Source of the DNA: Octopus vulgaris
Taxonomy: Eukaryota
DNA: 64,000 nucleotides
NCBI GenBank assembly: GCA_951406725.2
Contig: OX597816.1
Span: 39,060,001 to 39,124,000, forward strand
Direction: 5' to 3'
The position numbers were made by a program, and so were the translations under genes. Below the pieces are notes generated by a model, which saw only the letters and a list, made by a program, of their open reading frames with translations, did no database searches and was not told the origin of the DNA. This document shows positions 1 to 64,000 of the stretch, one piece after another; positions within the stretch are counted from its first letter, which is position 1; each line of letters starts with the position of its first letter.

Positions 1-83
1 ATCCCAGGTGTCATTTTTATTATGATAGCCTTTTTTGAGTAGAATTTGACTGATCTTTCTAACAAGTCAAGGCATCACATATA

Positions 84-312
84 TATTTCTTTACTACCCA
101 CAAGGGGCTAAACACAGAGGGGACAAACAAGGACAGACAAATGGATTAAGTCGATTACATCGACCCCAGTAAACTGGCACTTAATTTATCGACCCCGAAA
201 GGATGAAAGGCAAAGTCAACCATGGCGGAATTTGAACTCACAACGTAACAGCAGACGAAATACGACTAGGCATTTCGCCCGGTGTGCTAATGTTTCTGCC
301 AGCTCGCCGCCC
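84..312 (-). mobile_element. tRNA-derived SINE with a Meta-SINE-like central domain; other copies at about 3186-3410, 4735-4946, 14170-14396, 25400-25625, 34310-34520, 37520-37749, 42043-42271, 53630-53845, 62236-62460
   Basis: Shared gcctttcatcctttcggggtcgataaattaagtaccag core; 17-bp TSD tcaaggcatcacatata at 67-83 and 313-329. Confidence 0.85.
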
Positions 313-608
313 TCAAGGCATCACATATAGCTATACCACTACTTTTGGTTCACAGTACTGATATTAGTGATGGCAATGATGATGATGATAGGTGGTGATA
401 AGGATTACAGTGGTGGTGGTAGTGGCAGTGGTTATTTGTAGTGGTGGTGATCACAGTAGTGGTAGTAAGATGGCGGTGGTTATTTGTGGTGATAGTTAGG
501 GTAATGGTCGTGGTGGTGGTGGTGGTGGTATGGTATGTGTAAATATTGAATGACTGAATGAATCAGTGATAATATAACTTCTATCTTATCTCCTTTATTT
601 TTCTTCAG

Positions 609-697
609 ACATGGAACACGATGTGCTGGAGAAGTAGCTGCTGAAGCAGGTAACAATATTTGTGGGATTGGTGTAGCGTATAATGCACGTATAGGAG
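609..697 (+). CDS. FURIN: Furin-like proprotein convertase, internal exon with catalytic His ([29 protein letters not shown])
   Basis: ttcttcag acceptor, G|gtaag donor; 89 nt; HGTRCAGE kexin motif; not in the ORF track. Exact orthology (furin vs PC5-like) not determined. Confidence 0.96.
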
Positions 698-2102
698 GTA
701 AGATTATTTTCTGTTTTCGCTATATCTTGTTATCTCTCTAATTATCTCATTAGTTTTCTCCCTTTTCAGTCATCCACCATCTCATCTCAGCCTGCTTCTG
801 TAGATATCCGTGTGTCAGGTCAATCATCTAATCTTAATAAGATAAAATTTCTTTGTTGCTCTTGTTTTTTCCAGTCAGTGTATCTAGGACTACATTTATT
901 CAGTGTGTTCTTCCCTTTTTTTTTGAGGTAGTTCATAGTTTGTAGTTAGATGTATAGGCAGGGACATATGGTAAGAAATTTATTTCCCAACCACATGGTT
1001 CAGGTTCAATCCCACTGCATGGCACCTTTGGCAAATGTCTTTCACTATAGCTCCAGATGAATCAAAGCCTTGTGAGTGAGTCCAGTAGAGAGAAACTGAA
1101 AGAAACCCATCATACACACACACACACATGAATGTATGTGTCTTTGGTTTGTGTTTGTGCCCCACATCTGCTTGACAACCAGTGTTAGTTTGTTTATATT
1201 CCTGTAACTTAGCAGTTTGGCAAAAGTAGAAGTTGCAGATGTGCTCTACTTACCATCGGTTACCACCAACAATTATTCTGTACCAACCCACTTGACTTCA
1301 AATCACTACTGGTCACCCCCAGGCCCTCTCTATCCATCGCCTCCCTTACGTTCGGAACCTACCTACCCTACCATTAACCAATAATCTACCCATATCTCTC
1401 TATTGTATTCCATACTGAAGTTATTATTTTCCAAGTCATATTGTTCCATTGTTTGGAGAACAATTCTGATTTTTAAAATATCTCAGTTATGTAGTTAAAC
1501 TTGTGTGTAGATGTTAGTGGTGTTGGTGGTGGTGGTGGTAGCAACAATGATAGTGTCAGTGATTGGTGATGGTGGTAGTGATGGTGTCTTTGTTATTGTT
1601 GTTAATAGTGCTGCTGATGCTTTTGTTGTCCAGTTATTTATGTTTACATTTTTGAACAACTCAGCATTGAATTTGATAAACAATGGTATTTGAAAGCATT
1701 TACATAAAGCAATCTATACGCTTAAGGTTGTGGTAGATTATGGTACATTGGTATATTCCCAATGAATCTTGGTGATTCTACAGCTTAACCCTTTCCTTAG
1801 AGTATTTCTAATGATAGATGAGGGTTCTGAAACTTCTTACTGCTTGGATGATTTGTTAATTGTGATCAGATGTTTGTAATGTACACCAGCACACTCCCTT
1901 CATCTAATCAAAATTGCCTGGTGTGCCATTCATGGTGTGCCATATGTCAGATGTCAAAGTGATTGCTGAGTAGTGTGAAATAAAGTTGGGTTTTTTTCTC
2001 TAGAACACAACACATCACCTAGTTCGGAAATTGAAACCATGATCTTGTGATCCTGTGTATGACATAATAACCGCCCAGTCACATGCCTTCACTCTAAAGA
2101 TA

Positions 2103-2843
2103 TACCGTAAATCCTCCAGTATAATCCGCATTTTTTCCCAAAATTTAAAGGTCAAAATCCCTAGTATGTACTATATACGAGGTTAAAAATGAAAACTATT
2201 TTCTAAGCAATGTCCGAGTCTCTATTTGCTGCCCAGCAATGTTTATTCAGACGCATTTTGTGATGTAGGGCACGAAAATACCTTAAGCTAAGCCTAAAAG
2301 CAATGAAGTCATAAAAGAATCATCCATAACTTCCAATAAGCAACATTAATTAAAATTAAAATATTCAGAACACAAAATAACATGTAACAAAAACAATTTG
2401 CCAACATATTTACATTCCCATATAACAGTTAAGAACATCACTATTATCGTATTACGCTGCCAGCCTCATCTGGCACCTGTGCAGGTGGCACGTAAAAAGC
2501 ACCCACTACACTCACGGAGTGGTTGGCATTAGGAAGGGCATCCAGCTGTAGAAACACTGCCAGATCAGACTGGGCCTGGCGCAGCCTTCTGGCTTCCCAG
2601 ACCCCAGTTGAACCGTCCAACCCATGCTAGCATGGAAAACGGACGTTAAACGATGATGATGATGGTGATGATGATGCACGGAAGTGTTTGTTCAACTAGG
2701 TGCTGCTGGCTTAATTACTCACGGCTCAAGTAGAGAAAGGGTGCGTATTATACACAAGGTTCAGGTTTTTCAGAGGTACAGACCCCTAAAAATCCCTTGC
2801 GTATTATACTCATGGGTGGACTATACTCAAGGATTTATGGTGC
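2103..2843. mobile_element. Tc1/pogo-type MITE interrupted by a (GAT)n-tailed retroelement (about 2460-2675)
   Basis: TIRs taccgtaaatcctcc/gagtata ... tatactcaaggatttatggt; second copy at 54400-54872. Confidence 0.75.
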
Positions 2844-5348
2844 ATTGCTTTTATTTCATTTAATATTGGAAGCAGTAAGAATTAGTAAAATAACCTTGTT
2901 GTTGTTAAACTAGTGTTTGAGACATATTAACATGAAATTTTCTTAGGCTGTTTTGATTTAGATCACTTTAAACAGCAAGTTTCAATCAGGATCAGTTGCA
3001 GATTGATTAGTCACAGAAGGATAAATCACACTTTCAGAATACACAAGGGGTGAGAAAAATCATAGTGTGACTGTGTGACGTAGGTGCAGGTGTAGCATAG
3101 GTGCTGGTGTGGTAAGAAGATTGCTTCCTAATCACGTTTCTGGTTTCAGTCCCACTGTGTGACATTGTATATATATATATATTTAAGGCGGCGAGCTGGC
3201 AGAAACGTTAGCGTGCCGGGCGAAATGCTTAGCGGTATTTCGTCTGTCGTTACGTTCTGAGTTCAAATTCCGCCAAGGTCAACTTTACCTTTCATCCTTT
3301 CGGGGTTGATAAAGTACCAGTTTCACACTGGGGTTGATGTAATCGACTTACTTCCTTTGTCTGTCCTTGTTTGTCACCTCTATGTTTAGCCCCTTGTGGG
3401 CAGTAAAGAAATATATATATATGTGTGTATGTGTATTCATGTATGTTTTGGGGTTTGTGTTTGCCTCCCCCCACCATCGCTTGACAACTGATGCTGGTGT
3501 GTTTACTCTCTGTAACTTAGCAGTTCAGCAAAGGAGACCAATAGAATAAGTACTAGGCTTACAAAGAATGAGTCTTGGAATTGATTTCTTTGACAAAAAA
3601 ATCCATTAAGGCAGTGCTGCAGCATGGCCACAGTCAAATGACTGAAACGCGTAAAAAGAATTTTAAAAAAAAGAATATATGCTAAATGCTTTTAATAATT
3701 TACTCACTGAATAGAAGAAAGTACTAGTCAAGTATGGTGTTGATTTAACTGACTCTATGTCTCCCCAAGTGGATGCACATGGCTTTGTGGTTAGGGTGTT
3801 GAACTCATGATCGTAGGGTTGTGGTTTCGATTCCTGAACCGGGCAATGCGTTGTGTTCTTGAGCAAAACACTTTATTTCACGTTGCTCCAGTCCACTCAG
3901 CTGGCAAAAATGAGTAATCCTGCAACGGACCAGCGTCCCATCCAGGTGGGGAATTTCTACACCACTGAAACCGGGAAACCGGCCCTTATGAGCCTGGCAT
4001 GGCTCAAGAAGGAACATTTATTTTTTTTATTTGTTTCCCAAAAAAATTTGTGGCTTTGTATCTATGTTTATAACCAATAATTAAGTCACCCACCTCGTCA
4101 CCATCTTATTTCAATGGTGTACTAAAGTTGTTGTTGTTGTTTAGTATGACAGTTTGGCCAACAGAGACTGCTAAAGTAGCGCTTGACTTAAAATAGATAC
4201 TGGGGTCAACTGACTGACTAAAACCTTCAAGGCAATGTCCCAACATAGCTAAAGTCCAGTGACTAAAGCCAGCAATAGAATAAAGGACAAGAGTATCTAG
4301 GACTACATTATTTAATATATTCCTTTTTTTTTTAAGGTAGTATGGTGGGATTTGAGAAGTATTTGGCTGCTATTGATGGTGGGTCAAACAACTTGTAGAA
4401 GTCTTCACCCGCACCTTTTGGAATCAGAAATGAAGTATTAATTTTGTGTGTTCCTCTTTCTTTTGAAAGGAAAAAAAGAAAAAAAAATGTTTTCTCAGCA
4501 GCAATAAACTTATTCATTGCCTGCTTATTGGGTTATCAAATCTTGCTGAAGAAATGTTTGTATTTTTGTTCTTAACTGTAATGTTTATAGATGTTGCCAT
4601 TATCATCATTAACTCTTTTGATACCAACCCACCTGGAGCCACTCTTAGTTCTATGATACAAACATCTGGTTTTAAAATTATCTAAGTTAAAATCTTCCAG
4701 GTTAGTTTATGTTCCAAGCACAGTTTAATAATCCTTTCTACTAAATGCACAAGGCTTGAAATTTTGAGGGTGGGGACAAGTTGATTACATTGACCCCATT
4801 GTTTCACTGGTACTTAATTTATCAACCCTAAAAGGATGAAAGGCAAAGTTGACCTCAGCAGAATTTGAACTCAGAGCCTAAAGACAAATGAAATGCCACT
4901 AAGCATTTTACCTGGTGGGCTAATGATTCTGCCAGCTCACTGCCTTCAAAAAGTTTAATAATGACTGTTATACGAGTAAATTTTCCATTATTCATCATTT
5001 AACATCCATGTCCCACACTAACATGGATAGGACAGTTTAATGGGATCTGATGGCTGTAAAGACTGCATCATGCTTCAGTGCCTGCTTTGGCATGATTTCT
5101 ATTTCTGGTTGCCCTTCCTAATGTCAACCACTTCATAGCATGTACTAGGTGCTTTTGTTCATGCTACCAACACTATTGAGTCACCATACAGCTCACAAAA
5201 CTATGAACTCTAAGGGAAGTGGGTCAGCTAATGTATACCAACTGACATTTACCTCTGTATTTACACTTAAGAGTTAATCATATCATGCAGAACCCAATAT
5301 TTTTCATTGTGTAGTTTTAATAACACTTGCTTTATTATTATTTTATAG

Positions 5349-5521
5349 GTGTACGCATGTTGGATGGATTTGTAACCGATGCTGTAGAGGCGGCATCACT
5401 AAATCTGAACCCTCAGTATATAGATATATACTCTGCCAGTTGGGGCCCCGATGACAATGGGGAAGTTGTTGATGGACCAGGACCTCTCACGAGAGAAGCA
5501 TTTGCTAGTGGGATTCAAAAG
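5349..5521 (+). CDS. FURIN: Furin-like convertase exon (GVRMLDGFVTDAVEAASLNLNPQYIDIYSASWGPDDNGEVVDGPGPLTREAFASGIQK)
   Basis: ttttatag acceptor, AAG|gttagt donor; 173 nt; phase 1 to 0, in frame with the previous exon; SASWGP motif. Confidence 0.97.
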
Positions 5522-5770
5522 GTTAGTTTTATTCTCCAGTATTTTACTAAATTTAAATTCAGTTTGTTTGGGTTTTTTTGTTTTGTAATAGCACAGCAAG
5601 GTATAGATATGGCTGTGTGATTAAGAAGTTCACTGATTCTCAGGTTCAGTCCCATGTGTATGGACCTTGGACGAATGTCTTCTATATATATATATACACA
5701 CACACACCTTATTTGTAAGTACATGTTGTCTATAGAAACTTCATGATACCTGACAATTATTTTCAAATCA

Positions 5771-5939
5771 ATCTCTACTAAATGTCACCACTCTGTTCTA
5801 TTTCATTTTTGTTTACTGCCTGTGTTGCATACTACACGCTCTGTTTGCTTTTTGAAAAAAAAGAAACAAAGCGTGTAATATGCAACACAGGCAGTAAACA
5901 AAAATGAAATAGAAGAGAGTGGTGATATTTAGTAGAGAT
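5771..5939. repeat. Long inverted repeat, about 76-bp arms with 4 mismatches
   Basis: atctctactaaatgtcaccactct...gctctgttt versus aaacaaagcgtgtaata...gtggtgatatttagtagagat. Confidence 0.9.
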
Positions 5940-8083
5940 GACCTAGAAGTTGTTGCTTTTCAATTACTATTGCAAACAGCACTAGCTTTCTTCAGCTGAG
6001 TACATGTCATTGATTGGTTAAAATTACTCAAATAAGAAAACTTTAACATGAAATAACTTCTAAAATACAAAATTTTGCCAAAAATGTTGAAAGTAAACTG
6101 TGTTCAGCGTGAGAAATTACACTAGTATATGAAGTTTCAAACTGTTTAGTTAAAAAAAATAATAATTAAAAAATTTGTGAGCAAAACTGAAGAGATCCCT
6201 TGTATGCCAGCCAGAAAATACAGTATTCTTACACTAAATTGTAAAGAATTTTAATTTTCTTAAAAATATTTTAAACTAGGTTTGATATCAAATGTAATAT
6301 GTAATGAAAGAAATTATGAGAAATGGTTTACTTGATAACCTCTGATCATCTCTTTTCTAAAATAAAAGCTACATTGAATATTTAGTAATGACCCAGATAC
6401 ACTGACATTTATGTTGCTGATAACACTTCCCTACATTCTGGAACTTTTTCTTAAATGAAAGTGTGTGTTTATCTTGTAGATTTTGCAGTAGCTTTTCTAA
6501 ATCTGTTACCATTCCCTTTCCATCCCACTCCCATGTTATTTTTGATTACATGACATTCTTAATCCTTTTGATACCAACCCAGCTGAGACTGCTCCTGGTT
6601 CTGTGACACAAACTTCCTGTTTTAAAATGGTCTAAATTAAGACATGCTAACAAAATATTATTTCGGTTTATGTTCCAAATACCAGCTTAATAATGACACT
6701 TATTTTATTAAATTCTTCATTATTTTCAAAATTTAAGTGAAACAAAAGTAGTTTAGTGTATTTCAACAGAAATATTGTAACATAAAAGTTACATAAATCG
6801 TTGCAATAAAAATATATTCACTTCAGAAATAAAAAAAGAAAAAGCAATAAACCTTAATTCATCATTACCATCAGCATCATTATTGTTTTTACATTGGATT
6901 GGGTTTATGCTGCCACATGGTGGACAAATCATTGTATTCTATAGCTTGATGCATTTTCTGTTGCCAACACTTATCTGATTTTCAAGTAAGTTATTTTTAT
7001 TCCACTGATCTTGAAACATCAAAACTAAACCATGTCACCCACTGGGTTACACTGATTCTCCCTGGCAATTACATTAGGGTTACGTTTGTTTTTGGAATAC
7101 TCAACCACTTCACATTTTAATACAATAAATGAAATAACCAAGAGGAAGTTATCCTCAGATCAGACTCTTACTCTGAAGGTTTGAAACAGATTGGATTCCA
7201 GTGAATGCATCTAAGAACTGTGTGGTGGTGTTAAAGCTGGCATTTGATTAAATCTGCCATCCATTCTTAAAGTTTATTTTCTAAGAAAGAAGAGCAATGT
7301 GGTGCCTATACTGAACTGGAAAAAATTTTGGGAGATTAATACAGCAAAATGTTTTAATTAGACATATTTACGAAGAAAGTTCCAATGGTGTGCTGATTGT
7401 AGAAGACTAGCACATTAAATAATTTAGTAACAAAATGTTTAGGAAAGAAATTCCAGCAGAGTTTTGAATTTGCAAGGAAGCTCTTAAGTGTCTAATAATG
7501 TCTGAGAGGAAGCATAAAGGAATAAATGGTGAATATATATTAGGAATTAAGAGAATATACTACATCATCATTGACATCTTAACATCCACTTTTCCATGCT
7601 TGCATGGGTGAGATGGAATTCATTGAAGCAGATTTTGTACAGCTGGATGCCCTTCTTGTTTCCAACCTTTACCTGTTTCTAAGTAAGGTAATATTTCCCC
7701 ATGACCAGACATGTTTTCACAGAGTATTGGCAACAAAGGACAACACTTGCATTATGATGACACTCATTTGTAACTATCATGAAATGTCATGGCAAGGCGA
7801 CTCACACTCATATTTATCTAATGGGCGTTTTTCAGTTTCCATCAACCAAATCCACTCACACGGCTTTAGTCAGCCCAGAGCTAAAGTAGAAGACACTTGC
7901 CCGAGGTACCTCACAGTGGGATTGAACCCATGACCATATAGTTGCGAAACAAACTTCTTACCACACAACCACATGGAGTGAATGTATCTTCTAAGAATAG
8001 AAAACATTTGTAGAAACTACAAGATAAATTGAATAAGAACAATTTTCCACTCTACCATTCTGTTTTCTTGTTTTATTTTGCAG

Positions 8084-8296
8084 GGAAGAGGTGGCTTAGG
8101 TAGTATCTTTGTCTGGGCGTCTGGTAACGGAGGCTCTTATTATGATTCTTGCAATTGCGATGGATACACTAATAGCATCTACACCTTATCAATCAGTAGT
8201 ACATCAAAAAATGGTGTAAAACCTTGGTATCTAGAAGAATGTGCTTCAACAGTCGCTTCTACTTACAGTAGTGGATCCTTCAATGAGCCGCAGATT
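8084..8296 (+). CDS. FURIN: Furin-like convertase exon with oxyanion Asn ([17 protein letters not shown]...[14 protein letters not shown]...[11 protein letters not shown])
   Basis: ttttgcag acceptor, ATT|gtgagt donor; 213 nt; phase 0-0. Confidence 0.97.
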
Positions 8297-8629
8297 GTGA
8301 GTTTGTCTTTTATTCTTGCTTTCTTTTTTTTTTCTTTTTTCCTCATTTGAAAAATTGCACAACTGAGGAATTTTGTTTCTATACATTTCTGTTTTTGTTT
8401 GCCATATTTTTGTCATTCTGCATAATGTTTTTGTTATAAACAAGAAGGTAAGTTATTGACTGAAGCAAACAGTTAGGTGGTGGTGATGGTGGGGGGGTTT
8501 TTGTTGCTGCTGCTATTGTTGTTGTTGTTGTTTGGCCACCAGTCATCCATGATCACACAGGCCTATGATGTATAACTTTGACACAAGTATATCTAGGATT
8601 CCTTAATTATCTCTTCACCTGACCTGTGT

Positions 8630-8960
8630 GGAGGCACATGGCTCAGTGGTTAGAACTTTGGGCTCACAATCATGAGGTAGTGAGTTCAATCCCCAGACTA
8701 AGCCGTGTGTTGTGTTCTTGAGCAAGACACTTTGTTTCATGTTGCTCCAGTTCACTCAGCTGTACAAAATGAGTAGCGACATCACTGGTGCCAAGCTGTA
8801 TCGGCCCCTTTGCTTTTCCTTTGGATAACATTGGTGGCGTGGAGAGGGGAGGCTGATATGCATGGGTGACTGCTAGTCTTCCATAAACAATCTTGCCCAG
8901 ACTTGTACCTTGGAGGGGAACTTTCTGGGTAGAATCCTATAGTCATTCATGACCGAAAGA
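8630..8960 (+). mobile_element. tRNA-headed SINE (related copies at about 3771-4015, 30232-30565, 61335-61632, and 63490-63720 on -)
   Basis: ggcacatggctcagtggttaga A-box head, gagttcaatccc B-box, conserved body. Confidence 0.7.
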
Positions 8961-9639
8961 TGACTTTTTTTTTTTTACCTGACCTGTGTATTACATATGA
9001 TACACAGGACATATTTCCATGGTATCCATGCATCATATATAATACATATTCCCAACTTTTTTTTAAACCACTGGAATAACTTGAGACCTATGAAAGGAAA
9101 GCTTTATATTATTCAGCCATAACATATATGAAACAAAAGATAAAAGTCAGAAAATAAGCATGGACATTTAGGATAAACTTATGAAAATGCTTTGGACAGG
9201 CAGAGATTTAATGCATATGTTTCCTTATTTGATTTGAGGGAGATTTATCTATTATTTCTACCACATTGAGCAGACATATGAAGGCTCTCTCACTATTTTT
9301 TTAAGTGATTTATCTTGGCCCATAAAAAAATTGGTTCAACTTTTCCATCTTTTTTTTTTTCTGATATATGCTATTTCTTCTATGCTTTCTGTTCATCAAT
9401 TTGAGAAAATATCAAAATAGTGAAGAAAAAATCAAATACAATAATTTTTAATTGTTTAATTGCTAATAAGAAATATAATTTTTGGATTATTAACCTTATA
9501 ACCTCATTAACTTTTTAATATTTGCTAACATTTAACCATTAAACCAATTAAAATATTGTGTAGATGTAATTGTGAGAAAAATACTAATCTCTAAAGTTGA
9601 GTTAAATAGTTTGAATAACAAACTATAATCTTACAAACA

Positions 9640-9880
9640 TGCGACGATTTCATCTCAATCAAAGGAGAGGGGCTTTCTCCGTCCGGGTTGCGGATCCGTG
9701 GAATAAGCTGCCGGACGAGATAGTGAAGATGCCAATGACCGCTCAGTTCAAAGTCTCTCTTGACCAGAAATGGCCTGAACTCTTTGCATGAATACCCTCC
9801 CTGTACATAACTCCATGTCCCCCTACATGGCCTTGCTTTTTGCTTTTTGAGCCAAAAAATTAACTTAACTTAACTTAACT
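9640..9880 (+). mobile_element. CR1-type LINE 3' end with (TTAAC)n tail
   Basis: Translates RRGAFSVRVADPWNKLPDEIV...FKVSLD, the CR1 ORF2 C-terminal F..RV...WN.LP motif. Confidence 0.8.
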
Positions 9881-9995
9881 TTTAAATTTAATTTTTGAAG
9901 AATTATATTATTTAGTTTTAATTCCTCAAAAAGTAAACAACATCCCTGTCAGAAGATTAATGAAAGAATCATCACTCACATAGACTAGTGCCTTA

Positions 9996-10575
9996 TGTAG
10001 ACAAACTATATGAAACTGTGTGAGGGGCAGGTACCTCGCTTGGCCCTGCTTGAGATTCGAAACCAAATCCGCTCATTTGTTGCTTCTCAAACAAGCGTGA
10101 AATCCTTTGTGTTTATATCTCCACACCAGATAATTCATGGGAAACACTTGACTTCCTGAGATCTTGCTGGTTATGGAAGGGTCAGTCCTTTGTTTAGGAT
10201 TTCATCGACTTTCCTGGCCATAGACTATATAACAGAGGGCATTTCTCTCTCTACCCTCTTTGACTTTCTGTCAGCAACCAAAGAACACCTTTCAGCTGAA
10301 TCGAAGGGACCAGGCAACCTTTACCCTTTCTTCCTCTCTGTCAGCAGAGTGCAATCCTTACTTTTTCTCTCTCTGTCAGCAGAATGCACAACTACAAACA
10401 GGCGAAACTTTGTCACTGTCAATTCTGAATAATTACTGTTATCTGTCTTACTAACAACTGCGGGCAAATAAATCTGTAAATATTATTCTGTATTCTTCAG
10501 TGTTCTTCTTTGCTTGGTATCGCCATTGTGAGAACTTTGTCTTCACTTCAACAGCAGTTACGTCAAAACACTACA
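9996..10575 (+). mobile_element. Possible solo LTR
   Basis: TGTAG...CTACA termini, internal TATA-like (tatataa) and AATAAA; no clear TSD. Confidence 0.4.
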
Positions 10576-10979
10576 TATTTATACACACGTACACATATGT
10601 GGTTAAGTGTATGAATATTTATATTCTAAAGTGTTGCTTGTCACTGTCACTAGCAAAGTAAAACAGTGATATGATGTCTACCTTCCTTGTTGATATTATG
10701 ACTGTGACTGGTTGCTCTGTGCTTTCAAAACCTGTGAAATACCAAAAAATTCCCTTGCTTGAAAAACCGCTAAAGGTTGGTAATAAGAAGAGCATCTGGC
10801 CATGAAACCCTTCCTCAAAGAAATCCTTGTACGACCCATGCTACCATTAAATGAACAAATGAATGAATAGACTGGTTATTGTTACACACTGTCCAAAATA
10901 CATCATTTAATATTATTAATTGTAATTTTTTTTCATAAGCCTTCCTAATATTTGTTCTTGTCTTTTTCTTTAATTCTAG

Positions 10980-11080
10980 GTTACAATTGACCTCCGGAAA
11001 AAATGCACTTCTACACATACTGGTACATCTGCATCTGCACCTATAGCTGCAGGAATTGTAGCTCTTGCGCTGGAAGCCAA
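10980..11080 (+). CDS. FURIN: Furin-like convertase exon with catalytic Ser ([33 protein letters not shown])
   Basis: ttctag acceptor, AA|gtaact donor; 101 nt; HTGTSASAP motif. Confidence 0.96.
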
Positions 11081-11807
11081 GTAACTATTGTCTTATTTTT
11101 GCTTTTGTAATAGTTTTTCCAACTTAAAATGACATTACTCTCTTTAAAGAAGTTTTTTTCTCAATCTCAGCAAACAACCTCACTAGTATGGACGGCATGA
11201 TAAAATGCATTTGGTTTGCTTTGTAAAATGGTTTATGGTAGGAAGAGCATCTGACCATAAAAACAGACACCAAAGCATGCTACGATATAATAAGGACTTA
11301 TATTCACCATGTTAATAATTATCATCATCATTGTTTAACATTCGTTTTCCATGCTAGCATGGGTTGGACGATTTGACCGAGGTCTGGCGAACCAGATGGC
11401 TGCACCAGACTCCAATCTGATCTGGCAGAGTTTCTACAGCTGAATGCCCTTCCTAACACCAACCACTCCGAGAGTGTAGTGGGTGCTTTTACATGCCACT
11501 GGCACAAGGGCCAGTCAGGCACTACTGGCAACAGCCACACTCAAATGGTATTTTTTACATGCCACCTGCACAGGAGTCAGTCCAGCGGCACTGGCAACGA
11601 CCTCGCTTGAATGCTTTTTCACGTTCCACCGACACAAGTGTCAGCAAAGTGACGCTGCTAACCATCACGCTCGAATGGTGCTTTTTACGTGCCACTGGCA
11701 CGCAGGCCAGCTTTATGAAGAGAATACATGAGAGAGATAGGACCAACACCAAATAGACCCAAATCAGGGACTATTTGAAATTAACTACTGTACAGTCTAA
11801 ACATGAC

Positions 11808-11953
11808 TAACCTGTTAGCATATTTCCTACAAAGTCATTCTAAAAGTAAACAAATGCATCATTGAAGTCTCAAAGCTACAAAATAATGCATGATTAATTT
11901 TTTAAAAATTGTGAACTACATTTGACAGAGTAATTTGGATGCTAAAGGGTTAA
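11808..11953. mobile_element. piggyBac-like MITE (other copies at about 17941-18152, 19088-19250, 51112-51324, 54229-54916, 55763-55944)
   Basis: ttaaccctttagca ... tgctaaagggttaa termini with TTAA, repeated across the window. Confidence 0.65.
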
Positions 11954-12290
11954 GGATATAAAGACCAGAAGGTAGCTGGGCCATCAGCAGTAGTCACTGA
12001 GATACTGAAAATATCTTATGAAGAAGGTCACATGCTAATCGCCTGCATAGCCGTATCAGATAATACAGGAACGTGTCATATCCTATTACTGGCAGAATAG
12101 TCTCATCATCATCATCAACTATTATTACAAGAACAAAGGAGATACTCTTGGGAAAAGCAACTACAATGGCATCAAATTGATAGATCTACAGCATGTTTTA
12201 TCAAACGATCTGGTTGTTAGATTTTAACTGTATTACACGAAACAAAGAACTACATGAATACTAAAACTGATTGGTTTTATGTACTTGCAG

Positions 12291-12394
12291 TAAAAACTTG
12301 ACATGGCGAGATATTCAGTACATAACAATTCTAACAGCAAGGCCTGAACCAATGACAGATGGACAATGGACAAGAAATGCCTTGGGAAGAAATG
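12291..12394 (+). CDS. FURIN: Furin-like convertase exon (NKNLTWRDIQYITILTARPEPMTDGQWTRNALGRN)
   Basis: ttgcag acceptor, G|gtaagt donor; 104 nt; LTWRD motif; phase 2 to 1. Confidence 0.95.
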
Positions 12395-12859
12395 GTAAGT
12401 TTATTTTGTAAAGGAATTAATGTTGTTGACTTTTCCTTGTCAATGTTAGTCTTAATAACTTGCTCTCACTCAACTGTAGCAGAACCCCCCACCCCCAGCT
12501 AAAAGACACTTGATATCTCAAGAAGCAAGCTAAATATACAAGGTGGAAGTGTTGGGTTATTCTGCAGTGGCTGTGTAACTTTCAAAAGAAGGAAACACCT
12601 GAGACAATAGGTGTTAGTCTTAGGACAACAGCTGCCATTGCCACCACTATCACATCACAGCAAGTAACAACAATAGCACATGTCACTATCACTGCTAGAA
12701 CATGACATAAACAGGAGCTTTCATCACTATGTGATCATGTTACGAACGATACTCATCTAAAACATCATGTTTTAAAAATACTGGCCCAGGCAATTTCTTA
12801 AAGCCTCCCATAGAGATCCCATATACTTCATGCTGTCATAAATGTGAACAGGAGCTTGG

Positions 12860-12906
12860 GATGTTGGCCTTGGGTCAACAGCAGCAGTTGACCCAAGGCC
12901 AACATC
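12860..12906. repeat. Perfect 20-bp hairpin with a 7-nt loop
   Basis: gatgttggccttgggtcaac-agcagca-gttgacccaaggccaacatc. Confidence 0.95.
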
Positions 12907-13358
12907 TAAATATTATCTCATAGTATTCCTCTTTTGAAAACTAGGCAGCAAATATTGAATGACCTTTCCTGCGTTTTTTTAATCATCATCATCATCATCG
13001 TTTGGACGGTTCGACCGGGGTCTGGGAAGTCAGGGGCTGCACCAGGCTCCAGTCTGATCTGGCAGTGTTTCTACAGCTGGATGCCCTTCCTAACACAGAA
13101 GTGAAAAAGACAATTGGACAACAGAGTTGAGGAAGATGAAGCTAGCACAATTTCCCTTTGTTTTCACTATTCTCAAGGACCTTGTAAACAGGATGCTGCA
13201 CCACCATTCCTTATAAAAACATCATAAACAAAATAATTAAAAAAAAACAAGTTTGAATATATTTTCAAATATGATTATGATCAAAATATGCCTGCAGCTA
13301 AAATTTAATTCATTTCATTGAAGTTGTCTTTGATTATGTTCTTTTTCTACATATACAG

Positions 13359-13476
13359 TGAGTTTACGTTATGGATATGGACTGATGGATGCTGTTGCTA
13401 TGGTAAATTATGCTAAACTATGGGTGAAACTTCCAGAGAAACACATATGTGAAGTAGTTTCAAAAGAATTCCGTGT
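13359..13476 (+). CDS. FURIN: Furin-like convertase exon (VSLRYGYGLMDAVAMVNYAKLWVKLPEKHICEVVSKEFR)
   Basis: atacag acceptor, GT|gtaagt donor; 118 nt; GYGLMDA motif; phase 1 to 2. Confidence 0.95.
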
Positions 13477-13679
13477 GTAAGTAAAAACGTTGTTGCTTTT
13501 GTTGTTGTTGTTGTTTTACTCCTCAGAGCTCTCGGTCCTGTTCGCTCTGGTTGATTCTGTGAGAGCAGGCAACAGCCTGTTGTCAGAAGTCTCACAGGGT
13601 CTATTTCTGCACATTATAAGCTTTTGATACTTGGTTAATTATTGTGGAAGACATTCAACATCCCAGCACCAATCTCAAA

Positions 13680-14064
13680 GTGGAGGCGCAATGGCCCAGT
13701 GGTTAGGGCAGTGGACTCGCGGTCGTAGGATCGCGGTTACGATTCCCAGACCGGGCGTTGTGAGTGTTTATTGAGCGAAAACACCTAAAGCTCCACGAGG
13801 CTCCGGCAGAGGATGGTGGTGATCCCTGCTGTACTCTTTCACCACAACTTTCTCTCACTCTTTCTTCCTGTTTCTGTTGTACCTGTATTTCAAAGGGCCG
13901 GCCTTGTCACTCTCTGTGTCATGCTGAATATCCCCGAGAACTACGTTAAGGGTACACATGTCTGTGGAGTGCTCAGCCACTTACACGTTAATTTCATGAG
14001 CAGGCTGTTCCGTTGGTCGGATCAACTGGAACCCTCATCGTCGTAACCGACGGAGTGCTTCCAC
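13680..14064 (+). mobile_element. Full-length young tRNA-derived SINE
   Basis: tRNA-like head gtggaggcgcaatggcccagtggttagg; 13-bp TSD caccaatctcaaa at 13667-13679 and 14065-14077; near-identical inverted copy at 31353-31736. Confidence 0.9.
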
Positions 14065-14396
14065 CACCAATCTCAAAATCCTAGCTGTCCTCAGCAGAGC
14101 AGTTTCGAGGCTTGTTCTGCTCTCATGTCAATTCCAATTTCTCTGACATATTTCTCAAACTTGGGTGTTAGTGATAAACAGGCAGACATGTTAGCACGTT
14201 GGACAAAATGCTTAGCAGCATTTTGTCTCTATGTTCCAAGGTCAAGTTCAAGTTCAGCCAAAGTCAACTTTGCCTTTCATCCTTCTGGAGCTGATAAAAT
14301 AAGTACCAGTCACTGTACTGGGGGTCCATGTAATTGAATTCCTCCTTCTCCCCAAAATTGCTGGTCTTGTTCCAAAATTTGAAACCATTATTATTT

Positions 14397-14671
14397 TGGT
14401 TTGACTCAGGTTCGGTCTTATTCCTGGTAGGATTTATGTGGGTAGCGGGTTAGTACCTGTAACTTTAGGTGTCCACAAGTTTTCAGCAGTCTTTCAAGTA
14501 CTTAGAATCCTCTTGATAATCCTTGCTGTCCCTAAGAGACAAACTTTCTGTAGGAGCTCTACTGGGCATTCTATTTCAATCTCCTTCAGCCATTTGGTTA
14601 TACCTTTGCTTACTGTTCTCAATGCACCAATTATTATAGGCACAATCTTTACTGTTCGCATGCTCCAAATT
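14397..14671 (-). mobile_element. 3' fragment of an R4/Dong-like non-LTR retrotransposon
   Basis: IVPIIIGALRTVSKG...LLQKVCLLGTARIIKRIL (RLE C-terminus); flanked by (AAT)n. Confidence 0.75.
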
Positions 14672-17396
14672 CTATTATTATTATTATTTTTATTATCATA
14701 TTCTTTCAGTTCTGTTTCCATTTCTTGCCGAGTGTTTTCTTGGTACCTAGGGCAGGGAAATACACTATATACATTGGTAGGCCATTAAAATAAACACAGC
14801 AGATTGTTCATTTACAAAGTCATGTAATAGAGGAAAAGGGAAAGAAAGAGAGAAAAAGGAAAAAATAAAAAAAGTAAACAAAGAAAATAAAGAGGAAAAA
14901 GTAAAGAAAATTCACAGCAACAATGCTCTTCTCAGTATATGCGATGTACCAGTTAAGACAATCTTTTACACTTTCTGCATAGATGGTAAGCCAGGGATCA
15001 TTCTTAAATAATTTTCAGTTCTTTTTTTGATCATTCCAAGTGCTCCTACAATCACTTGTATTGTAACTCTCTTGAGATGCCACATCTTTTCGATTTTGAT
15101 TAGCAAATCTTTATATTTTCTGAGTTTATCAAATACTTTTGCGAAGATATTATGGTCATGGGGTATGCTCATGTCAGTCAATAAACAGACTTTATTGTTT
15201 TGGTCTTTCACAACAATATCTGGTTTATCTGCTTTGATGGTCCAGTCTATACATACTGGAAAGTTCCAAAGAATCGTTACATTTTCTCTCTCAGTTATAA
15301 CGTCAGGGTGGTACTTCTACCAAAACTTCAGTAGTTTTGATTTTATAATGCTGACACATTATCCAATGTAGACCAACTCTGTCATGTCTTGATTTGTACT
15401 CTACAGCTGCTAAAATCTTACACCCAAAGATTAGGTGGTCCACTGTTTCAATCCCACCATTGTAGTATCAGCACCTTGGGTCTACATCATTTTTCATCAC
15501 ATTGGCTTGATCGTTCAAGGTCAATAAGCTCTGATCTTTAGCAGCCAAGATATAGCCTTCACTCTCTGCCTTTAGCCCCAAGCTCCATAGCCACTGATGG
15601 GTGTGCTTCTGGTCTACTTCAGCTTGTTTGCTACGGGCCACATATTTGCCATGCAGAGTTTTTAGTTCCCACCTATCAACCAATTTGTTATTGATTTCAC
15701 CTTCTTTGCAACTACAGTTGCTGCATTTCCATAATGCTGTTTAACCTGGGTATTATGCATAAACTCACTAGGAAATTCTTTGCTTTCCTTCGTAACAGAA
15801 TGAAGCTTTTTACATCTCTCATGGTTTTCAATGAGCTTTAGCACCCATTCATTAGATGTTTCAAGATATTTTGCCAGTCCAGTTGTGGTGGTTTTGTAAG
15901 AGATTTCAAATTGAATCAAGCCATGACTTTTTCGAGCTTTGGGTAGGTAAAGACAATCTGCATCTCCCTTTGGGTAGTGCATCTTATTGCAAGTCAGCAG
16001 CATATGGATTTTCCTGTCATTTTTCCTTATTTCGCTCATACTCCAGTTCAATGCATTGGAACTGTAAATGATAACCAGAACTGCTAAGGAATTTATGGCT
16101 AACACTTTGTTACATGCATTTAACTTGGATTTTTGGACTGCTTAAACTCTCCTCTACATTCCTTCCTGATCTCTTTCATGTTTGAATGTCAGAGTCCTCA
16201 TTTATTCCAAGGTATTTGTAAGTTTGTTCCTGGTCAAGTTCTTTTATAACTGTGTCAACATCCAACACAACTGAAGGTGAGGTCTTCAATTTCCCTTTCT
16301 GGAAAGTGGCCAGGGCACATGCATGAAAACCAAATTCCATCCCACTGTCATCACTGAATGCTTTCACAGTATGTAGTAGTCCTTCAAGCTCATTATTGTC
16401 GTTGCCATAGAATTTTAAGTCATCCATATAAAATAGATGACTTAGTTTCCTGTTTTTATACCCATACCCTGTTCTGTTTGTGATGGGTATTAGGGATGTA
16501 CAAAAAATTAAAGGTGAAAGTGAGTCACCTTGGAGAATACCACAGTTGATATTAATATTTTTTGTGGTCAGTCCTCCATTAGAGTGATATAACTGGAGAT
16601 TCATATTCCACACTGACATGTTGTGTTTCATGAAGTTTGAAATAACAGGAAAAATTTTGAAGACATCTAGCGATTTCGAAATCTGTGAATGCGGTATGCT
16701 GTCAAAGGCCTTTATATAATCAATCCATGTGGTTCTAAGAGTTTTGCATTTGTTATAACAGTTCTCAAAGGTCATGTGATTGATTAAGAGTTGATCTTTG
16801 CATCTACATGAGCCTCGTTGGCACCCTTTTTGTTCAGTGGGGAAAATATCGTTCTGTTCCATAAATTTGTATGTTTTCTCCATGAGGATGGATGTTGTGG
16901 TAGATAGACATGTTATGGGCTGATAGTTTTGGGGAAATTTAGTTTCATTATTCTTCAAGTAATACCTCTTGTCTAACCAATCAGGTGTCTTCATAGGATC
17001 TCTCATAATTTCACTGAATAACTGGACTAACTTTTCGTGTGCACAGAAGAGCAATGCAAGCTAGAAATTTAGCACCCTTTCATTACCAGGGGATTTCCAC
17101 TCACAAGCCTTCATGAGTGTCATCCTTAGATCTGCTATTGTGATGTCTTCCTATGCTTGTTCTGATAGATTTTGGTTGGATCCTTCTGTGCATCTAATCC
17201 AGTCTTCATTTTCATTGTAAGTCTTTTCATTGCTTCAGATATTTTTCCAAAAGTTTTCAACTTCTTCCATGGGAGGGGGGAATCTTCAACGGTCATTTTC
17301 TCCTTCCCTATTTCTCTGTAGAACAATGGTTCCTAACCCTTTTATTTAAATGATGATGAGTTTTCCCACTGACCCCTTTTAATATGCTTGTCCTTA

Positions 17397-17427
<31 letters not shown>

Positions 17428-17600
17428 TTATGAAATTTTGAATTTAGTTCATGGACCCCCAGTACTACCCATCAGGGGTCCATGGAACTCATGTGGGAAA
17501 CCACTGCTGCAGAATGCTTTCGATTTGCATTATTTTGCTTGTAAAACTTGTTTCTCTTCCAAATCTTCATATTCTTTGAGCTTTTGCTTGGACTTTTTCT
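14672..17600 (-). mobile_element. Degenerate R4/Dong-clade non-LTR retrotransposon (RT plus restriction-like endonuclease)
   Basis: GILQGDSLSPLIFC, HLFYMDDLK, YKYLGI RT motifs; PDIVV..LLTDMSIP..K..KYKDL RLE; frameshifted; (AAT)n 3' tail. Confidence 0.88.
17324..17506. mobile_element. hAT-type MITE nested in the Dong-like element (relatives at about 23667-24001 and 48499-48748)
   Basis: caatggttcc...ggaaaccactg TIRs; 8-bp TSD ctgtagaa/ctgcagaa. Confidence 0.7.
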
Positions 17601-18479
17601 TGCAGTATTTGGCTTGGGGCTATAGTAGAAGACACTTGTCTAAGGTGCCATGAAGTGGAACTGAACCTGAAACTACATGGCTGCAAGGCAAACTTCTTGA
17701 TACTACAGTGTGAGCTTCTCTAATGACTTGCTTTGGCTATAATGTCATAATGTCAGCATAAACCAGTTCCACGTTTTTGGTTACATGGGCCATTCCTGCT
17801 CCTCATCATCATATATTCATTTTTCCATGCTTGCATGTTTCAGACAGAATTTGTCGATGCAGATTTTCTATGGCCTAATACCCTTTCCTGTTGCAGGACC
17901 GCACTTGTTTCCAGGCAGAGTAATATTTTCCTGTACCTAGACCCTTTAGAATTTAAATTAGCTTATACCCAACCCAAATATTCTGCTCACTTTATGTTCA
18001 TACCAGCTTGATCTACCCTACAACATCATTCTAAAAATAAAACAATTACACCAACAAAATTCCAAAACTACGAGATAATGCATGATTAATTCAAAACAAT
18101 TTGAATAATTAAGCATTACATTTGACAGAATAATCCGAATGTTAAAAGGTTAGAAATGTTTTTCACTGAATAGTTTTTGTTTAGATTAACATCAAAATTA
18201 TTGGTTAGAATAGACAGAAAGAGATTAACAAGATTTGCTTACAGTAACATAGTTTACTAGCATTAGCATAGTTTATTTAAATAATGCTGTTTTGAGTTGG
18301 TATTTCATATGAACAAGTTGGCATATGTCTTTTGCAAAACTATTGTAGCTGAGTAAATGCTATACTTCAAAGCCTATGATGATGAAAATGACTGATCATC
18401 ATCATCATAGTAGTAAAAATGTGATGAAATGGCAATAAATCCTAGTTTAATCCTAGTTTCTTATTACAGAAATGCATCA

Positions 18480-18788
18480 CCTCACTGTCAACCACCATTG
18501 TCAACCACCTCACCAATAACAACACTGAACACCTTTTTGATCTCCATGTGTCTAACACACGTGGACATGCCTACAAAGTCAGAAAACAACACAGCTCCCA
18601 TGACTTTCGGAAACATTTCTTCACGCTCAGAGTTGCTGAAGCATGGAATAAACTGCCTGCGTCAGTTGTTGACTGCCATGACACTGCATCCTTTAAGGCC
18701 CTCATGCTTTCCAAAATCCATCGAAACTACACCTGATTATATATGCACTTTAGATGAGTTGTAGTGCACCTGAGCACTGTACACAATG

Positions 18789-18820
<32 letters not shown>
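18480..18820 (+). mobile_element. CR1-type LINE 3' end with (ATT)n tail
   Basis: SNTRGHAYKV...RKHFFTLRVAEAWNKLP motif. Confidence 0.85.
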
Positions 18821-18822
<2 letters not shown>

Positions 18823-19458
18823 CACTGTGTCTCATAAATTCTCTATCGTAAGGTGAATAGAAAAAGGCACAGGTATTTAGAAATACCTAGGTGATTGTTA
18901 AAGTAAAAAATAACGACCAAATCTGTCTCAGAACTCTGACAATCTTAAAAACAGAAAGGAGATATTGGATAGGGTAGTCTTAGAGAGCCTTTTTTAGACA
19001 TGGTTAAGTGCTTTTGTTGGTTAAGTTGGTTTGATCTGGGGTTCTGCAACAAAAATAAATTTGAAAATTTATAAACTGCCAACTGATTTAACCCTTTAGC
19101 ATTACATCAGCCATACCTGTGTTATGTTCAAACTGGCTGGATCTGGCCTCTCACACCTACCTGACAAAGTTATTCTAAAAATTCTAAACAATGTGAATAA
19201 ATAAGCATTTATTATATTTGACAGATTTATATGAATGAAAAAGGGTTAATATGTATTTGAAGAGAATCAAGATACTCAGAAATTTGTATGGGGTTTGGGT
19301 AGAGGAGTACATTTTTGATCTAGCAACTAATGTGGGTTTTTTTGTAAGGCAGTAGTTTATGACTTGAGGAAGATTTGGCTGCTTGTTATAGCAGGTCAAG
19401 TGACCTCTTAAAGGCTCCCATTCATGAAAGTTGACGTTGCAACTATTTTTATAAAATA

Positions 19459-19857
19459 CTAGCAGTATCGCCCGGCGTTGCTCGGGTTTGTAAGGGAAAT
19501 AACTATATAAGCATTTTTAGAGAGTTATAGCCAAAAAATAGCAAAAAAATGCATTAAAAATGGAAAAAAAAATTATGGTAAATTTTTTTTTAAATCGTTG
19601 ACTCATCGTAGACATTTTTAGAGAGTTACTTCCCTTATATAATAGCGAAAAAATGCATTAAAATGGAAAAACATTATGGTAAATTTTTTTTTAAATCGTA
19701 GACTCATCGTAGACACGTGCTAATACCCAGAAGGGCTCGATATGAATCACAACTATAAGATACCCGGTTTTGGTTAAACTGCATCGCAAAATGTGGGAGA
19801 AGTTAGGAATCTAAATCGTAGGAGACAGACACACAACTTCACTTTTATATATAAAGA
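19459..19857 (-). mobile_element. Non-autonomous Helitron, copy 1
   Basis: On - strand: 5' TC start, 3' cccgagcaacgccggg hairpin then CTAG; A^T insertion site. Confidence 0.85.
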
Positions 19858-19869
19858 TTATAAGTAAAA

Positions 19870-20391
19870 CTAGCAGTATCGCCCGGCGTTGCTCGGGTTT
19901 GTAAGGGAAATAACTATATAAGCATTTTTAGAGAGTTACTTCCCTTATAGATGCCAATTCGGGCTTTCTTAGCCATTTCTGTTTTGGTGTCTTCAAGCCA
20001 TGAAGTCGTTGTTCTAAAAGAACACTGGTCTCCTTGACAACGCTTTACGACGTTGATTTCCTTACACTCCCCTCCCCACAGCTTCACGAGGGAGGGAAGA
20101 AGGGGGAGAAGCAAACAGGTGCAGGTGTGACCATGGACACCAACTCCGCCGCCATCGACACATGAAGAATTATGCATTAAAATGGAATAAAAAATGATGT
20201 TAAATTATTTTTAAACTCGTAGACTCATCGTAGACGCGCGCTAATACTCAGACTAATACTCAGGGCTCAATATGAATCACGACTATAAGATACCCGAATT
20301 TGGTTAAACTGCACCGCAAAATGTGGGAGTAGTTAGGAATCTAAATCGAAGAGGACAGACACTCACACAACTACAGTTTTATATATATAGA
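19870..20391 (-). mobile_element. Non-autonomous Helitron, copy 2, with an extra internal segment
   Basis: Same termini as copy 1; 19950-20170 is not shared with the other copies. Confidence 0.85.
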
Positions 20392-20892
20392 TTACATGTC
20401 TAAATATGTTTCTGCTGTGGCTGCAACAACAACAGCAGCAGCAGCTGTTGATTTTCAAATTATTCAAAATATTCATGTCTGCAGTTGACTCCCAAGACTT
20501 GTAAACATATGAGAAGCCATATTACCATGAATTTGAGCACAAGGGGCCTCCATGACAAAATTAAGCAATAGCTGTCACTTGCAAGCAAGTAAAGGCTAAT
20601 AGCATGTACCAAGATTTCACTAAATGCTTTAGGTACCTATTTAATTACAAACAGATTTAGACACCCACTCAGCCCTTCCAACTTTGACTCTGCAGAACAT
20701 TGAGGATGTGACACCTGGAGGGAAAACTAGCTGCACCAATAGGTAATTAGTATGCATTTTCAGCTGAGTAGTCTACAGTAACATGAAATGAAGTGCCTTG
20801 CTGAAGGACACGATACACTACTGGGTCCAGAAATTGGACCCATGTCTTTATAATCATGATTCCAATTTGCCTAATGACAAAATACCTATTCT

Positions 20893-21113
20893 TTCTCTTT
20901 TACTCTTTTACTTGTTTCAGTCATTTGACTGCGGCCATGCTGGAGCATCGCCTTTAATCGAGCAACTCGACCCCGGGACTTATTCTTTTGTAAGCCCAGT
21001 ACTTATTCTATCGGTCTCTTTTGCCAAACCGCTAAGTTACGGGGACGTAAACACAACAGCATCGGTTGTCAAGCGATGTTAAGGGGACAAACACAGACGC
21101 ACAAACACACACA

Positions 21114-21171
<58 letters not shown>

Positions 21172-21338
21172 TACAACAGGCTTCTTTCAGTTTCTGTCTG
21201 CCAAATCCACTCACAAGGCTTTGGTCGGCCCGAGACTATAGTATTAGACACTTGCCCAAGGTGCCACGCAGTGGGACTGAACGCGGAACCATGTGGTTGG
21301 TAAACAAGCTACTTACCACACAGCCACTCCTGCGCCTA
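20893..21338 (-). mobile_element. Abundant tRNA-headed CORE-like SINE with internal (TA)n; other copies at about 955-1225, 24605-24968, 30700-31098, 49075-49708, 52290-52655, 57022-57417, 57943-58330, 60735-61123, 62080-62910
   Basis: Repeated ggcaccttgggcaagtgtcttctactatagc body and aagtaaaagagtaaaag tail. Confidence 0.85.
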
Positions 21339-21560
21339 TAATCATGAATCCAACATTCCTAATGATAAAATACAAGTTAGACCTCTTAAATCTAGCAGTA
21401 GTTCATCTGACAACTCTTTCGACCCAGCACATTGTGAGCCTGCTGTGATTGGTTTCTTGATCTACCTCTAGGATATTTATAGTTTTAGACTTTATATTAT
21501 GCAAAACAATAAAAAATACCTCGTTTGGAATCAATATTGGTTATGTATGTTTGCGTATTT

Positions 21561-22860
21561 GTACATGAGAGTTTCTACTGAAAGTAATGCAAAAATGGAC
21601 ATATCTTAATATTATCTGACATAGGTAGTTCGCATTGCACATATTGGTTGAGAAACTCTTCTATAGTGACTTTTCTTTCTGTTCTTCTTTATTGCAATCA
21701 AATAATTAAATAGGAGCAGCAGTAACATGCAGTCGTATTCTTGATGAAGGAGGCATGCAGACTATCCAACATCCACTGAAAGTTACAGGTTATATATGGA
21801 GAAGATACCACTGACAAAAATAATGTGAAGAAACGAATAAAGAAATTTAAAGAAGAGAAAACAGCATTAAAGACAAACCATGAGTGGAAGACCATTGGTT
21901 GCAATCATTATTATCATTTAGCATTCATTTTCCATGCTGGCATTGGTTTGATGGTAAGCTGGAGAGCTGTACCAAACTCCAGTCTGTTTTGGTTTGGTTT
22001 CTACAGCTGGATGCCCTTCCTAATGCCAACCACTCCACTGAATGTACTGGGTGCCTTTTACATGTCACTGGCATGGGTGCTCTTATGTGTCGCTGGCACA
22101 GGTACCTTTTATGTGTCACAGGCATGGGTACCTCACACATGTCAGCAGCACTGGCCACAACTAAGATTCCGTTAAGTGTGATATGTCTTCTCAAGCACAA
22201 CAAATCACCCTTGGTCATTTGCTATTGCCTCTGTGAGATTCAACATCCGAAGATTTGATCACTGATGCTAATCACCAACAAGTTGATGGATTAATTCACA
22301 GAGACAAAGAAGTCACAATGGTAAGATCGCTGCACAACTGGATGGTGGAAAAACCTTGTCTACCAGGAATTGTGTACAAAGTGGCACCACGGTAGTTGAC
22401 ACTCAGTTTGAAGGAGAGAAGAGTGGAAGTCTGTTCTGATTTAATGGAAGTATTTGAAGCCAAAGTAGACAATTTTGACTCCAGTCAGGTGGCAGGAAAT
22501 GTAATGTAGACATATCTTCATGATCTAGAAATGAAAGCTCAATCTATGGAATGGTGTCATACCTCTTCTCTGAAGGCTAAGACGTTCAAAAGCTTGTGGG
22601 GTTTTTTTAAGAAAGTCATGGTGACTGTTTTTGAGATGACAATTTTGATTTTCTGGAACATTGCTGTACTGTGAATAGTGAGTGGTACATTGGTACATTT
22701 GGGAAGCTACAAACTGAGAGAAGCTATTTGGAGGAAATTACCAAACAAAAATGTATTCATGAAGGCTTTTAAATACTTTATAGATTGCAATTCAAACGTT
22801 AAAAGATACAGAAGAGTTCGACTAACTTTGATATGTTTAAATTCCTTGAGGATTGACCTT
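21561..22860 (+). mobile_element. Fossil mariner transposon, interrupted by a retroelement at about 21903-22255
   Basis: Degenerate IH.KLQVIYGE...VKKRIKKFKE..DKP.SGRP helix-turn-helix and EMKAQSMEWCH..S..AKTFK catalytic-region remnants; many stops. Confidence 0.7.
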
Positions 22861-24277
22861 GTATTTTATCTACAAGTGAAGAATGAAGATAAAATTGGGT
22901 TGTCACTTGACTGGTAAACTGTAGTCAAATGAATATAGATAGTAGACAAATGTGGACACAGTATTTATGTTATTTTAATAAAATAACGGAAATACTGTGA
23001 CCAATAACTAAGCAATTCAACTTTTTGTGTCCGTATATACTTGAAACACAACAAAATCGTATTAAGATTTAGAATATTCTATAAGGGAAACTACTCTGAC
23101 ATATATGCGAGTTATCTCCCTTAAATATACGAGCCAGTTTTATTTTCGTTTATTTTCGTTTTCGGTTCATTGGTGTGTGCGGAATGAATTTTGTTTTGTA
23201 AATTCGTGGATTTTAGCCACTAATTTCTTAAAATATTGGGTACGAACGAATTTTTGTGAAATAGTGTTTGAAATAAAATACCTAGAGAAACCGTTCGCAA
23301 CGCAAAATAAATGAAAATAATGTAGTAAAGTAGATAAATCAAATATTAATTACGGGGGTGAAAAAGAAAACATTAATTCAATTGCTAATATTATTTTAGC
23401 CTGATTTTGGCAAGTACAGGAGACAACTCTAGACACGCTTCGCTCAACTTACACCTCCTCAGCTAAGCGTAGATTTCCCAGATCTAGTAGAGAGAGAATC
23501 ACAACAGTCGATGTACAGTAATATCTCAGGGTTATTCTCCCCTATTGCCTTGTACGATGTACATTATTTTACAGCACTAGAAAGGTTACCTTGTTCTTAG
23601 CAAGACAAGACTAAAAGGACCTCTCGACCCTGTTTTCTTTTGGCTTGCTTACTAATCACTCTAGGGCAGGGATTCTCAACCATTTTTTATTTTATTTATG
23701 GACCCCTTTGATTACTATTTTATTCTGGTATGCCCCACTAGCCATTTAATGTTTAAAAACTAGTTTTATAGAAACTTCTTTCAAAATTCCTATTTTGATT
23801 TTCACTTATTAACTTGTGTAGATTGACCTATGTAAAATGTTAGAGAAAGAAACCTGGCTGTTTCTTACAGTACATAGCAATATGTACATTGAAAGCAAAA
23901 ATATTTCAGGGGCCCTTAAAATACTGTTGTGGATCCCCAACTTACTATTTTGTAGCATGAACCCCCAAAAATCTTATATGGACCTCGATTGAGAGCCATT
24001 GCTTTTGAGGATGTGTTGTGTGGCATTTTCCATTGAGGTGCGTAGACGGAGATGCTTTGTACACTGTGAGTGTACAGAGTGTTCAGTACACTACTTTTAC
24101 TCAGGTAATGTGACCAAGAAGGGGAACAGACGAGAGAACAGTATCAGGAAGCCTGGAGTGTGTGGATGGGTGAAAGGAGCAAGCATATACAGTTAATTGA
24201 AATTTTTTTGTTGCAAATTAATTAAAATGAATAACACTATTTCTTCTTTTTTCTTAATTTCATTTTAACCAACAAAG

Positions 24278-24591
24278 GCCCTTAATAAATTCTGTTGTCC
24301 GTAAAAGTTACCTGAAGGTAGATGGTTGTCAGGGCACAACAAATGGAGTTCAGTATTTGGAACATGTACAGGCACAGATAAGTTTAACATATTCTCGACG
24401 GGGTGACCTTAAAATCATGTTGACATCACCAAATGGCACACGCTCCGTATTACTTCCACCTCGGCCAAATGATCTTGTGGCAACAACATTTGATAATTGG
24501 CCTTTTCTCACAGTCCACTTCTGGGGAGAATATGCCATTGGTGAGTGGTTGTTGGAAATAGAAGATGTTTCAAATCACCACTCCAGTTCAG
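24278..24591 (+). CDS. FURIN: Furin-like convertase P-domain exon (PLINSVVRKSYLKVDGCQGTTNGVQYLEHVQAQISLTYSRRGDL...HFWGEYAIGEWLLEIEDVSNHHSSS)
   Basis: aacaaag acceptor, G|gtaatt donor; 314 nt; phase 2 to 1; LEHVQ, RRGDL and HFWGE motifs. Confidence 0.93.
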
Positions 24592-25291
24592 GTAATTATA
24601 TTTCTTTTATCTTTTATTTGTTTCAGTAATTGGACTGTGGCTATTCTGGAGTACCACCTTAAGTGGTTTAGTCAGACAAATCAACCCCAATACTTATTTT
24701 TTTTTTAATTAAAATCTGGTACTTATATTGTCTTCTTTTGCAGAACTACTAAGTTACAAGGATGTAAATAAACCCATACCAATTGTTGGAGGCAGACACA
24801 AAGAAAGATATGCACACACACACACACGACGGGCTTCTTTCAGTTTCTGTCTACCAAATCCACTCACAAGGCTTTGGTCAGCCTGGGGCTTTAGTAGAAG
24901 ATACTTGCCCAAGGTGTTACACAGCGGGTCTGAATCTTGGGAAGCAAACTTCTTAACACACAGCCATGCTAATTAATTTCAGTGAATATTTTGACTTTTT
25001 TGTTGAAATACATCCGTATATTTTATGTCTTAATTTTTTGAAGCATATCATTATCTGAACTGATGGAGAAAAAATTTTCAAAATATTAGCCTCTACTCTA
25101 TTACTGTGTGATTTTCATGCTGGGCAAAATGCTTGGTAGCATTTGTTTGTCTTTACGTTCTGAGTTCAGATTCCACCAAGGTCAACTTTGCCTTTCATCC
25201 TTTTGGGATCAATAAAATAAGCACCAGGGTTGATATAATCAACTTGCCCCTTCACTCGAAATTTCAGGCCTTGTTCCTTTATTAAAAAGGA

Positions 25292-25322
<31 letters not shown>

Positions 25323-25849
25323 TTATTACTATCATTATTAAGGTGGCAAGCGGTAGAATTGTTGGCGTCGTCGTCGTCATTATTATTATTATTATTATTA
25401 AGGTGGCAAGCGGTAGAATTGTTAGCACACTGGGCGAAATACTTTAGTGGCAATTTGACCCATCTTCACATACTGAGTTCAAATTCCGCTGAGATCGATT
25501 TTATCTTTCACCCTTTCGGGGTCAATAAATTAAGTACCACTGAAACACTGAGGTCAGTTGGGGTCAATGTAATCAACTAGTCTCCTCCCCCAAAATTTCA
25601 GGCCTTACGCCTTTAGTAGAAAGGATAGGGCAGTAGAACTAACGAATAGTTAATGGCCATTCAACAGTGTGTACATATATGTGGGATGCTTTCTGTGTGT
25701 GTGTATGATTATATATATATATATATTGTATATTTTTAAGCTTCTTTCTATATTTATATTTTTACATTTTTTTAATATTTACATTTGTTATTTCTTTTAT
25801 AACTTTTTCTAGGTTTTTTTTTCTTTTCTTTTTTTTTGTCGTTTTTGCT

Positions 25850-28840
25850 TAATGAATAAACCCCTCCAGAAAATACAGATGGAGGGCCCTCGAAGGCAGC
25901 TGGTGGAGAGGACTGAGCCAAACCATCTTCTGGCAGCCCCTCCAACCTTGCTGATTTCCAAACAAACTTCATGTTTATCTGGCAGGGTTTGGGATCTGAG
26001 GATCATCAACTGTATGGAGTGGGGCTTGCAGTCAACATGATCAGCACACCACAAGGAGTATCTGAGCACATTATCACCATCAACTAAATCAGGCACCATC
26101 CATCTCATCAGCACCTATGTTCCCACACTGGCAGCTGAGAATGTAAACAAGGACAAGTTCTACAAAGACCTGCTAAAAGTGCTTGATCAAATGTTTGAAA
26201 AAAAAATGAAGTTTTCATCCTTGATGACTTCAGTACAAGAGTTGGGTCGTGTCAGCAGATGTGGCCAATTTGTCTTAGACATTTTGGAATTGGGAAGATC
26301 AACAAAAACAAACAGAGATTTTAGAATTCTACTCTAATAATTGCCTCTGTATTACAAGCACCTTCTACAATGACAAGGACTGAAAGAGAACAAAGACACC
26401 ATCCTCCCTCATATGTAAAAGCTCTTGATTCTCTGTTGACATGAAAGATGCCGACGTAGTGACCCTATGTAAGAATAAGAGAGACAAGAGAGATTGCAAC
26501 AACTGCACAGGCATTTCATTGCTATGTATTACAGGAAAAGTATTTGCCTGAATACTGTTGAAGCGCCTGCAGAAGTTAGCAGAGAGAGTTCTTCCAGAAA
26601 GTCAGAGTGGCTTCAGATCAAGATGATATTTTCTCTTTGACAGCTCCAAGAAATGTGTTGCAAACAAAGTCAACCCCTACGTGTGTCAGCTGTATGCCTA
26701 ACTAAGGCATTTGATACAGTCAGTAGATCAGGATTGTGAATAGTTCTTCAAAAGATTGGATGTCTACCAACTCTTTTCCAACTGATGTCCTTCCGTGGAG
26801 GTATGAAAGCCATGGTCCAGTTTGATCGTTCCACATCAGACGGCTTTGAGATCAGAATCAGGTTTAAACAGAGTTGAGTTCTGGTACTGACCCTTTTCAA
26901 CATCTTTGCCCTGTTGTTGCAGATTGTCTTCAAAAAATCTCTTGGAAATGTCTGCCTTCACTGGAGAACTGATGAGTCCCTTTTCAATCTTGCATGCTTC
27001 AGAGCAAAAACCAAGACCGAGTCAACCTTGATCAGAGATTTCCTCCTTGCAGATGATGCAACACTGGTTGCTCACAGTGAGTCAACACTACAGACAATGA
27101 TGGAGCACCTTTCACAAGCCTTCAAAGCATTTTCTCTTGTAATCAGCATCAAGAAGACTATCATTCGGACACAAAATAGCACAACTGAAGACAACATCAT
27201 GCTGGACAAGACTTTGGGATTTAAAGAAATTCTGCTAATTTGGGTCCACAATAACTTCGACGACCTTCCTAGACAACTAAATTGGTGTCAGGATAGGAAA
27301 TGCTGCTACATCTTTTGGTAGACTCAGCAAAAGAGCATGGAACACAGTCATCATCATCATCATCATCATCGTTTAACGTCCGTTATCCATGCTAGCATGG
27401 GTTGGACGGTTCGACCGGGGATCTGGGAAGCCAGAAGGCTGCACCAGGCTCCAGTCTTATCTGGCAATGTTTCTACAGCTGGATGCCCTTCCTAACGCCA
27501 ACCACTCCGTGAGTGTAGTGGGTGCTTTTTACGTGCCACCTGCACAGGTGCCAGGCGAGGCTGGCAACGGCCACGGTCGGATTGGTGTATTTTACATGCC
27601 ACCGGCACGGAAGCCAGTCAAGGCGGCGCTGGCATCAGCCACGAGTCGGATAGTGCTTTTTACGTACCACCAGACCAGGGATCCTGGCTGGTTCAATTCG
27701 ATTTCGATTTTGCTTGCCCAACATGTCTTCGCAAGCAAAAGGGGTTGGCATGGGTGCCTGTCGTATGGTCGGATTGATGTATTTTACGTGCCACTGGCAC
27801 AGAAGCCAGTGGAAGCGGCGCTGGCATCGGCCATGAGTCGGATAGTGCTTTTTACGTACCACCAGACCAGGGATCCTGGCTGGTTCAATTCGATTTCGAT
27901 TTCGCTTGCCCCAACATGTCTTCGCAAGCAAAGGGGGTTGACATGGGTGCCTGTCGTCGGATGAGGTTCTATATCGACTTTGCTTGCCTCAGCAGGTCTT
28001 TGTGTCCAAGGGAGGAAAGGCATTCATAAGTGGGCTGGGCTCACTTGTCCTGCCTGGTCTTCTCACGTACAGCATATTTCCAAAGGTCTCGGTTGCTGGT
28101 CATTTCCTCAGTGAGGCCTAAAGTTTGAAGGTCGTGCTTCACCACCTCGTCCCAGGTTTTCCTGAGTCTACCTCTTCCACGGGTTCCCTCAACTGCTAGG
28201 GATTGGTAGTGAATGCCAAAATAAGTATTTATGGAGCATACATACTGATCGCACACACACACCCCTCTATGGATCAGAGACCTGAACACTATACACTGGA
28301 CAAGAGAAGAAGCTCAATGTCTTTCATTTGAGATGCCTGCACAAGATCTTTGGAATTACCTGGCAAGACAAAGTAGCCAACATGGAAGTCTTGAAACAGG
28401 CAGCACTTCTGAGCATGACAGCTATTCAGTGCAAAAGAAGACTAAGATGGTTTGGACATGTGAAACGGATGGATGAGGACAGAATTCCCAAATAGCTGTT
28501 ATATGGCAAGTTGGCTTCAGATAGCAGATCCACAAGCTGATCGAAGCTGAGATTTGAAGACACATGCAAAAGCAGCCTGACCAAGTGCCATATCAATGCA
28601 AAAATTTTGGGAAAAGTTAGCTGACAGAACAGCATGAAAATCTTCAGTGAACAAAGGAGTCAAACAGCTTGAAGAAGGAAACATCTTGGCCCTCGAAGCC
28701 AAAGAAAGAAAGACATCACACTGCAGCCCTACACCACCTTCCTTGCTTGCAAATTTTGCAGCAGAACTTGCTCATCAAACATAGGATCAGCCATTAAAAG
28801 AAGCTGAGAAGCTGCAGGAAGAATACAAGTACTTAAGACA
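25850..28840 (+). mobile_element. Degenerate RTE-clade LINE (APE endonuclease plus RT)
   Basis: ISTYVPT, LPESQSGFR, TKAFDTV, DFLLADDATLVAHSE and RLRWFGHVKRM..DRIP remnants; frameshifts. Confidence 0.85.
27348..28210 (-). mobile_element. (GAT)n-tailed RTE-derived element nested in the LINE; shorter copies at about 11323-11710, 47986-48300, 59330-59752
   Basis: VEGTRGRGRLRKTWDEVVKHDL RTE C-terminus; ggacgttaaacgatgatgat tail. Confidence 0.85.
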
Positions 28841-29026
28841 TTCTCCACTGCTTAGACAATCTGTTAAGACATAAAGGGCTGATTATTATTATCATTATTA
28901 TTAAGGGCAGATAAAAAGTACTAGTCATGCACTGGTACTATTATGGGTCAAATACTGTACTAATTGGGAATTTACTCTTTTGTTCAACAATTACTAATTA
29001 TGGAAAGGGATTTTTCTCTATATATA

Positions 29027-29225
29027 TACACAGGGTCAGCCAAAAGTCATGCACAGAATTATCGAAGACATGCTTCAATTATTCTAAAAGTGAATAAAAT
29101 ATATAAGATAATGAAGAATACACATACACTTGTACATGATGAACAAAATGAATAATAGTAATAATAATAATAACATAATATAATGTCAAGTGTTTTGGTG
29201 TGTAACTTTTAGCCCATCCTGTGTA
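29027..29225. mobile_element. Tc1-like MITE
   Basis: tacacagggtcagccaaaagtca / taacttttagcccatcctgtgta TIRs with TA flanks. Confidence 0.65.
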
Positions 29226-29257
29226 TATATGTGGGTGTGTATGCGTGTGTGAGTGTG

Positions 29258-29312
<55 letters not shown>

Positions 29313-29338
29313 TCTCTTTGGTGTCTTTCTTTGACAAG

Positions 29339-29508
29339 GTACCCTAACTGACTGGAAGTTGATTTTGCATGGTACTCAAGAGAATCCTGTAAAGCATAGA
29401 ATGAAATCAGGATTTGGAAATAGCATTACTGATTCCAATGACCTAGAAGTGTTTACAACCAAGTCTGAAGATCAGATTGATAAAGGAAGCAACCTATCTA
29501 CTAATCAG
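29339..29508 (+). CDS. FURIN: Furin-like convertase exon: end of P-domain plus linker (GTLTDWKLILHGTQENPVKHRMKSGFGNSITDSNDLEVFTTKSEDQIDKGSNLSTNQ)
   Basis: ttgacaag acceptor, CAG|gtgaga donor; 170 nt; GTLxxWxLxLHGT motif. Confidence 0.9.
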
Positions 29509-29562
29509 GTGAGACACACTTTCATAGAAATTATCTTCCTCTGTCTTCATTGGGTAAAATAG

Positions 29563-29964
29563 TACGAAGGGGTCCTGAAAAGTTCCTGGCTTCTGAGTTA
29601 TTTTACAGGGCTTAGAAAAACTGAAGGACTGCTGCTGCAATAAGTGTATGAATCTGAAAGGAGAATATGCTGAATAAAATCAATCATAATTAAATCCTCC
29701 CATGTTTTCTTTTGCCTCCCAAAGCCAGGAACTTTTCAGCACCCTCTCGTATGTATGTATGAGGAGGTGCTGAAAAATTCCTGGCTTTAAGGGTATCACA
29801 AAAGGCTTGGGTGGAGGTCCAACCTTCTGAGTTCTTTTACAGGGCTTAGAAAAAGTGAAGGGCAATTGCAATTAGTGTGTGAATCTTAGAGGGGAATCAT
29901 AATTAGCTGATGTCCCTGTGTTTTTTCTAACCTAAAAGCCAGGGACTTTGCAGCACCCCTCATA
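29563..29964. mobile_element. Two tandem mariner-type MITEs (29563-29751 and 29757-29964)
   Basis: TIR ta(c/t)gaggggtgctgaaaagttcctggctt at both ends of each unit. Confidence 0.8.
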
Positions 29965-31352
29965 TCTTCCTCTGTCTTCATTGTGTACAACAGTTAATTA
30001 CAATGAGATTTCAATTTAAAGGTATATACTCATCTACTTTGTGTAAGAAACCTGTGGCATTCTTTAGACACCTATTTCTCCTTCCCTTCATCATCATCAT
30101 CATGGATCCAAACAAATTTTGGATTTAGCTGAACGAATATTTGCTGGATAAATATTTAGCTTTAAAATTTGAAAGAAATAGTTTCAGTTTAAACTATGAC
30201 AATCCTCGTGATTGTAATTACACAATTTGTTGTGAAGGTACATGGCTCAGTGGTTAGAGTGTCAGGTACACACATGAGGTAGTTGGTTCAATTCCCGGAC
30301 TGGGCTGTGTGTTGTGTTCATGAGCAAGACACTTTATTTTACATTGTTCCTGTTCACTCAGCTGTAGAAATGAGTTGCAACATCACTGGTGCCAAGCTGT
30401 ATCAGCCTTTGGCTTTCCTTTGGATAGCATTCGTGGTGTGGAGAGGGGATGCTGGTATGCATGGGCGACTCCTAGTTTTCCATAAAAACAGCCTTGCCTA
30501 CACTTGTGCCTTGGAGGGTAACTTTCTAGGTGCATCCCATGGTCATTCATGACCAAAGGGGGTCTTTATCCTGTACCTTGTGAAGGTGATTAATACAACT
30601 GGCAGTAAGGGTCATTAACAACTGATAGTGATGGTAATTACACAATTTGTATTGGTGTTTATTACACAACAAGCTGTGATGTTTTTAGATGTAGTTAATT
30701 TGTTTCAGTCATTAGACTGAGGCCATGCTGGGGCACTGCCTTGAAGAGCTTTTAGTCAAATGAATCAACCCCAGTAATTTTATTTTAAGCCTGGTTCTTC
30801 TATCTATCTCTTTTTACCAAACTTTGCTAAGTTATGGTGACATAAACAAACCAACACCAGTTGTCAAGCAGTAGCGGGGGACAAACACAGACACCAAGAT
30901 ACACACACACACATACACATTAACTCACATATATGACAGGCTTCCTTCAGTTTCCATTCACCAAATACACTTACTAGGCTTTGGTTGGCCTGAAGCTGTA
31001 GTAGAAGACACTTGCCCAAGGTGCCATGTAGTGGGATCAAACCTGGAACCATGTGGTTGAGAAGCAAGCTACTTACCACGTAGCCACACTTGTGCCTGTT
31101 ATAATTCTAGTTAGAAATTTTAAAAAGAAGTAATCGTTTTTTTCAATACTCCTCAGCTTTTCAGAACCCATCTCTGTTTGAACCCAGCATAATATAGTCG
31201 ACTTGATCTTTTCATTAAAGATATCAGGTCTTTTCCTGGGAACTGCCACACAAAGTCTTACATGGAATACTGTTTTAATATGCATTAATTAGTTACACTA
31301 ATGTCTTTCATGATTACCATTATCTTCATCCATGATATCTCATACAAGTTGT

Positions 31353-31736
31353 GGATGGAAGCACTCCGTCGGTTATGACGATGAGGGTTCCGGTTGATCC
31401 GAATCAACAGAACAGCCTGCTCGTGAAATTAACGTGTAAGTGGCTGAGCACTCCACAGACACGTGCCCCTTAACGTAGTTCTCGGGGATATTCAGCGTGA
31501 CACAGAGAGTGACAAGGCCGGCCCTTTGAAATACAGATACAACAGAAACAGGAAGTAAGAGTAAGAGAAAGTTGTGGTGAAAGAGTACAGCAGGGATCAC
31601 CACCATCCCTGCCGGAGCCTCATGGAGCTTTAGGTGTTTTCGCTCAATAAACACTCACAACGCCCGGTCTGGGAATCGAAACCGCGATCCTATGACCGCG
31701 AGTCCGCTGCCCTAACCACTGGGCCATTGCGCCTCC
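31353..31736 (-). mobile_element. Full-length tRNA-derived SINE, inverted relative to 13680-14064
   Basis: TSD (c)atacaagttgt at 31341-31352 and 31736-31747. Confidence 0.9.
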
Positions 31737-32060
31737 ATACAAGTTGTATATAATATCTTATATAATGTTTATGCATTATCAGCAACAGCAACAACATTAT
31801 TTTCACCCACTTTTTTTATGCTGGCATAGTTAGAACGGTTTTTCTACAGGAGTGCTTTAAAGCCAAATGCTCTTTCTATCATCAACCCTTTTAGTCCCTT
31901 CAAGTGGCTTGCCATGATGCAGTACCCCTAGTCATAAAACTACGACGAAAATGTGTTTCTACATACATATATTACTACTGATGCTCTTCCTGTTGTCAAC
32001 TCTCACCTGTTTCCAAGCAAGGTGATATTTCTCCATGGCTTGACAGTTTTTCATAGAATA

Positions 32061-32369
32061 TCTTTATATATAAAACTAACGTTGTGTGTGTGTGTGTCTG
32101 TCTACTCCGATTTAGATTCCTAACTACTCCCACATTTTGCGATGCAGTTTAACTAAAAGCGGGTATCTTATAGTCGTGATTCATATCGAGCCCTTCTGGG
32201 TATTAGCACGCGTCTACGATGAGTCTACGATTTTTTAAAAATTATTTACCATCATTTTTCCGCATTTTTAATGATTTTTGCTCGGGTTATATAAAGGAAG
32301 TAACTCTCTAAAAATGCTTATATAGTTATTTCCCTTACAAACCCGAGCAACGCCGGGTGGTACTGCTAG
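32061..32369 (+). mobile_element. Non-autonomous Helitron, copy 3
   Basis: a^TCTTTATATA ... cccgagcaacgccggg-tggtactg-CTAG^t. Confidence 0.88.
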
Positions 32370-32868
32370 TTAGAAATAAATAACATTCATGTAATGTCAA
32401 GACAAGGCGGAGAGACAGAGAGAGAGACTCATATATACATAACAAGCTTCTTACAGTTTCTGTCTATCAAATCCATTCACAAGGCTTTGATCAGCCTGTG
32501 GCTCAAGGGGCCACACAGTGATACTGAATTCGAACACCACATATGGCTAGGAAGCAAACTTGTTAATCGGGTCACCTCACCTGCACCTAATTATTATTCA
32601 TACCAACAGATTACATTGTCGATAAAAACTTGATAATAGGTATTAGCAGCACTAATTTGATACAGAAAAGAGAAACAAATCTGCTGATATGACATAGCAG
32701 AAAAAAATTATATCTTTGAAATGATGGCATGAAATATGCTCTGTCATGTAATTAATAATGTGGTTACTCATCCAAAGATAGATATGAGGTTTATATTCTG
32801 TTTCTTGTATCGTTTCTCTATCATGTTTTAAGTTTATGCATTTATTATTTCGTATCAAATGACATTAG

Positions 32869-32928
32869 GCGTATATATATGGTGGCTGTCTGCTAAACTG
32901 CAGTGCTTCACCACTTCTTATACCTAGT
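32869..32928 (+). CDS. Candidate downstream phase 0-0 exon (AYIYGGCLLNCSASPLLIPS; read-through stops at 32940)
   Basis: cattag acceptor (weak), AGT|gtgaga donor, non-repeat context; no homology support. Confidence 0.25.
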
Positions 32929-34260
32929 GTGAGATCTTAAATGACTTTTATGCTCTGAAAGGTGCTGGAAGAGCTGATCACATAAACTGAAGCAATATCT
33001 CATTGGTTCCATTTTCCATTTGTTTATTATGAATTTATGTATGTATTTATGTGCATATATCTATCCATCTAGCTATCTATATGCACATACACATATGCAT
33101 ATATATGTATATATACATATACACATATATGTATGTATATATATGTGTGTAGATGCAGGCATGCTTGCTATCCAACCATGTGGTCTTGTGTTCAGTGCCG
33201 CTGTGCGGTACCTTGGGCTAGTATCTTCAACTATACTCTCAAGCTGACCAAAGCCACATGAGTAAATTCGGCAGATGGAAATTGAAAGAAGCTCATCATA
33301 AATGTGTATGTTTACGTGTATACTTGTTCTGTCATCATGTAGTGGTTGTAAATGAGCATCCCTGTCATACCAGTGATGTTCATTTCCGGTAATCTGTGGT
33401 GAAATATTACCTCCCTTGGCAACAAGTGAGGGTTGGAAACAGGAAAGGCATTCAACCATAGATAATCTGCCTCTGCAAATTCTGAAAAGTAAGCATTAAT
33501 TAATAATGACGATGGTGGTGGTGGTGGTGGCGGCAGTGGTGGTGGTGGTTGTGGTGGTGGCAGTGGCAGCAGTGGTGGTGCATAAAAAATAGTTTAACTG
33601 CTAATTCATGAGAAAAATCATATTCTGATATATGGAAGAATTCAAATCTCTGTCTCATTTTTGTGGAATTCTTTACTGTTTTTTTTTGCATTGTTCATAT
33701 TAAATCTTATCAGTTTGCTTTGTAACAAAAATTTTCTGCTTGTTTTCAATTCTTTTCTACATATATATAAAAAGAAAACGTATTTATGTTTATTAAATTA
33801 ATATTTTTGAGAAGTTGTTGTACATATTGTTATGTCATGTCCTTGTTATTGTTGTTGCTTATATGTGGGTCTGTACTAATTGAAAAAAACATGATCAAAA
33901 GCATTCCTGCCATGACCATCCTGTCCTTTTATTCAATCAAAGTACATCTAGGGCAACCTTATGCAAAGTAGTATTCTTCTTAAGGTGCTAAGGTGTATCG
34001 TGATGGAAATTTGGTTGACATTTCCAGCAGGTCAAACAACCATGTAGTGGTTCGCTTGTTGACTTGTACTGCTTATTGACAATTGTGTTGATGTTGCTGT
34101 CATGTTTGGGGCATTTCTTTTGGCTCTTAACATTCTGAGTTCAAATCCTACTGAATCAATAAAAATAAGTACCAGTTGAACAGTGAGGTTGATGTAATTG
34201 ACATTTGCTGGCCTTATGCCAAAATTTGAAACAATTATCATTATCATTATTATGATGATG

Positions 34261-34310
<50 letters not shown>

Positions 34311-34893
34311 GGCAGCTAGCTGGCAGAATCGTTACAGGATTGAAAGAAATGTTTTGCAATATTTCCTCTAACTCATTACATTCTGAGTTCAAATTTTGCC
34401 GAGGTCGGCTTTGCCTTTCAATCTTTGGGATCAATGAAGTACCAGTCAAGTACTGGGTTTAATGTACTCAACTAGCCCCCCTCCTCCCCAAAATTTCAGA
34501 CTCTGTGTCTATAGTTGAAAGAACTATTATTTTTATCATTGCTTTTATTATTATTTTTTTTTTATTTTTGCTTTTATTATTATTTTTTTTTATGTTTGCT
34601 TTTATTATTATTATTCTCCTATTGTGACAGTAATTGTTGTATTGTTATTTTTCTCAAGTAGAATCTTGATCTACTTCATTCAACCTTTGACTAAGGGATG
34701 GAGGGAGTTTTACATATACATCAAAATTCAGGTTTCATCACTAGGCATTGACATTCATGTTATTGCTAATGGTATATATATATAACATGAAAGAAATTGG
34801 TTCAACAAGGAACTGTTAAGCCCATCAAATAAATATATATATCACTAGCCACTACACATTCTTTATTTTCTCTCCTTGTTTCTTTCTGTGTTC

Positions 34894-34929
34894 CTTTCTG
34901 TTAAAGAGCATAGGCTCGAAACATTAAAG
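34894..34929 (+). ncRNA. Degenerate minimal type I hammerhead-like motif (A6U family)
   Basis: CTTT-CTGTTAA-A-GAGC-ATAG-GCTC-GAA-ACAT-T-AAAG; sister copy at 37121-37157. Confidence 0.5.
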
Positions 34930-35030
34930 ACTTTTTCACTTCCCGAGCGTTATACTAATACATCTGTTTGTTGACTACACCACCTGTCTTCATCTTTTGT
35001 TTTTTGTGAATTCTCCCTACATATATATAT

Positions 35031-35333
35031 AATTGCAGCGTGGAATGTGTTTATAAGCCATTTTAAAAAAAAACACTCACAAAAACCATTAGATTCACTT
35101 CAACATTTAAATTTAATTTGCATCAAAATATTTTTATTTTGAAAATGCAACCTGTTCACTGACAAAATTTCATGCTGCATCAGCTCCTTGTTGAACCAAT
35201 TTTGTCAGTGAATAGGTCACGGTTTCAAAGTGAAAGAATATTTTGACACCAGTTAAATTTACATATTGAAGTGAATCTAATGGGTTTTTTTGTGTTTTTT
35301 AAATGGCTTGTAAACACCTTCCGTGCTGCAATT
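35031..35333. mobile_element. Palindromic Penelope-pLTR-like remnant (about 140-bp arms) with degenerate hammerhead-like cores
   Basis: aattgcagc...gacaaaatt versus aattttgtca...gctgcaatt; next to (TA)n. Confidence 0.6.
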
Positions 35334-36019
35334 GTTTTTGTTTCAGCACACAATCTCAAATCAAGTCGCTTGCTATGCAAGTACATTAGATGATGTATGA
35401 GGGTTCAGCAATTTCTTGCCAAACAATGACACAGATGATTTGGCTATAGTGATCAAATGATTGTTTGTGTATGCATAAGCTCACTCCCTCCATAAAATTG
35501 ACATTACCTGTACAGGTGCACCATGTGTCATATATCAGGTGATGAAATGATTGCAAGGCAATGTGAAATGAAGTGCTATGCACAAGAACAGAACACAACC
35601 CTTAGTCTGGGAATTGAACCCATGATCTCACAATCATGAGTGCAACACCTTAACCACTGTATGTGTGTGTGTGTATCCAACGGTATCAGCGCCAAGCAGC
35701 ATTTAGGTATAAGGTGAACTTTAGGTTAGTTAAAATATGCTTGTGAGATTTTTCAACTTCTAAAAGCAGATTCACTATGTTACTGTAGAGAAAAATTCTC
35801 TCTTATGGTAAAAGGTGTAAAAACATCATATCTGCCCAGTGTGTAAACCCCCCCTCCCCGGCCGTTGAATTCCCAGATGCAGTGTTTCTAGTTCTTTAGT
35901 CATTATCAGTGGGAAATACTAAAGAGAGGTAACTCTGGGCAGATTTAAAGCCGTAGCTTTAACTAAAATACAGTGTACAACTTTGAGTTGCAGTATTTAG
36001 TGATAATCACACATGCACG

Positions 36020-36066
<47 letters not shown>

Positions 36067-37120
36067 CTATGTGGTCAAGAAGTTTTCTTGCCAAACTGCA
36101 TAGTTTCAGGTCCAGTCCCACTGTATGGAACCTTGAGCTAGTGTCTTCTATAGACCTAAGCTGACCAAAGTCTTGTATTTGGATTGAGTACCAGAAACTG
36201 AAAGAAACCTGCTGTATATATGTCTGAGTATGTTACTGCCTCCTTGTCTGAACAAGTGCTACCATTATATAAGCAGTGCCATTTGTTTCCAGTCTTTTGT
36301 AGAAATGTGTCTGGTCATGGGGAAATATTACTTTACTTAGAAACAGGCGAGGATTAGTGACTGGAATGACGTCTGACTGTAAAAAATCTGCCTCAGCAAA
36401 TCCCCTCAGATCCATGTGAGCATGGAAATGTAGATGTTAAAATGATGATATTATATATTGAATATTCTCAGTTATCGACTAAAAAAAGACCACCATGCAA
36501 TAAAGAACTCAATGCATGTTATGATGAAACATTTATATACTTTTATGCAAATATATTTTCTCTAAAAGTGAAAACATTCTACTTCAGTTTTTAATCAGAT
36601 CATGAAGCAATCCCTTACATTATGCAAGAAAATCTTCTGTTAATGTGGAATCTCATAGTGTGAAACATGCTTTTCTTTGCGTTCCATGTCAATGGGAAAA
36701 TAGGTTTTATGTTCCAATACTCTACATTACACCAAGATTTTCAGGAGCACAACACTTCAGCATTGTAGGGGACGCACGCACACACTAACACACACACACA
36801 CACACACACACATAGGAAAGAAGAAAGACAGCTTTCTTTCACTTTTCTTCATGCTTATATGAATATTGTATAAAAATATCAGTGTTAGCCAACCCAGCCA
36901 TATTTGTTCATAATGTTAGTTCTGAAACAAATGATTCCACATACAGAGAAAACACATATATATTTATATATATATATATACACACACATATATACATATA
37001 ATATATATATACATACAAAAACACACACACACACACATATATATATGTTGAACCATTAATTCCTACAAATTTTTTTCTGTTTCTTTTTTCTGTCCTCTCT
37101 CTATTTTTTTCCCTCTTAAC

Positions 37121-37157
37121 CTTTCTGTCAAAGAGCATTAGGCTTCAAACGTCAAAG
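37121..37157 (+). ncRNA. Degenerate minimal type I hammerhead-like motif (A6U family)
   Basis: CTTT-CTGTCAA-A-GAGC-ATTAG-GCTT-CAA-ACGT-C-AAAG. Confidence 0.45.
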
Positions 37158-37226
37158 ACTTTTCCATTCTTCTCAAGCATCAAACTAATACACCAGTCTT
37201 TGTCTTTTGTTTCTGTAAATTCGAAC

Positions 37227-37257
<31 letters not shown>

Positions 37258-38394
37258 CCCTGTATCTTAGCAATTCAGCCAAACAGACCAATACAATAAG
37301 TATCAGACTTCAAAAATAAGTACTGGGGTTGGTTCATTCAACTGAAAATGGCCACATTCTAATGACTGAAACAAGTAAAAGAAAAGATGTATGTATATTT
37401 AGTTATATGTATGTATGTGTGTATATATGCATATTATATGATGAACTCTCCCGTCGTTAGATGACATATGAAGGTTCAACAATTTCTTACCGAACAACCA
37501 CACAGATGATTTGTTTATAGGCGGCGAGCTGGCAGAAACGTTAGCACGCCGGGCGAAGTGCGTAGCCGTATTTCGTCTGTCGTTACGTTCTGAGTTCAAA
37601 TTCCGCCGAGGTCGACTTGGCCTTTCATCCTTTCGGGGTTGATAAATTAAGTACCAGTTACGCACTGGGGTCGATGTAATCGACTTAATACCGATGTCTG
37701 TCCTTGTTTGTCCCCTCTGTCTTTAGCCCCTTGTGGGTAATAAAGAAATAGATGATTTGTTTATAGTGGTCAAATGTTTGTGTAGACATAAGCTTACTCC
37801 CATCATCAGATCGACATTACCTGAACAGGTGTCACGTGTCAGATGTCAAAATGATCGCAGAGCAACGTGAAATGAAGTGCTTTGCTGAAGAACACAACAC
37901 AATGCCTAATCTGGGAATCAAACCCACAGTCTCGCAGTTGTGAGTACAACACCTTAACCACTAAGCCATGTACCTACACACACACATACATTTTGGAAAA
38001 TTTTCTCTAGCTAGTAAATCATTTCAGAACTTACATCAGATGCAATATGTTGACTGAAGAATATAGTATTATGTAAGAGTTACTTTACACAACTGCCAGA
38101 AACACACTTTAAATGCATCAAAATATCACCTTATGTTTCGTGTTTATTCTGAGATATATATATGTATATGATATGAACACACTATATATATGTATATATG
38201 TATATATACAAAATGAGAAAATGGAGAAATATATCTAAATCATTCATCCACTATCAGATAATACCGAATCATATACTTTATTAAAACACTACACAAGAGC
38301 ATTAAGATTAGACATTGATACAGTACAACAATTACAATCAATATAATGAGATATAACTAAATAAATATAACAAGATATAAAAATACATATACAT

Positions 38395-38515
38395 TATAAC
38401 TGACAGCTGTTTCGGCCATGCAGATAAGTATGTCTCATTTAACCTATATTAGCCATATATTGCTGGTATAAATGAGACATTAACAAAAATATCTTATGGC
38501 CTCTTCGGAGATATA
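38395..38515 (-). ncRNA. Type I hammerhead ribozyme-like motif, CCGAAGA core, extended stem II
   Basis: tatatct-CCGAAGA-GGCCAT...ATGGCC-GAA-AC-AGCT-GT-C-agttata. Confidence 0.7.
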
Positions 38516-38803
38516 TATATATATATATATATATGTATCTGTGTGTGTGTATATATATATAAGTTCAGCAAAATTTAGATTCAAATGAATATGGTACTTA
38601 AGTTAGATGCACCAGAATTCTGTATGGTGTTATCCATATAAATCCATGGGGTGATTATAATCAAAATAAGCAACAAGAATAACTCTGGTAATTTGGTACG
38701 ATCGTTTTGCACAACATCATTTTATTAAATGTTGTAAGTATTACAACAGTTTTAAAATGCATATATATATATATATAAATATATATATGTATCTGTGTAT
38801 ATA

Positions 38804-38844
<41 letters not shown>

Positions 38845-38895
38845 TAGTAAAATTGATAAAAATGGTTCAGTGAACTTGCCATGTGGAGTGGAAAA

Positions 38896-38926
38896 TCCAA
38901 TGTTTCTGACAGTCTTTCATCAAGAA
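38896..38926 (-). ncRNA. Decayed minimal hammerhead-like motif
   Basis: ttc-TTGATGA-a-AGAC-T-GTCA-GAA-ACAT-T-gga. Confidence 0.45.
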
Positions 38927-39241
38927 ATAGTTGAAAGAAGAGAAATTAATGAGACACAGCAGAGTTTTACATCCCTTTCCAAGATGTTGGACTTTTCACT
39001 CCTTACAGCAAGTCCAGTGTCCTTTTATCAATTTTACTACATATTATATATAAATCTTGCCATTGCAGACCAACACAAAACTGTTTGAAATCTGTTTGAT
39101 CATATACTATGAGTTATGTATCAAATTGTTTTTGTTTTCTTATTTTCGTGGCAATATTGAAATAAATTGAAGAATGTATATATTTCTTAAGTATATTATT
39201 TATAGCTTAGCTTACAGTTTGGTTCATATTTCTGTTTTCAG

Positions 39242-39307
39242 TTGAAAAATCTGTTTGTATGGTGGAAGCATTATTTTTCTGGACTTTTAGTGAAAATATT
39301 CACCTAA
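39242..39307 (+). CDS. Candidate terminal exon (LKNLFVWWKHYFSGLLVKIFT*)
   Basis: Strong tttctgttttcag acceptor; open in phase 0; followed by AT-rich UTR-like DNA; no homology support. Confidence 0.3.
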   Translation: MKNLFVWWKHYFSGLLVKIFT

Positions 39308-40450
39308 AGAAATAAAATTCTTCATTGAAAAAAACAAAGGAAGTGACTATTTTATTTTAGATTTTTTTATTAGGTTTTTCTTAATTTTTTAAAGTTTTTT
39401 TTCTTTGTTTCATCATTATTGTGGCATTTGTTTACTTGTCGATAAATTATCAATGCATGTAGGAATTAGAGTAAGTGGGGTTAAATTCATTGCAGTATTT
39501 GATGATAGAGTTTACACTTGCATTTGAAACCCCAGTAGAGGTGTTACTCTATGGTGATGCATGAATGACACCCATACCAGTGACACGTAAAAGGCACCCA
39601 GTACATCTGTGAAGTGGTTGGCATTGGGAAGAGCATCCAGCCATAGAAATCAAGACCAAACTATTCAATAAAATTATGATACAGGGTTTTAGCTGAAATC
39701 GCTTTAAAACAGGACGTTTGCGACACAGTTGTGTTAGTATTGAAAGGCTTAAATGTCAAAAGGTGCATCTTTTTGGTGGTTATTGTTGCTATTGTTTTTG
39801 TTCAACCCCAGGTCAACTCTTATCAAATAGATCTATTATCAAAGACATTTCAGCCTGGACCATCCCATTGTTTTGTATAATTGGCAATACATTACCTTAT
39901 TCTTGCTTTCTTGTTTAAGATGACTACAAGTGGTTTGAGAGAGAGAGAGAGAGAGATCTGGCTGCTATTTCTAGGAGGTAGTACATCTGCATTGAAGCTC
40001 TCTCAGTAGTTCATGTGACTCCTTCATTACTCCACTGACAAAAAAAAAAAAAAAGAAAAGCTGTTAAATATCCCTCAAGAAAATACTGCTTTTTCACAAA
40101 AGCAAAGGCTTGCTACAGTAACTGAACCATAACAAAAAATTTAGGGGCTGAAGCCCAAGCTTAATATGTAACTAGGTATTTTGCCGCCTTTGTTTTGTGA
40201 CATTATTCTAAAGATAATATAGCACAATTCACTACTGCTTTTTTCTTTACCTCAACTTCCTTTATTGTTTTTATACTATAAGTTAGAATCCGTAAAGTAT
40301 ACTAGCCATCTCAATATAGCTAACCACAAAGGGTGGGTGTTACTGTAGCTTTTAGCCCCAGGAGATCATCGTCTCCAGCTGGCTTTTGACACACTTTCTG
40401 TGCTCTTATGATATTTGCAAAGGGAGGTCATCCCTCTCTCGTAAACCTAA

Positions 40451-40510
40451 GTGATACGCACAGACTGCAGTTTCGAGGTAATTTGCCTCTTGTCAACGTA
40501 CGGTAATCAC
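40451..40510 (-). ncRNA. Apparently intact type I hammerhead ribozyme, U3-A8 core variant
   Basis: gtgat-tac-cgtacg-TTGACAA-GAGG-caaatta-CCTC-GAA-AC-TGCA-GT-C^tgtgcg-t-atcac. Confidence 0.8.
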
Positions 40511-43500
40511 CGGTTTTCGATGAAGAGAGACCTGTTTGCGAATATCTATTTAATGTTTTTAGAATCCTCTTCTAAGAAAAACACACCATGTGTAACAATC
40601 GTTTAGAAAATAGCCAAGGACTCAGTTTCTAATAAACTTAGTAGTTACAAATCTTGATATGACTATGAAATGATACAGGTCAAAAAGAGTATGAACAACA
40701 CAGCTTCCCATTTCTGCTCATCTGTAAATCTCAGGTTTTACATCATTCATCATCATCATCATCATTTTACATTTGCTTTCTATGATAGCATGGGTTGGAT
40801 GGGCTGTTATGGTCTTAGTCAGTTAGATTGGAAGGCCAACCTAACTAACTCAGATCATAATAACCTATCCATAATCTATAGAAACAAAGCCAAAACTGAA
40901 ACTGTATGTTTCAGTTTGCACTTTGTTTCTATAACTGGATGCACTTCCTATCACCAATCACTTTACTGTGCCCTGGGTGAATGTTATCACAGCTACTTTT
41001 ATGTAAGTGATCAGTAGTGTTTTTGCTTCCTGGAGTTTGGGTAAGTTTGTATGCCATCTAAAGATACCCTTCCTAACACCAACCACTTTACAGAGTATAC
41101 TGCGTGTTTTTTTTTTATTTTTACGTGGCACCAATATATATATAGATATAGATATATAGATATATTAACATATGAGCAAGTACAACCTGTTTCATGGTGG
41201 AAATGTCACAAACTGTTACCCTCACCAAGCAGGCCTGGTGAGGAGAGTTGCTAGAAACCTAGCTTCTAGAGGGGCAGATGAACCCACTCTATGATCAACA
41301 TCTAGCAAATGTATGTGGTCAATGCCCAGAATGTCATAAAACTACTGGGAATGAGATGCCCCCAAGCTGTCTTTAAACCATGTGTTTAAGATATATAACC
41401 AGAGGAATGTAGTTTTTAAGGTAGTTGTAACACATCTTGCTCCATTTTTCTGCTGTCATTTCCTCTAAAATATCCAGAATAATGGTTCAGTAAAGTTGTC
41501 TCCCAACCTCTTGAACCCTCATCTACTGACAATGATCAATAAAAAGAATATTTTGAAAACTTGCATGTTGGTAGAGTCCAGATTTGTGTGTGTGTGCGTG
41601 CAATTATGTTTTCTGCTTTTCTTTGTACTGATAGCATTCGAACAATACAGTGACAATTGCTTTATGTCTCCTGTAAACAATGTTTCGTCACTTAAGTTTC
41701 TTTATAGTTTCAATAAGTAAAAACCAGTTAAAATCAGCAAAATTATCATACAGTTTCTTATTTGAAACAAGGGTTAATAATAGGAAGGTTTTCCTGCTGC
41801 ATAATGATTTAAAATTTTGACACAGAGCCAGCAATTTTTGAGGAGAGGAGGAAGTCAGTTGCATTTTCACCCTTACTTGACTAGTACTTATTATATCAAC
41901 TCTAGAAGGATGAAGGGCAAAGTGGACCTTGACAGAATTTGAGCCTAGAATGTAAAGACAGATGAAATGCTGCCACTAAGCATTTTGTATGGTGTGCTAA
42001 TGATTCTGCCAGCTCATTACCTTTTCCTGCCGTATAAATACTTATTTCTTTACTACCCACAAGGGGCTAAACACAGAGAGGACAAACAAGGACAGACAAA
42101 CGGATTAAGTCGATTATATCGACACCAGTGCATAACTGGTACTTATTTAATCGACCCCGAAAGGATGAAAGGCAAAGTCGACCTCGGCGGAATTTGAACT
42201 CAGAACGTAGTGGCAGACGAAATACCGCAAAGCATTTCATCCAGCGTGCTAACGTTTCTGCCAGCTCGCCTGTATAAATACTGCCACTATAAACCTTGTC
42301 CAAGTCATGCCAGTGTGGTCAAATCAAGTGTAATATCACTATCAATGATTTCTATTCAACCTAGATGTCTTGTTTTTTCTTTATGGGATTGTTTTTTGCT
42401 TTCTGAAATGTCATGTGGAGTAGTTAAATTTTTAATCACTGGCCTTTATGCAGTGTTGTTCACAGATTTCTCATTGGATGCACAGTCACATTGTGCAAGT
42501 TTTCTAAATTTTTAGTCCATTGATCATTGGCAGTCATTGGTTCTTTCATAAGTTTTGTACTCATCTATAGGTCTGATAGGCATTTGGCCTGTTGTACTCA
42601 GACTACACATTACCTTATTCTTGCTAAAGAAACCTCTGATACCCATGTGTCATCCACATTCTGGACTTCAGTGCTCAGCTGCCAATTTTTTTCGTTACAC
42701 TGATTTGTTTCTGGACTGCAGCCTTTTCTTGAAGGCTAGCTTTTCTTTTGCATTCAGTTTTTGTTGTTTTACTCAGCATAAACAGTCGTTGCTATTTGTC
42801 AGTCAGCATTCTCATTAAAGCAGTCTTGATGTTTTCCTACCATAAAGCCCAAGGACTTCTGACATGTGTTTTCAGTAGTGTAGTAATACTCCATGATATT
42901 GATCTGAAAAGTTCCCAATTTAGACAAATTTTAAAATCTAGCTACAATATCTCAAACACTCATGAACTACTTGTGAAATATTTATCAAGGACCAAAAACT
43001 ATACATGAACAGTTCCCCAAATAAAGTATTATTTTCACACCCAAAGATTGCACCATGCCCTGTTTGTTTCTTTCTTGTGCAAATGATAAAAGCTCTCCTA
43101 GAAGTGAACCTTTTTCCTGAAGAGCAGGAAGGATATAGGAAAAGCTGTAATGAATGTAAAGATAGTTATTGATCAATAAAACCCGACCTGAATTTTACTG
43201 GAGAAGGAAGAAGAATCTGAATACGACATGGATTAACTTAGAAACCATTTAATGGAGTTTTTATTAATCCTAAAATAAGACGGGGCAAATATCATATGCA
43301 TATATAATAATTGATACACCCAACAACATGAAATTGAAAAATAGAGAAATGATTGCTAAAATCCAAAGTAAATAGAGTATATTAAAAGGGCAGTATCTTG
43401 TAGAAAAAGTATATTCCAAAGAAATTTCTCCCTACCTTCCTTTCTTTATTACTAATTAAGCTACATGTTGTTCCATACTTGGCCAAAATATAATGTGGTG

Positions 43501-45147
43501 TTGATTAACCTTTGTATAATAGATAATATGTCTTGTTTGCTAGACATACAGCATAGCAACCGTAAATCCTACTACAGTCAGCTGAGTGGTTATAGTCTGG
43601 AAAATAGCTGTTTGAGTTGGTAGGTCATCTCAAGCAAGCCAACAATATCTAGAAATGTTTGAATATTGATTTTAAAAAAAAAACAATTAGAGTAAAGTAT
43701 TGTCAAATGAAAGAAAAGAACAGGAAAATATATAGTAAACCTTTCAGCTTAATGCTTAAAAATATTACGTAAGGTTATATGTATCAGTGCTCTAACTGTT
43801 CAGTATTATTTTCCTAACCTTAGAGGTCTTCTCCAACTAGGTAATTATGATATCCAGATAGTCCAGAACCTTGAGAAAATCATTGACATTCTCTAGTATT
43901 CAAAGTCAACAAATATAAAATATGAAGTGGCATTATGAGATTAATACCGAGCTTAGTGGAAAGTTTATTCGAATTAAATATGTTAAAAACATTGTAACAA
44001 TCAAGATTTATGTCTTTTGCATAGATGTATGGTAAAATCTTGAACAAACTGATGACCTGGGTATTTACAAAGGAATCACATTAAGTATTCTACCTTTTAA
44101 GGCTTAAGCCTAAGCTAAATATACCATTAGGACATGTCCAGTTAAGAATATTTCTGTCCTAAAAAGATGGATTGGAGATTCGCAGAAACAGTAAAATTTT
44201 GGTCAAACTTCCTCCAATATTTTTCTTATGTGGCCTCTTGTTTCTTAAATTCAAATCTTTCAGTGTATTTGTCTTCATCTTTTAAGGGTTGATAAAAAAA
44301 CCCTAATGTTAATGAATCTAATGCTAATAGCTGGCCTCATAAACCCCTGTGTTTTCTCAGAAGATATTTAAACACTTGTATATTCACTATTTTATGTTTT
44401 ATACATTATAAATATTTATATTCTCTATACTATCAATTAAATATCAGAATATATATTAAAATGTCTGTTTTCTATTAAGTTATTTGTTATATAATTTCAT
44501 ATTTTATTTGCCCATTGTTGATACCTACTTTTTGCATTTCAATCAATGTACAAAATTTGGCAGGGTTTTTATGGAAAATAACTGGCTTGCTGAAGAGAAT
44601 TTTGGCAGTTCTACTTTGGAAACTTCCTGGCTCACTGGACAGAAATTTATCTTTAATACAAGAATTCTAATCAAATTGTTCATCTGAGAAGTCTAAGTTC
44701 TCTTATTCTTGAATCATGTTTTCTCTGGACCAAGTTAACTTCATTTATCTTTAATGAATATAACTTAAGTTATCAAAATGAATATAACTTGCGTTATGAA
44801 ATTTTCAAAGTTTTTTTTTTAACTTAAATGGAAAATAGATAAATTTTGTCCAAATTTCTGAAACAAGGACTTATAAGTGATATACATTGATATATTCAGA
44901 CTAATGTCCTAATCTTGGTTGTTTCACTCACAACTCCTTTTAACCATTGTACACCCTGCCCTCATTTAGCTGCCTTTTGCATTTGGTAATATTCTCAGAA
45001 CTGTTTCCCTTTGTTAAATTCTTTGGGATTTTAGATTATTCTCTTATTAGTAGTTATTAATTTCCCTGGTGTGGACCACAGGATGTGGACAATCTATCTT
45101 CATGGATTAAATGAGTTTGGTTTGAGAAAGTTACCAAATACAACTGG

Positions 45148-45190
45148 TACCTGAAGATGGCCAGAGAGTACAATAGTTGAAATGTTGTGA
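45148..45190 (+). ncRNA. Decayed canonical-core hammerhead-like motif
   Basis: tac-CTGAAGA-t-GGCC-agagagtacaat-AGTT-GAA-ATGT-T-gtg; stem II eroded. Confidence 0.4.
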
Positions 45191-46792
45191 CTATAACAAC
45201 CAAAACAAGTACAGTAGTCCATATATAACAATGGAAAATAATGCCTTACATTAGTATTCATAGAAAGCTCTTTAGTATTCAAATAATAGGATTTACTTTA
45301 TCAACATCAAAACAGAGGCATGAAATGATGTAACATTCTATTTAGTTTTTTCGTTTGCCTATTTATTTCCAAAGTGTGGTTAAGGACATGGTGGTGGATT
45401 ATTTATGTTTATAGTTTACAACCGCTTGGGTACATAGTTGCTTTCTTCTTATTTTCTTTTTCTTTTGTAAGTAGTTAATAAAATAGAGATATTCAAATAT
45501 TAAGTAAGCTGATATTTTATTAAGGGTTTCTTCTCTCATAACATTTTAGTTGTCTGTTAATACTTTGCACTTAGTTACGTATTCAGTTGCCTGTGAGTAA
45601 AAATTATTATGTAAAAGGCATGTAAAAAAATGTTTGCTTTAAGGATCAAATATAACATCAAACTAATACCAAATGCTGGTGATTGGCTTTGCAATTATAT
45701 TTCCTGGAAGTTGCTTTCATTTAATAAATATTTCAAATTGATGCAATGTTTATTTTCATAAACTTAAATATGAAGCACTATAGAAGTTACATTAGAACCA
45801 TAAGAAGCTATTTCTAGTACATTGGATGTAGAAGTTATATCATGATATTGCAAGCAAATTAAGAAAAATGGTACTTAGAATTTTTTTTTTTTTCCCCCCC
45901 AAATATGAGACCAATTAATGGCTCAGTCTTTCCCTTCACTATAGTTGTAAATAATTGGAACATTCAATACTTAGACATACATGTATTTAAGTAAACTCAG
46001 ATAATTGACAAAAGATACATAATTAAAACATTTCTTCTCAAACAGATTTTTTAAAAAAATATTTTTGTTTGGTTTCAAGGTTACTCACATCTATTTGAGA
46101 AGTCGTTATTTCTCTCATCTATTAACATGCATGCTTGACCCTGTGCATTTATTTACAGAAATAAAGCAAAACTTTGGCAGAAATATACATTTTTTTTTTT
46201 ATTGTAATTTATTAAAATATGGTTACCTTCTTCATTCAGAATATATAAAAACAAATTTTTGTAATAAAGAATAAAAATACCAAAATTATATTTAGTTTTT
46301 TGTATTCCAGGAAAACACAAATACCCGAATGTAAAAGGTATTACAATGTCTTGAAACTATATAATAATTTTACCGATTAAGTGTTGTGATAATTTTCTGA
46401 AATTTTTGGCTCCCTTTTTTCTTTCTTAATTTTTCCTAATTAAGGTTCAGAATAAAAGTGATTTCTAAACATCTTCAGATTTCATTGACTTGCTATCAAA
46501 TTATGTATTTATTTACCTTTTTTCTATTTACTTTATTATCCAATACAATTTCCTGGAGGTAAAACTATTTAATTAATGTATATATTGGAAATTGCTGATA
46601 AATAGATGTGTTGAACACAAATACTTTATATTTGGTTTATCAGATGATGATATTCTATAGATAGACTTAGTCACTTGATAAATTGAGATTTATAAAGTAT
46701 CAATAAAAGGAATGGGTTTGATAACATGGACTAACACCTTTGAAGACCTCTCCCCAGTATAGCCACAGTCCTACAACTAAAACCCATTACGG

Positions 46793-46860
46793 CAGTGGTC
46801 CCTGACCATATATGAATTATGGACTGGTTTCATGCAAGACTATTTTCCCACAGACTGGGG
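46793..46860 (+). mobile_element. hAT/Charlie-like terminal fragment
   Basis: cagtggtccc...ggactggtttcatgcaagactattttcccacagactgggg resembles MER1/Charlie-type termini. Confidence 0.45.
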
Positions 46861-47644
46861 GATCACACACAATAAGAAAACAATTATGTACACTAGCAGG
46901 ACCCATGAATATTTCACAGAATTAATAGTAAATGTATTGGATTATTCTTGATTATTCTTGAAAGGGTAGCTTGTTTTGTGTCTGTATCAAAAGATAGTCA
47001 CTCATCTGCTATTCATTGGAAACTGAAGGAAATTGGAATACAACGATTACTTAGTGCACTTTAAATAATTACTTTATATACTTTATGCACAATTTTATAG
47101 ATTTAATACACAACACTCATAAAATAAATATTCACTCTTATTTTTCATTTCTCCCATAAACAAAAAAATTACATTTTAAAATTTATATGGTCACAATTTC
47201 ATATCTCGAAAACAAAACTTTTATAGTAAAAAAATTATTTTATATGTAAAATATAAGGGTCACAGTTTCATGGGGGTAAAGATTTAATGCAACATGGCAT
47301 ACTTTGAAAACTACATCAGTGATATAAGTCAAGGTGATGGGTCAGAGCCAATACACATTTCAATTTGTTGGTGATATGAAAAACTTAGTTCAATTAAAAA
47401 AAAAAAATACTTTTCACCATGTACTCACCATCGCCACTTCCACCACCACCATCAGAACATAATCCCTCTGCTAAAATTATATTCCTAACTCTACATCACT
47501 ACCTTCAACTAACTTTTTTAACCACATAATAAATATTACATTCTCCCGACCACATGTCATGGACACTTCTCTCTCCAGCTTTTCTCTCCCACTCTTTTTC
47601 TTTCTCTCTTTCTCTTTTCTCTAATCATGTGAAAGTGTTACCAC

Positions 47645-47736
47645 AATGACAAGTAGAATTATTATAGTAACGTAATGACAAGTAGTAACGTAATGACAAT
47701 TATTATAGTAATGTAATGACAAGTAGAATTATTATA
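47645..47736. repeat. Short imperfect tandem repeat, unit aatgacaagtagaattattatagtaacgt
   Basis: 3-4 partial copies visible. Confidence 0.8.
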
Positions 47737-49369
47737 AGATAATAATGTATAATGCAAAAATGCCCTGTAGTCATTAAAATAGAAATAGATTTTATAAATT
47801 TATTCTTCTTGGGTGGCCCAGTGTTTGAGGAACCTTGAGTTATAGAATACCTGAGGGTACTTTGTGGGTACTTTTGTATAAATTCTTTTGATAATGTGAA
47901 TTTGTTAAATAACAAAAGCAACTTAAGAGATAGAGAACAAAAGAAAGTTTTAAACCAAAACCTGGTTTTGAGAGAATTGAGAAATATCATCATCATCATC
48001 ATCATCATCGTTTAACGTCCGTTCTTCATGCTAGCATGGGTTGGACGGTTCGACCGGGGATCTGGGAAGCCAGAAGGCTGCACCAGGCTCCAGTCTTATC
48101 TGGCAATGTTTCTACAGCTGAATGCCCTTCCTAACGCCAACCACTCCGTGAGTGTAGTGGGTGCTTTTTACGTGCCACCTGCACAGGTGCCAGGTGAGGC
48201 TGGCAACGGCCACGGTCGGATTGGTGCATTTTACGTGCCACTAGCACGGAAGCCAGTCGAGGCAGCACTGGCTTTGGCCACGATTCGGATGGTGCTTTTA
48301 TGAGCTGCGGATGATTCTCATAATTTGAGATTAAGGAAACAGTTAATTACTCAGAAAACAGAAACCAAAAAGACATTAAAGCTATAAATTGTGTCACTAA
48401 CTCAGAATATAATATACATTGTGTGTGTCTTTAATCTTTTACTTGTTTTAGTTATTGGACTGCAGCCATGATGAGGGCTGCCCTGAAAGGTTTAGTTTAG
48501 TGGTTCTCAACTTGGGTCGAAATGGCCCTTGAGGGTCCACATGATATTTTTTTTTTTGTTAATAAACTGGTTATACATCTACAATATGCAAAATATTTTT
48601 AGCAATTTTTTTAATACAATTTTTAATATTTAATTATAAAAATATAATACGAATTTTTTAAACATCAAATGACTACAAGGGTCCATCGAAGTATAACAAG
48701 ATTCACAGGGGTGGGAGTCTATAGGCAAAAAGTGTTTGAGAACCACTCATTTAGCTGAACAAATTGACCCCGGTAGAGAAACAGTCGAAGTGAGAGAGAG
48801 AGAGAGGGCCTACCCCACAGGTAACAGTGGGGGGTAAAATAAGTAGCCCAGAGGAAATAGAGAGGAATTCTCCTTAAGATTGCAAGTGCTATTGAGAGGA
48901 ATTGGGGTGAGGGCATGGAGAGTGTGGGGTGGAGGAAAATGGGTTGTGGGGGTAATTTGATAGAGGAGAGAATTATGTATGTCATAAAGGACATTCCTGT
49001 ATGGATAGATGGCTATTATTTTACTTAGCATGATGTATCTTCTCAAACACAGCAGATATATATATATATATATTAGTTGTTTCAGCCATTAGATTGTGGC
49101 CAGGTTGGGGCACTACCTTGAAGAATTTTCAGTCAAATGTATCGACCCCAGGATTTAATTTTTATAAGCACGATACTTATTCTATCAGTCTCTTTTGCCA
49201 AACCACTAAGTTACAGGGATGTAAACATACCAGCACTGGTTGTCAAGCTGTGGTGGGGAACAAACACACATGCACACTCACGCGCACACATACACATATA
49301 GATACATACATATATATACATATATACCAGAGTAAGCACATAAATGTGAAACAGAGGTAGAGTAATATG

Positions 49370-49517
49370 CTTTATTTAAAAGCAGTAGAAATATAACAAA
49401 AGCTGTTACTCAGAGTTTCACGTTCCCATTTGTTTTGTTAACAAAACTGTCCGACGAACGGGAACGTGAAACTCTGAGTAACAGCTGTTGTTATATTTCT
49501 GCTGCTTTTAAATAAAG
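49370..49517. mobile_element. Palindromic Penelope-pLTR-like remnant inside the (TA)n tract of a SINE
   Basis: ctttatttaaaagcagtagaaatataac...cgttccc versus gggaacg...gttatatttctgctgcttttaaataaag. Confidence 0.75.
49447..49484 (+). ncRNA. Type I hammerhead ribozyme-like motif, CCGACGA core
   Basis: ctgt-CCGACGA-ACG-GGAA-CGT-GAA-ACT-CTG-AGT-A^acag. Confidence 0.72.
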
Positions 49518-49519
49518 TG

Positions 49520-49555
<36 letters not shown>

Positions 49556-49723
49556 ACAGGCTTCTTTCTGTTTCCGTCTACCAAATCCACTCACAAGGCT
49601 TTGTTTGTCTCAAGGCTATAGAAGACACTTGTCCAAGGTGCTACACAGTGGGACTGAACCCAGAACCATGTGGTTGGGAAGCAAGCTTCTTACCACCCAG
49701 CCACGCCTATACCAGTATATATG

Positions 49724-49797
<74 letters not shown>

Positions 49798-50770
49798 TGA
49801 TATTTTATGCCATTAGGGAAGATGGTGCCTAATGCCCATGAACTCTGAGAATTGTGGGAAGGAGGGAGAAGATTGTCCTCAAACTAGAAACTTGGTTCAA
49901 ATGCTTGCAACTGATTGGACTTTGCTAAAAGCACCCAAGGGAGGTAGTGGTGTTAAACCAGGCAATAGATTAAATCTACCATCCAAGTAAGCCATAATGT
50001 AAATCACCAGAAAAAAATACTGCAAGGCATCTCCTCCAATTCGCTTATGTTCCTGCCACTCTGTTGCTCTATACAGATATTTCTTTTATCAATCTCAGAA
50101 AGATGAAAGGCAAAGATGGCCTTGGCAAGATTTGAACATAGATTGCAAGGCATTTTGTCTGACATTCTAACAACTATTCTAGTTGAACAATATTAAATGA
50201 AGAATAAAACTTAATGTTGGTTTTAAATTTCATTAGGTGATATTTCAGGTATGCCTGCATATTATTATCTAAGTAAAAAGAGGAATGGAAAAGTTCCATT
50301 CCAAAATGAACAGCAATTGTCATTCAAAACTTTTTCTTTTTTTTAACCTTTCAATACCAACCCATATACGACTGTCTTGGCTCTATGATACAACCGTCCT
50401 GTTTAAAAGTGATCTAAATTAAAACTTTATATTAAATTATATTCCAAGCAACAGCTATAATGGCAAAGTTATTCATTATTTTAAAAATTAATTGAAGCAA
50501 AGGCAGTATGTTTCAGTGGGAATATAATGAAAGCGCTAAGGTAGAACAAGACAAATTAAGAGGTTATTGGTTAATTATCTTGGAAATGACATGGTCTAAT
50601 ATAAGCAATAAGTGTTTGGCTACACTGAAAATATTTGTATAAAAACTTAAACTTAGAAGTAATCATTAGTGAATCTCAATTTCAAGAAATTGAGAAATAA
50701 TCCCTTAAAGACAGTGCACACATTTTAGAAAAGGTAAATCTGATCTTTGATAGTATGCAAGAGAAGACAA

Positions 50771-50809
50771 CTATGGATATGTTTCTGTCTATAAGCTTCA
50801 TCAGCATTG
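50771..50809 (-). ncRNA. Decayed canonical-core hammerhead-like motif
   Basis: caatg-CTGATGA-agcttatagaca-GAA-ACATAT-C-catag; stem II poorly paired. Confidence 0.35.
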
Positions 50810-51640
50810 TATAGTCTAACCAAACCTTGATCAGATGACATTGATTTTTTATATATGGATAAAAATATTCACAAATAAAATCTGCCTAATCAAAAATAAG
50901 TTTATAAAATAGTAGGTGACATACTGATGAAGAAAGCACATCAAGATACTGAAAGGGAAAGAAATTACCCATTTAACAAGAATGAAGGGATTAGTTTTAT
51001 CTGAGTGCGTGATGGAAGTCTGGCTTTATAGGAATTATATCAGTGATATCTAAAGGAAGTGAAACTCAAATGATGAAAAAATTTGTTGTTTGTGATGATC
51101 TCCATCACCTGTAACTCTTTAGCATTTAAACCAGACATAGCAGCCCAAATGTTTTATGTTCAAACCGGCAAGATCCAGCCTCTCACACCTATCCTACAAT
51201 ATCATTCTAAAATTGAATATATCATCAAAATCTCAAAGCTACAAGATAATGCATGATTAATTGAAAACCATGTGAATCAGTAAGCATTACATTTGACAGA
51301 TTAATCTGAAAGCTAAAAGATTAAGATATTGGAAGTGTGGGGGGAGGGGGTGATAGGTTGACAGAATGATAGTCGTTTCTGAGAAACTGTTACTTGTTTT
51401 TCGTAAGTTAAATCCCTCCAGGTGAAATTAAAAGACAGAAAAGCTTGGAGCTAACTCATAAATACTTTACTTGAGAGTAATGCAGAAAAATATTTATTAG
51501 CAACAGAGAAAGCATTAATACTGAGTGGTAATATTTATCCCTACTTAAATGTGGATGTTTTGTTAGAACAAGCTATACTGTAGTAGTTACCATGAGAGAC
51601 ACTCTCATATTGGCTTTTGTTGCAAAATGCGTTTTTGTTT

Positions 51641-51768
51641 ATATTGCTAATGGGGAGATAAATCACTACCACCTCCAGAGCCAAGATCACCAGATTACAT
51701 GATTTCAACCTCCTTTGGTCTTGCCAACTGCTAGAGACAGCAGTGATTCATCTCCCCACCAACAATAT
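51641..51768 (-). other. Hairpin with a 38-bp stem, fully paired on the - strand via G-U pairs
   Basis: 51641-51678 pairs with 51731-51768; all 9 non-Watson-Crick positions are A/C on +. Confidence 0.7.
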
Positions 51769-54399
51769 ATAAAATAACAGTGCCAGAACAGGTGTTGGTG
51801 TTATAATTAGCCAGTGAGCTTGTTGAAAAATATTTATTTAGTGAAAGAGGCAGTATTGCAATGGTAGTTAAATATCTCCTAGTTGGTGACTGTGGGCAAC
51901 TTCTGCCAAATATCAAAGACAGTGTTCTTGACCACCATTATTAGCTTTATTTCATTTAAATACTGATGCTATATTTAAAGCTTTATTATTTTTATGCATA
52001 GGGGATGTTATTCATTCTTATGATAATAATTAGAATATGCAGAATATAAAGGATCATTAACTAGAATTGTAAGTATTTCTAATATAGTACACCTGAAACA
52101 TTGTCACCTATGAATCACTAGACCTACAAAGAAAAGCGAGGAAAAGGTTAACCATTTAGATAGCAAAAGAATCAAGGTTTTTTAATAAGTTTTAAGAATT
52201 AGTCTGAAACTGGTTTATAGGAGGGATTAATTAATAGGAATATTCTTAGAAAGCTAACTAAAACTTGTGTTATTTCTTTAATCACAGATACGGGCATAAT
52301 TGTATGTTTATGAAGCTCACTTTGCAGCCACGTGGGTTTTGGGTTCAGTCCTATGGCATGTCACTTTGGGCAAGTGTCATCTGCTATAGCCCTAGGCCAA
52401 TCAAAGCCTCATGAGGAAATTTGGTAGATGGAAACTGTGTGGAAGCCTATTGTCTGTGTATATGTGTGACTTTGTGTTTGTCCCACCAGCATCACTTGAC
52501 AACTGTTGTTGTTTAATTTTACATCCCCATAATTTAGGGGTTCAGCAAAAAGATCAATAGAACATGTACTCAGGTCAATTTGTTCAACTAAACCTTTCTG
52601 GGTGATTCCCCCAGCATGGCTGTAATCCAATGATTGAAACAAGTAAAAATAAAACATAGCTACAGTTATTCTGAATACTTAGTTCATACTAATATCTAAA
52701 ATATGTTTGTTTGATTTTTGTTTTAAAATTAAATTTAATTCACATAAAATAAGTGTGATTTTTTAAAAATTCTTTCCCCTCACTCTGCGAGGTGTTCCTA
52801 TCAAAATCATAATTCAACATAGAAATTGTTATAAGACATAAAGGTATCCTGAACTTCAAGGGACTTTTGCGGTACCAGTGTTTAATATGAGACTGGTAAT
52901 GTTCCCAGATCAATCCATTTTTGATGTCTAGGGAAATAGAGGCAAAAACAGAGCAGTATTCGTCTCAGAAACAGTGAATTAGAACTCTTGACTCATGAGT
53001 CAGGAGTGAGTAGTATAAATGCATAAAATTGTTCAAAAGTAATGTATGTATTGGAGTACTGATTCCAGAAGGATAAAAGTTAAAATTATTCCCTAAGTAG
53101 ATTTGAACACAGGAACATGAGGTGTCAGATTAATTGTAGTTGTTATTTAATCCCAGATCATCTCTAATCAACCAGACCTACAATAAAAGCCTTCCACCTA
53201 TGACCATCTCATCTTACATTCAGACAATATATTTCTAACTACAGTATCCCATGCTTCTTTCTATTTTTAATATGGTATCATGTGGTTTCATGAGAATCTG
53301 GCTGCTATTCCTAGCGAGTCAAGTAACCACTTATGTTTGACATCGCATATACTTGTGCCACATAAAAAGTACTCTGTTCACCCTGTTGTGTGGTTGGTGT
53401 TAGAAAGGGCATCCAGCTGTAAAAACCATGCCAAAACAGACACAGCAGTCTGGTGCAGGCAGATGTTAAACGATGATGATGATGATAGCAATTAGTTGAA
53501 TAAGTACTGCACTTGTTTTGTCTTTGAGTATCACTCCTGGTCAAGTAGATAAAAAATGTGTACATGTATGTGTATAATTTATAGAATACTTTCTACTGTT
53601 GAAACAAAACTATTATGATAGTTATGAGTATTCTTTTCTACTCTTGGCACAAGGCCTGAAATTTGGGGGGAGAGGGCCAGTTGATTAGATCAACCCTAGT
53701 ACACAACTGGTACTTAATTTATTGACCCTGAAAAGATGAAAAGCAAAATCAACCTCGGTGGAATTTGAACTCAAAATGTAAAGACAGACGAAATACCGCT
53801 AAGCGTTTCGCCCCGCGTGCTAATGTTTCTGCCAACTCACCGCCTTATGATAATTATGAGTATTACATTAGCTATAGTACTGTTGTTGTATATATTGTAG
53901 CTAAGTAACTACAGAATGCTAAAATGGCTATAGTCATAGTAGTTCTCTGTTTGAGGATTGTGTTCAATAAATGAAATTACTAACTCCTCAAATAACATGC
54001 CAGTGTCTGCTTAGTCTACACACAGGTGTTCTCTTAACCTAATTTTTAAGCAGAATCAACAAGGTATAATGTATGTGTGACTAGGTTGTGCCTTGTAAAT
54101 TACAGGTACAATCCACCTGATGAGCTTTGATGTACTTTCCAGCTACCCAATTTCACTCACAAGGTATGGGTCAACCCAAGACTATATGAAATGTTCTCAG
54201 CCTTTTCACTAGTAACAACACCTTTTATTTAATCCTTTAGCATTTAAACCGACCATATCAGGCCCAAATATTGTACCTTGTTTTATGTTCAATTCAGCCT
54301 CTTACATCAACCATGCAATGTCATTTTGAAAATAAACAATCACTTCATTGATATTTTGAAGCTACAAGGTAATGCATGGTTAATTCAAAATAATATGAA

Positions 54400-54872
54400 T
54401 ACCGTAAATCCTCGTGTATAGCCCGCCCTTGAGTATAATACGCAGGGAATTTTTAGGGGGCTGTACCTCTGAAAAACCTAAACCTTGTGTATAATAAGCA
54501 ACCCTTCTCTAACTTGAGTCAAGGAGGTTTATATAACGTCCTTTATTATTATTATATATATAACATAATGCAAACATGTAGCTTTTTTGTGCATTTTGTT
54601 TGCAGAAAATAAAGAAATAACAGTAATAACGTTTAATGAATGTTGCTTACTGCAAGTTATGGATGATTCTTTTATGACTTCATTGCTTTAAGGTATTTTT
54701 GTGCCCGACATCACAAAATGTGTCTGAATAAAAATTGCCGGACAGCAAATAGAGACTCAGACATTGCTTAGAAAATATTTTTCATTTTTAACCTCATATA
54801 TAGTACACACTGGGGATTTTGACTTTTAAATTTTGGGGAAAAAATGCAGATTATACTCGAGGATTTATGGTA
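54400..54872. mobile_element. Tc1/pogo-type MITE nested in a piggyBac-like MITE
   Basis: taccgtaaatcctcg ... cgaggatttatggta TIRs; the host element continues on both sides. Confidence 0.8.
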
Positions 54873-57748
54873 TATAAGCATTACATTTGACAGAGTAATC
54901 TGCATGCTAAAGAGTTCAGTGAAATTTCCTACAGATCACCAGTTTCTGAAACGCAACATATTTTGAACTCTGCTTATGGACTTCAGTATATTTCTGTGGA
55001 CACCCAAAAATTTGCAGAATTTAGCTTATGAAGTAATTACCTACAAGTTAGATACACATGGCCCTCTTTCCCTTCAGTTCTCATATCTTTGATATTCTTT
55101 TGAGTGAAAGGTGCAATGGTCTAGAGGATGTTTGATTCTGCTTGTCTTTACTTGGGTACCACAAACAAGCGCGAGGGCATGACACATCAGGAAGAAAGTC
55201 TTTCCTTCTAGAAGCTGTGTGATTAAAAAGCTTACTTCCCAACAATATGGTTCCTGGTTCAGTCCCACTGTGTGGCATGTTAGGCAAGTCTCTTCTACTT
55301 TAGCCCTGGGTTAACTAAAGCCTTCTGAGTGGATATGGTAGATGGGGCCTGAAAGAAGTCTATTTCATGTACATATACATGTGTGTCTGTGTTTATGGCT
55401 CCTTGCCTTGACATCGTAAGATAGTTGTAAATAATTGTCACTGTCATACAAGCAGTATCATTTGTTTTCAATATTCTGCAAGATCCTGTTTGGTCATGAG
55501 GAAATATTACCTTATTTAGAAACAGGTTTAGGTGTATGACAGGAAGAGAATATGACCATAGAAAGTCTGCCTCAATGATCTTCACCTGACCCAGGCAAGT
55601 ATAGAAAACTGGGTGTTAACACTTGATATTGAGAGCTGAGATATTGACAGAGTTATTACTGGTACTAATTATTCTATTAATCCACACTGACTCCAGATGA
55701 AGCATCCTTTAGTTAGTCTGTCAACTCGAGAATACATAGCCAATTAAATGGGCCCCAATATATTAACCCTTTTGCTTTTAAACTGGCTAGATCTGGCCTC
55801 TCACACCTACCATTTAATGTCATTCTAAATAAACAATCCCATCATTGAAACCTCAAAGCTACGAGATAGTGCATGATCAGCTCAAAACAATACAAATAAA
55901 TAAACATTACATTTGACAGAGTAATCTGAATGCTAAAGTGTTAAAGGTATTTAATGTCACCCTTCCTCCACAAACAGATGAGTGGCAAGGTGACTTTTAA
56001 GGGACTTGAACTTATGTTTTGCAGTATTTTGTCACACTTTGCCTTTGTGCCAAACCAGATCTCAACTTCTTAAAAATATGAGTCAAAATTTCCCCAAATC
56101 ACATCTTACTATCTTAAGAAGGACACATAAAATAATATAGTCTTAGATACACAATTTTGAAAATGGGATGGGATTCATAGCTGGATCAAGTTTAATCACA
56201 ATTCTGCTTAATCAAGGCTGGCTTAGGGCTAAACAACAATACTGACATATTCAAGACAATATCTACTTTGTATTAGGTAAGAATATCATTATGGTTTGAT
56301 AGGCAATCCTTCTATTGGTGCCATGATAGAAATTTCACTCAAATATTCTAATTAAATGTAACGATGTTGACATAAAATTCTCAATTAGGCACAGGCATCA
56401 ACCATGTAATTTCAAGTTCGGTCTCACTGCACAGCAACTTGGCAAGTGTCTTTGGCTATAGCCCAGGCTGACCAATGCCTTGTGAAAAGATTTGGTAGAT
56501 GAAAGCTGTAAAGAAGCCTGTCATATATCCTCATCATTTAACGTCCGTTTTCCATGCTGGCATGGGTTGGACGGTTTGACAGGAGCTGTCCAGGCTCCCT
56601 TTGTTTCTTTTGGCATGGTCTCGATGGCCAACCATTTTACAGAGTGTATTGGATGCTTTTACACAACACTGGCACAGGCACTTTTATGTGGCATCAGCGC
56701 CCAAGAACCCACAAGATTAGGATTGCTCAGCTGAAGAGGAATGTAGGGAACATACCTGTATGCAAGAACAACCATGATTTTACTTATCTTGATATGTCTT
56801 CTGAAGTGTGTCTGTATATATGTGTGTGTGTGTGTGTGTGTGTGAACAATGAGAATGAGTGCTCAACATGGCATTAGTGGATAAAATTTCTTTATTTGTG
56901 TTTTTATCCAAAAAGGAGATGAACACCATTCCTCCATATGATCAGCTTGAAAAATTAAGATATTAAGACATTTCCTTAACATGAAACCAACAGTAGCCTT
57001 AATACATAAACAGACATATATATAGTGGCTGTGTGGTAAGTAGCTTGCTAACCAACCACATGGTTCCGGGTTCAGTCCCACTGCGTGGCATCTTGGGCAA
57101 GTGTCTTCTGCTATAGCCCCGGGCCGACCAATGCCTTGTGAGTGGATTTGGTAGACGGAAACTGAAAGAAGCCTGTCGTATATATGTATATATATGTATG
57201 TGTGTGTGTGTGTGTGTGTGTGTCCCTAGCATTGCTTGACAACCGATGCTGGTGTGTTTATATCCTCGTTACTTAGCGGTTCGGCAAAAGAGACCGATAG
57301 AATAAGCACTGGGTTTACAAAAAAAGAATATGTCCCGAGATCGAGTTGCTCGATTAAAGGCGGTGCTCCAGCATGGCCGCAGTCAAATGACTGAAACAAG
57401 TAAAAGAGAGTAAAAGATATATATATCATCATCATCATCGTTTAACATCCATCATCTATGCATGCATGAGTGGGACAGGGGCTGGCCAGGTACAAAAACT
57501 GCCCTAGGCTACTGTCTGCTTTGGCAGGGATGCCCTTCCTAACACCAACCACTCCGCAGAGTGGATGCTGCTTTTTACGTGGCACTAATACAGACGAGGT
57601 TAGTTTTGGCATGATTTTTACAGCTAGACACCCTTCCAAATGCCAACCAGTGTTACAGTGTGGACTCAATGCTTTTTCACATAGCACCAACACTGGCAGG
57701 GTAACCAAGTAACTTGTAAGACAAGGAATTATGAAAAGGACAGGGGCA

Positions 57749-57876
57749 TTTTGGAATGGTGAAACTTGAAGCAGTCAAAAGTATAACCAATAACTAGCCA
57801 ACCAAGGGGTTTTTAACCCGATATGTACACGCTATTACTTATAGCTTTTTTGCTTGAAGCTTCACCATTCCCAAAA
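57749..57876. repeat. Imperfect inverted repeat (about 38-bp arms), MITE-like
   Basis: ttttggaatggtgaaacttgaagca versus tgcttgaagcttcaccattcccaaaa. Confidence 0.6.
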
Positions 57877-60800
57877 GGAATTATTTCCCATTCTCTTAAG
57901 GTTTCCAAATTCTTATGATATCAACTATATATATATATATATACTCTTTTACTTGTTTCAGTCATTTGACTGTGGCCATGCTTTAGTCAAGCAAATTGAC
58001 CCCAGGACTTATTCTTTGTAAGTCTTGTACTTATTTTATCAGTCTCTTTTGCCAAACCGCTAAGTTACAGGGAAACACACCACCATCGGTTGTCAAGCGA
58101 TGTTGAGGGGACAAACACAGACACGCAAACATATACACACACATACGTATGTATATATATACATATATACGATGGGCTTCTTTCAGTTTCCATCTAACAA
58201 ATCCACTCACAAGGCTTTGTTCGGCCCGAGGCTATAGTAGAAGACACTTACTTAAGGTGCCCCGCAGTGGGACTGAACCTGGAACCATGTGGTTCGTAAG
58301 CAAGCTACTTACCACACAGCCACTCCTACGCCTATATATATATATATGTGTGTGTGTGTGTTTGTGTACCTTTTTGTCCTTCACCACTACTTGACAACTG
58401 GCGTTGGTTCGTTTACATCTTTATAACATATCAGTTCAGCAAAAAAGACTGATAGAATAAGTGTCAGACTTAAAAATAAGTCCTGGGTTCGATTTGTTAA
58501 ACTAAACCCTTCAAAGCAGTCCAATAACTGAAATAAGCAAATGATAAATTAACTGAAATTTCCCTTTTAAGTAGAAGACAGCAAAAACCTGTTAGTGATC
58601 ATTGAAGAAAGAGAGAGATGATTTTATGAAATTGAGAATTTGCATAAGGGGAAAATATGAGTTTTGTTAACAGATACTTTGGTAGGGGAATATAATCTTC
58701 ATGCATTTATTAGATCAATCAGCATGGATTTTTTTGATATGTAGAACATGACTTATGAACAGTTATTGGAAGATAATGATTTGCATAATTATATTATAAA
58801 AATATAAAAGCTAAGAGAAATAATTCATGTAGGCCAGTTACATTAATTTAGATAAATCAGACAGATGATGATGTACTAAATGATGCATACAAAAAATTCT
58901 CAGTCTCAGTTAAGTGAAATTTGTTTCTCTGTTTGAGAAAGACAACAAAAACCTAGTGGTAGTTGTCAATGATACTCAAAGAAAAGGGGGAAATAATATC
59001 AAGAACTTAAGAAGTAATTTGGCTGCATGATAAGAAGTTTGCTTCCCATTCATATGATTTCAAGTTCAGTTCCACCTGCATGGCGCCATGGACAAATATC
59101 TTCTACTATACCCTTGGACTAACCAAAGCCTTGGGAATGTATTTGTGGACAGCAATGGAAAGAAGCCCATCTTATATGTGTGTGTGTCTTTGTGTTTGCA
59201 TTTGTTCCCCCCCACGACTCAATAATTGGTGTTATCTTATGTCCCAATAACTTAGCAGCTCAGGAAAAGAGACCAATATAATAAGTTCCAGATTTTAAAA
59301 AAATGAATCGAAATTGAACCAATCTTATGACTGGCACCCGGCAGATGCCAGGACCCCTGGACTGGAGATACGTAAAAAGCACTATCCGAATCGTGGCCGA
59401 TGCCAGCGCCGCCTCGACTGGCTTCCGTGTCGGTGGCACGTAAAAAGCACCATCCGAATCGTGGCCGAAGCCAGTGCCGCCTCGACTGGCTTCCGTGCAG
59501 GTGGCACGTAAAATGCACCAATCCGACCGTGGCCGATGACAGCCTCGCCTGGCACCTGTGCAGGTGGCACGTAAAAAGCACTCACTACACTCACGGAGTG
59601 GTTGGCGTTAGGAAGGGCATCCAGCTGTAGAAACATTGCCATATAAGACCGGAGCCTGGTGCAGCCTTCTGGCTTCCCAGATCCCCGGTCGAACCGTCCA
59701 ACCCATGCTAGCATGGAGAACAGACGTTAAACGATGATGATGATGATGATGAAGTACTGGGGGCAATTTGCTTGACTAAGATGGTTCCCCTGCATGGCCA
59801 TAGTCCAATGACTGAAACTAATAAAAGATAAACGATAGCTAAGGAAAAATCTAGTTTTTCTTTGCCAACAAAAAGACAACTTTAGACATGTTTCAGTTTT
59901 ATTGGAGATCAAGCTAACATGATCAATCAACAAAGGATTTTTGGCAAGGAATAATTTACAGTGATCTAAGGCAAATAACTCAAGTGGCTCAATAACATGG
60001 ATTTAGATATATCAGGTAGTGGCTGATGTACTGAATGATCTATACAAAATATTCCCAAATAATTGAAATATCCATGTTAAAAAAAAGAAATCAAAAATAG
60101 GGGTAGTTGTTGGTGACTGTCAAAGAAAAAGGGAAAATAATTTCTAGAAATATGAAATTAATTTACACATCAAAGAGAAAAATCTGATGCTTGTTTACTG
60201 GTAAGAGGGATAAATTTGGACAAATTTTGGTCTTGAAACTTGTCAAAATCTCAAAACAGTCTTGCATAGATTATACTATGTTGATGAGATCTAATAAGAC
60301 TGAAGCATGTCTAGAATTGTCTTCTTGCTAGCAAATAAAGATCAGGTTTTCTCCTTAAGTATCTTTTATCTTTTACTTATTTCAGTTACATGTTGGGTCA
60401 AATGCCTCAAAGGATTTTAGTAAAAAAAAAATCACCCTCATTACTTAACTCTGGTGCTCATTCTATCAGACTCTTTTGCCAAGCCACTACGTTAAGGGGG
60501 CATGAACAAACCAACACCAGTTGTCAAGTGGTGATGAGGGACAACACATAAAGACACATATATACACACAGTTTGCATCTACCAAATTCACTTACAAGAC
60601 ACATGTTGGCCCAGGACTGTTGTAGGTGCTTGCCTAAGGTACTGTGCAATGGGACTGAACCCAAAACCACATGGTTGCAAAGCAAGCTTCTTAACAACAC
60701 ACCTTTGCCTGTACCTAGAGGCAACTATAAGCATCTTTTACTTGTTTCAGTCATTAGACTGTGGCCATGCTGGAGCACCACCTTGAATATACAATTATAT

Positions 60801-63800
60801 TTTGGAGTGGCTGTATGGTAACTAGCTTGCTTATCAGCCACATGGTTCTGGGTTCAGTCCCACTGTGTGGCACCTTGGGCAAGTGTCCTCTACTATAGCC
60901 TCGGGCCAACCAAAGCCTTGTGAGTGGATTTGGTAGCAGCATCACTTGACAACCGATGCTGGTGTGTTTACATTCCCATTACTTAGCTGTTCGGCAAAAG
61001 AGACCGATAGAATAAGTTCTAGGCTTACAAAGAATAAGTCCTGGGGTCGATTTGTTCGACTAAAGGCGGTGCTCCAGCATGGCCACAGTCAAATGACTGA
61101 AACAAGTAAAAGAGTAAAGAGTTTCTATTGAGAGTTGATAATTACTGTTAGATTTTCCTTCTCTTTTTTTTTGCTTTCTTTTTTTTTCCTTTAACTGAGA
61201 GGAATCTAACTTTATTTAGGATTTCTTTTGTGTGAACATCATTCATTACCTAGATTAGTTAGGTAAATTTATACCGTTTATCAGCTAGAGTTAATTCCTT
61301 TAGGGTATTCAACTCATGTTCATGAGGTTACAAGTGGAGGTACGTGGCCTAGTGGTTAGAGCAGCGGACTCGCAGTCGAGGGATTGCGGGTTCGAAACTC
61401 AGACTGGGTGATGTGTGTGTTTATGAGCGAAACACCTAAGCTCCATGCGGCTCCAGCAGAAGGTAATGGCAAACTTCTGCTGACTCTTTCACCACAATTT
61501 TCTCTCGCTCTTTCCTCCTGCATCTTGCAGCTCACCTGCGATGGACCGGTGTCCCATCCAGGTGGGGAACCTATATGCCAAGGAAACCGGGAAACCAGCC
61601 CTTATGAGCCAGGCATGCCTCAAGAAGGAACAAACATGAGGTTACAAGTTCAATTCCTAGACCATATAGTATATTCTATCCTTCAGCAAACCAATCCATT
61701 TCATGTTACTCCACTCTGTTTCACTGTAATACGTACAGATATGTGCCAGTGCCATCCTCAATCTCTCCATATTCTGGATGCTCCACTGGGTTGAAGGTAA
61801 AAAGGCCAAGATGATGCCTGTGTCTGCTTACAGCTACATAGACACCTAAATTGGTAGAAGCATGATTCATGCTATCAGACCATTCTTACTTGCTTGCAAG
61901 TAATGACTGACTGCATATATACTTCACCTTTTAAGATGGTAGGATGTTATTCGAAGGCAGTTTGGTTGCTATTTCAAGTGATCATGTAGAGGCTTGTTGT
62001 CCCTCTAGATATGGGAAATATAAAGAGTATCTATATGTGTGTGTAGATAGAGAGAGGGAGAGGGAGAGAGAGAGATGTGCAGGCTCATAGCTATATGGTT
62101 AAGAAGCTGACTTTGCAACCACATGATTTCAAGTTCAGTCCCTCTGAAGGCACCTTGGGCAAGTGTCTTTTACTATGTCCCCAGGCCAGCCAAGGCTTTG
62201 TGGGTGAATTTAGTTGACAGAAACTGAATGGAAAGTGGTGAGCTGGCAGAAGCATGCTGGGCAAAATGCTTTGCGGTATTTCGTCTGCCGTTACATTCTG
62301 AGTTCAAATTCCGCCAAGGTTGACTTTGCCTTTCATCCTTTTGGGGTCGATAAATTGAGTACCAGTTACGCACTGGGGTCAATGTAATCAACTTAATCCC
62401 TTTGTCTGTCCTTGTTTGTCCCCTCTATGTTTAGCCCCTTGTGGCCAATAAAGAAATAAGAAACTGAATGGAAGTCCATTGTGTATATGTGCATGTGTGT
62501 GTGTGTGTGTCTATGTTTGTCCCCTACACCATTTGACAATAGGTGTAGGTTTGTTTACATCTGTCTTAGGAGTCCAACAAGAGAGACTGATAGAACAAGT
62601 ATAAGACTTAAAGGTAAAATAAGAACTGGGGTTGATTTGTTTGACTAAAACCCTTCAAGGTGATGCCCCAGCATGGCTTCAATTCAATGACTGAAACAAG
62701 TAAAAGAAAAGAAAAGAAGATATGTATATATTTGTGTCTCTCTGTTTGTCCCCCAACATCACATCTCGGTCACTTAACAGTTTGGTAAGAAAGACCAATA
62801 GAATAAGTACTAGGCTTACAAAGAATAAGTCCTGTGGTCAATTTGCTTGACTAAAGGCAGTGCTCCAGCTTGGCTGCAGTCAATTGACTGAAACAAATAA
62901 AAGAAAAAAAAAGGAAAATACTAACATCAGCAGATGGAAAATACAACTGGAAGCTGCTGTGTGTATCTGAAAAGCTCAGAAAGAAGTGGTAGACCCTCAT
63001 TATGTAACAGATAGGGAACTGGTAATTAAGGAACCAAGAGGAAAGATGGATGAATGCTTAAGAGAGGACGGGCAATTTGAGACTTAGGGTGAGAGCAGAA
63101 GAGACTATCTTACAACTGTTGATAATGCTTGACTGAACGAATGAGACAAAGGTAGATATTGGAGGTAGTGTTGTTGGTGGTGGTGATGGTGGGGGGGGGT
63201 CAATGATGACAAGATGATTATACTGTTCTTTAGACTCAAGTCACCCATGATCATGTAGATCTATGACAAAAAGACCTCTAGTTGTCACCTCCCTATATTT
63301 AATTTTTTTTTCTTTCTACAGATGTAGCCTATATAAGACTACATTATCCAATGTATCTTTTTTTTTTAATTCATAGGGTGTGATTTAACCCTTTTATTGC
63401 ACAAATCAGATATGTTCACTCAAAATTTCATTACATTTAACTGCAGAAAGTAGTTTGTATATTAAAAATATAAATAAATGCGCCCTTTTAAAGCCTAGCG
63501 AGGCTCATGGGCCCGGTTTCCCGGTTTCTATGGCGCATGTGTTCCCCAGCTGGACGGGACACCAGTCCATCACTGCGTTACTCATTTTTGCCAGCTGAGT
63601 GGACTGGAGCAATGTGCAATGAAGTGTTTTGCTCAAGAACACAACAAATTACCCGGTCCAGGAATCGAAACCTCAATCTTACGATCATGATGCTGACACC
63701 CTAACCACTAAGCCACGCGCTTTTACAGTTTATATATAAATCTATCTTTTATTGAGGAATATCATGTTTGAAACCAATTTTTGTTGAGATATGTCAAGTT

Positions 63801-64000
63801 TATTGAGGCAACAAGACAAGCAGAAAATAGCCTTTTTTTGTTTGTTTTTGGTAGATATTTAACATGATTTCTGGAATAAACATGAAATTGAATTTTATTG
63901 TTAAAGAATTAAGAAAGTTTTGGCTGCAGTTTCTAGAACATTGTGTGCAACAATGTAGAGGCTTAAGTGGTGCTGGTGCCACATAAAAAGCACCCAGTAC

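Follow-up and report, generated by a model that had tools for sequence, protein, structure and literature searches.

The hammerhead-shaped motif on the minus strand of the analyzed window, a stretch of 64,000 nucleotides from Octopus vulgaris (G000:C3:39,060,001-39,124,000), very probably belongs to a single, truncated copy of a repeat of about 355 bases that occurs both dispersed and in tandem arrays. The repeat is likely a non-LTR retrozyme mobilized by Penelope-like elements (PLEs), and the U3-A8 core pair of the copy is shared by its subfamily. The motif is a real hammerhead structure, but it is no locus-specific ribozyme.

A type I hammerhead motif in the window

The window held a single match to the hammerhead descriptor, and the strict descriptor matched once in the window and not at all in 60 windows resampled with a first-order Markov model. 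Every structural element that a first-pass annotation, made from the sequence alone, had listed for this position was found on the minus strand (Table 1). The motif has the three stems, the NUGANNA/GAAA/UH core and the open stem I of a type I hammerhead, and positions 3 and 8 are pairable as proposed there, forming the Watson-Crick pair U3-A8.

Table 1. Positions of the hammerhead elements, the retrozyme copy and the convertase exons in the window
Feature	Position	Strand	Detail
Type I hammerhead motif, extended stem I with internal loop	40451..40510	-	descriptor match, fold
Stem I extension, GTGAT / ATCAC	40510-40506 / 40455-40451	-	
Stem I, CGTACG / TGTGCG	40502-40497 / 40462-40457	-	
Core, TTGACAA (UUGACAA)	40496-40490	-	U3 = 40496, A8 = 40491
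Stem II, GAGG / CCTC (CCUC)	40489-40486 / 40478-40475	-	7-nt loop
GAAA	40474-40471	-	
Palindromic stem III, ACTGCAGT, also given as ACUGCAGU	40471-40464	-	
C17	40463	-	
Predicted cleavage after GUC, between 40463 and 40462	40462..40463	-	
5'-truncated solitary retrozyme copy, 270 nt	40291..40560	-	monomer positions 89-358 of L026 unit
Target-site duplication, 9 bp, at element 3' end	40283..40291		
Target-site duplication, 9 bp, at truncated 5' end	40559..40567		
S8 exons of convertase	562-738, 8033-8347	+	
Open frame with convertase P-domain exon	24258..24626	+	PF01483, E 1.5e-23

The predicted fold of the 60-nt motif is ordinary (z = -1.07; 29 of 200 shuffles equally good), and its minimum free energy structure lacks stem III (-13.9 kcal/mol versus -10.1 kcal/mol for the hammerhead conformation), although a good fold is predicted for the motif with its context, 141 nt in all (z = -4.04; 0 of 200 shuffles). 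As a monomer, stem III amounts to 2 bp and a tetraloop; as a dimer, it is predicted to form an 8-bp duplex of -11.1 kcal/mol. Neither the window hammerhead nor a copy from a tandem array of the same family gave an Rfam match at E ≤ 10, the window copy thus falling short of the at least 34 bits of Hammerhead_1 (RF00163), and the Rfam scan of the whole window returned no hammerhead, its sole matches being sub-threshold miRNA-type hairpins.

The unexceptional 60-nt fold and the missing Rfam match would also suit a chance resemblance, or a canonical hammerhead that decayed independently at this locus. We give this explanation virtually no credence: it is refuted by the family data, in which hundreds of copies show the same state, and the resampled windows contained no match. 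The earlier suggestion that decay is an improbable source of the joint change at positions 3 and 8 held up as well, since U3-A8 occurs in 33 of 34 near copies (selected by likeness to the window; L027 omitted for overlap, as were two partial rows). Judged by this comparison, the U3-A8 pair of the window copy is inherited from its subfamily.

The window copy and its repeat family

Homology to the relatives is confined to the 270-nt copy, which ends at the usual 3' end of the family and lies between target-site duplications of 9 bp, within the range of more than 4 bp that characterizes retrozymes. The 181 nt around the motif gave 43 matches at 94-100% identity (40 of 2151 candidates scored; 2.8-Gb genome), with copies of 94-98% identity spread over many contigs. 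Tandem copies repeat with a period of 358 at locus L026 and of 355-357 at locus L092, an array of ten units with ten intact-stem hammerheads (G000:C4:13.62 Mb). The family therefore shows the organization by which retrozymes are recognized, monomers of 150-450 nt that stand in tandem and each contain a type I hammerhead, whereas the window copy is a solitary fragment. Folded as a circle, a natural monomer is predicted to reach -105.8 kcal/mol (z = -5.0; 0 of 100 shuffles), so that a self-paired monomer circle, a further retrozyme trait, is present in the predicted fold. No open frame of 70 aa or more overlaps the window copy, and none above 250 aa occurs in the array.

Insertions of the family have their 3' ends at one of two places, ~356-358 in the monomer or a point ~40-55 nt beyond. 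Relative to the predicted cut site, insertion ends lie ~170 nt downstream and do not coincide with it. Insertion anatomy was surveyed in 46 loci (L001-L054 minus eight overlapping loci, with array loci left out). An inverted piece was found in 15 of the 46 loci, (TA)n flanks also in 15, and a flanking repeat of at least 8 nt in 18, the latter by a heuristic that has no null and was applied to AT-rich DNA. Where loci were mapped, monomers adjoin other monomer pieces head to tail, or unrelated flanks. Contigs that are unstranded, from runs presumed to be RNA, contain family sequence as well.

At three loci (L006:2254-2676, L013 and L038:531-952) we observed a ~420-bp repeat that includes the final ~62 nt of a retrozyme monomer and has what we take to be Helitron-like ends. 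Copies related to this repeat lie at 19449-19934, 20172-20393 and 32060-32370 of the window.

Probable position within the convertase gene

The first-pass annotation had placed the motif antisense to a convertase gene, and the plus-strand S8 and P-domain exons bear this out. The copy is probably intronic in this gene, whose downstream exons are indicated by weak Pfam matches: cysteine-rich, exon-like frames occur 3-11 kb past the window end, the best furin-like match having an E value of 9e-4, below the cut-off. A frame at 42966-43169 was rejected as an exon for want of a Pfam match.

Other repeats were noted in the window. Between convertase exons, positions 5771-5939 form a long, near-perfect hairpin (91% inverted self-match), probably a MITE, to which several miRNA models matched below their thresholds. 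A broken retroelement inside the gene contains a 294-aa reverse transcriptase frame (16176-17060, minus strand; PF00078, E = 2e-19), and at 27575-27957 and 59370-59581 tandem repeats with unit lengths of 192 bp and 68 bp lie within a dispersed, GC-richer repeat family.

Co-option of the window copy, as an active ribozyme specific to this locus that would process an antisense transcript and control the convertase gene, is highly improbable. Core and stems II and III are undamaged in the copy, and contigs of one run (organism B) span both junctions of the copy, so that the insertion is not limited to this assembly. However, the junction contigs have a depth of 3.8-4.4, like the adjacent intron, they are unstranded and their RNA status is a guess. 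Moreover, the copy is without a tandem partner and has diverged like others, differing at seven places from the majority state of 28 near copies. Among the seven is position 1.1 (40462), which is U here and C in 25 of the 28, and one of the two G-U pairs of the motif is hence a private lesion; the stem II loop is one U longer than in 18 of the 28. Since the copy is antisense, it is the non-catalytic strand that a host pre-mRNA contains, and a link between ribozyme and convertase is not supported; such an orientation would be expected for a tolerated passenger and gives no sign of regulation. Nor is this motif the best candidate for an active ribozyme, as had been put forward: it stands alone, has lost its 5' part and bears the private U at position 1.1 beside the cut, and the units of the intact ten-unit array elsewhere are better candidates.

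Core states in the near family

A near-family pattern that leaves positions 3, 4, 7, 8, 10.1 and 11.1 and the stem III loop free gave 482 exact matches versus 0 in the control. Among the 100 matches listed, the 3-8 combination is C-G in 55, U-A in 35 and U.G in 8. Other copies thus do not lack the 3-8 pairing, the observation that the first-pass annotation had named as one that would speak against its reading; the pair can form in 98 of the 100. Counted by hand in the same 100, C3U4-G8 accounts for 32, C3C4-G8 for 23 and U3U4-A8 for 35 (10 from one array), followed by U3U4.G8 (5), U3C4.G8 (3), C3.A8 (1) and U3.U8 (1). An A at position 11.1, nearly always facing C10.1, is found in 59 of these rows, all outside the U3U4 group. 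With a tighter pattern, 132 matches were obtained, and the 100 listed comprise 30 U3.G8 and 70 U3-A8.

The stem III sequence ACUAUAGU accompanies G8 in 21 of 22 rows, and ACUGCAGU accompanies A8 in 71 of 77. Stem III is palindromic in 96 of 100 matches listed for a pattern that permitted two palindromic and two non-palindromic forms, and the palindrome is maintained with other letters in relatives. Copies within a subfamily share descent, and these counts of core states and palindromes are therefore of non-independent events. The G8-to-A change is of the CpG type and private in some copies (L165, L166 and L172). Among the C3-G8 near subfamilies, those of L129-L147 and L169-L188 have the C10.1.A11.1 mismatch, and many of their copies also have U4C; together they account for over half of the near-family copies listed. 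For C3 copies, a pattern of 9 nt had no discriminating value, with 3960 matches against 5241 in the control. A single match, L098, was tried as a C3-G8 copy in a U3 context and rejected, as it starts at its own truncation point and its C is probably derived from the flank.

Amplification of the U3.G8, U4C and 10.1-11.1 C.A subfamilies would be consistent with family hammerheads, those with U3-A8 included, that are relics of little or no activity; the repeat would then spread as a Penelope passenger without cleavage in cis, or through dimers with an intact partner. The insertion ends ~170 nt from the cut site point the same way, as does the poor in vitro cleavage by PLE hammerheads described in the part of PMC4209133 consulted. 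We nevertheless regard this explanation as rather unlikely, given the pairable 3-8 positions and palindromic stem III in nearly all matches listed and stems that covary across families 68-88% alike. Our preferred reading, a retrozyme family with subfamily-wide U3-A8 cores, agrees with these features.

Related families and the order of core changes

Covariation across related families that are 68-88% alike is seen in stem I, in stem II and in the palindrome of stem III. A sister family of 353 nt, 71% identical over 348 columns, has C3-G8 and the stem III ACUCGAGU; it shares both 3' ends with the window family, has a mean divergence of 0.8%, and is matched by Rfam Hammerhead_1 (RF00163) with 32.2 bits (E = 2.6e-6). 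An old, diverged C3-G8 relative (L117:135-300) is 77% like this family. A second, separately amplified U3.G8 group (L197-L200 and L211), 78-80% like the window family, has a GUU triplet and a stem I mismatch, and further U3-A8 groups are present besides it. Another tandem family (L194 and L206; G000:C1:8.13 Mb and 22.45 Mb) has a period of ~361 nt, U3-A8, a 6-bp stem I and units that are 99% alike.

A 39-row tree, computed after columns 3 and 8 had been taken out, implies a single change at position 3 and five at position 8, at least two of the five being changes in single copies. Rooted on a distant U-A family, this tree unites every C3 row in a single derived branch; in a 126-row tree, the U.G clade sits among U-A rows at an unresolved fork. 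An ordered path from C-G through U.G to U-A in the near family was tried but not adopted (parsimony, 2 steps versus 3; not rejected, AU p = 0.70), as the two trees have different roots, both on long branches, and do not allow the order of core change to be fixed.

Genome-wide census and Penelope-like elements

A matched pair of loose patterns gave 7238 matches for U3-R8 (control 949) and 2421 for C3-R8 (control 417). Above background, this corresponds to ~6300 versus ~2000, about 3:1, in pattern matches taken without stem checks that include a few double counts and miss the C.A subfamilies. Stem I had at least 6 bp in 8 of 27 loosely matched motifs from 18 hand-picked loci. The commonest U3-A8 motif listed flanks a 784-aa open frame with reverse transcriptase (RT) and GIY-YIG domains (L208).

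This frame belongs to a Penelope-like family (L207, L208) with short-stem U3-A8 hammerheads near its ends. A second such family (L094, L095) has 781-aa RT+GIY-YIG frames, likewise with short-stem U3-A8 hammerheads near the ends, and an additional upstream frame of 359-479 aa, which in L095 has no Pfam match. On the basis of a zinc-finger feature, we assume both families to be Neptune-like. Pairs of U3.G8 motifs that lie kilobases apart (L091, L093) were rejected as PLE ends since they enclose no PLE frame; the L091 pair encloses frames that we read as another RT type.

Because the pseudo-LTRs of PLEs bear hammerheads, with U3-A8 in this genome, and Xenopus retrozymes resemble pseudo-LTRs according to the portion of bioRxiv 10.64898/2026.07.22.740005 consulted, the fragment might be a solo pseudo-LTR of an autonomous PLE rather than an independent retrozyme. 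The comparisons make this quite improbable. None of the 36 PLE-search loci shares the window family monomer, as a pseudo-LTR should, and a search of these loci with three retrozyme monomers found no shared sequence except a separate insertion in the L079 flank. Moreover, the mapped monomers join only monomer pieces or unrelated flanks, and the PLE hammerheads have a stem I of 3-4 bp, not the 6 bp of the window family. An independent retrozyme thus remains the preferred assignment.

Discussion

The window family closely resembles the metazoan non-LTR retrozymes described in the parts of PMC7229834 consulted: monomers there measure 350-390 nt in mussel and 330/350 nt in axolotl, compared with ~355 nt in tandem, apparently non-coding units here, and both have a 6-bp stem I, a 4-bp stem II, a short palindromic stem III, a well-paired predicted circle and PLEs in the same genome. 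They differ in the core, which is C3-G8 there and U3-A8 or U3.G8 here. In the sections of PMC4209133 concerned, the Cercyon PLEs of Schistosoma mansoni show the same U3-A8 covariation, with about 1,300 genomic matches and a PLE context; the Cercyon hammerheads are minimal, lack a proper stem III and are mostly single, unlike the canonical stem lengths and tandem, apparently non-coding arrangement of the window family. Canonical EN+ PLEs, as excerpted from bioRxiv 10.1101/2021.04.23.441226, likewise form partial tandems and inverted 5'-truncated copies with a short tail at one end and microsatellite neighbors, but in the window family no coding frame of the lengths given above was seen, and it has no sequence in common with the PLEs compared.

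The novelty that the first-pass annotation implied for U3-A8 does not stand, as the pair is common in this genome and already published (PMC3088659, PMC4209133, within the parts consulted). According to PMC3088659, covariation of C3-G8 to U3-A8 occurs in several natural hammerheads, and pairs of this kind were active in vitro in work cited there; the pair is treated as a rare variant, and the section concerned mentions no U3.G8. In one type III hammerhead, by contrast, the 3-8 pair was rescued by a G-C swap only, according to the passages of PMC9901934 seen, and taken together these extracts indicate that the activity of 3-8 variants depends on context. In Xenopus, only one of nine predicted retrozyme dimers cleaved (bioRxiv 10.64898/2026.07.22.740005, in part), and for a squid genome 235 Rfam hammerheads are given in an extract of PMC6962438; further background on hammerheads is found in portions of PMC6155905, PMC3884650 and PMC2920678. 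Within an incomplete coverage of the literature, we came across no description of retrozymes in cephalopods or of U3.G8 families that have amplified, and searches combining retrozyme with octopus and cephalopod with hammerhead, of similarly incomplete coverage, returned PLE and genome papers only.

By analogy with published retrozymes, tandem source loci would be transcribed and their transcripts cut by the hammerheads, presumably with greater efficiency in dimers formed via the palindromic stem III, whose covariation points to dimer folding. A host ligase would circularize the monomers, which a PLE RT/GIY-YIG enzyme may then copy into AT-rich sites. The window copy would be a passenger, tolerated in the intron owing to its antisense placement; with one ribozyme only and 88 nt of the monomer missing, it should not give rise to a unit-length circle. 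As subfamilies with U4C and/or C10.1.A11.1 have been amplified, amplification is no proof of a functioning ribozyme, and in the amplified U.G, U4C and C.A subfamilies cleavage could proceed slowly, depend on rescue in trans or be unnecessary.

As a transposon fragment, the locus is unremarkable, and its family is of more interest. We tentatively suggest, as a possibility that we do not favor, that the core pair forms a natural allelic series in this genome, with a U3-R8 majority, changes among C-G, U-A and U.G at least five times in one radiation, and wobble families amplified twice, beside U4C families and families with a broken 10.1-11.1 pair. If so, these cores would cleave in their native tertiary and dimer context, contrary to expectations from mutagenesis; alternatively, slow or dead cores would be selected or rescued in mixed dimers, tuning the lifetime of the circle. 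Rfam scans and C3-G8 descriptors overlook most of the hammerhead-like cores of this genome. The family offers matched natural sequences that are 88-95% alike and differ at positions 3, 4, 8, 10.1 and 11.1, together with intact arrays, and so makes it testable which 3-8 pairs a tertiary-stabilized type I hammerhead tolerates and whether a retrozyme needs cleavage in order to spread.
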